64,000 bases of DNA from Candidatus Poribacteria bacterium (GTDB lineage Bacteria > Poribacteria > WGA-4E > PCPOR2b), in assembly GCA_965218095.1 (NCBI GenBank), contig OZ244587.1, positions 5,728,001-5,792,000 on the forward strand, read 5' to 3'. The notes under the pieces are model-generated. The model ran no database searches. It had not been told where the DNA came from and saw nothing but the letters and a program-made list of their open reading frames with translations. Numbering within the stretch: position 1 is the first letter of the stretch; each line of letters begins with the position of its first letter. Shown in pieces: positions 1-64,000 of this stretch. The position numbers were made by a program, and so were the translations under genes.

Positions 1-1688
1 CGGTTGGCATCCCACGGTCGGACAAGATTTTCGACAATCACTTTGAACCCGTGAATGTCACAATGGATCTGCTCCTGATTTGAATCAACAAGAATGAGAT
101 TTTGTAATTGAATTTCGCTCGATCCGAGGGCTTTCGCCCGAAATGAGGCACCGAACAGGATACCGTTGCCGCTTACCCCACCGGCGCCGGTTTTGGCAGC
201 GATGACGTTTTTGTATATCCCATTTTTCTGGTCTGGCGGCTCTGTCGGTTGCTGCCCGAATCCAGATTCTCCAAAGATATTTCGGAACTTGGTGACAGTC
301 ACAAATGTAAGTACATCAGGGTCTGTCCATCGGAGATCGAACTGAAACCCTCTCAAGTCGATGACGGACTCGATGGAAACATCGACGGTAAACTCCTCTC
401 CTAAGTTGACCCGTCGAATCGGCGGTACTATCCTGACCACGCAACTTGGGACTCGGAAAGTCCCGACTTCAGACCACTCACTGACCCCACCGAAGCTGCC
501 GGTACGAACACGCCACCAATAGCTGGGGACATTGTTCTCAGCCTCGAAGGAGGTTGAGTTAACGGTGACAGCGAACCGCGTATTTGATGCGGTAAAATCC
601 GAATCGCTAGAAATTTCGACATCATAGTAGACTGAACTTTCAACGGCTTCCCATCTCAAGGTGACTTGCGGGGCTTCGACGAGCAGTCCCCCTTGTGGCT
701 CAAGGAGCGCCGGCTTTGGATGGCTCGAATCCCAGACAGTAATCGTTCCGGCAGCCGCCCCTACGACTGCGAGTTGGGGGCGAGTCGGGCTGAAAGACAG
801 ATCCTGTGCGATTTGCGTATCGAAAGATCGGAGTTCAGAATGGGTCGGGACATCCCACAATTTGAGGGTATTGTCAGTCGGTGAGTTCAGCAGACCAACG
901 GCGAGGGTTCGCCCATCAGGATTAAAGCGAACTGACAAAACCTGACGGTCATAGGTCGCAAACGGCTCCGTCTCCCCGATAGCGTCGGCGGGTTCTGCTG
1001 GATGGATGTTCCAGAGTCGGACAGTTCCATCCCTTGCTCCCGACGTGATTACGTTGCCATCGGGATGGAACGCAACAGACAGAACCCCTTGTGTATGTCC
1101 AACCAAGCTATGGAGGTGCGAGCTGTCTGAGGCGTCCCAAAGGCGAACGGTGCCGTCTTCTGATCCGGAGGCGACCATGCTGCCATCTGGACTGAATGCA
1201 ACCGACCAGACAACGTCTATATGCTCTTCAAAGGTGGCCAGAAGTTCACCGGCGTCGGCCTCCCATAGCTTGAGCGTCCGATCTCGCGCGCCAGAAACAA
1301 TGCGTCTTCCATCGGGACTAAAATCGACAGACGTGACCTGCCCAACGTGCCCCTCGAACACACGGATTTCTCGTTCCTCCGGCACGTCCCACAAACGAAC
1401 TGTCCCATCAACAGACGCCGATGCCAGATCGCCGTTAAGACGAAAAGCGAGGTCTTTGATTTTTCCTTTGTGCCCGGTGAGGGTGTAAATCGGTTCATTG
1501 GCACCGGCATCCCAGATGAGAATTTCATTTGCACCACCGGAGGCGAGCCACCTCCCATCAAGGCTGAACGCAACCGCAAGTACGCGTCCGGTATGTCCAA
1601 ACAAAAATTGGTGAGGGAGTTCAGCGTAACTGTTTGCGCATAAGACAACAACGATAAAGATTGGAAATAGTGCAATCAGGCGTTTCAT
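1..1688 (-). CDS. Secreted WD40-repeat protein with cohesin domain and start of a dockerin-like repeat (runs off the left edge)
   Basis: Manual translation from ATG 1688 (GGGGGA SD): MKRLIALFPIFIVVVLCANSYAE signal peptide. WD40 repeats (GHVGQVTSVDFSPDGRRIVSGARDRTLKLWE), cohesin-like GEEFTVDVSIESVIDLRGFQFDLRW...SGNGIL, and PWDANR at the edge. Absent from the ORF track because it has no stop inside the window. Confidence 0.85.
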   Translation of the reverse strand, partial: MKRLIALFPIFIVVVLCANSYAELPHQFLFGHTGRVLAVAFSLDGRWLASGGANEILIWDAGANEPIYTLTGHKGKIKDLAFRLNGDLASASVDGTVRLWDVPEEREIRVFEGHVGQVTSVDFSPDGRRIVSGARDRTLKLWEADAGELLATFEEHIDVVWSVAFSPDGSMVASGSEDGTVRLWDASDSSHLHSLVGHTQGVLSVAFHPDGNVITSGARDGTVRLWNIHPAEPADAIGETEPFATYDRQVLSVRFNPDGRTLAVGLLNSPTDNTLKLWDVPTHSELRSFDTQIAQDLSFSPTRPQLAVVGAAAGTITVWDSSHPKPALLEPQGGLLVEAPQVTLRWEAVESSVYYDVEISSDSDFTASNTRFAVTVNSTSFEAENNVPSYWWRVRTGSFGGVSEWSEVGTFRVPSCVVRIVPPIRRVNLGEEFTVDVSIESVIDLRGFQFDLRWTDPDVLTFVTVTKFRNIFGESGFGQQPTEPPDQKNGIYKNVIAAKTGAGGVSGNGILFGASFRAKALGSSEIQLQNLILVDSNQEQIHCDIHGFKVIVENLVRPWDAN

Positions 1689-2062
1689 GACCATCCCCCG
1701 GAAACGTAAAACGTGAAAACTCGGATTTTAAGGAATGCACAATTTATGCCAATACAAACTGTCAACCGTAAAATGTGTCAATGAGTAAATGCCGGCAGAT
1801 TACCGCGTGATGCGAAAAGCGTGGCACATTAACGATGTCGTCTTCCTCTGTAATGTCTGGATTGGTGTGAAATTCGTCCGTCAGCACGTTCAGCAGACCG
1901 ATAAGGGCCGACTTTGCCCGTAATCTTGCCACCGGCGATGATCGGGACGGCATGTCCTTCGGCAAGACCGATACGATGGCTGTAAAAGAGGAGCAATAGG
2001 GGAGATCGGCGAAAACTAGCACGTGGGATACCGAAATCAAACAACCCTGCTCCTTCTAACTG

Positions 2063-2142
2063 AAGAACCGTGCGCTCGGAAACGCAGCACGCACGGTTCG
2101 GACAGGGGGCAAGGGAGAAGCAATCCGCTTGCGCCACCCTAC
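2063..2142 (+). ncRNA. Group II intron 3' remnant (domains V-VI), no RT ORF
   Basis: GAACCGTGCGCTCGGAAACGCAGCACGCACGGTTCGG...GCCACCCTAC matches the DV hairpin (GAAA loop, AC bulge) and the DVI/3' end consensus. Confidence 0.75.
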
Positions 2143-2183
2143 AACTCTGGACTTAAATCCGTAATCGAGGCCGTTTGAGACAC

Positions 2184-3101
2184 CTAGACAACGAGCCCAC
2201 TGAATAATCTCGGATAATCGCCCACCTTCTGCCAACTCGTCCCCCGGTCATGAGTTTCATATAAAGCAGTGTTGTCCACAATTACCAGCGCATGCGCCTC
2301 ATTGACGATGATAATTTGAAAAGTGTCGATGTTCTCGCCGATGTGTTCCGGGAGGCCGCTCACCAACGCCCAGTTTTTTCCGGCATCTTCGCTCCGGTAA
2401 AGCAGGGCATCTACACCGCTGTGCGGACCGCGTGATGTAGAAACCAGATAGGTATCGCGTTCAGGGAAACAGGCACACGCCCGTTGATAATAGTAGGGCA
2501 TCCCATCTCGCTGGTGGGTAAATGTTTCGCCGCGGTCTCGACTGAGATAAAACCCCCTGGCGGTGGCAGCGAAAACAATCCTAGGATCGGATGGATGCGC
2601 GGCGACCTGATGCACATCCATCTCCAACCTCTCCTGAAGATTTTGCCAGGTCTTCCCGTTGTCCCGCGAACGGACAATCCAGCCGACATGAATGTTCGCG
2701 TAGATTGTTCCATCCGTGGAGACCGCCAAAGAACGTACATCCGGAGGACCGCCCCAGGGCGTTTTCCAGAGATTGCGTTCCGGCACCGCGTCAAAACTGT
2801 CGATGAAGTTTAGCTCCCCATCGGCGACACACGCCAGACGGGCACATTCAGTACCCACCAGCAGTCGCTCATTGGGCGTACAGCAGATGCAGTTCAGTGT
2901 GACGTCCGTTGAGACTGCTTGATTCCACGTCCCCCCTGCAAACGTCCACACATCGTGGTTGTTGGTGATGACGGCTAACCTGTCCTGACCCGCATCTCCT
3001 GCGATGACCGACGTGGGGTGAAATGGAACATCGTGGATTGGCTCGCTACTGAGGTCTAAGATGCCTTTTTCTGAGAGTAGCCAAACTGTCTCTTGACTCA
3101 T
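2184..3101 (-). CDS. BNR/Asp-box beta-propeller protein (WD40/YVTN/BNR-like, glycosyl hydrolase-like)
   Basis: Repeated SxDxGxTW Asp-box motifs (RSRDNGKTW, SRDRGETF, RSEDAGKNW, THDRGTSW); DVHQVAAHP; SD aaggag. Confidence 0.8.
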   Translation of the reverse strand: MSQETVWLLSEKGILDLSSEPIHDVPFHPTSVIAGDAGQDRLAVITNNHDVWTFAGGTWNQAVSTDVTLNCICCTPNERLLVGTECARLACVADGELNFIDSFDAVPERNLWKTPWGGPPDVRSLAVSTDGTIYANIHVGWIVRSRDNGKTWQNLQERLEMDVHQVAAHPSDPRIVFAATARGFYLSRDRGETFTHQRDGMPYYYQRACACFPERDTYLVSTSRGPHSGVDALLYRSEDAGKNWALVSGLPEHIGENIDTFQIIIVNEAHALVIVDNTALYETHDRGTSWQKVGDYPRLFSGLVV

Positions 3102-3232
3102 GGGAAACGCTCCTTTCTTGAAAGTGCTCTGTTAATTTTAGAACACGGATCTCCAAGATTAGCAGATTACATAGATATTGTAACCCCATCGGATCAGAAT
3201 GACAACAACTTTTACGCATCTCGTTTTTTTTC

Positions 3233-3260
3233 TTGACCCAGATTCGTATATGCGTATAAT
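3233..3260 (+). promoter_or_regulatory. Putative sigma70 promoter
   Basis: TTGACC-16nt-TATAAT upstream of the enolase-family pseudogene. Confidence 0.5.
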
Positions 3261-3314
3261 CAAAGCCACACAGAAAAGTATCGTCCAAAACCATATTCAT
3301 CAAGTGGGGAGGAA

Positions 3315-3978
3315 ATGCCAGTGAAGATCACCTGTGTAGAGCCTATTAGTCATCAGACATCCGGTCGGACCATCGGAAAAAAGCATCACCCGAGATTGGA
3401 CAAATGTGCTTGTCCACACCAACGACGGTTTGACCGGCATCGGTCGAGGGGGAAACGCCCAACCGATCTCTCGTGAACTCGCACCCGTCCTCATCGGCCA
3501 GGGCCCACGGCGGATCGCTCTGCTCTGGGAGCGGGTGTGGCGGCTTCTAGGTGGTTACAGGGACACCATCCCCGCCTATGCCGATGGCATCGGTCATCTG
3601 GACCAGTCTCCAGAGGAAGTCGCGGCAGAGGTGAAAGAGCACGCTGGCTTGGGCTTTGATGCCATCAAACTCCACTTTAACAGGGGCGAGCCCCAGGAGG
3701 TTCTGGATAAGGTGCATGGTTCCAGGGAAGTCCTGGGTCCCGATAAGAAGCTGATGATTGATGTGTCCCGAGCCTGGTCCGGTAAAGTTGCAGTGGAGAC
3801 CGTCCAACGGCTAGAGCCCTACAACCTGTATTGGATAGAGGAGCCGGTACGCCACGACGATGAGCCTTTCTACATGCGGATGGTACAGGAGGCAACCAGC
3901 GCCATGGTCGCTGGAGCGGAGGGCGAGGGAACCTTCTACGGGGTCAGGGGACTGATTAACGAGGGCGCCCTCCAACTA
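3315..3978 (+). pseudogene. Mandelate racemase/muconate lactonizing enzyme family, frameshifted and truncated by IS5
   Basis: TNDGLTGIG, GFDAIKLH, LMIDVSRAW, LYWIEEPV and GAEGE motifs. N-terminal frameshift after ATG 3315; the frame runs into the IS end at 3979. Confidence 0.8.
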
Positions 3979-4813
3979 GGTTCTGTTGACATTTCAAGGG
4001 AGCCATATAAGAGTGGCGACAAAGCTGAGAAATCCAAAATAACGGACAGCTAGCTTCTCAAACCGAGAGAAGATACGACGATACCATTTTATCTTGTTGA
4101 TGAAACATTCAACCCGATGTCTCTCTTTGTAGATGCCTCTCTTTGTATAAGCGTTTGTCATACGTTCTTTGGTCAACACGATGACTTTTTGGCGGTATCA
4201 CCGCAATCGCTCCATTCGCCTCAATAACCGCGATAAAAGCGTCCGAATCGTACCCCTTGTCTCCAATCACATATTCACTGTTATATCCGATTATCAACCC
4301 TTCTGCCTCAGTTATGTCATGTCTCTCCGGGTGTCAGATGAATTCTTAGGGGATTGCCTAGTCCGTCAACTGTGATGTGATTTTTTGTACTGAAACCGCC
4401 CCGAGAGCGACCTAATGCTTGGTTTTCAGTGCCACCCTTTTTTTTAAGGCGCCAGCTTTTTAAGGCGCCCGCCGCACACGGGTGAGCGCGGCAGATGGTA
4501 CTGTCCACAATAAGCGACTCGATATCGGGGTCAGAGGCGAAGTGGGGGTGCATCTGTGTGAAGATACCTTTGTCGCACCATCGAGCAAACCGCTTGTAGC
4601 GGGTGTTCCATTTGCCATAGGTGTCTGGTAGAAGTCTCCATTGAGCCCCGCTACGAGTCACCCACAGGACGGCTTCGACGAAGCGGCGTGTAGCAGAGAT
4701 GGTGGGACAGCTTAGAAGAAACCGGTATATCTTATTCCATTGGTCATCAGGTAAGGTTATTGGCGTCATTCTTCTATTATGCCACAACCTTATACTCAAA
4801 TGTCAACAGAACC
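3979..4813 (-). mobile_element. IS5-family element copy 1 (two-ORF transposase, degenerate)
   Basis: 16-bp TIRs GGTTCTGTTGACATTT / AAATGTCAACAGAACC flanked by TA. SGAQWRLLP, GRSRGGFSTK, GDKGYDSD and RHRVECFINKIK motifs. Small deletions and duplications relative to copy 3. Confidence 0.92.
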
Positions 4814-5688
4814 TAGTACAAACAAGACCACTTTCAATTCAAATCCCTGTCGCGTCACCGCATGGATACAACGCGGAAGCAGTCTCTCAATCAAACTTCC
4901 AGCCGTCTCAACAGACTTACGATAGTAATTAGCCAAATAGGTCTCCCATGGCGGATATGCTCGTTTTGAATGCTTCTTGCGTATTGGCTTCAATTCCACT
5001 TCAACTGCTGCAACAATATCTTCTATCTCATAGTTATTGTACGCTTTGTCGCCGTAGACCCGGCTGCCCGGTGGCAAGTCGAAGTCAAACCACTGTAAGC
5101 CTTCGACGTCTCCTGTGCTCGCTGGGGTCACAAAAAATTCAACGGGGTGTTGGGCGGCGGTCACCAGCAGATGAACCTTCAAGCCGTAGAAATACCGATG
5201 TTTGGACGCTTGATAGCCTCGAAATGCCTCATCTGTGTGGGTTTTTGACCGATGAATGCGAATATTGTCACAGTATCCAGCGCATACAACTTCTGTTGAT
5301 TGAGTTGCACAAAACTTTGTGCCAAGATTTTGAACAGTGTAATGAACATCGGTTTCATTCGATGAAGTCGTCGATTGAATCGACTCTTTGAGAGCATATT
5401 TGGTATATAGCCATGAGTTTGAAGAAAATCGCGAGCCGTTTGGAAGTTGGCATCGAAAAAGAGAGCAGCAACGACAGCGGTGGTCATAACTTCGGCGTCA
5501 GACATCTGAGTTTGTGGATTGAGTTTTGGGTTGAATGCTTCTAAGAGTGGGTTGAATGCTTCTAAGAGCTTGTCACACAGATAGAAAACGGTTACAATTT
5601 GGATGTCCATGGGTTTCTCCTTTGAGGTTATTGAGGTTATGGTTGAACACCTCAACTTTAACGGAAAACCCATGGATTTGCAATAGGT
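4814..5688 (-). mobile_element. IS982-family element, frameshifted/deleted transposase, 3' end cut by IS5
   Basis: MSDAEVMTTAVVAALFF, MLSKSRFNRRLH, KVHLLV, YGDKAY and IHAVTRQGFELKVVLFVL. ATG at 5610; ACC-initiated end near 5688. Confidence 0.85.
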
Positions 5689-5689
5689 A

Positions 5690-6473
5690 GGACGTGTTGA
5701 CATTTATGGCATAATAACGATATGTCAACACTTCCCTTATCCGATAATCAATGGTCAAAAATAGCAGCATTCCTGCAAACCTGTTCCGATGTCTACACCG
5801 GACAGCAAGCGAACTTAAAACGTTTTGTCCAAGCAGTGCTTTGGATAACTTGTAGTGGTAGTCAATGGCGACTCCTACCAAAAGAGTACGGCAGTTGGAA
5901 CAGCGTCTATAAACGATTCGCTCGCTGGTGCGATAAAGGCATCTTCCAACGGTTGCATCAACACTTTGTCAACGACCCAGATATGGTGACAGTACCATCA
6001 TCCACGCTCACCCCTGTGCTGCAGGGGCTTTGAAAACAAGTGGTGGTCAAGCCTCACAGGCACTCGGACGTAGTGCGGGTGGATTTTCAACCAAAATTCA
6101 CATCACGGTTGATGGCTTAGGCAATCCATTACGTTTTGCGCTGACGGCTGGACAACGCCACGCCATGACTTGTGCGGAAGGGTATAGCAGTGAGTATGTG
6201 ATAGCCGACTCAGCGTATGACGCGGATTCATTGGTGCAGTTGGTAACCCGTATGGGTGCAGAGCTAGTGATTCGTCCCCGTATCAACCGCCGTGAGTCAC
6301 GAGACTATGATACGCATCTGTACCGAGAGAGACATCGGGTGGAATGCTTCATCAACAAAATCAAGCACTATAGGTGTATCTTCAGTCGTTTTGATAAGTT
6401 GGCGGGTCGCTATTTGGGGTTTCTGAGTTTCGTTGCTGCGATTATCTGGTTACGATGAAATGTCAACAGAACC
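5690..6473 (+). mobile_element. IS5-family element copy 2 (diverged relative)
   Basis: TIRs GGACGTGTTGACATTT / AAATGTCAACAGAACC flanked by TA. ORFs 5722..6033 and 6030..6458 carry IS5 motifs and internal deletions. Confidence 0.9.
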
Positions 6474-7579
6474 TACTCAGAGAAACGCTTTTTAATCTCG
6501 CCATCTTCAGAAAATTTGAGCGCCGTTCCCGCTTTGATTAGCTCGCCCTTAGGGGATTTCCAGTCCTTCGCTAAAGTTGCTCGACGGAGATGACCATTTT
6601 CAAAGTATTCCACCCGAGTACCCGCCTTCAACGAAAGACCATCGGGTGACTGCCAATCTCGATCGAGCATCAGGCTGACGACTTGCCCATTTTCAGTGTA
6701 GAAAATCGGCGTATTCGCTCTCGCCCAGGTCCCATCAGAAAACTCTCGGTCTTCAGGAAACACGGCGAACTTTGGATTGCCGTTTTCATAAGATTCCAGG
6801 ATGTGGGGTTTCCCATACTTTTTTAGCAAGACCTTAAAAACTTGGTCAGAGGGGAAAGCCTTTTCCTCGTCCCGATACTTTTCTAAGAGGGACATCCATG
6901 TTTCTGACGTCGCATTCGCTAAAGGGAAATCGGCATCAGATCGTTCAATGAAAGGAATTAAATCAGGATTTTCTTCCAAAATCTTTGACAGCCAATCGAA
7001 ACTTAATGGGGTTAAAACTAACGAGGTATCGTCCGGGTCAATTTGGACTTTATACACAACGTGAACTGGGCTCCAATGCAACATTGACCAGAACGTGAAC
7101 GTGGTATTTGCGAGAAGATTCGCATCGTTAGCTAGCGCGTCTTCATCGTTCCCGTCATCAAAAAGATCCGTATTAAAATTTGCCATGACGACGTCAGCGA
7201 AGAGTGCATCTTCTATCTGAAAAAAGTTGGTACGAGCTACAGAGACTTGCCTGTTTTCATCGAAGATTTTTATTCTGCTGTCCTCAAAAATCCACGGCTT
7301 TACACTCATTGGTGAAACGTCATCGTCAAGAATCATAAAAGCAAGCCATTCTCCTTCGAGTTGCAGAAGTTCAACGACGGCTTCTTCTGTGTAGAAGGGG
7401 TTTAACGACTGCACAGAACTATCAATGCAGCCTGCGAATATACTGGATAAAAAAACGAGTAGGCAAAGATATAGCTTTGCAGCAGAGGTTGCCGAATTCA
7501 CCGCAGAAACGAAGCGGATCGACCACACTGCCGAAGTAACTTGAAAGACTCGCCAACTCGTGTGGTTTTCTCTGTTCAT
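6473..7579 (-). CDS. Hypothetical probable lipoprotein with C-terminal short repeats
   Basis: 368-aa ORF with SD gaggag; LSSIFAGC lipobox-like; SLNPFYT; repeated Y.ENG..../DW.SP.G..KAGT units. Confidence 0.6.
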   Translation of the reverse strand: MNRENHTSWRVFQVTSAVWSIRFVSAVNSATSAAKLYLCLLVFLSSIFAGCIDSSVQSLNPFYTEEAVVELLQLEGEWLAFMILDDDVSPMSVKPWIFEDSRIKIFDENRQVSVARTNFFQIEDALFADVVMANFNTDLFDDGNDEDALANDANLLANTTFTFWSMLHWSPVHVVYKVQIDPDDTSLVLTPLSFDWLSKILEENPDLIPFIERSDADFPLANATSETWMSLLEKYRDEEKAFPSDQVFKVLLKKYGKPHILESYENGNPKFAVFPEDREFSDGTWARANTPIFYTENGQVVSLMLDRDWQSPDGLSLKAGTRVEYFENGHLRRATLAKDWKSPKGELIKAGTALKFSEDGEIKKRFSE

Positions 7580-7897
7580 AATCGATACTCCTCAGCCATC
7601 CTGATGAAATAGTTAGTTTCTCTCCATCGAGAGTTGGAAACGTTACCAGTAGTGTCGCACGGCGTAAGTTTCTCCTCGGTTCCGTACAATTCTCCAGTTG
7701 AAGGAATGTTTGGAGAATTCACCAAAAACCAAAGGATTTGCCAATGGATATTATCTCACAAGTGAACACAGCAATGCAAACAATATTGACAACTGTTGCC
7801 GATGCCGCCGCTCGTACGACTGGCTGTGGTGAAATAACACTCATGGCGGACGAGACAATCCACGAATAACAAAAAAGGAGAAGCCGAATGACAACCG

Positions 7898-8498
7898 GAA
7901 ATCCTACGCAACGTCCACAATCACCGAGCATCAGGGAAAGAAGCAGCTAATCAGCCCCGCGGCCGAAGTCACAATCGCCTACGAGCCGAAAACGGGTGCG
8001 GAACTCTGGCACGTGCGCCATGAAGGCTGGGGGTGGAACGTGGCATGCCGTCCGATTTTTGAACACAATCTCGTCTATTTCACCACTAGCGTTGCCAAAC
8101 GACTGTTGGCCGTGCAGCCTTCAGAGACCGGTGATGTGACCGATACGCACATCGTCTGGAGGGTTTGCAAGGGGACGCCCGAAATATCATCGCCACTGAT
8201 TGTGGATGAACTCATATTCTTTACGAATGATGTCGGCGTGGTATCTTGTCTGGAGGCGGAGAGCGGGCGGGTGGTTTGGAAAGGACGGATCGGCGGGAAC
8301 CACTGGGCGTCTCCCCTGTATGCCGACGGAAAGATCTATTTTTTTAGCCAAAAGGGAAAGGTGCCGGTGATTTCAGCAACACAAATATTCAAATTGCTTA
8401 CCGAAAACAAGTTCGACGCAGGCTTCATCGCATCCCCGGCGGTTGCTGGCAATGCCATGATCCTGCGAACGCGCACTCACCTTTACTCCATCGAGTGA
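7898..8498 (+). pseudogene. PQQ-like (BamB-type) beta-propeller C-terminal fragment
   Basis: AYEPKTGAELW, GDVTDTHIVW, ASPLYADGKIY, ASPAVAGNAMILRTRTHLY; no N-terminal half. Confidence 0.75.
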
Positions 8499-8736
8499 CT
8501 TGGAAGCGTTGGCTACCAAATTGAAGACGGCTGTAGCCAGCAGTAAAATGGCTAAAAAAGAAGTGTATGCCAAGTACGAAAAGGCGGCTACAGAGACGAG
8601 ATCACTCGCGCCGCTGAAACAACCGACTTCCTGATTACTAAGGAATATAGGCGTTTCGAGGAATTTTGTCATACCTGCTGTCGTGATCGCTATATTGGAA
8701 TCTGTTGAAAAAAACTGAGGTGTTCATTTTCTCCTT

Positions 8737-8971
8737 GATGATTTCACCGACCAAGAAGCGGTTGCTACAGTCATTCGTGTCACAGCAGGTAACTTCCGTC
8801 TACTACAGCGCTTGTTCAGTCAAATCAAACGCATTCTCAAACTCAATGACCTGACAGCCATTACCAAGGAAGTCGTCGAAGCCGCACGAGAGTGTCTGAT
8901 CATTGAAACAACCTAGAACGCCAAATAATTCTAAAAATATCGCGCTATTTATAACTTACTTAAAATTTACA
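8737..8971 (+). mobile_element. Remnant of a TniB/TnsC-like transposon ATPase 3' end plus a putative ...ACA transposon end
   Basis: DDFTDQEAVATVIRVTAGNFRLLQRLFSQIKRILKLND...VVEAARECLII* (stop 8916), followed by an AT-rich tract ending in ACA at 8971. Confidence 0.55.
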
Positions 8972-9047
8972 GCAGACCAACAAAAAACCTCCCGATGACT
9001 TTGAGCCATGGGAGGTATACACTGTCCAGAAGACCATCAGCCGATTA

Positions 9048-9078
9048 GGTTCTGTTGACATTTGAGTGTAACAGAACC
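9048..9078. mobile_element. 31-bp ends-only derivative of the IS5 element
   Basis: TA-GGTTCTGTTGACATTTGAGT-GTAACAGAACC-TA; the left 20 nt are identical to the copy 3 left end. Confidence 0.8.
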
Positions 9079-9084
9079 TAAACT

Positions 9085-9285
9085 GTGTCAAAAAAAGTAA
9101 AACATCAAAGCATCGAAGCGATATGGCAATCAAAGGCTTATGGATATCCGCTTGCTGATGTCTGTGCGGCTCATGGTGTTTCTCGACAGACGTTTTACCA
9201 ATATCAGAAACATCAGGCCAACAAGCGGTTCAAACAAGAGATCGTGCTTCAGCTGGTTTCTCAAGTGCGTACACGACAACAGTGA
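9085..9285 (+). pseudogene. IS3-like transposase N-terminal fragment
   Basis: LADVCAAHGVSRQTFYQY HTH followed by IVLQLVSQVR; truncated. Confidence 0.5.
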
Positions 9286-9356
9286 GATTGTTGGTGTAAC
9301 CACATGTTTCTTGTGAAATCACAGCTATCTACACTCGATGACTCAATAAAGTGGAG

Positions 9357-11930
9357 TCAGATACCCAACCAATAATTTAACTTGATGAGGAAGACATTAT
9401 CCCCCTTGTCAATGAAGCTCTTTCTTACACCTTCGTACAGGTTGAACTCTGGATTATCCACATCTATGAAGGCCCCACGAGATTGCGACCACACCGCAAA
9501 TAGGGTGCTTCCAGGCTGATACTCCCAGCGAAGTACCATGTTACTCCTCAACGATCGACGGATAAAATCCGGATTGTCGTCAACAAAAGTGTACGGGGCA
9601 AAGTCATACGAGTCGGGACGCGCTAGTTCTTTGAAGTTGCGGAAATTTCCGACCGTGGCAAACGGTTGGAGATACAGTTGGAACGTCAGATTGGTAGTGA
9701 AGGCAACAGTCGCTCGTGTTGTGAAGTCGAGTACTTGACTCCTCAACTCTCCAAATACGTAGTGATCGGTTTCGCCATCTCCATCATCGTCGATGTTCCT
9801 GACCCACTGCGCAAAATCTTTGGCATTTCGGTACGAAGGGCCAAGTTCGAACTGTAGATTGGACGCGGGACGAATGGAGGTGGTTATCTTAAGGCTTCGT
9901 TGCCAACTGGATGCACCGTCGGTTCGGTCTCCGAATACATCGAGAGACAGGCCAATTGCCCGACGATTATCAGTTTGTAGAAAAAACCAATACTCAATCT
10001 GAGCAGGTCGCACCATCACGGGGCCGCCTCGTGTTTCAAGATCGTCTCTCGCCTCGAATTCTCGACTGATTCCGACGTTAAAGAACCAGTAATTCTTCAG
10101 GTTATGCCAAGTGTTGAAATTGATTCCCTTCCTTAAACCTACACCGTCATAATTCCAGTGTGACCAGGCATTGAAGTTAAAAAACGACTCGCGAGCAAGC
10201 ACCCAGGGCTGCCGAATATGTGTATAAACGTGCCCTCCTGACTGGACTCGGTTCGTCCGATTCATGAATCCCAGATCATTGGCGTCAAACTCGGGGGATC
10301 GCGCATCTAGATATAGTTGTCCTCCAAACCCGCCAGAGAACTTGGAAAAGTAGGCAATGGCTTCATAACCGTCGGCTTGATTATTGGTAGCATCGCTTCG
10401 GCTGCCTACCAGCCGTGTGAAGATGCGGTACGCATTCTCCTTCCACTTGAGAGTTCCGTCAATGCTTGCGACATAGGCAGCTTCGACATCATGCCGATTC
10501 ACGGCTGTAATCGTGCCCCCTATTGTCGAGTGCGTTCGCAAATCCTGCTGTACTCTTGCGGTAAGGAAGTTCGTAAAGGGTTCAATGCGATGCCGCTGTC
10601 GTTCTGTTTGTTCCAACCCTGTCTGCTTATCGATTAAGATCTGTTCGACAGTAGCGTATTCGCTTGCGGTTATGGCCTCCAAAATGCTGAAGGACGTTTT
10701 CTTCACGGTCTTCCCAGAGAGTTTCGCTGCACCTAAGATAGTTGTAGAATCCGGACGGTCGATAATCACGCCGCCGTCAGGTGTCGAAGAGTGCCCTGGT
10801 TGCTTTCCGATGCGTCGGGAGTAAAAGAGTTGGGCGGGACCATCGATGCCGACAATCTGCGGTTGTGGGAACCGGAAGATTGTATTCCCCTCGATAAAAA
10901 AGGGACGCCTCTCCTCAAAAAAGTTCTCGAACACCGACAGATTCAGCACTGCAGGATCAGTTTCAACTTGCCCAAAGTCGGGATTGAATGTTGCATTGAG
11001 CGAAATGTTGGGCGAAAGACCATATCGCAGGTCCATGCCTACACTCGAAAACAGCTCATGGCTGTCAATGTATGCATCGCTCTTGCTTTCGAACGTTGCG
11101 CGAGCCCTCATAAAGGGAAGAAACTCCAGGTGTGTGGGAGGCTTTATGCCCTTGATGCCTTCGAGGTGCCCCAAGCGGGAGACCCAACCACCTGTCCCTC
11201 GTGGAACTACGATCCACTGGTCATGCTCTTCTTTCCGCGTGATGTATCGTTCAATATTTGTTCCCCATATATACTCTGCACTGGCACCGAATCGTAGAAC
11301 ATGGTATGGAATTTTGTACTCGATGCTCCACCCTTGGTCATGGACTGAGGTCTTGGCTTGCCAAACGCCATCCCATGTATCGTCTCGCGAAGTGTCGTCG
11401 TAGAGCGTGCCATCACGTATCCATCCAGAGGGACCGACAACAAAGAAACGACCGTTCTGGTGATCGTGGTGCGGGTCAAGGCTAATTGAAACCCAGTCTG
11501 ATTTAAGTTCCTGATCTCGCCGACCCATGCGAGAGACAATCTTATCCGGCTCGCTGTCATAGCACATGATACCAATATAGAGCGCGTTGTCATCGTAGGC
11601 AACTTGCACATTTGTCCGCTCTGTGGGGAGCTCCCCTTCGTCCGGGTCCTTTTGAGTGAAATTGTGGTAGGATGGGGCGTATTTCCAGACTTCATCACTC
11701 AGAACCCCATCAATCTTGGGAGGCATGGGATTAACGCGGACGGCAGTCATAGTTTTTTCGGGATGATTGCTTTCTGTTCCCTGACCCCAAAGCTGGCTAG
11801 ATGAGCCGAGGACACAGAGCGCTAGAGCAGTCCAGCCCAACGCCAACCGATAAAATTCTCGGACAGGGCAAGTCACACAGGAACCGCCGGTCTTTTTACT
11901 TTGCACCGGTTTGCAATTGGCTTTTATCAT
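9357..11930 (-). CDS. CBM9-like + DUF5916 outer-membrane protein
   Basis: PKIDGVLSDEVW, AYDDNALYIG, NPDFGQVETD, FEERRPFFIEG, LFYSRRIG; beta-barrel-like C-terminus IKLNYW. Confidence 0.85.
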   Translation of the reverse strand: MIKANCKPVQSKKTGGSCVTCPVREFYRLALGWTALALCVLGSSSQLWGQGTESNHPEKTMTAVRVNPMPPKIDGVLSDEVWKYAPSYHNFTQKDPDEGELPTERTNVQVAYDDNALYIGIMCYDSEPDKIVSRMGRRDQELKSDWVSISLDPHHDHQNGRFFVVGPSGWIRDGTLYDDTSRDDTWDGVWQAKTSVHDQGWSIEYKIPYHVLRFGASAEYIWGTNIERYITRKEEHDQWIVVPRGTGGWVSRLGHLEGIKGIKPPTHLEFLPFMRARATFESKSDAYIDSHELFSSVGMDLRYGLSPNISLNATFNPDFGQVETDPAVLNLSVFENFFEERRPFFIEGNTIFRFPQPQIVGIDGPAQLFYSRRIGKQPGHSSTPDGGVIIDRPDSTTILGAAKLSGKTVKKTSFSILEAITASEYATVEQILIDKQTGLEQTERQRHRIEPFTNFLTARVQQDLRTHSTIGGTITAVNRHDVEAAYVASIDGTLKWKENAYRIFTRLVGSRSDATNNQADGYEAIAYFSKFSGGFGGQLYLDARSPEFDANDLGFMNRTNRVQSGGHVYTHIRQPWVLARESFFNFNAWSHWNYDGVGLRKGINFNTWHNLKNYWFFNVGISREFEARDDLETRGGPVMVRPAQIEYWFFLQTDNRRAIGLSLDVFGDRTDGASSWQRSLKITTSIRPASNLQFELGPSYRNAKDFAQWVRNIDDDGDGETDHYVFGELRSQVLDFTTRATVAFTTNLTFQLYLQPFATVGNFRNFKELARPDSYDFAPYTFVDDNPDFIRRSLRSNMVLRWEYQPGSTLFAVWSQSRGAFIDVDNPEFNLYEGVRKSFIDKGDNVFLIKLNYWLGI

Positions 11931-12112
11931 ATACTTGATGACCTTTTTTAATAGGTGTGTAACTTGACTTTGTCAGATTAGAAATTGCCTGATAGAATTT
12001 AGTAGAAATCGATGTTCATTTTGTCAGGTGGAACTTGAGAAGAAGGATCAAGCCGCCTGGGTTTTTGGCGGGTCGCGCGATGATTACAGCGTTTCCCGAA
12101 TTCGCGACAGCA

Positions 12113-12128
12113 AAATGTCAACACGCCC
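12113..12128. mobile_element. Orphan IS5-type terminal inverted repeat
   Basis: AAATGTCAACACGCCC followed by TA, related to the TIRs of copies 1-3. Confidence 0.6.
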
Positions 12129-12251
12129 TAGTTTGAAACCAAAGATCCAATCATAGCAACGATCTATTCTTTGCAAGTCGAATATGTAAATCTTTGCAAG
12201 TCGAATATGTAAATTCTACAACCCTTGTGGAAATTACATCCTCACCAACTA

Positions 12252-13071
12252 GGTTCTGTTGACATTTGAGTATAAGGTTGTGGCATAATAGAAGAATGAC
12301 GCCAATAACCTTACCTGATGAACAATGGAATAAGATATACCGGTTTCTTCTAAGCTGTCCCACCATCTATGTTGGCGACGAAGCTGCTCCACGCCGCTTC
12401 GTCGAAGCGGTTCTGTGGGTGACTCGTAGTGGGGCTCAATGGAGACTTCTACCAGACACCTATGGCAAATGGAACACCCGCTACAAGCGGTTTGCTCGAT
12501 GGTGCGACAAAGGTATCTTCACACAGATGCACCACCACTTTGCCTCTGACCCTGATATCGAGTCGCTTATTGTGGACAATACCATCTGCCGCGCTCACCC
12601 GTCTGCGGCGGGCACCTTAAAAAAAACGGTGGCACTGAAAGCCAAGCATTAGGTCGGTCTCGGGGCGGTTTCAGTACAAAAAATCACATCACAGTTGACG
12701 GACTAGGCAATCCCCTAAGAATTCATCTGACACCCGGTCAGAGACATGACATAACTGAGGCGGAAGGGTTGATAATCGGATATAACAGTGAATATGTGAT
12801 TGGAGATAAGGGGTACGATTCGGACGCTTTTATCGCGGTTATTGAGGCGAATGGAGCGATTGCGGTGATACCGCCAAAAAGTCATCGTGTTGACCAAAGA
12901 ACGTATGACAAACACTTATACAAAGAGAGACATCGGGTTGAATGTTTCATTAACAAGATAAAATGGTATCGTCGTATCTTCTCTCGGTTTGAGAAACTAG
13001 CTGTCCGTTATTTTGGATTTCTCAGCTTTGTCTCCACTCTTATATGGCTCCCTTAAAATGTCAACAGAACC
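12252..13071 (+). mobile_element. IS5-family element copy 3 (most intact; likely -1 frameshift at A8 12619-12626)
   Basis: Perfect 16-bp TIRs flanked by TA; orfA and orfB overlap at a poly-A slippery site; near-identical to copy 1 in inverted orientation. Confidence 0.93.
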
Positions 13072-13928
13072 TAGTCTAGGACGTTAATCCGCAAGTTATC
13101 AATTAGGTGTGTACGACCGATGAATACGGCAAGTGCAATTAAAATCTCTCCGTGTATCTGTTCCCTCGGTTCAAGACAGTTTGCATCAACAATATCAATG
13201 TAGTCAATCCGGGCCGGTTTTTCTTCGCCGATCAACGCCCGCATTGCATCAATAATCCTTGTTGAACTGCGCACACCGGCTCCGATCAGGTCTTGTGCAA
13301 GTTCCAAAGATTGATAAAGCACAGTCGCTGAATGCCGTTCCTCTGGATTCAGGTAGCGGTTTCGTGAACTCATCGCGAGGTCATCCGGTTCGCGGATAGT
13401 GGGCATTGGGACAATCTCGGTATCAAAATTGAGATCTGCAACCATTCGCTGGATGACGGCAAGCTGCTGGGCATCCTTCTGCCCGAAGTAAGCGCGGTGG
13501 GGCAGGACAATGTTAAATAGCTTGGAGACGACAGTCATCACCCCGCGGAAATGACCGGGACGTGAGGCGCCACAGAGCCCTTCCGTGAGCGCGCCGGTCA
13601 CTTCGATAAAGGTCACACTCCCCGCCGGCGGATACATCCCCTCAACTGTCGGGGCGAAGATCAGATCAACGCCCTCTGCTTCCAATAACCGTCGATCATG
13701 CTCGAAATCGCGCGGGTAGCTAGTAAAGTCTTCATTCGGTCCAAACTGCGTCGGATTTACGAAGACGCTGACCACGACGAAGTCGTTATCGGCGCGCGCA
13801 CCGCGGACAAGGCTGAGATGCCCTTCGTGGAGAAAGCCCATCGTCGGAACAAGGCCGATCTGTTTTCCTTCGGCGCGGCAAGCACGACAATAAGCTTGTG
13901 TTTCTGATGGAGATATGAGGGTTTTCAT
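13071..13928 (-). CDS. panC: Pantoate--beta-alanine ligase
   Basis: VPTMGFLHEGHLSL, FVNPTQF, SRPGHFRGV, FGQKDAQQ, LAMSSRN, LIDN; start taken at MKTLIS. Confidence 0.97.
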   Translation of the reverse strand: MKTLISPSETQAYCRACRAEGKQIGLVPTMGFLHEGHLSLVRGARADNDFVVVSVFVNPTQFGPNEDFTSYPRDFEHDRRLLEAEGVDLIFAPTVEGMYPPAGSVTFIEVTGALTEGLCGASRPGHFRGVMTVVSKLFNIVLPHRAYFGQKDAQQLAVIQRMVADLNFDTEIVPMPTIREPDDLAMSSRNRYLNPEERHSATVLYQSLELAQDLIGAGVRSSTRIIDAMRALIGEEKPARIDYIDIVDANCLEPREQIHGEILIALAVFIGRTHLIDNLRINVLD

Positions 13929-13956
13929 AAGCGTAAAACGTGAAGCGATTAAGGAG

Positions 13957-14604
13957 TTACGATGCACCCCCAACTTCAAGGCGGAAGAATAGTTTTCCCA
14001 TAATCAACTCATCACCGTGATTCAATGAGGCTTTCTGTCCCTGCACAAGCCGTTTGCCTCGATTGATAAACGTCCCGTTGAGGCTCCCGAGATCTTCGAT
14101 GAAATACCCCCCATTTTCAAAAGTTACCTTCGCGTGACTGCGAGAGATTTTGCTGTCGAGGTTTTCATCCGCGAGGTCAATCTTAGGGAAATGCCTGTTC
14201 TCCGCATCCCGCCGACCCATGCGAATCTCTGGGGAATCAAGCGCGTAGATTTTTCCGACCGGACCGTTTCGCAAGATAACGAGCTTTGCATCCCCATTGG
14301 TTGAGGCGCGGTTGTCTGGAATTGGCACGGGTAGAGGCATCGGTGAAGCGACCGCGTCCGGTACACTCTGTGATGAAATTTGCGTTTCTAGCGCCTGTAC
14401 TGGGAAAGAGAGCGCCGGTAGCAGCGGCGATGGTAATTCTGCTGCTTCCTGTTTTTCTTCGACAACTTCGACGTCAATCACATCCGTATCGGCGGTAACT
14501 TGGTTCCTGAGATCGCTGCCGCAATCGTCGCAAAAATCGAGACCATCTGGATTAGAATATCCACAGACCTTTCCATCGATAATGGCTTGACATATAATTG
14601 GCAT
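13957..14604 (-). CDS. Zinc-ribbon + Pro-rich linker + FHA domain protein
   Basis: N-terminal C...CGYSN....FCDDCG; FHA motifs GR, ISRSHA, DLGSLNGTFIN, GDELIMG; SD ggagg. Confidence 0.9.
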   Translation of the reverse strand: MPIICQAIIDGKVCGYSNPDGLDFCDDCGSDLRNQVTADTDVIDVEVVEEKQEAAELPSPLLPALSFPVQALETQISSQSVPDAVASPMPLPVPIPDNRASTNGDAKLVILRNGPVGKIYALDSPEIRMGRRDAENRHFPKIDLADENLDSKISRSHAKVTFENGGYFIEDLGSLNGTFINRGKRLVQGQKASLNHGDELIMGKLFFRLEVGGAS

Positions 14605-14619
14605 TTTGCCCTCCTGCCT

Positions 14620-14690
14620 TTCTGTTGATCAGGATTAGGGTGAAAGGTTACAATATTCCTATCGTCTAACCTTCACGCCCAATCCCGGAT
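14620..14690. other. Imperfect inverted repeat between the sigma-PafA and FHA genes
   Basis: ggattagggtgaaaggtta ... taaccttcacgcccaatcc. Confidence 0.5.
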
Positions 14691-14756
14691 AATCTATAGC
14701 CCATGTTTCATGAGTGCGTTAGATAACGTTTAAGGAGGGGATGCCGTTTCGATAGT

Positions 14757-16811
14757 TCAGTTTGTTGGTTTGGGCGTCAAGGCAAAGTGGGGCGCTCCCT
14801 GCTTCTGCGCTGCTTGATACACTTCCACTGCTTGTGGAAAATCCTCTGGCGCAAGATCTTCTTCTTCAAATTCCGGTTGCAACGGATCAAGCATGAGAAA
14901 CAGTTTCTGATACGGTTCATAGAGTTGGATATAACTCCAATTGACGCCGCACAGAACTTCCTGTTCATTCGCCAACTTGACGAATCTACCGCGAAATTTG
15001 GCGCGAGTAGTTTCGGGCGGATGGTGCATCGCATACTTAATATCGTCGTCAGTAACGATTCGTTCAACGAGTCCTTCTTTCAGAAGTTTGTGATACAGCC
15101 CAATCTCTGGCTGAATGTCGTGATATTGAAGATCCAGTTCTGCGACTTCATCGGAATCCCACGCTAAGCCTCGACGATTAACCTCCGTATCAATCAGTTT
15201 CTTCTTAATCACCCAATCGATCTCGCGATCCAGTTGCATCGGATCCCTTTCCAGACGGCTCAACACAGATTCCCATTTTGCCATGATCTGATCGGTCATT
15301 GGATCCGATTCGGTCTGATCAAAGTACCGTTTCGCAAGCTCCAGGTATTCTCGCTGCATCCCGATCGCTGAGAGCTGTCTCCCGTTCGCCAATTCAACCT
15401 TTTGGGTACAGGTCGTATCCGCTGAAATCTGCTTGATGGCACGCACCGAGTCGCGTAGAGTCAAACCGTCTCCGAGAAAATTATCCTCTATTATGCGCAC
15501 GACGATCGCCGTCGTCCCGATCTTGAGGTACGTCGCAAATTCGGACATATTGTTGTCACCGGAAGTTACGTGCAACCGTCGATATTTTGTTGCATCCGCA
15601 TAGATTGCATCATCACACAGATTGATGATGCCGCGTACCTGATGGTCCGAAGTGATCTGCTCATGGATATGTTCGGCGCGTTGGGAGAGGGCGTATCCCC
15701 CTCGATCTGTAGGTTTGACTTGACCCGAGCCCGTGAAGATCTGGCGTGTGACCAGAAAGGGAACAAGCTGCAAAGATAGCTGCTCGTCGGTCACATGACT
15801 CGCCATCAGATAGTTTTCGTGGCAGCCATAGGTGCCAGAGCAACCTTTGTAAACGGAGATACGCTGCGTAAATCCATCGGCTCGCATCTTCTTCGCCGCG
15901 GAATCGAACAAACGCTGGAGGATTCGTTCTCCGGCTTTCTCGTGCGTAACCACATCAACGACATTATCGCACTCAGGGGTTGCATATTCAGGGAGGCGCC
16001 CCCGGTCTTGATAGAATCGCGCCCCATTTTCCAGAAACACATCGGGGTACATCCGACCTGAAATAATCTCACGGAAGAGGTACACAATGACATCTTCTCT
16101 CGGTAGAGGTTTTTCTCCCCCGGATTCAACCTGAAAATCATACTCGGACTCAATTCCAAGGATGCGACGCTGCAACGATTTTGGTTTCAAGATTCCTTCT
16201 GACATTTTGTAAATCTCCTCTCTAAGGTATGCCCGCTCAATCTGCAACGGTCCGGGACTGGCGGCAAAGGCGGGTTCTTTCGATAGTTTCTCTTTGACCT
16301 GCTGTTTTGCCTGCTGTAGCCGTCCTGAAACGGTTGATGTTGAGAGATCAAGGGTTGTCGCAATGTTTCGGTACGACCAACCTTCCAGATAGAGCAGAAA
16401 CACCCGTTGGTTGTTAGCAGGGAGCGCCGCCACTGCCTTGACGATAGTATCGGAGAGTTCACGTCCTTCGGCGAAAGCATCTGGTGTGGGCGAACCATCT
16501 GGCACGTCAGCGGCGTCTGAGGCTTCGAGTGATTCGAGCGTCAAACGCCGTTTCCGCAACGAGGCGTGGCACAGGTTGCGCGTAATGCGGTACATCCAGC
16601 CCGCAATTTTCTCTCGATCTTGCAGCGTTGCCAGGTGCTGATAGGCCTGGATAAACGCCTCCTGGACAAGATCTTCTGCCTCTGACAGATTGCCCACTTG
16701 CGACAACGCCAGGTTTAACAAACCCGGCTGATGCTGCTCCATCAAGCGCGCAAAAGCGTTTTGGTCCCCCTGAAGGGTTAGGTTGACTAACATTGCATCG
16801 AGCGATGACAT
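14757..16811 (-). CDS. ECF sigma-70 factor fused to a PafA-like Pup/UBact ligase domain
   Basis: aa 1-175: sigma region 2 (AEDLVQEAFIQAY...GWMYRITRNL) and region 4 (LEGWSYRNIA..LDLSTSTVSGRL). From about aa 213: RRILGIESEY, FLENGARFYQD, PEYATPECD, YGCHENY, PFLVTRQ, LSQRAEH, YRRLHV..GD.NMSE, IDWVIKK, LDLQYHDI, PPETTRA, VNWS. Confidence 0.93.
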   Translation of the reverse strand: MSSLDAMLVNLTLQGDQNAFARLMEQHQPGLLNLALSQVGNLSEAEDLVQEAFIQAYQHLATLQDREKIAGWMYRITRNLCHASLRKRRLTLESLEASDAADVPDGSPTPDAFAEGRELSDTIVKAVAALPANNQRVFLLYLEGWSYRNIATTLDLSTSTVSGRLQQAKQQVKEKLSKEPAFAASPGPLQIERAYLREEIYKMSEGILKPKSLQRRILGIESEYDFQVESGGEKPLPREDVIVYLFREIISGRMYPDVFLENGARFYQDRGRLPEYATPECDNVVDVVTHEKAGERILQRLFDSAAKKMRADGFTQRISVYKGCSGTYGCHENYLMASHVTDEQLSLQLVPFLVTRQIFTGSGQVKPTDRGGYALSQRAEHIHEQITSDHQVRGIINLCDDAIYADATKYRRLHVTSGDNNMSEFATYLKIGTTAIVVRIIEDNFLGDGLTLRDSVRAIKQISADTTCTQKVELANGRQLSAIGMQREYLELAKRYFDQTESDPMTDQIMAKWESVLSRLERDPMQLDREIDWVIKKKLIDTEVNRRGLAWDSDEVAELDLQYHDIQPEIGLYHKLLKEGLVERIVTDDDIKYAMHHPPETTRAKFRGRFVKLANEQEVLCGVNWSYIQLYEPYQKLFLMLDPLQPEFEEEDLAPEDFPQAVEVYQAAQKQGAPHFALTPKPTN

Positions 16812-16844
16812 CGAAAGCCTCTCCTTTCGATCTGTTCACCTTAA

Positions 16845-16879
16845 TAGATGCGAAAATTGAGGAGATTCAATTTTTTTTT
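16845..16879 (-). promoter_or_regulatory. Candidate ECF-type (autoregulatory) promoter
   Basis: Minus strand: A9 tract, TTGAAT-16nt-TCTA (GCATCTA), then SD aaggag before ATG 16811. Confidence 0.5.
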
Positions 16880-16920
16880 GGGAGAGAGGTGATAAGTTGA
16901 ACGGTCCACTCTTACGCCTT

Positions 16921-17675
16921 TCACGTTTGGTTATTCAATTTGCAGTAAAGGGTCTTGCGGCCAATGCCCAACAGTTTGGCCGCTTCAGTCAAGTGTCCGT
17001 CAGATGGATGGCGTGGGCAATTAGTTCCTTGCCGGTTCCATTTTCACCGGTGATTAGAACGCTTGTGCCCTCTGCCTTTTGAAGACGCCGAATGTTCACC
17101 AGGATTTCGTCAAGGGTTTCGCTCTGTCCCACAAAGCCTGCAATCCCCCAACGTTCTGCGCCCCGCTCAGAAATCAGCGAAAGCTGTTCGTCAGCGGTTT
17201 GCAGTACATTTTCTGCACGTTCACGCTTGGCGATTTCCTGTTGGAGTTCTCTGTTTTTGTGGCGAAGCACCTGCGCCAGTCGAGCGTTTTTCAGGTGGGC
17301 CTCGACACGGAGGAGGGCTTCCTTGGTCCGAAAAGGCTTGGTGATGTAATCCACGGCGCCAACTTCAAAACCTTCGATGACACTCTCGGCTTCATCCTTG
17401 GCGGTGATAAAGATAATAGGAGTATCCGCTGTTACGTCATCTTCCCTGAGTTGACGATAGGTTTCAAAGCCGTTCATCCCCGGCATCAGGATATCCAAGA
17501 GGGCGAGGTCTAGTTTCACCTCCGGGGTAATTTTCAGGGCAATCGCTCCACTCGGGACTGCTGATACTTGATACCCTTCAGACTCAAGTGTTTGGCGTAG
17601 AATCTCCAGATTTTCGAGTTGGTCATCAACGATGAGGATTTTTACGTCGGTGGAGTCAATGTGTCTTTGATTCAT
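16921..17675 (-). pseudogene. Sigma54-dependent response regulator with the AAA core deleted
   Basis: Receiver (ILIVDD...DYITKPF), coiled coil and Walker A (GENGTGKELIA), joined out of frame to a Fis-HTH (LTEAAKLLGIGRKTLY) ending at 16921. Confidence 0.8.
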
Positions 17676-17679
17676 GACT

Positions 17680-18420
17680 TTAGCTCTCCCATTGTTGAAT
17701 CTCTGACAGAATCTCTGTAATCCCAGCCATATCATTGCTTTGACTCAAGCGTCGTAGATGTTCCGCGAGCTGTTGACCCACGGCGCTGACTTGAGCAACT
17801 TCGCCGAGATAGTTCTCAAATTCCGTCTGACTGTATAATTCCGCCGCTTGCTTCATGCGCGAGAGCAAGTCTTCCAGGAGTGTGATTGCTGAGAGATCCA
17901 AGGATACCGTATCCAACGACGTTGCTTCCGCATATTCGTATTTGACCTCCAAAAGCGTCGCCAAACACTGATAGATCTCCTCGGCACGGAAGGGTTTAGA
18001 GACAAACGCGTTGAAGCCTGCCGACAGATACCTCTCCCGTTCATGTGCAAAGGTCGAAGCCGAAATCTCGACGATTTTCACGCGCTCATCTTCTTCCTCA
18101 AATTCTTCCCAGATCTGCTGCGCTGCTTCCAAACCATTCATCACGGGCATACGAATGTCTATCAAGGCAATCTCCGGCTGATGTGCACGAAACATCTCCA
18201 CCGCCTGACGCCCATTTTTAGCCAACACTACCTCACAGCCGATGCTCGACAGCATTTCCGCCAAAATATCTCGATTCTCCTGGATGTCGTCGGTGATCAA
18301 GACTTTCACCGAACAGCCTGCTGCCAGGTGAGCGACTGGCGCCACCACCTCTGTTGAAGGCATGTCAACTGCTCCGGTGGCAGGTTCAAGCGGCACAGTG
18401 AAGAAGAAACGAGATCCTTT
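17680..18420 (-). pseudogene. C-terminal remnant of a hybrid histidine kinase (end of HATPase + receiver)
   Basis: KGSRFFFTVPL, then receiver (VLITDD, DIRMPVMNG, FVSKPF); the upstream part is replaced by repeats. Confidence 0.75.
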
Positions 18421-18760
18421 GCCCCCCGTTCCCCGTCCCTCTTGCCCCTCAACTTTGGGGGTATACCCGGCATTGGGGTTGATTTGATGTTTGTCCCAGA
18501 CTTTTTAGATAGGCTCTTAGCAAAAGGGGTGGAAATCCCCCCTACCCCCCCTTGGCAAAGGGGGGAACATACCCATATGCACCAAGCTATAACGTGCCTA
18601 ACCCCGTAGGGGTGGTATGTTTATAGAACCTACGCCAACCATTACCATTAACCCTAGCTCCGTAGGAGCAGCATGTTTTGCGAGCTGGCCCACATGTCGC
18701 CCCGATGGGGCTAAGGTTAGAGAAAACACGGATGCTATAGACATTTCGTCCCTTTGGGGC
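18421..18760. repeat. Cluster of REP-like palindromes
   Basis: CCCCCCTTGGCAAAGGGGGG hairpin; GTAG-type units ACCCCGTAGGGGT..ATGTTTATAG, AGCTCCGTAGGAGC..CATGT and inverted ACATGTCGCCCCGATGGGGCT, CTATAGACAT. Confidence 0.65.
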
Positions 18761-18885
18761 TGTGCGACAGCGTCCAGCAAATTCCTTAACCTCACCCAGC
18801 GTTCACATCCAGCCTTTCGCATGCAATCATCTCTGTTCGCCTACACATCGGATAATTTGCTGGATACGGCTTTGACGCCTATCAT

Positions 18886-19719
18886 TTAAGCCGGTTTGCC
18901 CGGGGCATTGCGCCCATAAACATCAGTCACGATGCTGCCAACATCATCGATTTCAACCCGTAGCGACGTGTTCTGTCTGATTTCGACCAACTCCACAGGA
19001 GATCCGGGGATGACGAGACTGCCGCGATGAAGGCATGTGCCTTTTCGGGTCAGAAATCCGACTAGCCATCTCAGAGAATTGAGTGGACCTCCCATGATTT
19101 CAGAAGCTCGCGCTTGCGTGACCCGTGACCCATCTTTGAAGACGCGGAACATCTCATGTCGGAAACTTAGCCCGTGAGGAGACACCTTTTGCGCACCGAT
19201 GATTAAACACGTGTGAATCCCGTTCGACGCAATCAACTCCTGTGAAGTGTTGGGCGAGAACCAAAACTTAAAAAGGTGAACTTCAATGCCTGGCGAAACG
19301 AACTCGATGGCATCAATCAATATCTCATCATCCAAATGTTCGCAACAAAGATCTGTGTTGATTTTCAGAACCAACTCCGGTTCGATGGCACAGTTGATGA
19401 AATCATCCCAGAAGAACGGAACTCCCGCATCATACACATAAGGCTCATACAATCTTCCACAGATAGGCTCTGTGAGACCAAATTGCCGCTGAATAGCCGC
19501 ACTGGTGCATCCCACCTTGTAACCGACGACGGGCTCGCCGCGCGCCACTCGCTTGTCAGCCACTGCATCTTGAATCTGATAGGCTTGCTCGATTGATAGA
19601 TCGGAGATAGGGTGTGACATATCAGATTCAAACCGGCCGTCATAAAAGGCGTCAAAAAATGCCTGAGCGAGTGTTTCAATGCGTTTCATCAGCGTGTTCG
19701 TCTGTGTTGGGATGCACAT
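18886..19719 (-). CDS. 2-keto-4-pentenoate hydratase family (MhpD/FAH-like)
   Basis: AYQIQ, VVGYKVGCTS, EPICGRL, IEPEL, GGPLNSLRWL, VIPGS; start uncertain (19689 possible). Confidence 0.85.
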   Translation of the reverse strand: MCIPTQTNTLMKRIETLAQAFFDAFYDGRFESDMSHPISDLSIEQAYQIQDAVADKRVARGEPVVGYKVGCTSAAIQRQFGLTEPICGRLYEPYVYDAGVPFFWDDFINCAIEPELVLKINTDLCCEHLDDEILIDAIEFVSPGIEVHLFKFWFSPNTSQELIASNGIHTCLIIGAQKVSPHGLSFRHEMFRVFKDGSRVTQARASEIMGGPLNSLRWLVGFLTRKGTCLHRGSLVIPGSPVELVEIRQNTSLRVEIDDVGSIVTDVYGRNAPGKPA

Positions 19720-19899
19720 CGCCAGCTCTCCCCGGGCGTCAACAACCCGTGAGCAATCAATGTCTGGATAGCCCTTGTACTATCAGTTGCAGTTGAGCTA
19801 CCCTATTTCGGCAGATAATCTCGGAAATGGATAATCGCGTTCTCGTTGTCACAGTAGGTAATCGGTTTGGGAGAAAACCATTCAATTAGGGGTAGCTGA

Positions 19900-20363
19900 C
19901 GCGGCGGCAACGAAAAAAGTTCTATGGTGGTCATCGCCCCAGATGTAGAGGAGGACGTACTCGGCACCCTCATCGGTTTCTTCGGCGCGTATCAGTCTGC
20001 GATAGGCCTAATATACCCCGAAGCTGCCTACGCCATAATTGCCGATGGGTTCGCCTATGTGTGCGGCCAAGTATTCCTGCTAAGTCTCCTGGTCGCTCAC
20101 CTGGGCACCTTGGGTGAAACTGTTGCCATAGGTGTTGATGCGACGGGGCGGTCGGCGTACAGGACTGCGCTGCGGGTGCCATTTTTTTGCACAGTGTTGA
20201 TGGTAGAACTATTGTCGATGCCGTCTTTGGGCAGATAGTTACCGAGGATATACCCGACTTCCGGATCGAATTGGGCCCATGAGAGTTTTTTGGGGTCAAG
20301 GAAGTGGTCAATTTCTTCTCTGGTACAGGCTTTTGCCCGAATGTGTTGTTCAAAAGCCGTCAT
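19900..20363 (-). pseudogene. Conserved hypothetical (SGNH-like) pseudogene
   Basis: After a frameshift it reads TYGNSFTQGAQVSDQETWQEYLAAHIGEPIGNYGVGSFGVY*AYRRL; in-frame TAG at 20008-20010. Confidence 0.65.
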
Positions 20364-20501
20364 ATTTGAGTTCTCCTCTATTTCAGTCGTTTATGCAAAG
20401 GGCATCGGCTGAAAGAAGCCTTGCCTCTGATGTTTTGCGAGTTTTGGCAGATTGTTATCCAGCCGCTTCACTTCGTTTAATCTCCTTTAAATCGTATGAG
20501 C

Positions 20502-20597
20502 CTAGTACAGCGTGGCGGAAGTCCTTTACCATTTAGAAACCGAGCTTTTGGCAAAAACTCGGTTTCTTCTAACCGTTCAATTATTTCTGCCGCCGTA
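20502..20597. mobile_element. MITE-like repeat, copy A
   Basis: CTAGTACAGCGTGGCGGAA...TTCTGCCG ends with internal palindrome AGAAACCGAG(C)TTTTGGCAAAAACTCGGTTTCT; inverted copy at 50274. Confidence 0.7.
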
Positions 20598-20876
20598 TCT
20601 TCAACCATTGTTCCCGCAAGTCAGTGCCTACCGCTGCAGGCGAGTGTCCCACTCTTATATCACGGCTGAGATTTCGCGTCAACAGAAAACGCCGCTTAAT
20701 TTTTCTTTCCCCCCGACCGGCCGTCGTCGAGTCCGAGCGTCCTCCCACCCGTAGGATTCGGGGAAAAGGTCGGATGTCCTCGTTGTGCGGGATTCAAAGT
20801 AACTAGGGGATTTCGCTACGCGGGTTCGGCTCGGGGCTTTCTGAGAAATCTCTGCAAATTGACAGCGAAGAGACCG

Positions 20877-21877
20877 CTATATCCACCTACCCTCAATCAT
20901 CAACGTCAATGGCGATTCCGTCTCTTCAAGCGGCAGATGAATCCGACGTCTTTGCCGGGAAGACTCATAAATTGCCATGAGCAGTTCGAGGGTGGCGTAT
21001 CCCTGGTAACCACTTGAGCGGTGCTCTCGGTCTTCCTCGATAGCTGCAATCAGGTCTTGTACGGCGCCAATTTCAGACGGTGACTCCGGTGTCACCCATG
21101 CTCCACCGGACTCCTGGTTGCGGAAACGGAGAAACGGTCCGTCCGGAACAGCGAGTTCGATTTCGCCTTCTGTCCCGTAGCAGTAGATGTGGTGGTAACC
21201 CGGTGCGGTATCGGTGCCCGATTCAATAATGCCCCGAACATTGTTCTCAAACTTGAAGTAACCGAGTGCGAAATTTCGGAGTGCAGGTCATAGTTCATCG
21301 GCGTGCCGATGTGTTCAATCTGACCCATGACCCAAATGACGGGACAATCGCCGTAGAGAAATCGCATGATATCAACGGTATGCGTGGCATTGTCCTTCAG
21401 GTCGCCCTCGCCACAGATGCCATGAATCCGAAAGAGTTCACCGATAAGACCGTCCGCAATCATTTGTTTCGCGGTCACGTAGGCGTCGCTAAACCGCGTT
21501 TGATGGTCAATTGCCAATTTCACACCATGCTGCGAACACGCCTCAAGCATTGCCTGCGCCTGTCCGAGATTCTCCGCCATCGGTTTTTCAGAAAGAATTC
21601 CCTTCACACCCCGTTTCGCGGTTTCGATCACGATTGGTGCATGCAGTTTCGGGCGCGTACAAACCGAAACAATATCAATTTCTTCTGTTTCAAGCATTTC
21701 GATGTAATCGGTGTACTGTTTGTCGATGCCATACTTTTCGCTATAGGCTTTCATGTGTTCTGGGGCAACGTCGGCAACCGCGCAGAGGGTTGCCCTTGGT
21801 TCATTCAGATACCACCTGGTATGCATGTGAGAGATTCCACCGCAACCAATTATTGCAACGTTGTAGGTCTTGTCCAT
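20877..21877 (-). pseudogene. Gfo/Idh/MocA oxidoreductase, frameshifted near 21270
   Basis: VAIIGCGGI, EKPMA and DNATHTVD; the C-terminus (TLELLMAIYESSR) is in another frame. Confidence 0.8.
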
Positions 21878-22061
21878 TGTAGATTCCTCTTGTTCCTTTG
21901 CGATTCGTTTTTTTACTTCTGAGTAAGAGTCAGATTACCTTGTGAGCATCAAAGGTTTTGCAAAACTGTTGTCCTCTATCAATCCTATTGGAACGGTAAC
22001 GCACTTTGGACATTATCGTGGCAAATGAAGTTCTTGATGGTATAATACTCCCGGTTCCACT

Positions 22062-23030
22062 CTAATCCTCATCCCAATGCAACGTGACACACATCACTTC
22101 GTCGAGCCGTTCATAGAGCAACCTGAAGGCTTCGACTGCCTCGATTCTGCCATCAAGCCGATGCATGATCATCTTCTGTGGGAGAACTTGACCGCCCAGT
22201 AGCAACCCGAGCGCGACCTTCGATGCTTCAACCCGCCGGTAAGGGATGTGTCCGGCGCCGAGAATCTTTTTATTCATCACCTTGTGGACATCAAGGCGAA
22301 GGGGTTCTTTGTGATAGAGACCTATCAGCAGGATCGTCCCACTTGCCCGCGTCATCTCTTGGGCTTGAGAAAACGCCTTCACTCCAGCCGGTCCCCCAAC
22401 AGTTTCGATGACGACGTCTGCGCCGATGCTGTCTGTCAAACGTCTGATCGCCGCAACAGGATCTTCCGCGTTGAAATTAATGACTTCGTCGGCGCCGAGT
22501 TTCCTTGCGATTTGACGCCGCAAAGGAATCCCTTCGACAACGATGACCTTTTCCGGTCCTGTCATTCGCATGGCCTGCATGCAGAGGCTACCGATGAGCC
22601 CACTACCGAGAATGACGAGGGTATCCCCGGGTTTAATAGAGGAAGCCCAGGACCACATGACAGCGCTGGTCGTCAGCAGCCAGAAAGTTGCGTCCTCAAA
22701 CGTCAGTTCATCAGGTAGGTGTCGAACAGAGACTCCCGGTTCGACATCAACGGCGACATACTCCGCATGTGGGGCGCTTGCCATGATTCTGTCCCCTGGT
22801 GAAAACGCCGTGACTTCAGTTCCCACCGCCTCGATGACGCCCGCGGTGGAGTAACCTATGGCGCAGTGGGACAGAGCGCCTTCACTGGTATATCGACCGC
22901 CGATTTCTGATCTGCGGCTGATGAGAGTGACTTTGTTACGGACGAGCACCTATTGCGGACCCACCGAAGGAATTGGAGCGTCCTCAAGGACAAAATTGAA
23001 TTGACCATCGCGTTTCATCAAGCGTTTCAT
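22062..23030 (-). pseudogene. Zinc-binding/MDR alcohol dehydrogenase with in-frame TAG at 22950-22952
   Basis: ATG 23030 MKRLMK...PIPSVGPQ*VLVRNK continues in frame into GYSTAG, GSGLIG and GADVVIETVG. Confidence 0.8.
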
Positions 23031-23237
23031 CGTTTTTCGTTGCGGAAACCCCGTCCCGAAAGGGCAGGCTTTGCCGCGCTCCTTTTTTCCTTTGACTTTG
23101 TGTCACATCTTACGCAACACCTTCGACATTATACTGCATGATATTCTAACACACCATTCAGGTTATCAACAGCCAAAATAATTTACTGAGCCCTGAAACC
23201 GTTTCTTGAAAGAGGGAATTCCCTGCGTTTATAGGAA

Positions 23238-23266
23238 TTGCTTTTTTTACGGATTCTTGCTATAAT
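23238..23266 (+). promoter_or_regulatory. Putative sigma70 promoter with extended -10
   Basis: TTGCTT-17nt-TATAAT with TG at the extended -10 position. Confidence 0.55.
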
Positions 23267-23368
23267 GTCGATTTCAAATCGCCATTGAAGTTCGAAGCAG
23301 AGGGAATGGAGGTTCTGATGCTTATGAAGCCAAAACGACTAGACGGATAATCGGCAAGGGGCTTTGAA

Positions 23369-23905
23369 ATGAAACTCACCAACCAACAGATTCGGTTCTT
23401 TGACACCTTTGGGTTCCTCACGTTTCCAGGCCTGTTCGCTGAGGAGATAGCGTCCATCACTGAGGCTTCGAGTGGGTCTGGACTGAGCATGGCGGCGGAC
23501 ACAACAACCAACCTCACGATCACAAGCGGTGATCCGCCTTGATTCACTTCATTGACCAGAACGAATACCTGAGCGCCCTAATTGATGACCCACGCATAGA
23601 GGGTATTGCTGCCTCGCTATTGGGAGACGACTTTAACTACGAGGGGAGTGATGGCAACTACTACGTGGGAGACACCCGCTGGCACTCAAACGACTACTAT
23701 CGCAAATACCTGACCATTAGATCCTCTATCTGGACTCCCTCACGCGAGACGCTGGCTGCTTGCGGGTCATTACCAGGTAGCTACCGTACGGGCGATGGAT
23801 TTGCTGATGCGGTAAACTAGGTGGTTTCTGGCTCCATAGAAAATGACGTGCTGGCGCATTGGGAGGTTCACGGTCGAGATGTTCCCGCAGTCGCCTTGGA
23901 AACGG
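23369..23905 (+). pseudogene. Phytanoyl-CoA dioxygenase (PhyH) family pseudogene
   Basis: MKLTNQQIRFFDTFGFL, GSDGNYYVGDTRWHS, LRVIPG and VPAVALETAPG; frameshifts plus TGA 23530 and TAG 23818; cut at a repeat. Confidence 0.8.
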
Positions 23906-24085
23906 CGCCAGGAGCGGAGTCCCTGGACTGAAAGTTAAACAAACTATTTATAAAATACTTATGTCAAATCAAATTGTTATAATGTCTACTATATCTCGGC
24001 TTCGCTCAATGGACAAACCGGGCAAAAGCTTCCATGTAAATGTCTCCGATGTTTTTCTATTATTTACACCGGAGATTCTTCGTGG
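23905..24085. repeat. ~180-bp dispersed element (parts repeated at 42077-42135 and, inverted, at 51423-51538)
   Basis: Direct sequence comparison: 58/59 identity to 42077-42135, and a near-identical reverse complement at 51423-51538. Confidence 0.85.
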
Positions 24086-24255
24086 TTCTGAGCGTGAGCA
24101 GACTGCGTTGCGAGCTCCATCATCAGAACCTCGCTAACCAGCAACTGCATTGATAAGGCAGCCTTTTGACCTGTACCTCCATCCTCTGCCTCGAAGAAGC
24201 CCTTCAGCCCCTTTCGGATTGCTCTGCTTAGGTCGGTAAGCTTTCAACTAGCCAT
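24086..24255 (-). pseudogene. Remnant of a small secreted peptide/precursor gene
   Basis: SD aaggtga, MAS*KLTDLSRAIRKGLKGFFEAEDGGTGQKAALSMQLLVSEVLMMELATQSAHAQN; truncated by the repeat. Confidence 0.4.
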
Positions 24256-24496
24256 TTCGATTTCACCTTCTTTCTCAATGAGAATTTCGGGTGATGTTGA
24301 GCCATCACCCGCGTGCACGGGATGATACCCTTTTATACACGTTTTCAACTTCCTTCTTAGGCCGAACTTGGGTGAGGATAATAGATCGAAGGGAGACTGT
24401 CAGCGAGGAGACATGCACGAAAATACTTCCAATCCGTTCCATCTTATGCGAAAATAGTTGCTCCATCAAGTCACTGAGTCGAGAGAGGCGTTTCCA

Positions 24497-27400
24497 ATGA
24501 AACCGGCATTGTCACGGTTCCTACTGCTCGGGCTTTTACTTTCCGGCGAAGTGTGGGAGGCAACTGCCCAACCCCAGGCAGATACAATCAGCATCGTCGG
24601 CACCCTCTTTATGCCAATGCCCGATCACACGACCCCGCATGTTGCTGTTCTTGTCCAGGCTGTTAGGGACGGGAAAGTGGTTGACACAACGTTGAGCGAT
24701 GAAGCGGGTCAGTTTTCGTTCGTCAACCTGAAGCTGGGACAGTACCAGGTACGATGTCAAACGCCGGCGGGGTATGTCTACCCGGTAAGGTATGTCTACC
24801 CGGTAAAGGGGGAAATTCATCAGGTCGTCGCTGGAGAAACGCTACAGGTTCATTTCCACATCGGTCCGTTCAAAAAAGGAACGTGGAAGCACTATGATAC
24901 CCTTGATGGATTGGCAGATAACGATGTCACCGCCATCTACCGCAGCCTCGATGGTGTCATGTGGTTCGGGACCGATGGCGGCGGTGTTTCTGTATACGAT
25001 GGCGAACGGTTCAACACCTTCACGACTCAGGACGGATTGGCGAGCAACTTCGTCCGTTCCATCTATAGCACAGATGATGCCGCCATCTGGTTCGCAACCC
25101 AAGGTGGCGTGTCTCGCTATGACGGTGCCCGTCGGAATGACGGGATGACATTCACCAACCTGACGGAAAAAGAGGGTTTGGTGCATAACGATGTCTACGC
25201 GGTTTATCAGACGCTAGATGGCATGCTGTGGTTTGGAACGGCAGGCGGCGTCTCCCAATACAACGGCAAAGGGTTCGTCAATTTGACGGAAGAAGAGGGG
25301 TTAGCACATGATCATGTCTATGCTATTTGTCAAACTTTAGATGGCGTGCTGTGGTTTGCGACACACGGGGGCGGCGTCTCTGCATACGATGGAAAGGGAA
25401 TTATCAAACGGCTGATGGAGGAGGACGGCTTGGCGGATAGCCGTGTCCATACCATCTATGCCGCTCCTGATGACACACTATGGTTTGGCACTGACAGCGG
25501 TGTCTCTGTGTACGATCAGAGTAAATTTATCACGCATCTCACGGAGAAGGCTGGGTTAGTGGACAACCGTGTGCACGCCATTTGTCGGGTGTCGGATGGT
25601 GCGATGTGGTTTGGTACACCGGCGGGCGCTTCTCGGTACGACGGAAAGACAGTGGTCAACTTCACCACAGGAGATGGTCTGAAACACAACCACGTCACCG
25701 TAATTCACGCCGCTCCTGATGGGACGATATGGTTCGGGACGGATGGCGGCGGTATTTCCGCCTACGATGGGGAAGGATTTGTCAGCTTCACTGCGGCAGA
25801 AGGGCTGGCAAGTAACTGGATTCATGATATCTATCAGGTGCCGGAGGGGGCAATATGGTTTGGGACATCGGGCGGGGTATCTCGGTACGACCTCCATCCG
25901 TCGCCCGGGACAGATGGACGCCGATTTGTTAATTTTACGACTCAGGATGGTCTGGTCAATAACACCGTACGGACTGTTTATCATGGACGAAAAGATACAG
26001 ATGGGGTGATGTGGTTTGGCACGGACAGCGGTGTATCTCAATACAATGCAGCCCACCATGCTGACGGGCTGCCGTTCGTTAATCTCACGACACAAGAGGG
26101 CCTAATCAACGACACCGTGAGAGCCATCCACCGCACGCCCGATGGAACGATGTGGTTTGGAACAGATGGGGGCGTCTCTGCGTATAACGGAGAACGGTTC
26201 GTCAATCTCACCGCCCAAGACGGGTTGGTGGACAACCGCATTCGTGCCATCTGTGACACGCCCGATGGGATTCTGTGGTTCGCAACACACGGTGGTGTGT
26301 CCCGTTATCATCTCACAGCGCGTGAAGATGAAAATCGGCTTCTCAACTTCACCGGCGAAGATGGGCTGCCGAGTCATTTCGTCAATGACCTCCTGCCTGC
26401 GCCCGGCGGTGTGATGTGGTTTGCGACATACAGCGGTGTATCTCGATACGATGCCTCCCCGCATTCCGATGGGGTGCCATTTGCCAATTTTACAATCAAA
26501 GATGGATTGGTGGATAACGAGGTCAACGCCCTTTATCGGAGCGGCGACGGAACGATGTGGTTTGGAACAGATGGGGGCGTCTCTATGTACGATGGTATTG
26601 CGTGGGGTTCTTTGGATACATGGGAAGGATTGGTCGGTGCCAACGTGACGGCGATTCACGAAGACACAAACGGATTCTTATGGTTCGGAACAACCGAAGG
26701 TGTCACGCGCTATCGTCGAAATACCGTGCCGTCAACGGTTCGTATCGTTACTGTAAGTGTTGCGTCCATGCGAGCGGATAGGCGATATACGCCTTCTGAG
26801 AAAATTCCATCTATCACTGCTGGCAGCTACGTCACCATCGAATATCAAGCCATCGATTTCAAAACCCACCCACAGAAGCGACAGTATCGCTATCGAATTC
26901 AAGAAATTGACAGAGACGAGCGTTCTATTGCGCGTCCTTATCTCCCGCCAACCAAAGAGACGGTGTTTGCGTGGACGCCCCAAAGAGCGGGTGTCTATAT
27001 TTTTGAAGTGCGGGCGATTGATCGCGATTTGAATGACTCTGCCCCCGCAAGTATGACGTTGAAAGTCGTGCCGCGGTGGTATCTCAACGCCTGGATCGCT
27101 ATTCCCTCGGTGATGTCGATTGCGGGCTTCCTCGTTCTGTTCATCGTTTTCGTCGGGCGTTACTATGCCAAGCGCCGCGAAGCACAACGATTACGGGGAG
27201 AGATGTTTCAACAGGAACAAAGTGCCCGTGAACAGGCGGAGGGAAACGCCAATACGCTTCGCGGTCTGGCTCACGCCGTTAAAAATCCGCTGGCAATCAT
27301 CGAAGCCTGCTCAGAAAATTTGGTGCTGTTAGAAGAGACAGCGCCTGTGGGAATGCATTCTAGAGGTGCCACCGGCAGATGCTTGCGAGAAATCAGAGAA

Positions 27401-27937
27401 CAGGTAAATCACGCGCGTCAGACGGTCAATCAACTACTTAAGGCAACGGCGCAACCCGAATTTCGGCTTTTTGATCTGCGCCTTGAGATTGAACTCCTGC
27501 TGCACGAAACGCTGCAAAGAAATCCAGATTGGGAGCATAAAATCACTCTTCGTAAACAGTGCGAAGCGATACCACACATCAACGGAGATGTGGATAAGCT
27601 GTGGATAGCATTTGAGAACGTCTTTATCAATGCGTGTGAAGCGATGGAGGAAACCGGTGGCACCCTTACCCTCCGAATGACCCGGACGGTTAATGCCATC
27701 CGAATTGATATACAAGACACCGGCTGCGGTATTAACGCGGAAGCGTTGCAAAATGTCTTTAAGCCGCTGTATTCTACCAAGAAGGATAGAGGCGGCACCG
27801 GTTTAGGCATGTGGATTGCGAAGCAAATTATTGATGAACACCGCGGGCAGATTGATATTCTGTCAAAACCCGACGTTGGAACAACCATCCATGTAGATTT
27901 GCCGATTTCTCCGGATGAGGCGACTACTGCGCTGTAA
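24497..27937 (+). CDS. Sensor histidine kinase with periplasmic two-component-regulator beta-propeller and YYY-like domain
   Basis: Signal peptide, many 'DG.MWFGT.GGVS.YDG..F..T..DGL' repeats, FEVRAIDRDLN, TM helix, H-box LAHAVKNPL, N-box INACEAM, DTGCGI and GTGLGM. Confidence 0.93.
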   Translation: MKPALSRFLLLGLLLSGEVWEATAQPQADTISIVGTLFMPMPDHTTPHVAVLVQAVRDGKVVDTTLSDEAGQFSFVNLKLGQYQVRCQTPAGYVYPVRYVYPVKGEIHQVVAGETLQVHFHIGPFKKGTWKHYDTLDGLADNDVTAIYRSLDGVMWFGTDGGGVSVYDGERFNTFTTQDGLASNFVRSIYSTDDAAIWFATQGGVSRYDGARRNDGMTFTNLTEKEGLVHNDVYAVYQTLDGMLWFGTAGGVSQYNGKGFVNLTEEEGLAHDHVYAICQTLDGVLWFATHGGGVSAYDGKGIIKRLMEEDGLADSRVHTIYAAPDDTLWFGTDSGVSVYDQSKFITHLTEKAGLVDNRVHAICRVSDGAMWFGTPAGASRYDGKTVVNFTTGDGLKHNHVTVIHAAPDGTIWFGTDGGGISAYDGEGFVSFTAAEGLASNWIHDIYQVPEGAIWFGTSGGVSRYDLHPSPGTDGRRFVNFTTQDGLVNNTVRTVYHGRKDTDGVMWFGTDSGVSQYNAAHHADGLPFVNLTTQEGLINDTVRAIHRTPDGTMWFGTDGGVSAYNGERFVNLTAQDGLVDNRIRAICDTPDGILWFATHGGVSRYHLTAREDENRLLNFTGEDGLPSHFVNDLLPAPGGVMWFATYSGVSRYDASPHSDGVPFANFTIKDGLVDNEVNALYRSGDGTMWFGTDGGVSMYDGIAWGSLDTWEGLVGANVTAIHEDTNGFLWFGTTEGVTRYRRNTVPSTVRIVTVSVASMRADRRYTPSEKIPSITAGSYVTIEYQAIDFKTHPQKRQYRYRIQEIDRDERSIARPYLPPTKETVFAWTPQRAGVYIFEVRAIDRDLNDSAPASMTLKVVPRWYLNAWIAIPSVMSIAGFLVLFIVFVGRYYAKRREAQRLRGEMFQQEQSAREQAEGNANTLRGLAHAVKNPLAIIEACSENLVLLEETAPVGMHSRGATGRCLREIREQVNHARQTVNQLLKATAQPEFRLFDLRLEIELLLHETLQRNPDWEHKITLRKQCEAIPHINGDVDKLWIAFENVFINACEAMEETGGTLTLRMTRTVNAIRIDIQDTGCGINAEALQNVFKPLYSTKKDRGGTGLGMWIAKQIIDEHRGQIDILSKPDVGTTIHVDLPISPDEATTAL

Positions 27938-28141
27938 CATTGGTTTTGAGATGTACAACAATCTACATCAGAAGTGGGCTGGTAAAACGTAATGCGTAAT
28001 ACGTAAGAGCCTTCTTCTGATGTTTCACGTTTTACTCTTTACGACTCGACCAAGCTTGCCGAGGTCTCACGCCGAACGCCAATCCACAGCAAGCGAGACT
28101 AGCAGCATTTATCTGACAGCGTACGACTGGGGGACGAAATC

Positions 28142-29557
28142 ATGCCAGATGAACCGGGAAAAGTCCTCATCGTCGAGGATGAAGAAATCTACGCAGACGT
28201 GTATAGCGCCAGGCTGGTTCCTCTAGGATATCAGATTGAGACAGCAACGGATGTGCAAACTGCTTCTCATAAACTGCGGGCGTTCCAGCCGGATATAGTT
28301 ATTCTCGATTTGAGATTGCAGCGCCAAGATAGTGAAGAAGGACTTACGTTTCTAAGGGAGATTACGGCATACAACCCTGACATCAAAGTGATTGTCGTCA
28401 CCGTTGAAGGGACGATAGAAAACGCCATGAGAGCTCACAAGCTGGGTGCCTATGATTTCATTGAGAAAAAAACGCAAGGCTATAACGAACTTCCCTTCCG
28501 AGTCAATCAGGCTTATGAGAAGTTGCTGTTAGAACGCCGAATCGCAGAGTTGCAACAATCCGAAATTGACCGTATAAAAGGGTATCGCTACGGCTCCGAC
28601 AAGGTCATCGTTGGGGATTCCGAATGTATGCACCGTCTGTTTGAGCAAATGAACCGCGTCGCTTCAACAAACACAACCGTCCTCATCCTCGGTGAAAGCG
28701 GAACAGGGAAAGAACTGGTCGCCCAAGCGATTCACTATCACAGCCCCAGAGCCAGTCAGCCCTTTGTCGCGGTTGCCTGTGGACAAACAGAGAAGACCCT
28801 GCTCGGCAGCGAACTTTTTGGACATGAACGGGGGGCGTTCACCGGTGCAACAGGGCGAAAAGAAGGAAAATTTGAGACTGCCAACAACGGCACCATCTTC
28901 TTCGACGAAATTGCTGAACTCGATGCGGATTCTCAAGTGAAACTCCTGCGCGTCTTGCAGGAAAGACGGTTTGAACGGCTCGGCGGAAGGCAGACCATTG
29001 AAGTGGATGTCCGAGTGATTGCAGCGACGAATAAAAATCTGGAGCAGGCAGTCCAAGAAGGCACATTTCGAGAGGATCTCTACTATCGAATCAACGTTTT
29101 TCCGTTACACGTGCCTCCATTACACGAGCGCAAATCCGATATACCGCTGCTCTCCACCCATTTTCTCACTCAAAAATCGCATCTAACCCATGGCAAACAG
29201 ATCAGAGGCTTTCAGGAAGCAGCAATGGTGTTTTTAATGAGCTACTCATGGCCAGGGAACGTCCGTGAACTGGAAAACCGTATCGAGCAAGCGGTAGTAT
29301 TAGCCACAGGTGATTGGATTTCTGCCGCTGACATCCAGATTGACACCGCTAGACAATTCGATACCGAGAACAGAGCGCTTACCGAGTTGGTTGATGAATA
29401 CGAGCGAATTTTAATCATCGACGCGCTTGAGGGTGCTGTAGACCAGAAGGCTGCGGCAGACCATCTCGGTATCCCTGAACCAACGCTGAGATATAAGATG
29501 GATAAATACAATATTGAGAGGAGTCGATCCAGAAAACCTCGCAAAAATCTGCGATAA
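28142..29557 (+). CDS. NtrC/AtoC-family sigma54-dependent response regulator
   Basis: Receiver, GESGTGKELVA, ELFGHERGAFTGA, FFDEI, FREDLYYRINV, WPGNVRELEN and Fis-HTH. Confidence 0.96.
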   Translation: MPDEPGKVLIVEDEEIYADVYSARLVPLGYQIETATDVQTASHKLRAFQPDIVILDLRLQRQDSEEGLTFLREITAYNPDIKVIVVTVEGTIENAMRAHKLGAYDFIEKKTQGYNELPFRVNQAYEKLLLERRIAELQQSEIDRIKGYRYGSDKVIVGDSECMHRLFEQMNRVASTNTTVLILGESGTGKELVAQAIHYHSPRASQPFVAVACGQTEKTLLGSELFGHERGAFTGATGRKEGKFETANNGTIFFDEIAELDADSQVKLLRVLQERRFERLGGRQTIEVDVRVIAATNKNLEQAVQEGTFREDLYYRINVFPLHVPPLHERKSDIPLLSTHFLTQKSHLTHGKQIRGFQEAAMVFLMSYSWPGNVRELENRIEQAVVLATGDWISAADIQIDTARQFDTENRALTELVDEYERILIIDALEGAVDQKAAADHLGIPEPTLRYKMDKYNIERSRSRKPRKNLR

Positions 29558-29665
29558 TAGGGATCGGCATCGCAGGTTTTTGCGATACCGCCGAATTGCT
29601 GCGTATGCAAGGCATCTCGTGATTATCTGCCGAATTCAAAACAGCCATAAGCGCAATAATCTGCG
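29540..29665. promoter_or_regulatory. Repeated CGCA-N6-TGCG palindromes (candidate enhancer/UAS sites or terminator)
   Basis: CGCAAAAATCTGCG (29540), CGCAGGTTTTTGCG (29571), CGCAATAATCTGCG (29652). Confidence 0.45.
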
Positions 29666-29979
29666 AACTCACAGGGTGGGAAAAGTGAGGAATGATGAGT
29701 CATGTGGTCAGATTCCACTAACATTAACAGAATTTGAAACCAAATGACAAAGAGTTGTAATGGTCAGGAAGATGGTAGACACTAACCGCTCGGCTACCCC
29801 CGGCCCCGCAAGCGGGGAGAAAGAATTGCCAAATCCAAGCTACATCCGATGGATTTGGCACGGTTGCAAAGTACCCACCCCCTCTAGCTCCCCCTTAAAA
29901 GGGGGAGAACTCTCCATCGGGAGCCGTAAAATGTGTATACCTCCCATTGACCAATACACAAATGACAAGGAGTCCTCAA

Positions 29980-30761
29980 ATGAGATGGAATCTGTTTTGC
30001 ATGGTATCACTCTGTTTTCTCAGCTTGATGGTAAGTTGTGGCGATGGCGAAGATGAACCGTCGATGAATGTTGTAACAGAACCAATGGACAATCCGGAGG
30101 AAAAGGCTGCTACCCCTGACGTAGACGACCTTGGAAGAACTGACCCCGGCGCAGAAAACGTTGAAAATCCCCAGCCCGACGAGGACATGGATGCACCCGA
30201 GCCAGAGTTTGTCGAACCCGAAGTAGAAGGGGTCGACTTAGCACTCCAGGACGCCATTGACGGAGTTTTGGAAGCTTGCGTGAGGGATATAAAATGAGGA
30301 CTTGGAACTGTATCTGAGCGCGTTCTGGATAGATGGATTTCAGTACACCTCCGATATGGGAACACACCTAGAGCCATTCGATGATATAATATTTGATGAA
30401 CTCAAGGACGAGGGAAAATCTGCAGCGCGGGTTTTCGCATGGTTCCAGGATATTGAGTTGGAAACTTTCCCTCCCCGCCCACATCGTCAATGCAGCGCCC
30501 AAACGAATCGAAGCCATGAGCCATTATCGAATCCAGGGGTTCGTTAACGAGGGGCACGCCCTGGATGGTGGATTTCTCGCATGGTTCGCAGAAGGGGATA
30601 ACCGGTTCACCTTTGAGTTTCGCCAGGGGGAGTGGCGGATTACGAAGTGGATAGATGAAGCCTTTGATGTAGAAGCGATAAAGGCAGGCATCAATCCTGC
30701 ACCTGCTGCTCACCCCGGCGGGAAGTTGGTAACGATGTGGGGGATCATTAAGACAAGATAG
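29980..30761 (+). pseudogene. Lipoprotein (NTF2/SnoaL-like domain, C-terminal KL.TMWG motif), two frameshifts
   Basis: SD aaggag; MRWNLFCMVSLCFLSLMVSC lipobox; acidic linker; EWRITKWID; ends GKLVTMWGIIKTR. Confidence 0.7.
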
Positions 30762-30964
30762 TGCTTTAAAGAAGATTATAGTATGAGGTATTAACTCAAG
30801 TTGCGACCCTCAACAGAAGGTTGAAAATATGACAACGAATCACGGGATTTATCGAGTTTTTTGTCCAATCCTTTTTCTATTCGCTGTTATATGACGGTTT
30901 GCTACATCAGCTTCGATTCTTTTTCGATAGGTAGCAACTTGGGTGAGGTATTACATTAAGCACA

Positions 30965-31060
30965 CCCGATTGGCAAGATCCGTCGCGCCCTCACTCTGTT
31001 TCTCCGCGAAACAAGCTGAAGACGACGTGGGGTGAGATCAAAAAGCGCGACAAACGATGA
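30965..31060 (+). pseudogene. Orphan 3' end of a TolB/PD40-like secreted protein
   Basis: PDWQDPSRPHSVSPRNKLKTTWGEIKKRDKR*, with no upstream ORF. Confidence 0.6.
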
Positions 31061-31096
31061 TACGATTCCAAACCATTCTCCAAAGGAGGAACTCTC

Positions 31097-34000
31097 ATGT
31101 TTGAACGTCAAAAACAACGGATAGTCTTTGTCCTATGTCTCTCCTGTCTCGTACCTGTTCTCTCACCGATTGCCCGTGGTCAAGACGAGGCGGTTGATGA
31201 AAAAATAATGGAGCGCTACAAGCAGATGCTGAGTCGCAAACCGAAAGAGGGCAAGGAGGGGAGTCCCTTCGACAGGTTGTACAAACTCTACCTTGACGGA
31301 CCAGGTCTGGAACAGATGGTCGCTGACTATCGGGCGGAAGCACAGGTTGAGCCGGACAATCCCAACACACAGCTAATCCTCGGGCACATCTACAAACGGC
31401 TCGGCCGGGATGGTGAGGCACTCGCTGCGTACAAACGAGCTGTCGCCCTCGCACCCGCGGATTACTATCCCCATTCCGTTTTGGGGCAGATGTACTTTAC
31501 ATTGCGCCGACATGAGGATGCTATCGGGGTGCTCACACAAGCCGCCGCGTTGTTCCAACAATTGGATTCGGTGGCGAGCACAGAAGAACTGCTGTCGATT
31601 TACAAATCCCTTGGGCGCGCTTACTTCAACCGTGACCGCGTGGACGAGGCAATCGCCGCGTGGGGAAAGATCTCTGAACTCGACCCGACGAATATCTTCG
31701 TCCGCATCGAGCTCGCTGAACTATTCTGTGAACAAAAACTCTATGAACGGGCAATTGAGCAACACCGTGTGCTCATACAAATCAAGCAAGATGACCCATA
31801 CCGCATCTGCTTGAGCCTGCGTGAAATCGGTAGCATTCAAGAGGAGATGGACGATTATCGTAAGGCGATGAGTACCTACGATGCAGCACTCGTGCTCACT
31901 GTGACTGACAACTGGCTCCGAAAAGATCTACAGCGCCGTATCATTGCTATCTACGCTGCCACAGGAGATTGGGATGGACTGATTGAATACTATCAAAAAA
32001 AACTGGCGGATACCCCGAACGACCCAGAATTGATGAGCTTATTGGCAGACGCATATCTTGAAAATGAGCAGGTGGATGAAGGCATAGCGCAATATCGCAA
32101 AAGTGTCGAACTTGTCCCGACATCTGCTCCGGTTCGACAGAAACTTATCGCTGCCCTGCGCCGCGCCGAAAAGTTTGCAGAAGCCGCCGCCGAATATGAA
32201 ACGCTCACCGTTCAGTTACCAGACGATTTTGGGATTTACCGCTCGCTCGGTGCGCTCTATCTCCAACTTGAACAACCTGCTCGTGCGCGTGCCGCTTATG
32301 AACGGATGCTTGCACGCAATCCCGAAAACGCTAGCACACATCTCACTCTCGCCGAAATTTACGCAGGACACGAGTGGTTCGATGAGGCAATCGCTGCGTA
32401 TGAAAAGGCGATTGCACTTGCCCCGGCGAATTTGGACTATATCGAGTATCTCGGCGAATTCTACTTCCGTCGAGGAGATCGTGAGAAAACGGTTGAAACC
32501 TGGAATCGGCTTGTTGAGGGAGAGCGAGCTGTCGCTCAAAATTATGACCGTCTCGCTCAACTACTCAATGCCAAAGATTTCCAAGCGGAAGCGGTCACCG
32601 CAAGCCGAAAAGCGGTTAAACTTGCGCCGACCAAATATCAGTATAGAGAAGCGTTAGCCAAACGGCTGATAGAAGCTAAGAACTTCGATGAGGCAATAAC
32701 CCAGTTTACCGAGGCAACAAAACACGCCTCCAATGACTTCTTCGCTGAACAGATGGCAGAACAACAGATTGAAGTTTATCGGCAGCAGGGTGTTTTGGAG
32801 GACAAAGTTGCCGAATTAGAAGCACAACCACAGCGTTTCGACGGGCAAAAGTTGCTCGCTAAGATGTACCTGAGGTTGAAAAATACCACCGCTGCTGCTG
32901 AGGCTCTGGAGAAGGCATTACCGCTCAACTCTGACGATGTTCCTGTCAACCGGTCGCTTGCGGAGATTTACGTACAACTCAGACGGCATGACAACGCCAA
33001 AGCGGCTTATGCTCGTCTCATCGCCCTTGACAGCGGCAACGCCCGCGAATACCACGCTGAGCTAGCACGCTTACATTTGGGCATGATGGATTTCGATGCT
33101 GCTAAGGAAGCCGCCAAACAGGTGCTAGCACATAGCCCGCGCAATCCCAAAGGACATCAGATCCTCGCCGAAATCGCCCTGAAAGCAGGTGATTATCTGA
33201 GTGGGGTTGAGAGTCTAAAGCAGGCGGTTCGTCTCCGCCCTGAGGCGACAAAGATTCGTGTGGAACTTGCAGAAGCCTATAAACTGGCGGACAATCCGCG
33301 CCAAGCGGTTGGGCAGTATTGGCGGTGTTGGGAGTTGAGCGATAACCTCAACGACAAGCTCGGATTCGTCAAGCTACTGTCAGATGCATACTACGACATG
33401 GGGAGACAGCAAGAGTTCACCGAAAAACTCCAGCAGATGTCAAAAACAAATCCATCTGATATAGCTCCGGTACTTGCATTCGCAGAGCTGTACCGCATCG
33501 AGGGAGACCTTTCTGCCTCCCGAACACAACTCGCCCGTGCACTCGACCGGGACAGTGAAAATAGCGAGCTGCTGAGTCAATTAGTTGATGTCAGCCTCAA
33601 GCTAGGGGAGACACAAGATGCCTTGACCTATCAACAAAGGCTCGTCGCGGTAGAGCCAGATGCGCTCAATCAACAACGTTTGGGCAAACTTCTATTCGAT
33701 GTCGGGCGTGAACAGGAGGCGGTGCAGGTGTGGACGAAGTTGCTACACGCGAAAAATCAGACGCTAGAGGCATTGATGAAATTGGCGGAGTTGCTGATCC
33801 AATATGATCTACGTCCTTTAGCGTTCTCTGCACTTGACCGTATAGCGGAGCAGGTCCATAAGCCGAAAGCGGTCTATCGGCTTGGAGCTATCCTCGTTGA
33901 AATGGGCGAGTTAGAGCGCGCCCGTCCTTACTTTGAGCGCATCCTGCAAATGCCCAAACCACAATCACCCAAAAACGCCAAACCGATCTCACAACCCTCC

Positions 34001-37000
34001 CTATCTGTTCAGGACCCTCTGTGGCGGATCAGAAATACCATCCACAGCGTTGAACAGCGATTGGACAGTCACGGTGGGGTGATATTCCTCAGTCAAGGTC
34101 AGGGAATATGGCTGCCATCGAGCTTTGAAGACACACAAGCTGCGGCATTGGCACAGCTAATCCGGATTGCGCGACAGCGTGAGGAGTTGCAAGAGCTCAT
34201 CAATGGGTTTGAAGCCGAGGCAGCGGCGAATCCGAAAGATTTGCAACTGCTTGAGCGGCTGTTATATGTTTATACTATGACGTATAACGACAAGAAAGCA
34301 GTTGAGGTTGTGAACCGTTTGGTGACACTCTCGCCTGATGACCCTACCTATCGGGATATGCAGTTTCAGTTCGTGATGCAGGACCACAACCCCGACTACG
34401 AAACAGTCCAGGGATACCTCGCCCAAATCCCAGCGACCATTCCTCAAGTGCACCTCCAGTATACCACACAGTCAACGATGCGATTCCTCCAAGTTGGTAA
34501 AAAATCTGCTGCTGAGAAACTATTGGCACAATTCAAAAATGAAAAAATGACCGACCTCGCTACCGGGACAATGCTCATCACTGCCTTCTCGCAACTCGGA
34601 GACACCGAAACGGCGGAAAAGATGCTTGCGCATTTCCCAGTGCCTACGCCGCCGGTATTGCAGCCCTCCGCACCCTTATCTGCCATAAACCGTAGTCAAA
34701 TGTGGCAGCAATACACCAACATTTACCAAGCCCTTGCAGGGGCGTATATCGACAAGGGAGAGACAGACAAAGGCGTTGAGGTACTCTGGTCGCTATTCGA
34801 GCGGACACAACCAAACATCAATACATCACATTGGATGGCATCGTCGGCATACAGCCGCTGGCGTACCAGTTCATCTACGCCCTTATACCCTGCACCGAAC
34901 ACCTACTACGATCGAAACCGCTTTGAGTTACTTCGACAGCTATTCGGTTATCTCTGGCTGAAAGATCAACTCGATATCCTGTACACGAAGCTTCAGATGG
35001 CGTTTGAGCAGGGGAATAGGCGGGAGCGCATCTTCTCCGGATTAGCACTAAGTTACTGCTATTGGTGGGAAGGTAGACGCGACGAATCTCAGCAGCTCCT
35101 CGAAACTATGAGAGCGAAAAACAACGGCGACCTTACGCTGAAACTCCACATGCCCCTCGTTTTGATTCAGACGGGGAAACAGGAGGCAGCGATTTCCCTA
35201 CTGACCAAACTCGCTGACAGTGACCCACGGAATCGTCTGCAGTATATCGCCCTTGTCTTTCGTCTTGCGCTACAGAGAGGGAACACGACGAAAATCCGTG
35301 AGCTAGTGATGAACCTCCTCAATTCACCAGCGAGTGTCCGTGAATTACACCAGTTTTCGGAGAGACTACACGAAGTCGGATTAACGCAATACGCAATCGC
35401 TATCGCCAAAAAAGCGGCGGACCTTGCAATGGGGCAAAATGACCTAAATTCCCTCAGTATGCTAAGCCAGCATCTCGAAGCACTCGGCAGGGGACAGGAG
35501 GCAGCAGCGCTCGCGAAGCGTGTCGCGCGTCTTACGAAACACCGTATCCGCCCCGGTCAAGCTATACATCCACGGAGGCAGGCAACTCGTCTGAGTCCAA
35601 GAGAAGCACTCCAACGCGAGCCTCGGTTAGTTGAAGCCGCTGAAAAGCACCCCAACTCCTTCCAAGCGCAAGCGGATTTGGCGGCGTTGTACGAAAGCAC
35701 AAATCAGACGAAAAAAGCCATCCCTGTCCTCGCCAAAGCGGTTGCCTTGCGCCCGAAAAATTCGAGACTCCGTAAACGTTACGCAGGAGCACTACAGCGT
35801 GACAAACAGATGGACAAGGCAGTAGAACAGTACAGTATCGTGCTTCGAGAAGACCCCAGCGTCTTCGTCAACCACGACATTGTGGGGTCACCCATAAATA
35901 TCTTCATGGAGGCAGGGAAATTAAATGAGCTCGTCGCTGTCGCAAAGGAGATGATTGCCTCGTCTGGTGGGTGGTATGAAACCAATTTTGCGGAAGTGGT
36001 GGCACGGAAATGTGTGCAAAATAACGCTCCGAAGCTTGCCATTGAATTCTATGAAAAGTTGATTGAGGTGCGTCCAAGCAACTTTGACTTCTACCTTCGA
36101 CTGTCCCACGCCTATACCGCTGTAGGAGAGCGCGAACGGGCAATTGAGTGCGTCCGTGATGGACTCAAGGTAAGCATCTCCTCTTCGAAGAATCAGCATC
36201 AACAGGAAAGGCTCGTCTCAAGGTTGATTAAACTCAGCAGAGGGACAAAGACATTCAGTACACTTATCGCCGATTTTGAAGCGCAGCTAGCAACAAAACC
36301 CAACAATCTGTCGCTGACCTGGCTCATTGCGTACATGCATATTAAAGCGAGGCAGCTTGAGGCGTCCGATATTTTTGTTGCAAAACTGCTTGGGAGCGAA
36401 CAGAAGATTATCGAATATTCGTCGGGTATGGACCCGCAGTGGTTCACCATGCTTGCTGATGCCTACCGTCAAGTGGGAGACCACAAGCGTCAAATGAAAC
36501 TCCTTGAAGCGGTTATTGAGAAAGTAGAGCATCAAATGGCTTTATGGGATTTTCGAGGAATTACATCTTTCTACCTCTACAGGCAGTTAGGGGCAACTTA
36601 TGTCCAAAATGGGAAGAAAGAGAAGGCGCAGCAGCTCTTTCGCAAAATAATACCAATACGTATGGCGCTATCTTGGGACATTAACAATGAGAAGCAACGC
36701 ATCGCAGAACTGTACATGCGACTCGAGATGTGGGACGACGCTGAAACTCTATTCACCGAAATTGCTAACAACTTCTTCGTGCATGGACATGGCAAGCAGC
36801 GGGCACAAAAGGGGTTGATAAAAATCAGAAAAGAGCGCGGTGACTTGCCGGCAACCCCGCAGCCGGCCAAGAAGATAGAGGGGATAGACATCAGACTACA
36901 ACGCAAAAAAGCGGAGGAGTATACGTGGAGGGGCGAAATCGAAAAAGCGGTGGGAATTTACAAACAGCTTATCGCGAAAATGCCCGAAGACCACAGATCA

Positions 37001-40000
37001 CACGCTGCGCTCGCCAGGCTTTACTCAAAACAAAGTAGGCACGATGAAGCTATCTCCACATGGCGGTCGTTGCTCAAGGTTGACCCAGAAAACACACAAT
37101 ACCGGTCTGGGCTCGCAGAAGCGTATCGAGCCGCTGGTATGTTTCCGGAAGCACTCGAAATCGTACAGAAATTGATTGCGGAGAATCCGTCAACCGCTTA
37201 TTACTCACAGCTAGCCCTAGTTTACATAGTGGGCAACCGCTTCAACGATGCCATTAAAGCATACCAAAAAGGGATTGAGCTTACCCCTAACGACTGGCGA
37301 GTGTATAAAGACTTAGCACAACTTTACGCTCAAACAGGTGACCTCGAAACTGCCGAAAAAACGTACAAAACGGCACTGCAATTGACGAGAAACGAATCTG
37401 AGCGTCGCACCATTAACAAACAATTAGCGGAAGTCTACCTACAGCAAAGCGAATTAGAGGAAGCACTCAAGAAGATGGAGGCAGAAGGGGTACTCACTTT
37501 TGCAAGATTGGAAAAACTGGCACAAAAGTACCATAAACAAGGTAAGTTGGAGGAAGCGGCCATGGCATACAAGAAGGCATTCGGGATGGCCCCTGGCAAC
37601 TGGTATCGTAACAAAATTGTCCAGCAACTATTTCATATTTACCGGAAGCAAGGCAGTTTAGAGGAGATACTCGCAAAAGCAGAGGGAGCAGATACCCCCG
37701 CTGCTGAGATAAACATTGAGCTGCAAAAAACATTGGCAAAGGAATATATGGAAATGGGCGAAATTGAAAAAGCGATTGAGGTTGCCAAACAAGTTATCGT
37801 ACGCAACCCCGAAGACCACAAATTTCGTGCCGCGCTTGCTAAGTTCTACACGGGGCACAAGATGCACGATGAAGCGATCGTCGTATTAAAGAAGCTGATT
37901 GAAGCCGACCCGAAAAACAAACGGTATCGGGACCAACTTGCGAGTGCATACCGAGCAGCCAACCGCCTCGACGATGCTGTTTCCACGTATCGAAAAGCCA
38001 TCGAACTCAACCCCGGCAACCGGTGGCTGCATACACAATTGGCGCGACTTTACATTCAAAAAGGTGACATTGATGCCGCCGAAAAGATGTACAAAACGGC
38101 ACTGCAATTTCCGGATGAAGAATCGGGGAGGATATATGAAGAGTTAGGGCAACTTTACATGCGAAAGGGTGACTTTGATGCTGCCGAAAAAACCTACAAA
38201 GAGGTGCGGATGTATAGAGAATTGGGAAAACTTTATATACAAAAAGGTGACATTGATGCTGCTGAACAGACGTACAAAAAGGCAGGGATGTATAGAGAAT
38301 TGGGAAAACTTTACATACAAAAAGGCGACATTGATGCTGCTGAAAAGGCGTATAAAAAGGCAGTGGAATTTAGGAATAAAGAATCAGGGAGGGTATATGA
38401 TGAATTAGGGCAACTTTACACGCAAAAGGACGACATTGATGCTGCTGAAAAGGCGTATAAAAAGGCAGTGAAATTTACGAAAGGAAACTGGGAGCGGCGC
38501 CGCATTGAACGGCAACTGATGGAATTTTATCGGCAGCAGGGCAAGTTAGCGGATGTCCTCAAAAAAGCGGAGGCGGAAGGGACGCTCACTTTTGAGATGT
38601 TACGTGCACAGGCGCGGGAGTACCGCAGTCAAGGGAAATTGGAGGAAGCAGCTACTGCATACAAGAAGGTACTCGGGCTAATCAATACTCAAAACTGGGA
38701 GCATCGCAACATTAGCTGGGAACTCCTTACAATGTACCAGCAGCAGAGCAATTGGGAGGAGGCGTTCAAGAGGGCCGAGGCGGAAGGCATCCTCACTTCT
38801 GAAATGGTACACCAACAGGGGCAAGCATATCGCAAACAAGGGAAGTTGGAGGAAGCGATCACCACATACAAGAAGGCTATTGAAATGACCACTCAAAACT
38901 CAAGGCACAGCGCGTTCGATTCAGAACTGCTCAGCCTGTACATCGAGATCGGCGATGTTGACGCTGCAGTTAAGCTATACGAAATCTCACCATCGCAATC
39001 GCATTTCGAGCAGACGAGCGGGGAATCCTTCAGCTACACGCCATCTGGTATCAAAACCCACCTCCTTGGAGACAGCGCACGCAAGCAGATAATTGAATGG
39101 TACAAACAACAGGGCAAACTTCATGAGCTAGTAACCTATTTTGAAAGTCGGTTCAAGCAGAAGCCAGAAAGTCCGGCTATCGTTGAAATACTCGCCGAGG
39201 CTTACAACCATCAGAATGAACATGCGAAGGCTGCGGAGAAGTACCAGCAACTCAGCAGGTTACAACCTGCAAAGCTTCGCACGTTCTACCTTGCCGCCGC
39301 TGCCTTCAACAGAAGCGGTCAACCGGAGCGCACAAAAGAGATGCTGCAGCAAGGGGCTACTGGACTCGCAGGTCATCGTCGTGCTCAGCGTTCTGTGGAT
39401 TCTCGGCTTTTGGGGACAATAGCCACGATTTGCATTGATGGCGAACTCTACGATACCGCTATCACATTTGCGGAAGATGCCATCACCGAAGCGCGCAGGC
39501 GCGGTGATGGCTGGGTACTTAATTTCATATACCCTGTACTCGGAAAAGCCTTTATCGATACGAAGCGTTACGAGGAAACTGCCAACGCCTATTATCAGTT
39601 GCGAGATAGCGCAGAAAACCGGCGCATTTTGAACGAGGCAGATGCTGCGTTGCAGAAGCTATACAAAGTGGATGAAAATCTGTTCGACCAGCTAGTAGCG
39701 AAACGGATAGAAGCGGTTGAAGCCAATCCTGACGATGCAGACGCACATTATGCCCTCGCACAGACTTACGAGTCGAACGGCAAGCTCGATGAGGCAATCG
39801 CCGTGTACGAAAAACTCAGTGAACTCCAATCCAATAACGTGGAGTGGCTCATGACTCTCGGCGACCTCTACCAGCAGCCGCGTGAGACAGCGAAATCTGT
39901 GGAAGGTAACGGGCTCCGTCTCAACGATAACGGGAGTTTCGTCGAGCTCAATGACAACGCCGTTCTGAACGCTATTCGCACACAACTTACAGTCGAGGCG

Positions 40001-41971
40001 TGGATAAAACCGACCCGGTTTTATAATAGGTATATACTCTACAAAGGCGATACCCAGAATCGAAACCTCACCAATCGCAGCTTTGCCCTTTGGATGTCCA
40101 GCAGTAACGCGATCCGGTTCAGTGCTTCGCCAGACGGATGGCAGGAAATCAGCACCTCTTCGCCTAGGGGCGTGGTCTTGCCCAATAGATGGCATCACAT
40201 CGCAGGTGTACTGGATACGCAGGCAGGCTTGATGAAACTCTACATTGACGGCCTAGCGGTCGCCAGTCGGAGTTTTCCGAAGAAACCAGTCTATAAAAGC
40301 CAACTCCCGCTCCGCATCGGTTTCGGTTGGGAGGAACCCAGCCAGGTCTCCTTCAAGGGGGAACTTGCCGACGTTCGTATCTGGAATACCGTACGCACGA
40401 CTCAAGAGATTCAATCTCACATGAATGTTACCTTGACGGGTGACGAACCCGGTTTAGTGGGCTTTGTGCAGCAATTCGGTGAGAGCGTTGATACGCCGCC
40501 AAACCACCTTAGCGGAAGGTTTGTTAGCGACGTGGAGGTTGTCAGTTATACCCGTCCCCTTTTTGCTATGGTGACCGCAGAACATCTAACGAAAGCGGCG
40601 GCGGCATACGAAAAAGTGCTCGCACTGGAGCCGAGAGCGTATTCGCTCTACGAGACGCTGGCGAAGACTTATTTCAGGTTGAATCGAGTCGACCATGCCG
40701 CGGCGACCTATCGTAGGGCGATTGATGCACCGCTTGCTCATACTCATGTTTATAGAAAAATCGGTTTCCGCGGAAAGGACTTTGAGGAGACGCTTGATCA
40801 GAGCAAACGTGATTCAGTTATTCGCCTTTTGTGGCGGCTCTACGCCGACCGCTCCCAGTTTGAGAAGGGCATTGCAACCCTTGAAGCACTCAAGCCGAAG
40901 ATGGCGTCCAATGCCACACTGAATAAACTGCTCGGCGACGCCTACAAGGAGGTGGGTGATAGTGAAAAGTCCGATGCTGCTTACGCCAAATGGGTTGAGA
41001 TACACTATATCGACCAATACAGTTACTCTAATCTTGCCTCACAACTGCTTGATATGGAGTTCATGCCCGAACAGGCGGTTAAATTCGCAAAACTCGCCGG
41101 CTCGGACACGACCGATTTGAGCCTGCTTGGACGCGCCTATCTCGCCAACAGACAGTACGTTGAAGCATTAGAGGAATTTAAGCACAGACTGAGCAACCCT
41201 GCTATCTTGACGCGGATTGGTTACTGGTCGAGTACGACTCTTGAGGACGCTTACGTTCAACTGTGGTTGGATATTGCGGCGGCGGGTAGGCGGGCAAAAG
41301 ACAGGGCGCGCTATATTGAGATGATAGAAAACTTGGTGAACGCCGTGCCGGACAATCCGACGATTCAACTCCACGCCAATCTGGAACTTTCAAAATTGTA
41401 CCATGAACAGGTGCAACTGGATAAAAGCCGAGAACATCTGAATAGAACCGGCATGATTACCGGAAATGCGTTGTGGATTATCGGTCCATTTGACAACAGC
41501 GATGGAAACGGTTACAGGGCAGCGTACATTCCAGAAGGTACGCCCCAGCTTGACACCACAGTGACCTACCCTGAGAAGATGGGTGCGGAACAACAGCTCG
41601 CTTGGAAACAGCTAGGCGCGGAAAATGTCTCCGCCGCCGGCTCAGTTGCGCTCGGCAAACTCTTCGACGGAGAAGTTGATTCAGGGACAGCGTATGCGAC
41701 AACGACGATGGACGTGCCGACTGAACGCACTGCCCAAATTCGATTCGGAAGTGACGGCCAAATAAAGTTTTGGCTCGACAGTAAGGAAATCTTCGCACGC
41801 GATACATCGCATTTGGCAGTTGTCGATGGGGATATAATTCCTGTTACACTCAATGCGGGTGATAATCGGATACTCGTCAAAGTATGTAGGACTGGGCTTC
41901 CTTGGCGATTCTATCTGCGGATCACGGACACGAACGGGAAGCCATTTGAGGATTTGGAGTTTGGGAAATAA
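31097..41971 (+). CDS. Giant secreted TPR protein (3624 aa) with LamG-like domain and C-terminal beta-sandwich (WIIGPF...GSDG) domain
   Basis: SD aaggagg, signal peptide and dozens of TPRs. LamG: LTVEAWIKP, WHHIAGV, KLYIDG, FKGELADVRIWN. C-terminal module: LWIIGPFDN...AYATT...FGSDGQIKFWLD. Confidence 0.92.
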   Translation: MFERQKQRIVFVLCLSCLVPVLSPIARGQDEAVDEKIMERYKQMLSRKPKEGKEGSPFDRLYKLYLDGPGLEQMVADYRAEAQVEPDNPNTQLILGHIYKRLGRDGEALAAYKRAVALAPADYYPHSVLGQMYFTLRRHEDAIGVLTQAAALFQQLDSVASTEELLSIYKSLGRAYFNRDRVDEAIAAWGKISELDPTNIFVRIELAELFCEQKLYERAIEQHRVLIQIKQDDPYRICLSLREIGSIQEEMDDYRKAMSTYDAALVLTVTDNWLRKDLQRRIIAIYAATGDWDGLIEYYQKKLADTPNDPELMSLLADAYLENEQVDEGIAQYRKSVELVPTSAPVRQKLIAALRRAEKFAEAAAEYETLTVQLPDDFGIYRSLGALYLQLEQPARARAAYERMLARNPENASTHLTLAEIYAGHEWFDEAIAAYEKAIALAPANLDYIEYLGEFYFRRGDREKTVETWNRLVEGERAVAQNYDRLAQLLNAKDFQAEAVTASRKAVKLAPTKYQYREALAKRLIEAKNFDEAITQFTEATKHASNDFFAEQMAEQQIEVYRQQGVLEDKVAELEAQPQRFDGQKLLAKMYLRLKNTTAAAEALEKALPLNSDDVPVNRSLAEIYVQLRRHDNAKAAYARLIALDSGNAREYHAELARLHLGMMDFDAAKEAAKQVLAHSPRNPKGHQILAEIALKAGDYLSGVESLKQAVRLRPEATKIRVELAEAYKLADNPRQAVGQYWRCWELSDNLNDKLGFVKLLSDAYYDMGRQQEFTEKLQQMSKTNPSDIAPVLAFAELYRIEGDLSASRTQLARALDRDSENSELLSQLVDVSLKLGETQDALTYQQRLVAVEPDALNQQRLGKLLFDVGREQEAVQVWTKLLHAKNQTLEALMKLAELLIQYDLRPLAFSALDRIAEQVHKPKAVYRLGAILVEMGELERARPYFERILQMPKPQSPKNAKPISQPSLSVQDPLWRIRNTIHSVEQRLDSHGGVIFLSQGQGIWLPSSFEDTQAAALAQLIRIARQREELQELINGFEAEAAANPKDLQLLERLLYVYTMTYNDKKAVEVVNRLVTLSPDDPTYRDMQFQFVMQDHNPDYETVQGYLAQIPATIPQVHLQYTTQSTMRFLQVGKKSAAEKLLAQFKNEKMTDLATGTMLITAFSQLGDTETAEKMLAHFPVPTPPVLQPSAPLSAINRSQMWQQYTNIYQALAGAYIDKGETDKGVEVLWSLFERTQPNINTSHWMASSAYSRWRTSSSTPLYPAPNTYYDRNRFELLRQLFGYLWLKDQLDILYTKLQMAFEQGNRRERIFSGLALSYCYWWEGRRDESQQLLETMRAKNNGDLTLKLHMPLVLIQTGKQEAAISLLTKLADSDPRNRLQYIALVFRLALQRGNTTKIRELVMNLLNSPASVRELHQFSERLHEVGLTQYAIAIAKKAADLAMGQNDLNSLSMLSQHLEALGRGQEAAALAKRVARLTKHRIRPGQAIHPRRQATRLSPREALQREPRLVEAAEKHPNSFQAQADLAALYESTNQTKKAIPVLAKAVALRPKNSRLRKRYAGALQRDKQMDKAVEQYSIVLREDPSVFVNHDIVGSPINIFMEAGKLNELVAVAKEMIASSGGWYETNFAEVVARKCVQNNAPKLAIEFYEKLIEVRPSNFDFYLRLSHAYTAVGERERAIECVRDGLKVSISSSKNQHQQERLVSRLIKLSRGTKTFSTLIADFEAQLATKPNNLSLTWLIAYMHIKARQLEASDIFVAKLLGSEQKIIEYSSGMDPQWFTMLADAYRQVGDHKRQMKLLEAVIEKVEHQMALWDFRGITSFYLYRQLGATYVQNGKKEKAQQLFRKIIPIRMALSWDINNEKQRIAELYMRLEMWDDAETLFTEIANNFFVHGHGKQRAQKGLIKIRKERGDLPATPQPAKKIEGIDIRLQRKKAEEYTWRGEIEKAVGIYKQLIAKMPEDHRSHAALARLYSKQSRHDEAISTWRSLLKVDPENTQYRSGLAEAYRAAGMFPEALEIVQKLIAENPSTAYYSQLALVYIVGNRFNDAIKAYQKGIELTPNDWRVYKDLAQLYAQTGDLETAEKTYKTALQLTRNESERRTINKQLAEVYLQQSELEEALKKMEAEGVLTFARLEKLAQKYHKQGKLEEAAMAYKKAFGMAPGNWYRNKIVQQLFHIYRKQGSLEEILAKAEGADTPAAEINIELQKTLAKEYMEMGEIEKAIEVAKQVIVRNPEDHKFRAALAKFYTGHKMHDEAIVVLKKLIEADPKNKRYRDQLASAYRAANRLDDAVSTYRKAIELNPGNRWLHTQLARLYIQKGDIDAAEKMYKTALQFPDEESGRIYEELGQLYMRKGDFDAAEKTYKEVRMYRELGKLYIQKGDIDAAEQTYKKAGMYRELGKLYIQKGDIDAAEKAYKKAVEFRNKESGRVYDELGQLYTQKDDIDAAEKAYKKAVKFTKGNWERRRIERQLMEFYRQQGKLADVLKKAEAEGTLTFEMLRAQAREYRSQGKLEEAATAYKKVLGLINTQNWEHRNISWELLTMYQQQSNWEEAFKRAEAEGILTSEMVHQQGQAYRKQGKLEEAITTYKKAIEMTTQNSRHSAFDSELLSLYIEIGDVDAAVKLYEISPSQSHFEQTSGESFSYTPSGIKTHLLGDSARKQIIEWYKQQGKLHELVTYFESRFKQKPESPAIVEILAEAYNHQNEHAKAAEKYQQLSRLQPAKLRTFYLAAAAFNRSGQPERTKEMLQQGATGLAGHRRAQRSVDSRLLGTIATICIDGELYDTAITFAEDAITEARRRGDGWVLNFIYPVLGKAFIDTKRYEETANAYYQLRDSAENRRILNEADAALQKLYKVDENLFDQLVAKRIEAVEANPDDADAHYALAQTYESNGKLDEAIAVYEKLSELQSNNVEWLMTLGDLYQQPRETAKSVEGNGLRLNDNGSFVELNDNAVLNAIRTQLTVEAWIKPTRFYNRYILYKGDTQNRNLTNRSFALWMSSSNAIRFSASPDGWQEISTSSPRGVVLPNRWHHIAGVLDTQAGLMKLYIDGLAVASRSFPKKPVYKSQLPLRIGFGWEEPSQVSFKGELADVRIWNTVRTTQEIQSHMNVTLTGDEPGLVGFVQQFGESVDTPPNHLSGRFVSDVEVVSYTRPLFAMVTAEHLTKAAAAYEKVLALEPRAYSLYETLAKTYFRLNRVDHAAATYRRAIDAPLAHTHVYRKIGFRGKDFEETLDQSKRDSVIRLLWRLYADRSQFEKGIATLEALKPKMASNATLNKLLGDAYKEVGDSEKSDAAYAKWVEIHYIDQYSYSNLASQLLDMEFMPEQAVKFAKLAGSDTTDLSLLGRAYLANRQYVEALEEFKHRLSNPAILTRIGYWSSTTLEDAYVQLWLDIAAAGRRAKDRARYIEMIENLVNAVPDNPTIQLHANLELSKLYHEQVQLDKSREHLNRTGMITGNALWIIGPFDNSDGNGYRAAYIPEGTPQLDTTVTYPEKMGAEQQLAWKQLGAENVSAAGSVALGKLFDGEVDSGTAYATTTMDVPTERTAQIRFGSDGQIKFWLDSKEIFARDTSHLAVVDGDIIPVTLNAGDNRILVKVCRTGLPWRFYLRITDTNGKPFEDLEFGK
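38209..38364 (+). repeat. 78-bp tandem repeat encoding shortened 26-aa TPR units
   Basis: MYRELGKLYIQKGDIDAAE.(T/A)YKKA x2, with related units across 38040-38480. Confidence 0.8.
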
Positions 41972-42177
41972 CGTGGCTGATTAAACTAATCTTCCTCATG
42001 TCCGTTTCCTCATGTCCGTCTTGAAACTTTAAGAAAGTCTTAAGTAAGTTATAATTTCTTTCATCTACATGGATCCGCGCCAGGAGCGGAGTCCCTAGAC
42101 TGAAAGTTAAACAAACTATTTATAAAATACTTATGCCATCTTCCAACCACACCTAATTCTCTCAAGGAGGAACTCTC

Positions 42178-45100
42178 ATGTTTGAACGTCAAAAACAACG
42201 GATAGTCTTTGTCCTATGTCTCTCCTGTCTCGTACCTGTTCTCTCACCGATTGCCCGTGGTCAAGACGAGGCGGTTGATGAAAAAATCGTGGAGCGCTAT
42301 AAGCAGATGCTGGGTCGCAAACCGAAAGAGGGCAGTACGTTTGACCGCCTGTATCAATTCTACCTCGAAGGTGCCGGTTTGGATACTATGGTCGCCGATT
42401 ATCAGGGGGCGGCAGAAGCCAAGCCGGGCAATCCGAACCTTCAGTTGATTCTGGGACACATCTACAAACGGCTCGGCAAAGATGCGGAGACAATCGCGGC
42501 ATACCAACGCGCTGTCGAACTCGCACCGAACGATTATTATCCACCCTTTGTCCTTGGACAGATGTATGCGACGTTGCGTCGACATGAAGAAGCGATTGCT
42601 GCGCTCACGAAGGCGGCAGACCTCTCAACGACATCGCGGGCTGCCACTCCCGATGAGTTGATGGCAATCTATAAGGCGCTCGGACGCTCCTATTTCCGTC
42701 GCGATCGGATAGATGAGGCGATTGCCGCGTGGGGTAAAATTGCCCAACTCGACCCGCAGAACATCTTCTCCCGCATCGAGTTAGCGGATTTGTTTCGTGA
42801 AGGTGAACTTTACACCCAAGCCATCGAACAGCACGAGGCTATCGTCAAATTGAAGCGGGATGACCCGTATCGCGTCTGCCTGAGTCTGTGGGAAATCGGG
42901 AAAATTCAGGAGGATGTGGGGGAATACGCCGCCGCCATTGAAAGCTATGACAAAGCCCTCGCATTGACGGGGCAGGGGAATTGGCTGCGAAAAGACCTTC
43001 AGGGGCGAATTATCGGCATCTACGCCGCCGACGGGAATTGGGAGGGCCTAATCTCGCACCATCAAGGCAAACTCGCCGAAACACCAAATGACGTGGAGTT
43101 AATCGGTTTGCTTGCCAATGCATATATCGAGAATCAGCAGATCGACGAAGGGGTCGCCGAGTACCGAAAGGGATTGGAACTTGCCCCGACGGATGCTGGA
43201 CTCCGCCTGAACCTCATCACCGCTTTCCGTAACGCCGAGAGATTTGAAGAAGCGGCGGCGGAATATGAGACCCTCAGTGAGGGACAGCCTGACGATTTCG
43301 GTATCTACCGCGAACTCGGCGAGTTGTATCTGCAACTGGAGGATGAAAACCGGGTGAAGGGGGCCTATCAGCGGATGATTGACCGCGACCCGGATAACGC
43401 CGGAACGCGCCTCATCCTCGCCGAAATTTGCGCCGGGCATGAATGGATGGATGATGCCGTTACGGAATATGAGAAGGCAATATCTCTCGCGCCCGACAAC
43501 CTTGATTACATCGAGTATTTCGGGGAATTCTACTTCCATCAGGGAAATCGGGAAAAGACGGTGGAAACGTGGAATCGGATGGTCGCCGAAGACCATCCGA
43601 TTGCCGAAAATTATGACCGCCTCGCGCAGCTGCTTGACACAAAGGATTTCCGGACCGAAGCCATCGCCGCAAGTCGAAAGGCGGTCGAGTTGGCGCCCGA
43701 TGCGTACCGCTACCGTGAGGCGTTGGCGCGGCGGCTGATGGAGAACAAGGAGTACGACGAAGCGTTGATGGAATACGCGGAAGCCGCGAAACTCGCGCCC
43801 AACGAATTTTTCGCCGAGCAGATGGCTGACCAGCGAATCGAACTCTATCGGCGTCAAGGAACGCTCGTGGAGAAACTGGAAACGTTGGAGGCAGCACCTG
43901 AAACTTTCGACCAGCAGAAGCAACTCGCCAAGATGTACCTCAAGTTGGGCAATATCTCCTACGCCATTGAAGTTTTGACAAAAGCGAAAGCACTTCAACC
44001 CGATGATGTGCCCGTCAACCGTTGGCTCGCGGAGGTCTACGCCCAACAAGGGCGGCGCGATGAAGCGGTCGCCATCTACACCCACCTCGTCGAGGTTGAT
44101 AGCGCGAATGCACGGGAATATTATGCGAACATTGCGCGGTCCCGTCTGAACGTGATGGATTTTGATGCGGCAACAGCGGCGGCGAAGTAGACGGTCGCGC
44201 ACAGTCCACGCAATCCCGAAGGGCATCAGATGCTTGCGGAAATCGCCAAGCAGTCCGGGAATTATGAAACTGCGGCCGACAGCCTCAAGCAGGCGATCCG
44301 GCTTCGCCCGGAAGCCACCGACATCCGCGCGGAGCTGGCGGAGATTTACAAACTTTCGGGCAACCCCCGACAGGCACTTGAGCAGTACTGGCGGTGTTGG
44401 GAGTTGAGCGAGAACATGAACGACAAGCTCGCCTTCGTCAAATCACTCTCCGAGGCATATTACGACTTGGGACGGGGCGGCGAGTTTGAAGAGAAGTTGA
44501 AGCAGATGTCGAAAGTCAACACGTCCAGCATAGGACCCGTCTTAGCATTGGCGGAGGTCTATCAGATGGAAGGCGACCTCCCCAGCGCACGATTCCAACT
44601 GGCGCGGGCATTAGAGCGGAAGCGCGAAAATCCGGATCTGTTGGCGCAACTGGTCGAAATCAGTATCGACCTTGGCGATACTCAGGACGCGCTGACCTAT
44701 CAACAGCGGCTCGTCAAAGCACAACCAGACCCCGCCCATCAACAACGACTCGGCGAGTTGTTGTTCGATGTCGGGCGGGAGCAGGAGGCGATTCAGGCAT
44801 GGACAAAGTTACTGCACGCGAAAAATCAGACGCTTGAGGCAGGGGTCAAACTTGCAACGTTGCTGATTCGGCACGGCCTGCTGGATGAGGCGCTTTCCGC
44901 CCTCGACCGTGCGAGCGAAAAGGTGACGGATGCGAAGACGATTTATCAGGTTGGCGTGGCGTTGGTTGAGATGAATGAATTAGACCGCGCTCGACCGCAC
45001 TTCCAGCAGATTCTGGAGCTATCCAAACCGCCTGAAAACGCGACGCAGAATGTCACAGCCCACTCACCTCGACCGACCTACGGCCCCCCCGGATTCAATA

Positions 45101-48100
45101 TGCACAAATTCAATCTCGCACAAAGCCTCGTCTGGCAGATTCAGCGGCAACCGTTTGGGGGCGGAAGCGGACAGGCGTGGATGCCGAACAGTTTTGAGGA
45201 GGCGCAAGCCGGTGCGCTTGTGCAGTTGACTACCATCGCACAGCAGCAGGGAAAACTGGGTGAACTCATCCAGCAATTCGAGGCGGCTGCCGACGCGAAT
45301 CCGAAGGACATCCAGACGCTCGAAACGTTGGCGCAGATCTACACCCTCACGGAGAACACCAATAAGATTAAGGAAATTACCGATCGGCTGATTGCCGCTT
45401 CACCGAACGATCCGGTGTATCAAGGCATGCGGTTGAGTCAGTCAATGCAGCAGAATCTTGACTCTGAAACGGTGAAAAAATACCTCGACGAAATGACCGG
45501 ATTGACGCCCGAAGCACGGCTCTGGTATATCGCAGCATACGCCGGCATGCTCTATGATCAAGGAAGGAAGGCGGACGCCGAAAAACTGTTGGACAAACTT
45601 GACGCTGCAAAAGTGACCGACCTCAACACCGGTTCGATGCTGGTCAGTGCATTCACACAGATGGGCAAGATTGACGTGGCGGAGAAAATCCTCGCCCAAC
45701 TTCCGATTCCAGGGATCCTGGCAGGTCCCCAAACTTCGATGATGGGACCACCATCGCTCGCGCAGCAACGGTGGCGGCAGTATCGTGCCATCTACCAGAC
45801 CCTCGCTACCGCTTATGTCCGCGAAGGAGAGACCGATAAGGCGATTGAAATCTTCTGGACGTTCTTTGACCGTACCAAACCAACAGCGACAAACGCCCGG
45901 CGCGTTGCGACACTCGCATACTCGTCGCACTCCTACAGCGGCTACACACCGCTTTTGTCGAGCTATCCATCGCCGACGACTTACTACAATCAAGCCCGTT
46001 TGGAGTATCTCCAGGGGGGTTTCAGCCAGTTTTGGACGAAGAATCAGCAGGAAGCGTTATACGCCAAATTCCAGACCAAGTTGGATGCCGCTGAAGGCAA
46101 AAACCGCATCTATCCCGGTTTGGCACTGAGTTACTGCTATTGGTGGGAAGGGAAGCGCGACAAAGCGCAGGAGGTCCTCTTGGCGTTGCAGAATGAATTT
46201 CCGGATGATCTCACGCTCAAGCTCAACACCGTTTTCGTCTCAATCCAGACCGGACAACACGGGACGACGCTGGAATTGCTTGATGAACTCGCCGGGGTAG
46301 ACCCGCGAAATCGCCGTCAGTATTATGACCTCTCGCTACAGCTTGCCGCACATATAGGCAACACCGTCAAGGTGCGCGAGTTGATGACGAAGGTGCTGAA
46401 TTCGCCGGTTAGGGTCCGTGAACTTTATCAGTTTTCGCAAAAACTCCAGCAGAGCGGTCTAACACAATACGCCATCGCTGTTGCCAAGAAAGCAATGACT
46501 TTGGCGATGGGGCAACGCGACCCGAATTTCCTGATGGAATTGAGTAGGCACTTAGAGGAGCTCGGTCGGGGGCAGGATGCGGCGCTCATCGCTGAACGCG
46601 CAATGCGTTTCGCCAACCAACGTGACCGGTACGGTCAGACCTTGCACTCGTGGAGTTTCCAGCAGGCGGCGCATCTAGTTGGTCGCTCCAAAGCCGTGCG
46701 AGAGCGCGAACCCCAGTTAGTCGAAGCCGCCGAAAAGAATCCGGATTCATTCCAGACACAGGTCAGATTGGCGACGTTCTACGAAAGCACGAATCAGGTC
46801 AAAAAGGCGGCGGCGGCCTTCGATGCGGCACTCGCCCTGCGTCCCAAGGATAACATGACCCGTCAGCGGTACGCCCAGATGTTGCAGCGTAGTGGGCAAG
46901 CAGCAGATGCCGTAACCCAATACATGACGCTCCTCAAAGATAACCCGAATGCACTCGGTTACAACTATTGGGAGGTGATGGAAACCTTCTTCGCGGCAGG
47001 CAAAGTCGATGAACTGGTTTCGCTAGCGAAGGGGATGATTGCACCATCCGTCGGACAAAACTTCGGCGACAATTTCGCGCAAGATGTGGCACGGCAGTGT
47101 ATCGACAATAACAACCCCAAAGCGGCGGTCGAAATCTACGAAAAGATAATCGAAGTCCAGTCGAATCGGCACAACATGTATACTGACCTAGCGTCCGCCT
47201 ACGCTGCCGCCGGTGAACGTGAGAAGGCGATCCAGTTCTTGCGCGAAAAGCTGGAAACTGAGGCTGCGAATATTTCGCAAGACCTGTACGCACAAGTGGG
47301 GATTGTATCAAAACTGACCGAGCTCTACAAGGCATCCGGTGAGATAGAAGGCTTGGCGACGGAATATGAGGCCAAACTCGCCGAGAAGCCGGAGGATCCG
47401 TCGTTGCTCTATCTCGTAGCGTCAATGAAGATTGCGGCGAATGACCTCGAAGGGTCGGACGCGCTCGTTAATCAACTGCTTGATGATGAAGCTGTGTCAA
47501 TAAACACAGAGTGGTTGAACGGTTTGGCAGACGCCTACCGCAGCGTCGGTGACCGCGGCCGTGAACTCCGTCTGCTTGAGGCGGGGGCGAAAAATCTCGG
47601 CTCGCAGAATTGGTGGAGACTTTCGGAGACCTACCAGAAACTCGGTACAGCCTATGCCCAAAGGGATGAAAAGGAGAAGGCGAAGGACACCTTCCGAAAG
47701 ATGGGGATGATGCGTCTGATGATGTATGGCGGGGGAGGCGGTGCGTTCTGGCAGAAACAGGGGATTGCCGACCTGTATATGCAGCATGAGATGTGGGACG
47801 ACGCTGAAGCAATGTACACAGAGGTCCTGAATGATCTGTCAGCGCAGCAGTATCATCGTGAACAGGTACAAGAGCGGCTGATGGAGATTCAGCAGCGTCG
47901 TGGTGGGCTTTCGACGACGACCCCAAAAATAGAACAGATGAATATCGGTATACAGCGGGCGATGGCGCAGCAATACATGCAGCGCAATGAACTTGAGAAA
48001 GCGGCGGAACTCTTTAAGGGGCTCATTGAGACGATGCCCGAAGATTTCGGATCCCGCGCACAACTCGCTCAGATCTATTCACGCCAAAACAAACACGATG

Positions 48101-50277
48101 CAGCGCTCGTCCAGTGGGAAATTTTGCTGACAGCCGACCCTGAGAACACGCAGTATCAGGATGGACTCGTGAATGCCTACCAGGCCGCAGGCAAGATCGC
48201 CGAATCCCTCAAACTAGCGCAAAAGTACATTGAAGCGGATGCAAGTGGTGTCACCTACGCTCGCCTTGCCCGAATTTACGCCGCGAGGGATCGGGTCGAT
48301 GACGCGATCAAGGCGTATCAAAAAGCGATCAAACTCAGTCCCGGCGATGGGAGGCTTTATCGCGAACTCGCACAGATTCATATGAAAAACGATGACCTTG
48401 ATTCCGCAGAAAAGACCTTTCAGGAAGCCCTGGAATACACCGGACAGGAGTGGGAGCGGCGTAACATTGAACGGCAAATGATAGAGCTCTATCGCCGTCA
48501 AGGCAGGTTGGAGGAGATGTTCCAGAGAGCCGAGGAAAAAGGAACGCTGACTTTCGAGATGCAGCTGGATCGTGCGCAAAACTTCCGCACTCAGGGCGAG
48601 TTGGAAAAGGCTGTGGAAGCCTATAAAAAGGCAATAGACATGACGACACAAAGTTGGGAGCGGACCCGGGTTTCAAACGAGTTGGTGCAGGTTTACGCCC
48701 GACTTGGAGAAAACGAGTTGGCGATCGAACTCTATGAAACGCTGTCGAGGTCGGGCGGCGGTGACGTAAGTATTAGCTTTTTAGGCGGCGGTTTTCAGGT
48801 CATGTTCCCTGGCGACCAAGCCCGTCAAACGTTGATCAACGCCTACAGCAGTCATGACAAACGCGAAGAATTGGCGACCTACCTTGAAAAGAGGCGCGAG
48901 ACAAATCCCGATAATCCGGCGATTCTCGAAATGATTGCGGAGGTTTATCGCAGCCATGGCAACCACGCGAAAGCGGCGGAAAGCTATCAAGCCCTCTGCA
49001 AATTGCAGCCGGGGAACATTCGGAGTTTCTATTATGCTGCCGTGGCTTTTACCCGGAGCGATCAGCCAGAGTTAGCAGAGGAGATGGTGAATCAGGGAGA
49101 GGCAGCACGCTCGACAAGCGTCAGGTGGAAGCAGGATATGTGGCGTTTAGCCGCGCTCGGCAATATCTGTCTTGAAGGGAAGCTATACGAAGCGGCGGTT
49201 ACGCTACTTGAAGACGCGACTGCGCAAAGTGGGCGCTACGGGGGAATGGGCGAGGAACGCCAGAATCTATACCGTATGCTCGGTCAGAGCTACGTGGGTG
49301 CAAAACGCTACGAGGAAGCCGCCCACGCTTATCAGCAGATGAGGAACATCGCCCAGGATGAGGCGGTGCGACGAGAAGCGCTGGAGGCGATACGCAAGGC
49401 GTATAAAGAGGGCGGCATTTACGACAAGCTGGTTGCGGAACGGTTGAAGGTGGCTGAGGCAAATTCCGATGACCCGGACGCCTACTACGCGCTCGCGCAG
49501 ACCTATCAATGGAATGTGATGAATGACGAGGCGATTGCGGCGTATGAACGTGCCGCCGAGTTGAATCCTAATAACACCGTCATCTTAGAACCATTGGTTC
49601 AGCTCTATGATAATGCAGTCCCTGAAAAGGCAAAAACCCTTTATAAACGCCTCATTGAATTGGCGGATACCCCCCACAATCGCCTCCAGAAACGGAGGAG
49701 CTTAGCTAATCTCCACAAACGTTTTGGGGAGATTGATCAAGTTGCTGCGCTGCTGAAAGACGCCGCCATCCATGCCCCAGAGCCGTTCGAACGGGAGATT
49801 GCCCTTCGAGGGCTTTGGAAACTTCAAGAAGAGATATCCCGTCTGCGTCAAGCAAATTTGATGAGCAAGCCCGCGGCTTCCTTTGCCTTGCGAGATCTGA
49901 GCGGCAAAGAAGTCAAGCTCTCTGATTTCAAAGGCAAAGTGGTCATTCTGAACTTCTGGGCAACGTGGTATCCGCCCTGCGTGAGGGAGATGCCACATTT
50001 CATCGCGCTTTACGAAGGGTATAAGGATCAAGGGTTTGCGGTGGTGGGCATCTCCGTCGATCGAGCAGGAGAGAATGTAATCAAGTCTTTCGTCGAGGAA
50101 CATCAGGTGACCTATCCCATCCTCATCGACGATCAGCGTGTGGCACAACGCTACGGTGGTATCTCTTCCGTTCCGACCACCTTCCTCATCAATAGGGAAG
50201 GAAAAATTGTAAGGCAGTATGTGGGCTACAGAGATAAATCTGTCTTTGAGAAAGACATTAAAGCCCTTCTTGACTAG
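42178..50277 (+). pseudogene. Giant secreted TPR protein paralog with C-terminal TlpA/thioredoxin-like domain; one in-frame TAG (44188-44190)
   Basis: ORFs 42178..44190 and 44230..50277 are in the same frame and colinear with the 31097 gene (AAK*TVAHSPRNP vs AAKQVLAHSPRNP). C-terminus LSDFKGKVVILNFWATWYPPC...VPTTFLINREG. Confidence 0.85.
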
Positions 50278-50382
50278 TACACGTCGGCAGAAATCATTAA
50301 CCGGTTGGTCAGTGAGGAGAAACCGAGTTTTTGCCAAAAACTCGGTTTCTAACTGGTAAAGGACTTCCGCCACGCTGCACTG
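50274..50382. mobile_element. MITE-like repeat, copy B (inverted relative to copy A), overlapping the TAG stop
   Basis: CTAGTACACGTCGGCAGAA...TTCCGCCACGCTGCAC; palindrome at 50318-50350. Confidence 0.7.
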
Positions 50383-50506
50383 TACGAGTGGCATACTTGC
50401 GGATTTGGCACTACATGTTGTGCGTCAAGACGAATTCCAAGCCTAATATGTTGTGATTAAAACCCAACATGACAAGGTATCACTAAAACATCGAAAGGAG
50501 AAAATC

Positions 50507-51130
50507 ATGCAAAACTGCTTTGTTAGTCTCATGATTACTTTGACTTTGTGTGTCCTCTTGATTAGTTGTGGCGCGCCACCCCAGAAACAAATAAGGTATA
50601 TCCCGAGCACGACATCTTCACCATCCCCTGAACCGTCATCACCTACTTCCCGTGCTTCGGAGACGGCGTCGTTACCCTCTGATGCCGCAATTGATTTCAC
50701 ACGGCTACCGCTTCTTAAACTTATCTTTCGAACTCCACTCAACACCAATCAAATCGATGATCTCTACGCAACGACAAAAAGAGAAATTCGCCATCTAAAT
50801 CTTGTGTCCAATTGCGATCTGGACGTACTGAAAGGATTTGTTGCAGCAGGTTGGGCGCCGGTTGTGCTATTGCGTTGGAATAAGCAGCGCTTGTGGACGG
50901 TGGTGGGGTACGATGATGCAGCAGAACATATCCGTTTAGCAAACCCAGTGACTAGAGACTCAAGGCGCATTTCCTACTCCGACTTCAGAAAGGCGTGGAC
51001 CCTATCCGCCGGAAAATGTCTCCTTTTCGATTCCACACCCGGGGAGCTCACTGAGGCAAAAGTACAGTCGGTTCTGAAGATATATCTTCCCACGCCCCAT
51101 GTATCTCAAGTCAAAGTTAGAAGTCGATAA
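50507..51130 (+). CDS. Lipoprotein with peptidase C39-like C-terminal half
   Basis: SD aaggag; LLISC lipobox; G.APVVLL...TVVGYDD.....LANP....ISYSDFRKAW. Confidence 0.6.
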   Translation: MQNCFVSLMITLTLCVLLISCGAPPQKQIRYIPSTTSSPSPEPSSPTSRASETASLPSDAAIDFTRLPLLKLIFRTPLNTNQIDDLYATTKREIRHLNLVSNCDLDVLKGFVAAGWAPVVLLRWNKQRLWTVVGYDDAAEHIRLANPVTRDSRRISYSDFRKAWTLSAGKCLLFDSTPGELTEAKVQSVLKIYLPTPHVSQVKVRSR

Positions 51131-51788
51131 TCTGGGGTTTGATACGACTGTTTTCACCTGGGGCTCTAGAGGTTTTGCAGTTCAAAAGAAAAAGTCCAGG
51201 TCCTGCTTAAAGACGACACGAGTCATTAGTTTTGCGCTTTTTGAAGAATGTATAATAGTCAGGAGGATGCTTGACACTGCTCCCGATGGATTGGCAAATC
51301 CATTAGCTATGGCGTGGATTTGTCCATGGCTCGCTTCCCATCCATCGGGGCTACGCCGATCGGAGTGTCATCATCGTGTTGACCACTACAGCTTTTTGAA
51401 GCATGAAAGCTCAAGGGGTAATCCATGAAGAATCTCCGGTGTTAAATAATAGAAAAACATCGGAGACACTTACATGGAAGCTTTTGCCCGGTTTGTCCAT
51501 TGAGCGAAGCCGAGATATAGTAGACATTATAACGATTTGGCATACATATCTGGACATGATAACTTGGAAGATAAATCATCGATTTCTAGGGTGTGCAGAT
51601 GACCAACTACGTTCAATTATTGAGATACCCCAGAAGATTCCTGTCGATGCCAAGATATACCGTTGAAGAATTTGAGCATTTTCATCAAGCCCGTTTCCCA
51701 GTCGAAAATTCCAAACGTCCTAATTTTCAGTCGCGTGTTACCAAATCAGATAAGTGTTACATTTTTGAGAGGAAAGGAGGAACAGCAG

Positions 51789-52754
51789 ATGCAACGGAAA
51801 TACAATCTCGCATATTTCGTGTTAGCTAGGGTTGTAGTCTTGGGTCTGACGACGCTAATGATGGGCGTTGACGCACATGCACAGATTGCCTTCGTGTCTG
51901 AGAGGGATGGGAACCTTGAAATCTACGTGATGGAGGCGGATGGGCAGAATCCTCAAAGGCTCACAGACAGTCCCGCGGATGAATGGACGCCCTCATGGTC
52001 TCCTGGCGGTGAACGCATTGTCTTCGATTCCAATAGGGATGAAAACTGGGAAGTCTACGTGATGGAGGCGGATGGGCAGAATCCTCAAAGGCTCACAGAC
52101 AATCCCGCGTATGACTGTTGTCCCTCATGGTCACCTGACGGTGAACGCATTGCCTTCGTGTCTAAGAGAGATGGGAACCGTGAAATCTACGTGATGGACG
52201 CCGATGGGGGTAATCCTCAAAGGCTCACAGACAATAATCCCTGGTTTAACAGTTCTCCCTCATGGTCACCTGACGGTGAACGCATTGTCTTCGCGTCCCT
52301 TAGAGATAAAAACTGGGAAATCTACGTGATGGAGGCGGATGGTCGAAATCCTCGAAACCTCACCAAAAATCTCGCGCTTGACTGGGCTCCCTCATGGTCT
52401 CCTAATGGTAGACGCATTGCCTTCGTGTCTGAGAGAGATGGGAACTATGAAATCTACGTGATGGAGGCGGATGGTCGAAATCCTCGAAACCTCACCAAAA
52501 ATCGTCATGATGACGGTTCACCCTCATGGTCTCCTAATGGTAGACGCATTGTCTTCTGTTCCAATAGGTCTGTTCCAATAAGGGATGGAAACGAAGAAAT
52601 CTACGTGATGAACGCCAATGGCGGGAATCCTCGAAACCTCACCAAAAGTCCTTTAGCGGACTATCATCCTGCGTGGTTTCGCCCTCCTTTTGCGGTTTCT
52701 TCCGCAGGCAAGAAACTCACGATGTGGGGGTGGCTCAAACAGGTCGTCCGATAA
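51789..52754 (+). CDS. TolB-like PD40 repeat secreted protein with C-terminal KLTMWG motif
   Basis: SD aaggagg; AHA-Q signal; five PSWSP.G.RI.F.S repeats with (E/V)YVM.ADG spacers; ends AVSSAGKKLTMWGWLKQVVR. Confidence 0.9.
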   Translation: MQRKYNLAYFVLARVVVLGLTTLMMGVDAHAQIAFVSERDGNLEIYVMEADGQNPQRLTDSPADEWTPSWSPGGERIVFDSNRDENWEVYVMEADGQNPQRLTDNPAYDCCPSWSPDGERIAFVSKRDGNREIYVMDADGGNPQRLTDNNPWFNSSPSWSPDGERIVFASLRDKNWEIYVMEADGRNPRNLTKNLALDWAPSWSPNGRRIAFVSERDGNYEIYVMEADGRNPRNLTKNRHDDGSPSWSPNGRRIVFCSNRSVPIRDGNEEIYVMNANGGNPRNLTKSPLADYHPAWFRPPFAVSSAGKKLTMWGWLKQVVR

Positions 52755-52964
52755 CTGCTATTATTGAGAAAACCGGGACCGAGATAAGGGTGACTGAAGG
52801 TGGGGGGAAGGTTTACCGCTGACGATTTTGAAATGTCCCTACCCGCACAGTGACCTTCAAGGCTGGCAAAAACAGCCGCCTCGCCAAGTGCCGCAATGAG
52901 GGAGGGCATTGGGGCTTCTATTTTAACGGAGGAAATCAACATGAATTTAACGGAGGAAATCAAC

Positions 52965-55184
52965 ATGAAGACCGTATTCACCGCATTGCGCATTTTCATT
53001 GTAACCCTTGGTATCACCACATCCCCAGTCTGGCTCGTCAATCCGGCATTGAGTTTGGATGGAGATTCTGTTAAGGTTCCTGCCTTCACCGATGTGGGCC
53101 AAAGTGCGGGGGTGGCTGACCCGGGCTGGGGGAGGGGTGTCGCCTTTGGGGACTACGACAACGATGGCGACCTTGACATCTACCTGACGAATGGCCGCCA
53201 CCGCAGCACGGACCGGCTGTATCGGAACAACGGGGACGGAACCTTCACCGACGTGGGCCAAAGTGCGGGGGTGGCTGACCCGGGCTGGGGGAGGGGTATC
53301 GCCTTTGGGGACTGCGATAACGATGGCGACCTTGATATCTACTTGGTAAACATGGGTGAGAACCGGCTGTATCGGAACAACGGGGACGGAACCTTCACCG
53401 ACGTGGCTGCCAGTGCAGGGGTGGACGACAACACTGCCAGTGCGGAGATGCACGACAGCGGGGTTGGGGGAGTTATCGCCTTCGGGGACTACGACCAGGA
53501 TGGCGATCTTGATATCTACCTGGCACCCGAGGGCATGAACCGGCTGTACCGCAACAACGGGGATGGGAGCTTCATCGACGTGGGCCAAAGCGCAGGCGTG
53601 GCTGACACAGGGGACGGGAATGGCGTCGCCTTTGGGGACCACGATAACGATGGCGACCTCGACATCTACCTGGCCAACAACCGCGGTGGCCCAAACCGCC
53701 TGTATCGGAACAATGGGGATGGGAGCTTCATCGACGTGGGCCAAAGCGCAGGGGTAGCTGATACGGGGTGGGGTCAAGGCATTGCCTTTGGGGACTACGA
53801 TAACGATGGCGACCTTGACATCTACCTGGCCAACACCAGCGGTGGCCCAAACCGCCTATACCGGAACAACAGGGATGGGACGTTCACTGACGTGGCCGCC
53901 ATGGTGGGGGTGGCTGACACTGGGAATGGAAATGGCGTCGCCTTTGGGGACTACGATAACGATGGCGACCTTGACATCTACCTGGTCAACGCCGGCCTCC
54001 AACCGAACCGTCTGTATCGGAACAACGGGGATGGGAGCTTCACCGACGTGGGCCAAAGCGTAGGCGTAGCTGACACAGGAGGCGGGAATGGCGTCGCCTT
54101 TGGGGACTACGATAACGATGGCGACCTCGACATCTACGTGGTCAACGGTGGCTACTTCCAACTGTCCAACAACCGCCTGTATCAGAACAATCAGAATGAC
54201 CCAAACTTCCTCTTCGTTCGTCCGCTTGATGCTCAGGGGCGATTCAATCGTCACGGAGCGGTGGTCCGCGTTTTTGAAGCCGGCACGGGCGCGTTGGTTG
54301 GAATGAGAACCATTGATTCAGGCAGCAGCATGGCTTCCCAAAACGCTTATGATGCCCACTTTGGGCTTCCCTCTACCGGCACTTACGATATCGAAGTAAC
54401 TTTCCCCGGCGGCATCGTGCAGACGCTAACCGATGTCCCCGCGAACCAACGGCTTACCGTAACTGAAGGGATGATCGCCCCTATCGGCCTTAAGGACAAG
54501 ATTGCCAATCCCGGCGCCCCATTTTCCATGAACATTTCGGTCAGGTTATCAGAAGCCCTCCACCACTTCAGCTTCGACCTCAAATTCGACCCCTCTGTTC
54601 TACAGGCTGTGAGCGTTAAAGAGGGGCCCCTCTTAAGTCGTGATGGCGCCGATGCCACCTCGTGGGAGGAACCTCAACTAGACAATAACAACGGCGTCAT
54701 AACCAACATCCAATGTCGTCGAATGGGAATCGACGGTATTGCAGAGAGCGTGGGAGTTCTCGCCGTTGTGAATTTCAAAGCCATCAAAATGGGCCACAGC
54801 AACATCAGCGTCCAAAACCGCCGTCTTTTAACGCCAAGTGGGGAGGAAATCGACGCCCCAGTGCGAGCCGGTTCAGTGGCTATCTTTCCCCACGGCAGCA
54901 TCTCTGGTGTCGTCATTGACGCTGAGAAACAAATTCCTCTCTCAGGAGCCAAAATCGAAGCCTCAAAAGATGGCTTTTTCTTCGGGCTTTCCACGTATTC
55001 AGACGACGAGGGAAAGTATACTCTGGAGGGCGTTCCTATCGGGGATTTGGACGTGACAGCCTTCAAATTCCCCTACCTCCAAACAACAACCGAGACCCAT
55101 GTGAAGCGAGGGGAAATGACGTCCAACCTCGATTTTGGCATGAAGCCCCTCCTCTCCAGTGACGCGCAAGATTGGCAAAAATAG
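52965..55184 (+). CDS. FG-GAP/VCBS repeat + ASPIC/UnbV-like + cohesin + carboxypeptidase-regulatory-like secreted protein
   Basis: Seven FGD.D.DGDLDIY...RLY.NN repeats; SQNAYDAHFGL; FSFDLKFDPSVLQAVSVKEG cohesin; GSISGVVID...GKYTLEGVP. Confidence 0.88.
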   Translation: MKTVFTALRIFIVTLGITTSPVWLVNPALSLDGDSVKVPAFTDVGQSAGVADPGWGRGVAFGDYDNDGDLDIYLTNGRHRSTDRLYRNNGDGTFTDVGQSAGVADPGWGRGIAFGDCDNDGDLDIYLVNMGENRLYRNNGDGTFTDVAASAGVDDNTASAEMHDSGVGGVIAFGDYDQDGDLDIYLAPEGMNRLYRNNGDGSFIDVGQSAGVADTGDGNGVAFGDHDNDGDLDIYLANNRGGPNRLYRNNGDGSFIDVGQSAGVADTGWGQGIAFGDYDNDGDLDIYLANTSGGPNRLYRNNRDGTFTDVAAMVGVADTGNGNGVAFGDYDNDGDLDIYLVNAGLQPNRLYRNNGDGSFTDVGQSVGVADTGGGNGVAFGDYDNDGDLDIYVVNGGYFQLSNNRLYQNNQNDPNFLFVRPLDAQGRFNRHGAVVRVFEAGTGALVGMRTIDSGSSMASQNAYDAHFGLPSTGTYDIEVTFPGGIVQTLTDVPANQRLTVTEGMIAPIGLKDKIANPGAPFSMNISVRLSEALHHFSFDLKFDPSVLQAVSVKEGPLLSRDGADATSWEEPQLDNNNGVITNIQCRRMGIDGIAESVGVLAVVNFKAIKMGHSNISVQNRRLLTPSGEEIDAPVRAGSVAIFPHGSISGVVIDAEKQIPLSGAKIEASKDGFFFGLSTYSDDEGKYTLEGVPIGDLDVTAFKFPYLQTTTETHVKRGEMTSNLDFGMKPLLSSDAQDWQK

Positions 55185-55486
55185 ACAGATGCTGATACCT
55201 CATCGCTTGTGCCGGAATTCAAACTCGACTATTGTGATTTTGTGATTTGACATATCTGCCTCACAAATGGTATCATCAGTTCAAGGTTGCGCTCCGGCTG
55301 TCAATCGACACACGATTCCCGTGATGCTTCATGCCGGTAAAAACAGCATTCTCGCCAAAATCAGCGGGCGACAGTGGGAACGGGGGTTCTACTTGTGGCT
55401 GACCAATATGGACGGCATCCCATTTGAGGATTTGGCGTTTATAAGTTCACTGTCGATTCAAAAGTCGGTGGAAAAATGAGGTTACT

Positions 55487-56356
55487 ATGCGAGAGTATTT
55501 GCGGATTCTTGAACAAATTCCGATTGAATTGAGAGAACCGATAGCAGAGTTAGTGGAGGTTATTGAAAATCGACTCCGTTCTGAATTTAGCGTTACTCGT
55601 CAGGATTTTAATCGTTTGGAGAACGTTGTCGCCGAACTGGCTCAAATGCAGAAGGAAACCCGAGTCGAACTGACAGAGATCGCCCAAGCGCAAAAGCGAA
55701 CCGACCAGACAATGGCGGAACTCGCTCAAGCGCAGAAAGAAACTCGAGCCGAACGGAACGAGTTAGTTCAAGCACAAAAGCGAACCGACCAGGCAATGGC
55801 GGAACTCGCTCAAGCGCAGAAAGAAACTCGAGCCGAACGGAACGAGTTAGTTCAAGCGCAAAAGCGAACCAACCAGGCAATGGCGGAACTCGCTCAAGCG
55901 CAGAAGCGAACCGAAGAGCAGGTTGCTAGATGGGCTCAAGAACAACAAAGCTTTAGGCGGACTTTCGACTCACAAATCGGTGGGCTTGGTGCCCGCTGGG
56001 GCGTTCAAACTGAGGCTTCATTCCGTAACGCAATGGACAATATTTTGGAAGACCTCGGCTTCCGAGTTGAGCAATACCTCGAGCGAGACTTAGGGGGGAA
56101 GGTACATGGACATCCCGATCAGGTCGAACTGGACGTTGTGATCCAGGATGGAAAACTGATCGTCATTGAGATTAAATCCTCAATGAGCAAATCGGATGTC
56201 TATATATTTGAGCGGAAGGTCGAGTTTTACATAGAAACGGAGGACAGAACCGTCGATCGCAAATTGATCGTCTCTCCATTTGTTGATACCGGTGTAATGA
56301 TTGTCGCTGACAAACTTGGAATAGAGGTTTTTACAGATATTAACGAAGTTTCATAA
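55487..56356 (+). CDS. Coiled-coil + PD-(D/E)XK nuclease-like protein (DUF3782/DUF1626-like)
   Basis: ELAQAQKRT heptads, LGARWG..TE..FR, ELDVVI...IVIEIKSS, RKLIVSPFVD; 84-bp tandem repeat at 55688-55910. Confidence 0.8.
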   Translation: MREYLRILEQIPIELREPIAELVEVIENRLRSEFSVTRQDFNRLENVVAELAQMQKETRVELTEIAQAQKRTDQTMAELAQAQKETRAERNELVQAQKRTDQAMAELAQAQKETRAERNELVQAQKRTNQAMAELAQAQKRTEEQVARWAQEQQSFRRTFDSQIGGLGARWGVQTEASFRNAMDNILEDLGFRVEQYLERDLGGKVHGHPDQVELDVVIQDGKLIVIEIKSSMSKSDVYIFERKVEFYIETEDRTVDRKLIVSPFVDTGVMIVADKLGIEVFTDINEVS

Positions 56357-56407
56357 GATGCAGCCCAATCTTTGATTGGTGTTCAAAATCAGAAAGGAGC
56401 CAAACAA

Positions 56408-57880
56408 ATGCCTGAAAAATTGATTCTCGAAAAGATTCGCAACGTGCGCCATCGTTTGAACATGCAAAGGGCGTTCCAAACGCTGGCAAGATTTCTATGT
56501 TACGGTGTGCTGGTATGTGTGCCTTTGTTTGTCGTCGATAGTTTCATCGCGACATTTGATATTTCTCCCCTCGTTCTACTCTGGGCCGTGCTGGGTATCT
56601 CAGCCATCGCGCTAACCGCGAGTGTGTTGTGCCCGATTAATCTCCATGAAGCCGCCCGGACAATTGACGTAAGGGCGTCGCTGAAAGATCGCGCTGTGAG
56701 TGGGCTGGAGTTTATTCAGCGGCAGACTGATGAGATGCTGACCGCGTTACAACTCAAAGACACCTCTGACTGCCTGCAATCAGTGGCCGCAAAGGAAGTT
56801 GTTCGCTATTCTATCCCGCGCGAAACCAAGTTTGTCGCGTTGATTATGGCCGTGGGGTTGGTGTTCTCGTACATCGAATTTTTCGCTCCGCCCGAAGCGC
56901 CGGCGACAATCGACTTCTCCCCGCAGATAGCCGCTGAAGCCGATCACCTGCTAAAACAGATTAAGGAATCCGAGAAGGCGGCCGAGGAGATTGGGCTGGA
57001 AGATACGGTAAAGGAGATCGAGGAGAAGGCGCTCAAACTGAAGCAGGCAGGGATTACGCCGAAAGACGCCCTCGCCAAGCTGACCGAAATGAGTGAGATG
57101 CTGTCAGCAAAAATGGATAGCGCAGGAGTTGCGAAGGTAGACGCACTCATGAAGGCACTTGGGGAACAGTTCGTCGCTAACCCTAACTTAGGCGACTTCG
57201 GCTATGCTTTGAAGGACGGAAAATACGAAAAGGCGGCAGAACGTTTGTTTCGGTTGTCCAGCAAACTCAAGAAACTCAATTCGGAGCAACGCCAAAACCT
57301 CGCTGACGCGCTCCAACGTGGTGGCTCGAGCGTGCAGGGAACGGAAATCGAATCGTTCGGAGACGAATTGACCAAAGCCGCAACAGCGTTGGCCCAAAAA
57401 GATCTAAAGGAAGCCGAAAAGCGTCTCCAAAAGGCATGCCAGAGTTTATTAGATTGCGCACGTACAAAGGAAGGCAACCGGCTGCTGGCAAAACTGCTTG
57501 CCCAATGCCAAACATCCAAGGCGGGGATCTGCAAGGCGTGCAACGGCAATGGCAAAAGCAATAGTCCAAGCAACAAGGCAGGAACCGGAACAGATCCCAA
57601 TCCATTCGGTGCTTTGACCAACCTTGACGCCTTCCGTCAATTGGAACGAATTACGGGCGTGCAAGGCACAGGGGAATCCACGGTCGAGATTACAGAAACG
57701 CCTGTTGCTGAAAACCCCGAAACTTCCACTGATGGACAAAGTACGGAAGACAGTTACAAGGAAGTCTATACCAAATACCACAAGCTCTCTGAGGATGCGC
57801 TTTCTCAAGAGCAGATCCCGTTGGGTTACAGATTCTACGTGAAGCGGTATTTTGAGTCCATCAAACCGAATGAGGAGTAG
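56408..57880 (+). CDS. Membrane-anchored coiled-coil protein typical of MoxR/vWA operons
   Basis: SD aaggag; three TM segments, helical body, C-terminal EQIPLGYRFYVKRYF. Confidence 0.75.
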   Translation: MPEKLILEKIRNVRHRLNMQRAFQTLARFLCYGVLVCVPLFVVDSFIATFDISPLVLLWAVLGISAIALTASVLCPINLHEAARTIDVRASLKDRAVSGLEFIQRQTDEMLTALQLKDTSDCLQSVAAKEVVRYSIPRETKFVALIMAVGLVFSYIEFFAPPEAPATIDFSPQIAAEADHLLKQIKESEKAAEEIGLEDTVKEIEEKALKLKQAGITPKDALAKLTEMSEMLSAKMDSAGVAKVDALMKALGEQFVANPNLGDFGYALKDGKYEKAAERLFRLSSKLKKLNSEQRQNLADALQRGGSSVQGTEIESFGDELTKAATALAQKDLKEAEKRLQKACQSLLDCARTKEGNRLLAKLLAQCQTSKAGICKACNGNGKSNSPSNKAGTGTDPNPFGALTNLDAFRQLERITGVQGTGESTVEITETPVAENPETSTDGQSTEDSYKEVYTKYHKLSEDALSQEQIPLGYRFYVKRYFESIKPNEE

Positions 57881-57946
57881 GAGGCGTGACAACGCGAAAC
57901 GTGATGTGTAACGGGAGTTCATTACGCTTTACGCTTTACGAGTCAA

Positions 57947-58933
57947 ATGTCGCCAGATCAACTTGAGGGTCAATACCACGAATTTCGTGACGCTTTCAAT
58001 CGTATCCAGCGCGAGGTCTCAAAGCAAATCGTTGGACAGCAGGAGATTATTGAGGGCGTGCTAATTTGCTTGATGACGGGCGGGCATGCGCTCTTAGAGG
58101 GCGTCCCCGGCTTAGGGAAAACACTGCTGATTTGGACACTCCACGAAGTGCTCGATCTGGGGTTCTCCCGAATACAGTTTACGCCAGATCTGATGCCCGC
58201 AGACATCATCGGCACCAACGTCGTTGCAGAGGACGAAAGCGGCCGTAAGTTCTTTGAATTCCAGCAGGGCCCTGTGTTTGCTAATCTGATTCTCGCCGAC
58301 GAGATTAACCGTGCGACGCCCAAAACACAGTCGGCTCTGCTCGAAGCCATGCAGGAAAAATCCGTGACGGTTGCAGGGACACATCACGAATTAGAGCGAC
58401 CGTTCTTCGTCATGGCAACGCAAAATCCGCTGGAGATGGAGGGAACCTATCCGCTCCCCGAAGCCCAACTCGACCGCTTCTTTTTCAAACTTAAGGTGGA
58501 GTATCCGAGCCTTGATGAGCTAGACTTGGTCATGGAACGCACGACGAAGCGGGAGATGCCCGTTGTCGAAAAGGTTTGTGATGGCGAGCAGATCAACGAT
58601 TTGGAGCAGATCGTGCGTGACATTCTCATCGCGGAAGATGTGCGCAGGTATGCCCTCCGCATCGTGTTAGGCACACATCCCGAATCGGAGGACGCGCCGG
58701 AACTCACGAAAAAGTACGTCCGCTACGGTTCAAGCCCTCGTGGCGCACAGGCGTTGATTTTGGCGGGAAAAGTCAAAGCCATCTTGGATGGGCGCTACAA
58801 CGTCGCACATGAGGACATCCAAGCCGCCGCGCTGCCGAGCCTGCGCCATCGCCTCATCCTCAACTTTGAAGGTGAGGCGGAGGGCATTGACCCTGATCAG
58901 ATTATTGGGCATCTGCTGGAGGTTGTTGAGTAG
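57947..58933 (+). CDS. moxR: MoxR-family AAA+ ATPase
   Basis: HALLEGVPGLGKT, RIQFTPDLMPAD, DEINRATPKTQSALLEAMQE, ATQNPLEMEGTYPLPEAQLDRF. Confidence 0.96.
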   Translation: MSPDQLEGQYHEFRDAFNRIQREVSKQIVGQQEIIEGVLICLMTGGHALLEGVPGLGKTLLIWTLHEVLDLGFSRIQFTPDLMPADIIGTNVVAEDESGRKFFEFQQGPVFANLILADEINRATPKTQSALLEAMQEKSVTVAGTHHELERPFFVMATQNPLEMEGTYPLPEAQLDRFFFKLKVEYPSLDELDLVMERTTKREMPVVEKVCDGEQINDLEQIVRDILIAEDVRRYALRIVLGTHPESEDAPELTKKYVRYGSSPRGAQALILAGKVKAILDGRYNVAHEDIQAAALPSLRHRLILNFEGEAEGIDPDQIIGHLLEVVE

Positions 58934-58978
58934 AGAGACACGATCAAGCCGATTAACAAATTAACACAGATTGGAGGA

Positions 58979-59971
58979 ATGAACATGACAAATCATGTCG
59001 TAGACGGTCTTCCTGATAATCCGGTATATACGACTGAATTGGGGCTGGCATACCTAGGTGATAGCCTTGAACTGATGAAATGCTTGCCGAGTGAAAGCGT
59101 AAATCTGGTTTTAACTTCCCCACCATTTGCCTTGACCAGTAAGAAGGAGTATGGCAACAAGGACGCTGGAGAGTATGTTGATTGGTTTCTTCCATTCGCC
59201 TCCGAGATCCGAAGAATCATCACTGAAGATGGTTCTTCGGATCTCGACCTTGGCGGGGCATACCTCCCAGGCCATCCGGTCAGAAGCATTTATCAATACG
59301 AACTATTAATCGCTTTAGTCCGGGAAATCGGATTTTACTTGGCTCAGGAATTTTTTCATTATAATCCAGCGAGATTACCTGCTCCCGCCGAGTGGGTCAA
59401 TGTAAGGCGAATCCGGGTAAAAGATTCGGTGAATGTGGTTTGGTGGTTGTCTAAAACTGAATATCCTAAAGCGAACAACCGAAACGTCCTCTGCCCCTAC
59501 ACCGAAGCCATGAAGCAGTTACTTAAGAAAGGCTATCGTCCTCAGAAGAGACCGAGTGGACATGATATAACCCACAAATTCAACCAAGATAATAACGGTT
59601 CAATCCCCCCGAATTTGTTAGAATTGGGTAATAATGATTCAAATAGTAACTACATGCGAGAATGTAAGAAAAACGGTATTAAACCGCATCCTGCACGATT
59701 TCCGCGAAAATTTCCTGAGTTCTTTATTAAATTTTTAACAGACACGGGAAACCTTGTTGTTGATCCTTTTGCCGGATCAAATACAACTGGATATGTGTCC
59801 GAATATCTAGAACGTCAATGGTTAGCGTTTGAAATCGAAGAAAGTTATATACGGGCAAGCCACTTTAGATTTGAACTAGATTTATACCATTATGATGTTG
59901 CGGATTATGATACGGACGTGGAACCTCAACTGAAATTATTCTCGGCAAGTGAAGACTATGGCGATTCTTAG
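58979..59971 (+). CDS. Site-specific DNA methyltransferase, beta class (N4-cytosine, M.PvuII-like)
   Basis: Motif IV TSPPF precedes HPARFP and motif [10 protein letters not shown]; [14 protein letters not shown]. Confidence 0.92.
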
Positions 59972-60944
59972 CAAAAAGGCACTTCTAAACCACATTGTGG
60001 GAGCTGTCCATGGATGTGATTGGAACGTTTTATATATCTCTACAGCACATCCGTTCAGGCTTAATGTCTTTCGGGATGACGTCAACTATCGAATCAAGAT
60101 CTATATTTGGAACTTGACACACGGAGGTGGTTCAGCAAGGCCAGGAGATGAATATAGAATACAAGTCAAGGTCAAAAAAGCTTTTGGCGAAGAAACTGGT
60201 TGGACAACGTTAATTTTGGGGTGGTGGGATGAAGTTGGTGTTTTCGCCGGTTTCGATCTTCGTAAGCATTATGGACTACCTGGATGGTCATCACCAATAC
60301 AGATAAAAGAGGAAGCCTTGCGACATGCCTACATCAACGGATTCGCGGCTTCAGATAAAGGTAATCAAGAAATCGCTATGGCGTTCCGACCTGATTTTTT
60401 TATCCATTATTTGCAAAATCTCCAACTATTACATGACTTCGGGCAATCACCAGAAGACTTGGAAACTTTGAACACAGTCTCTGAAAACCCCGAAATCAAC
60501 GAACAGGACATTCCAATTACAAATCCGGAACGAAAAACGGCAGTCATCACTCTAAAAAAGAAACTGCGGGATATTAGTTTCAGAAAACGGGTTTTGACAG
60601 CTTATAATTCGAGATGTGCCATCTGTGGCATTCAACTAAACTTGGTTGAAGCCGCCCATATCGTACCTGTCCAGGAAAGTGGTACTGAAGAAACTGCTAA
60701 CGGTTTAGCATTATACGCCCTTCACCACAAAGCCTACGATAGTTCAATAATTACTGTATTGGAAGACTATCGTGTCAAATTAAGTGATGCGAAGGTATTA
60801 CAGCTAAAGCAGAACGGTTTGGAAGATGGTTTGGAAGATTTTAAAAGCAACTTGCGTCCAATCATTCACTTACCCCCAGCCATATCCGATAGACCTCATA
60901 TTAAGTATATCAGGTTAGCCAACCGAATCCGTGCATGGAGTTGA
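59958..60944 (+). CDS. HNH endonuclease with uncharacterized N-terminal domain
   Basis: [19 protein letters not shown]-terminal domain; [15 protein letters not shown]...EAAHIVP...NGLAL(Y)ALHHKAYD; overlaps the MTase stop. Confidence 0.88.
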
Positions 60945-61084
60945 TGTTACCCGCGAAAGGATAGATTATCGGGAGAGGAATTGGGCAACGACGAACTAAG
61001 CACGTAAGTCCTAATCTGTTGGAGGTTGTTCAGTAGAAAACAGGTAAGGACATTACTAGAGCAAACCCGAAGGAGGGAAAGAAC

Positions 61085-61453
61085 ATGAAAACGAGTCGGT
61101 TACTAACGATCATCGCTGCACTTAGTATATCATCGTTGGTTCTCTTGATTACATTTAATTCCACAATTTTGGGGAATGAGAAAGCTTCTGAATCGACAAC
61201 AGAGACGCTCATCCCACAGATCCAAGACCTGCAAAAGGAGATTGAAGCCCTTAAAGAACGTGTCGGTAGACTGGAAAGTGAACGAAAAATACCTCCCACT
61301 GTGCCACAAGACCTACCTTCTGTAAATACAATTCCGCACATGAATCAACTCCCCAAAGGTTCAGTGGAGGGAGAGATCAACAGTATGATCTATTACATTA
61401 TCCCGTTGCAGAACCAAAATGTCGATAAATTAGTGTTGCCTAGCCAGAGGTGA
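61085..61453 (+). CDS. Small exported hypothetical protein with short coiled coil
   Basis: SD ggaggg; N-terminal hydrophobic segment; IQDLQKEIEALKERVGRLE. Confidence 0.6.
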   Translation: MKTSRLLTIIAALSISSLVLLITFNSTILGNEKASESTTETLIPQIQDLQKEIEALKERVGRLESERKIPPTVPQDLPSVNTIPHMNQLPKGSVEGEINSMIYYIIPLQNQNVDKLVLPSQR

Positions 61454-61561
61454 TATGCTTCACTTAATCTTTACCGCATGAATGTTTACGCGCCTCAAAA
61501 AAGAAGCAAATAACAACCACAGACAAAAATTCAAACTTCAAACTGAGTTCAGGAAGAAAAC

Positions 61562-62356
61562 ATGAAGCGGTTAAACCTTATTCTAACCTTATGCAGTCTA
61601 TGGGTCATTCCCGTGGCTGTGTTTGCTCAGGAGGCAACAACGGGGAGCGTACGGGGACATGTCATTGACGCTTCAACGACGCAACTCCCAATTGAAGGGG
61701 TCCGAGTTGTTATCGTCAGTGTTGACGGTCTCGAAAATGAAGCAGAGACAGATAGCAATGGTGAATACGAGATAATCGGGTTGGTTCCCGGCCGTTACCT
61801 AATGAGTGTTTATAAAAAGGGTTACCGGGGATGTAGAGGCAAACCGGTCACAGTTATCGCCGGTGGCACCCACTACGTGCCGATGAAAATAGCTGAATAT
61901 GCAACGACGGGGACAGTTCGTGGTCATGTTGACACCCCAACGGCGCTGCAACTCCCAATTGAAGGGGTCCGAGTTGTTATCGTCGGCGTTGACAGTCTCG
62001 AAAATGAAGCAGAGACAGATAGCAACGGTAAATTTGAGCTCGCTGGCTTGGCTCCCGGCCGTTACCTGGTGAGTATTTATAAAGAGGGTTACCGAGACCG
62101 TGTCGGCAAACCGGTCACGGTTATTGCCGGTGGCAACCACTACATACCGCTGAAAATGACCAAAAAGGAAACCTTCATCACCTTCTTGAAGAAGCAATTC
62201 GGTGACGACGACGATGCGCCACCGGAAATGACCGAAAATGAGACTCCCAAATCTCAGAAGAAGAAATTCAGCTTTCTGCCTTGGCTGCTGCTTCTCTGTT
62301 TAGCGGTCGTTGTGGGCTTTATCATTGGTCGTCAAACCGGTCGCCGTTCAGACTAA
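61562..62356 (+). CDS. Secreted/membrane protein with two carboxypeptidase-regulatory-like domains
   Basis: Signal peptide; internal duplication ATTG.VRGHV...PIEGVRVVIV...TDSNG...L.PGRYL.S.YK.GY; C-terminal TM. Confidence 0.85.
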   Translation: MKRLNLILTLCSLWVIPVAVFAQEATTGSVRGHVIDASTTQLPIEGVRVVIVSVDGLENEAETDSNGEYEIIGLVPGRYLMSVYKKGYRGCRGKPVTVIAGGTHYVPMKIAEYATTGTVRGHVDTPTALQLPIEGVRVVIVGVDSLENEAETDSNGKFELAGLAPGRYLVSIYKEGYRDRVGKPVTVIAGGNHYIPLKMTKKETFITFLKKQFGDDDDAPPEMTENETPKSQKKKFSFLPWLLLLCLAVVVGFIIGRQTGRRSD

Positions 62357-62397
62357 CGAAGACTGTGCAGCCGACTCGCCGCAGGGGCTCCTTCGCC

Positions 62398-63294
62398 ATG
62401 AACAACACCCAATCTACCCAATCCGCCTTCGATAGCGAATTTCTGAAAAAACTGGAATATCTCTACATCGTCTCCAAGAAAATTTTTGCGGGGCGTATTA
62501 AAGCCGAGCGCCGCAGCACACGACGCGGCGTCAGTGTGGAGTTCGCCGATTACCGCAACTACACCGCCGGAGACGATTTCCGCTATATCGACTGGAACGC
62601 TTTCGCCCGCTTAGACGAACTCCTGCTGAAACTTTATGAAGAGAAGGAAGACCTGCATATCTACTTTCTCGTTGATGCAAGCCAGTCAATGGCCTGCGGT
62701 GAACCGCAGAAATTGCTCTACGCCAAGCGCGTGGCTGCGGCGCTTGCCTATATCGGCCTGTCCAACTTAGACCGTGTCAGCATCACCGCTTTCACAGATC
62801 GAGATCTGAATCGGTTGCCGACCGAGCGTGGGAAGGGAAAAATCTTCACAGTGCTTGACTTCCTCGATCGGATCGATGGCACCGGCGAAACCTATCTGGA
62901 AAGCGCCTTCCGCAATTTTGTGCATACAACGAAACGACGCGGGCTGATTGTGCTGATCTCCGATCTCTTTGATCCGCGTGGGTTCACCAACGGGTTGAAC
63001 GTGTTAAAATTTCAGAAACATGACCTGTTCTTGATTCACATCATTGACGAAAGAGAAGCCGATCCCAATTTGCGAGGCGATTACCATCTCGTTGATGTCG
63101 AGACGGAGCACCTCCGCCCGGTGACCATCAACGAAAGCCACCTCAAACGCTACAAGGCGTTGTTCCAGCAGTATTGCGATGACCTTAAGCGTTACTGCGT
63201 TCAACGCGAAATCGGTTTCATTCGGACAACCACCCAATTGCCCTTCGATGAACTAATCTTGCGCATCTTTCGGATGGGTGGGTTTGTGTCTTAA
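62398..63294 (+). CDS. DUF58 family protein
   Basis: G.SVEFADYRNY..GDDFRYIDWN, LVDASQSM, LISDLF. Confidence 0.93.
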   Translation: MNNTQSTQSAFDSEFLKKLEYLYIVSKKIFAGRIKAERRSTRRGVSVEFADYRNYTAGDDFRYIDWNAFARLDELLLKLYEEKEDLHIYFLVDASQSMACGEPQKLLYAKRVAAALAYIGLSNLDRVSITAFTDRDLNRLPTERGKGKIFTVLDFLDRIDGTGETYLESAFRNFVHTTKRRGLIVLISDLFDPRGFTNGLNVLKFQKHDLFLIHIIDEREADPNLRGDYHLVDVETEHLRPVTINESHLKRYKALFQQYCDDLKRYCVQREIGFIRTTTQLPFDELILRIFRMGGFVS

Positions 63295-63303
63295 CGGAAC
63301 GCC

Positions 63304-64000
63304 ATGAACTTCCTATCGCCAACCGCATTCCTGCTATTCGGCCTCGCGGCACCAATTGTTATGCTTTATATCCTCAAATTACGCCGTCGCCGCGAACCGG
63401 TTTCCACCCTAATGTTTTGGGAACAGATCTTCAAAGAGAAACAGACGACCTCCCTGTTTCAAAAATTGAAGCATCTGTTGTCCCTTCTGCTGCAGCTGCT
63501 GTTCCTTACACTTTTAGTCCTTGCACTTGCCCGACCACAGTTCGCCTTCATGGCGAAATCGGCGCGGCAGATTATTTTGATTCTTGATCATTCCGCGAGC
63601 ATGAATACCGTTGATGGGACTCTCTCGCGTTTGGCGTTAGCCAAGCAGCAGGCATTGCGCATGGTAGATAACCTCCGCTTTATCGATGAAATGATGGTAG
63701 TTAGCTGCCACACCCAACCCGTGATTCACAGCCCGTTCACCAATCATCAGAAATCGCTACGCCACGCCATCAAATCGATTGCTCCCACAGATGTGAAAAC
63801 AGACCTCCAGCCGGCGTTGGTGGTCGCCCATTCTGTGGCGCAGACCAAGCCTAACCCGGAAATTGTCATCTTCAGCGATTTTCATCAGATCTCCGATGCG
63901 CTCCTCACACAACTCAAAAATTCACCTTCAGACACGAAGGTTCATCTGTTGTCAGTCAATCTCGGCGCGGAGAGGAATGTCGGCATTACACAGTTTCGGG
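63304..64000 (+). CDS. BatA-like N-terminal double-TM + vWA domain protein (partial)
   Basis: MNFLSP...IVMLYILKLRRRREPVSTLMFW...LLVLALARP; MIDAS LDHSASM; runs off the right edge. Confidence 0.9.
   Translation, partial: MNFLSPTAFLLFGLAAPIVMLYILKLRRRREPVSTLMFWEQIFKEKQTTSLFQKLKHLLSLLLQLLFLTLLVLALARPQFAFMAKSARQIILILDHSASMNTVDGTLSRLALAKQQALRMVDNLRFIDEMMVVSCHTQPVIHSPFTNHQKSLRHAIKSIAPTDVKTDLQPALVVAHSVAQTKPNPEIVIFSDFHQISDALLTQLKNSPSDTKVHLLSVNLGAERNVGITQFR

What the first reader, a model, noticed from the sequence alone, without database searches (positions are those of the whole stretch)
14757..16811. ECF sigma factor fused to a complete Pup/UBact ligase (PafA) domain
Seen: one uninterrupted 684-aa ORF with ECF regions 2 and 4, followed by a full-length PafA-type glutamine-synthetase-fold domain. 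It lacks the Dop-loop insertion. Its NGARFYQD motif resembles, from memory, non-actinobacterial (UBact-type) PafA. Established: PafA ligates Pup to lysines for proteasomal degradation and is normally a stand-alone gene in proteasome operons; ECF C-terminal extensions often act as built-in regulatory domains. Inference: this could be a transcription factor directly coupled to prokaryotic ubiquitin-like tagging. It might sense free Pup/UBact or tagged proteins, tag itself or RNA polymerase, or control a proteostasis regulon. I know of no description of this fusion. No Pup/UBact, dop, mpa or proteasome gene is visible in this window.
Basis: partly seen in the sequence, partly recalled or inferred. 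Interest (0 to 1): 0.9.

Follow-up and report, generated by a model that had tools for sequence, protein, structure and literature searches.

The report
ECF sigma factor fused to PafA-like domain
A real, conserved gene joins a stress-type sigma factor to a fast-evolving copy of the Pup ligase PafA. Relatives have lost the catalytic residues, so the added domain probably acts as a built-in regulator, not as a normal tagging enzyme.

Summary
Window 14757-16811, on the minus strand, is one uninterrupted 684-aa ORF: ECF sigma regions 2 and 4, a about 35-aa linker with a conserved helix, then a full PafA-fold domain without the Dop loop. It is not an assembly artefact. Intact fused ORFs occur in 20 other protein clusters, and contigs from four sequencing runs (three studies) show no indel.

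The family is narrow: 8 of 176 genomes of one phylum (named hits say Candidatus Poribacteria), and 2 fused representatives among the best 150 hits of a 1.84-billion-protein library.

The genome has separate, complete Pup and UBact proteasome operons. The fused domain is a paralogue of the Pup-operon PafA (66.5% identity), not the UBact type.

It is under purifying selection (dN/dS 0.15), but weaker than the stand-alone PafA (0.04). A sister clade of fusions has lost nearly all catalytic residues yet keeps the fold. In this protein the chemistry residues remain, but the main substrate-docking arginine (CgPafA R207) is cysteine.

A sigma-only sister lineage and two broken copies exist.

Best reading: an ECF sigma with a PafA-derived regulatory extension. 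The ligand and regulon are unknown. I found no description in print. It is a new variant of a known kind.

The parts
14757..16811 (-). Whole ORF, 684 aa (P0001): ECF sigma, linker, PafA-like domain, tail
   Evidence: No indels in contigs of 4 runs.
16844..16869 (-). ECF-type promoter-like element TGAATC-N13-CATCTAT, 32 nt upstream of the ATG. The block is conserved with the 5'UTR in clade-1 fusions and in the sigma-only sister genes. A similar element is present in G007.
   Evidence: No sigma-70-type site on this strand by the simple scan. Function is inferred.
16545..16745 (-). Sigma region 2 (residues 23-89)
   Evidence: Pfam PF04542, 60.1 bits. Matches to solved ECF sigma chains.
16299..16445 (-). 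Sigma region 4 (residues 123-171)
   Evidence: Pfam PF08281, 43.4 bits.
16188..16235 (-). Linker helix (residues 193-208). Conserved in both fusion clades and kept in the sigma-only lineage.
   Evidence: AF2 model helix H193-208. Sequences.
14862..16175 (-). PafA-fold (carboxylate-amine ligase) domain, residues about 213-650, without Dop loop
   Evidence: Pfam 426.5 bits. phmmer to 4b0t residues 7-480. Foldseek 4bjr/4b0r, TM by target 0.82-0.86.
16143..16157 (-). GhExE motif (G219-I-E221-S-E223), intact here. It reads S/G-x-Q/R in clade 2.
   Evidence: Motif role from PMC7947786.
16005..16007 (-). Asp269 codon, equivalent of the catalytic Asp (CgPafA D64, Dop D94). Kept here, Glu in 2 of 14 clade-1 sequences, Pro/Ser in 6 of 6 clade-2 sequences.
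   Evidence: Role from PMC8599861.
15615..15617 (-). Cys399 codon (TGT) at the position of CgPafA R207 / Dop R227. That column is Arg in 105 and Lys in 13 of 121 reference PafA/Dop, and Arg in 13 of 14 clade-1 fusions.
   Evidence: Unvaried in contigs of 4 runs. Role of R207 from PMC10465538.
14760..14861 (-). C-terminal acidic tail (residues 651-684) with a low-confidence helix at 655-671. Longer than in the stand-alone PafA.

Best explanation
This is an ECF sigma factor whose C-terminal extension is a duplicated, fast-evolving copy of the genome's Pup-operon ligase PafA.

The sigma part most likely works as an ordinary, probably autoregulated, ECF sigma.

The PafA-derived domain most likely serves as its built-in regulatory (sensor or gating) module. 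It would stand in for a separate anti-sigma factor, as fused extensions do in other ECF groups. It would do so by binding something, not by tagging many proteins.

Candidate ligands, in order: Pup or pupylated protein, then nucleotide.

Shown: the architecture, its recurrence, purifying selection on all parts, descent from the Pup-type PafA, loss of catalysis in the sister clade, relaxed catalytic columns in the near clade, loss of the substrate-docking Arg in this protein, and a viable sigma-only sister lineage.

Inferred: that the domain gates sigma activity, what it binds, and the regulon.
For: 1. Both modules are intact and under purifying selection. G000 against G055 gives dN/dS 0.148 (sigma), 0.153 and 0.124 (the two halves of the ligase-like domain) and 0.150 overall.

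2. The domain derives from the Pup-operon PafA.
- It is 66.5% identical to it, against 37-43% to the three other paralogues.
- In the tree, fusions plus this PafA type form a clade with support 99.

3. It evolves faster than the housekeeping copy.
- Identity between G000 and G055 is 74.2% for the fused domain and 92.9% for the stand-alone PafA.
- dN/dS is 0.15 against 0.042.

4. Residues at 46 columns conserved in 121 reference PafA/Dop:
- 9 of 9 stand-alone relatives keep all of them.
- Clade-2 fusions changed 52 of 72 catalytic cells but only 11 of 204 other conserved cells.
- Clade-1 fusions changed 26 of 168 catalytic cells against 36 of 476 others.

5. This protein has Cys at CgPafA R207, the primary substrate-interacting Arg. 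R207A gives no FabD pupylation while free-lysine pupylation stays intact (PMC10465538 section 9).

6. A sigma-only sister lineage of 203-220 aa keeps the linker helix and the same promoter and 5'UTR. It occurs in genomes of the same genus that lack the fusion. The sigma module therefore stands on its own.

7. No anti-sigma family is found in the flanking genes. They are an FHA protein, PanC and two receiver proteins. In the ECF classification, C-terminal extensions typically go with the lack of an anti-sigma factor (PMC7826278, passages).

8. The genome already has PafA plus Dop in each of two full operons. General tagging is therefore covered.
Against: - No direct evidence that the domain touches or gates the sigma part. 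The AF2 output gives no contacts.
- No ligand is shown.
- In this protein all chemistry residues with a documented role are present: GhExE, Asp269, Arg393 (CgPafA R201) and His414 (Dop H241). Four clade-1 sequences (P0003, P0004, P0007, P0009) differ in the catalytic set only at H273. Catalysis in clade 1 is therefore not excluded.
- The Arg that salt-bridges Pup's C-terminus (R201 equivalent) is lost in 6 of 14 clade-1 and 6 of 6 clade-2 sequences. This weakens the specific idea of canonical Pup docking.
- The gene is patchy (8 of 176 genomes) and broken in 2 of those 8, so it is dispensable.
- Cell counts across related sequences are not independent events.
Confidence: 0.5

Rival explanations
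1. The fused domain of this protein (and of clade 1) is still an active Pup-activating ligase with narrowed specificity. Tethered to the sigma factor, it would pupylate the sigma factor itself or a neighbour on RNA polymerase. This would couple sigma turnover or transcription complexes to the proteasome.
For: - The chemistry residues are retained in P0001: E221, E223, D269, E275, E280, H331, E332, R393, R412, H414.
- Six of these columns are invariant in all 14 clade-1 sequences.
- Purifying selection acts on the domain.
- Loss of the generic substrate-docking Arg (R207 equivalent) leaves Pup activation and free-lysine pupylation intact in CgPafA. That would fit an enzyme acting on a tethered target.
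- The genome's Pup ends in GGE, so it needs no deamidation.
- PafA self-pupylation is known (PMC4783102 abstract; PMC10465538 section 9).
Against: - The sister clade of the same fusion has lost GhExE, the catalytic Asp, and the equivalents of R201, R207 and H241. Ligation is therefore not the conserved function.
- 10 of 14 clade-1 sequences carry at least one change at a reference-conserved column beyond the three clade-wide ones. These include E223K, D269E twice, E275K and H414R.
- Clade-wide changes are H273L, N324C next to a 5-residue deletion, and Thr-to-Leu plus a one-residue insertion in the INTR strand.
- No Pup gene lies nearby.
Confidence: 0.27
2. The C-terminal domain is a functionless relic of a chance duplication and fusion. 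It is on its way to being lost, and only the sigma part matters.
For: - Patchy distribution: 8 of 176 genomes.
- The copy in G054 is interrupted (ORFs of 450 and 245 aa). The copy in G036 lacks about 33 codons and is frameshifted.
- Truncated database forms exist: P0016, P0095, P0271, P0272.
- The sigma-only lineage exists.
- The domain evolves faster than the stand-alone PafA.
Against: - dN/dS of the domain is 0.12-0.15, equal to the sigma part.
- The domain stays open and full-length in 20 clusters listed and in G055, G007 and G005, across two clades only about 50% identical.
- Clade 2 keeps 193 of 204 non-catalytic conserved cells. This is selective retention of the fold.
Confidence: 0.1
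3. The sigma module is only a delivery handle. It parks a PafA-like Pup-binding or protein-binding domain on RNA polymerase, for example to recruit pupylated proteins or the proteasome ATPase, with no promoter-specific role.
For: Both modules are conserved together. The non-catalytic conserved columns of PafA/Dop are kept in both clades.
Against: - A conserved ECF-like promoter element sits upstream of the gene in fusions and in the sigma-only relatives.
- Region 4 and region 2 match the DNA-binding sigma profiles over their cut-offs.
- The sigma-only lineage persists without the domain.
Confidence: 0.08

Closest known systems
ECF sigma factors with fused C-terminal regulatory extensions (e.g. 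ECF41/56 SnoaL-like, ECF42 TPR, ECF238 Cys-rich)
   Same: - Sigma regions 2 and 4 followed by an extension longer than 50 aa.
- No recognisable anti-sigma gene beside it.
- An ECF-like promoter upstream of its own gene (PMC7826278 and PMC8999054, passages).
   Different: - The extension is a about 440-aa enzyme-derived PafA fold.
- This type appears in neither the main text of the 2021 ECF re-classification nor the 2022 review. Both have zero occurrences of Pup, proteasome, ligase and PafA. Their supplements could not be read.
- Contact between the extension and the sigma core is not shown here.
PafA, the Pup--protein ligase (C. glutamicum 4B0T/4BJR; M. tuberculosis)
   Same: - Same fold, without the Dop loop.
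- GhExE, the catalytic Asp, and the R201 and H241 equivalents are present in this protein.
- Its closest paralogue is the genome's Pup-operon PafA.
   Different: - It is fused behind a sigma factor and lies far from any Pup or proteasome gene.
- The R207 equivalent is Cys. H273L, N324C with a 5-residue deletion, and an altered INTR strand are also present.
- It evolves about 3.6 times faster in protein sequence.
- The sister clade is catalytically dead.
Dop, the depupylase/deamidase
   Same: Homologous fold. 42-43% identity to the two Dop paralogues of this genome.
   Different: - No Dop loop.
- Scores lower on the Dop model than on the PafA model, 344.7 against 427.5 bits.
- The Arg essential for Dop (R227) is Cys here.
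Sigma-only sister family (P0275-P0282; G049, G041)
   Same: - 52-61% identical sigma part with the same linker helix.
- Near-identical promoter and 5'UTR.
- Sister to clade-1 fusions in the sigma tree, support 98.
   Different: - It ends after the linker helix, at 203-220 aa.
- It is followed by a 124-aa single-pass membrane protein with no Pfam match.

Membership tests
ECF (group 4) sigma-70 family | Sigma regions 2 and 4 present, over the curated profile cut-offs | tested here: met
   PF04542 60.1 bits (cut-off 24), PF08281 43.4 (25.7), PF07638 31.3 (21.1). TIGR02937 92.7 (42.9).
ECF (group 4) sigma-70 family | Binds core RNA polymerase and directs promoter-specific initiation | not testable with these tools
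   Only indirect evidence: a conserved ECF-like element upstream of the gene.
ECF sigma with C-terminal regulatory extension | Extension longer than 50 aa after region 4, and no anti-sigma gene adjacent | tested here: met
   About 510 aa follow region 4. The four flanking genes are an FHA protein, PanC and two receiver proteins, with no anti-sigma Pfam family.
ECF sigma with C-terminal regulatory extension | The extension contacts the sigma core and modulates its activity | not testable with these tools
   The AF2 output gives pLDDT 83.6 and pTM 0.68 but no contacts.
PafA (Pup--protein ligase, TIGR03686 equivalog) | Carboxylate-amine ligase fold of the PafA/Dop type without the Dop loop | tested here: met
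   Pfam Pup_ligase 426.5 bits. Foldseek 4bjr_A E 1.4e-35, TM by target 0.82. Dop-loop columns are empty.
PafA (Pup--protein ligase, TIGR03686 equivalog) | Score over the equivalog cut-off (551.3 bits) | tested here: not met
   427.5 bits. The genome's own operon PafA also falls short, at 527.4, so the cut-off is strict for this phylum. The fused domain is 100 bits lower still.
PafA (Pup--protein ligase, TIGR03686 equivalog) | Documented chemistry residues: GhExE, catalytic Asp (Cg D64), Cg R201, Dop H241 equivalent | tested here: met
   E221, E223, D269, R393 and H414 are present in P0001. They are not met in clade-2 relatives.
PafA (Pup--protein ligase, TIGR03686 equivalog) | Substrate-docking Arg (Cg R207), needed to pupylate authentic protein substrates | tested here: not met
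   Cys399, unvaried in 4 runs. Role from PMC10465538.
PafA (Pup--protein ligase, TIGR03686 equivalog) | Encoded with Pup, Dop and the proteasome | tested here: not met
   The two operons lie at 0.30 and 2.2 Mb of the contig. The fusion lies at 5.74 Mb.
PafA (Pup--protein ligase, TIGR03686 equivalog) | ATP-dependent ligation of Pup to lysine | not testable with these tools
Dop (TIGR03688) | Dop loop, the R227 equivalent, and a score over the cut-off of 492.3 | tested here: not met
   No loop. Cys at the R227 position. 344.7 bits.
Pseudoenzyme (catalytically dead homologue kept for binding) | Catalytic residues lost while the fold and purifying selection are kept | tested here: inconclusive
   Met for clade 2: 52 of 72 catalytic cells changed against 11 of 204 others, and Pfam Pup_ligase still scores 348 bits for P0121. 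For P0001 only 2 of 12 catalytic-set columns are changed, H273L and R399C.

The most novel reading that the evidence does not exclude
The sigma-tethered PafA domain of this protein still activates Pup. It would use it in cis or at the promoter to tag the sigma factor itself or RNA-polymerase-bound proteins. Transcription initiation by this sigma would then be wired directly to proteasomal degradation. The catalytically dead sister clade would be a later switch to pure Pup (or pupylome) sensing.
Probability: 0.12. Interest if true: 0.9.

Novelty: new variant of a known kind. Interest (0 to 1): 0.6.

Why it matters
ECF sigma factors with fused extensions are the 'one-component' branch of sigma signalling. 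Only a few extension types are understood. An extension derived from the Pup ligase would be the first direct structural link between the bacterial ubiquitin-like tagging machinery and the transcription apparatus.

The two clades also offer a natural series, running from near-intact ligase to dead pseudo-ligase to no domain at all. This series could show how an enzyme is turned into a regulatory module.

The limits are real. The family is small and patchy, sits in an uncultured phylum, and has no known ligand or regulon.

Tried and rejected
Regulon search.
- The promoter-like element TGAATC-N13-CATCTAT was turned into patterns and block scores and run over the whole genome.
- The degenerate pattern gave 22 hits. 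My own uniform-composition estimate, made by hand and not by a shuffle, is about 27. There is therefore no enrichment.
- One hit (contig 299230-299256) lies upstream of a gene string that leads into the Pup operon. It is not conserved upstream of the orthologous gene in the correctly oriented loci I could read: G055, G036, G056, G041, G037. I treat it as chance.

Complex prediction. The ligase-like domain (205-684, with alignment) was run against the genome's own Pup. The verdict was 'no answer', score 0.00, and controls were not run. This is no evidence either way.

Metagenome scan for more fused loci. 12 loci were returned and none is a fusion. They are 24-40% identical ECF or PafA pieces.

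RNA evidence. No RNA holder was listed among the 11 runs, so nothing can be said on expression.

Single against double origin of the fusion.
- The ligase tree puts clade 1 next to the stand-alone PafA of its own family (support 96) and clade 2 outside.
- The AU test does not reject one clade of all fusions (p 0.366).
- Domain replacement by recombination with the resident pafA remains an open idea.

My first reading of Cys399 as a dead phosphate-binding site. I dropped it after reading PMC10465538. In PafA this Arg is for substrate docking. It is essential for chemistry only in Dop.

Anti-sigma role for the 124-aa membrane protein downstream of the sigma-only genes. It has no Pfam match and only about 20 residues lie before the membrane span. 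This is left open.

Literature.
- Searches.
- Term look-ups in PMC7826278, PMC8999054 and bioRxiv 10.64898/2026.10.08.757525.
- No sigma-PafA fusion was found.
- Supplements, notably Text S2 and Table S2 of PMC7826278, were closed and may list rare extension types.

Full report
THE OBJECT

Window 14757-16811 holds one ORF on the minus strand, 684 aa, with an ATG start and no internal stop.

Pfam finds these domains, all over their cut-offs:
- Sigma70_r2, residues 23-89
- Sigma70_r4_2, residues 123-171
- Sigma70_ECF
- Pup_ligase, residues 225-628 (426.5 bits)

NCBIfam aligns the PafA model from residue 215 to 649 and scores it above the Dop model, 427.5 against 344.7 bits.

phmmer against solved structures aligns residues 212-665 to C. 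glutamicum PafA residues 7-480, and residues 20-181 to ECF sigma chains.

An AlphaFold2 model built on a 71-row alignment has mean pLDDT 83.6 and pTM 0.68. It shows a helix at 193-208 in the linker and a weak helix at 655-671 in the tail. Foldseek puts PafA and Dop first, with TM by target 0.82-0.90, and ECF sigma chains after them.

The roughly 40-residue Dop loop of the genome's two Dop paralogues is absent.

IS IT REAL?

Among the best 120 of 7998 hits in the protein collection:
- 20 clusters are full-length fusions. 14 are 673-684 aa at 74-99% identity. 6 are 657-681 aa at 46-49% identity.
- 2 are truncated forms that still carry sigma domains.
- 98 are stand-alone Pup_ligase proteins.

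Logan contigs of four runs from three studies cover 14500-17000 with substitutions only and no indels. One contig spans 14919-17000, across the domain junction. The best holder may be the source sample. The other assemblies are the stronger argument.

HOW WIDE IS THE FAMILY?

In a library of 1.84 billion representatives at 50% identity, only two of the best 150 hits cover both modules: P0007 and P0121. Seven other hits longer than 600 aa carry no sigma domain. Two of them have TPR or HEAT tails.

I scanned 176 species genomes of the phylum. Hits that bear a source name say Candidatus Poribacteria. A query spanning the junction finds the fusion in 8 genomes:

| Family | Genomes with the fusion |
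|---|---|
| The window's family | 4 of 29 |
| f5 | 2 of 3 |
| f6 | 1 of 1 |
| f7 | 1 of 1 |
| All other families | 0 of 142 |

State of the 8 copies:
- 4 are intact: G000, G055, G007, G005.
- 2 run off contig ends: G006, G008.
- 2 are broken. G054 is split into ORFs of 450 and 245 aa with about 230 nt between them. G036 lacks about 33 codons and is frameshifted.

THE REST OF THE PUP MACHINERY

The genome is one contig of 6.35 Mb. It has five Pup_ligase-family genes.

Locus A, at 0.30 Mb, encodes a proteasome ATPase, Dop, Pup (ending QRGGE), the beta and alpha subunits, and PafA.

Locus B, at 2.2 Mb, encodes an ATPase, a Dop, a UBact (PF20513, 65.1 bits), beta and alpha subunits, and a PafA-like gene.

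The fused domain is 66.5% identical to the locus-A PafA. It is 42.0% and 43.3% identical to the two Dops and 37.1% to the locus-B PafA-like protein. It is therefore a paralogue of the Pup-type ligase, not of the UBact type.

In a 60-row tree, both fusion clades and this PafA type form one clade with support 99. Clade 1 sits beside the PafA of its own family (support 96). An AU test does not reject a single clade of all fusions (p 0.366).

SELECTION

Between G000 and G055, dN/dS is 0.148 for the sigma part and 0.153 and 0.124 for the two halves of the ligase-like domain. For the stand-alone PafA of the same two genomes it is 0.042.

Protein identity between the same two genomes is 77.9% for the sigma part, 74.2% for the ligase-like domain and 92.9% for the stand-alone PafA.

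The gene is therefore functional. Its ligase-like part is held much less tightly than the housekeeping enzyme.

CATALYTIC RESIDUES

I took 121 reference PafA/Dop sequences: 117 diverse representatives and the four paralogues of this genome. 45 columns are at least 90% conserved among them. I added the column of the INTR arginine, which is Arg or Lys in 118 of 121.

| Group | Catalytic-set cells changed (12 columns) | Other conserved cells changed |
|---|---|---|
| Stand-alone relatives (9) | 0 of 108 | 0 of 306 |
| Clade-2 fusions (6) | 52 of 72 | 11 of 204 |
| Clade-1 fusions (14) | 26 of 168 | 36 of 476 |

The clade-2 changes hit:
- both Glu of GhExE (the ATP-binding motif; PMC7947786, passages)
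- the catalytic Asp (CgPafA D64, Dop D94; PMC8599861)
- the equivalents of CgPafA R201, which salt-bridges Pup's C-terminus, and of R207
- the equivalent of Dop H241

In clade 1, three changes are clade-wide: H273L, N324C beside a 5-residue deletion, and L438V. 10 of 14 sequences carry further changes. These are E223K, D269E (twice), E275K, loss of R393 (six times), H414R and others.

These are counts of cells in related sequences, not of independent events. The roles of H273, E275, E280, H331, E332 and R412 are my assignment from conservation and recall, not from a call.

THIS PROTEIN IN PARTICULAR

It keeps every chemistry residue whose role I could document. It differs at H273L and at Cys399. 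The Cys399 codon is TGT at 15615-15617 and is unvaried in the four runs.

Cys399 aligns to CgPafA R207. In PafA, R207A abolishes FabD pupylation and halves PanB pupylation. It leaves pupylation of free lysine largely unaffected. The same Arg is essential for chemistry in Dop (PMC10465538, section 9 and discussion passages).

The prediction for P0001 is therefore a domain that could still activate Pup but is poor at docking ordinary protein substrates.

THE SIGMA MODULE AND ITS RELATIVES

A search for shorter proteins found a sigma-only family of 203-220 aa, 52-61% identical. It keeps the linker helix and stops soon after it.

In a sigma tree it is sister to clade-1 fusions (support 98), with clade 2 outside. 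The simplest history is that the fusion is older and this lineage lost the domain.

It occurs in G049 and G041, with a remnant in G043. These belong to the same genus as G055 and G054 and lack the fusion.

About 60 nt upstream, including TGAATC-N13-CATCTAT or TAAATC-N13-CGTCTAT and the ribosome-binding site, is nearly identical between clade-1 fusions and sigma-only genes. G007 has a similar element. The simple scan finds no sigma-70-type promoter on that strand. This looks like an autoregulated ECF promoter, which is an inference.

NEIGHBOURS

Downstream lie an FHA and zinc-ribbon protein and PanC. Upstream lie two receiver-domain genes. None is an anti-sigma family. The neighbours differ between genomes, so no conserved partner gene was found.

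READING

The family-wide function of the added domain cannot be ligation, yet the domain is kept under selection. The sigma part can live without it. No anti-sigma gene is nearby.

This fits an ECF sigma with a fused regulatory extension, here recruited from PafA. I put this at 0.5.

A cis-acting or narrowed ligase in clade 1 remains a serious rival (0.27). A decaying relic (0.10) and a pure RNA-polymerase delivery handle (0.08) follow.

What the domain binds and which genes the sigma controls are unknown. My motif scans gave nothing beyond chance. The complex prediction with Pup gave no answer and is reported only under Tried and rejected.

NOVELTY

Literature searches and term look-ups found no mention of a sigma-PafA fusion. 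The look-ups covered the main texts of the ECF re-classification (PMC7826278), a 2022 review (PMC8999054) and a 2026 preprint on sigma domain architectures. Supplements were closed.

Where a source names these proteins, it calls them only 'sigma-70 family RNA polymerase sigma factor'.

I class it as a new variant of a known kind: an ECF sigma with a C-terminal extension.

Noticed in passing
G000 contig C1:301796-308381 and C1:2204997-2212334 (outside the window): One genome carries both a Pup-type and a UBact-type proteasome operon. Each has its own ATPase, Dop, 20S alpha and beta subunits, and PafA-like ligase (Pup PF05639 65 bits, UBact PF20513 65.1 bits). I did not check whether such co-occurrence is in print.
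   Followed up: partly
window 16921-17735, minus strand: The NtrC-type response regulator directly upstream is a remnant. It has a receiver domain and only the first 44 profile positions of the sigma-54 AAA domain, then a stop. The C-terminal HTH tail (EAAKLLGIGRKTLYCKLNNQT) follows in another frame. This points to an internal deletion.
   Followed up: partly
window 12266-13056, plus strand: An IS4/IS5-family transposase is split into two ORFs (DUF4096 part and DDE part), about 1.7 kb from the fused gene. G055 also has a transposase-like ORF near its copy (by eye, not profiled).
   Followed up: partly
L084:1084-1455 (G049) and L085:1082-1468 (G041): The sigma-only sister genes are followed on the same strand by a 124-129-aa single-pass membrane protein with no Pfam match. 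A 337-aa membrane protein comes next. Whether the first is an anti-sigma factor is unknown.
   Followed up: partly
L064:12420-14522 (G007), 4 kb from its fusion gene: A second ECF sigma of 700 aa has about 500 residues after region 4 that match no Pfam family.
   Followed up: no
proteins P0235 (868 aa) and P0244 (774 aa): Other Pup_ligase proteins carry C-terminal TPR and/or HEAT repeat tails. PafA-family fusions of other kinds therefore exist.
   Followed up: no
window 14891-14954, 16021-16063, 16123-16167: Short-read contigs break here, and word depth jumps up to about 930 in the depth table. These stretches encode the segments most similar to the stand-alone pafA (LCGVNWSYIQLYEP, FLENGARFYQ and the GhExE strand). 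Paralogue or strain collapse probably fragments assemblies of this gene.
   Followed up: no
G000 C1:307023-308381: The genome's own operon PafA scores 527.4 bits on TIGR03686, below the equivalog cut-off of 551.3. The model under-calls PafA in this phylum.
   Followed up: no
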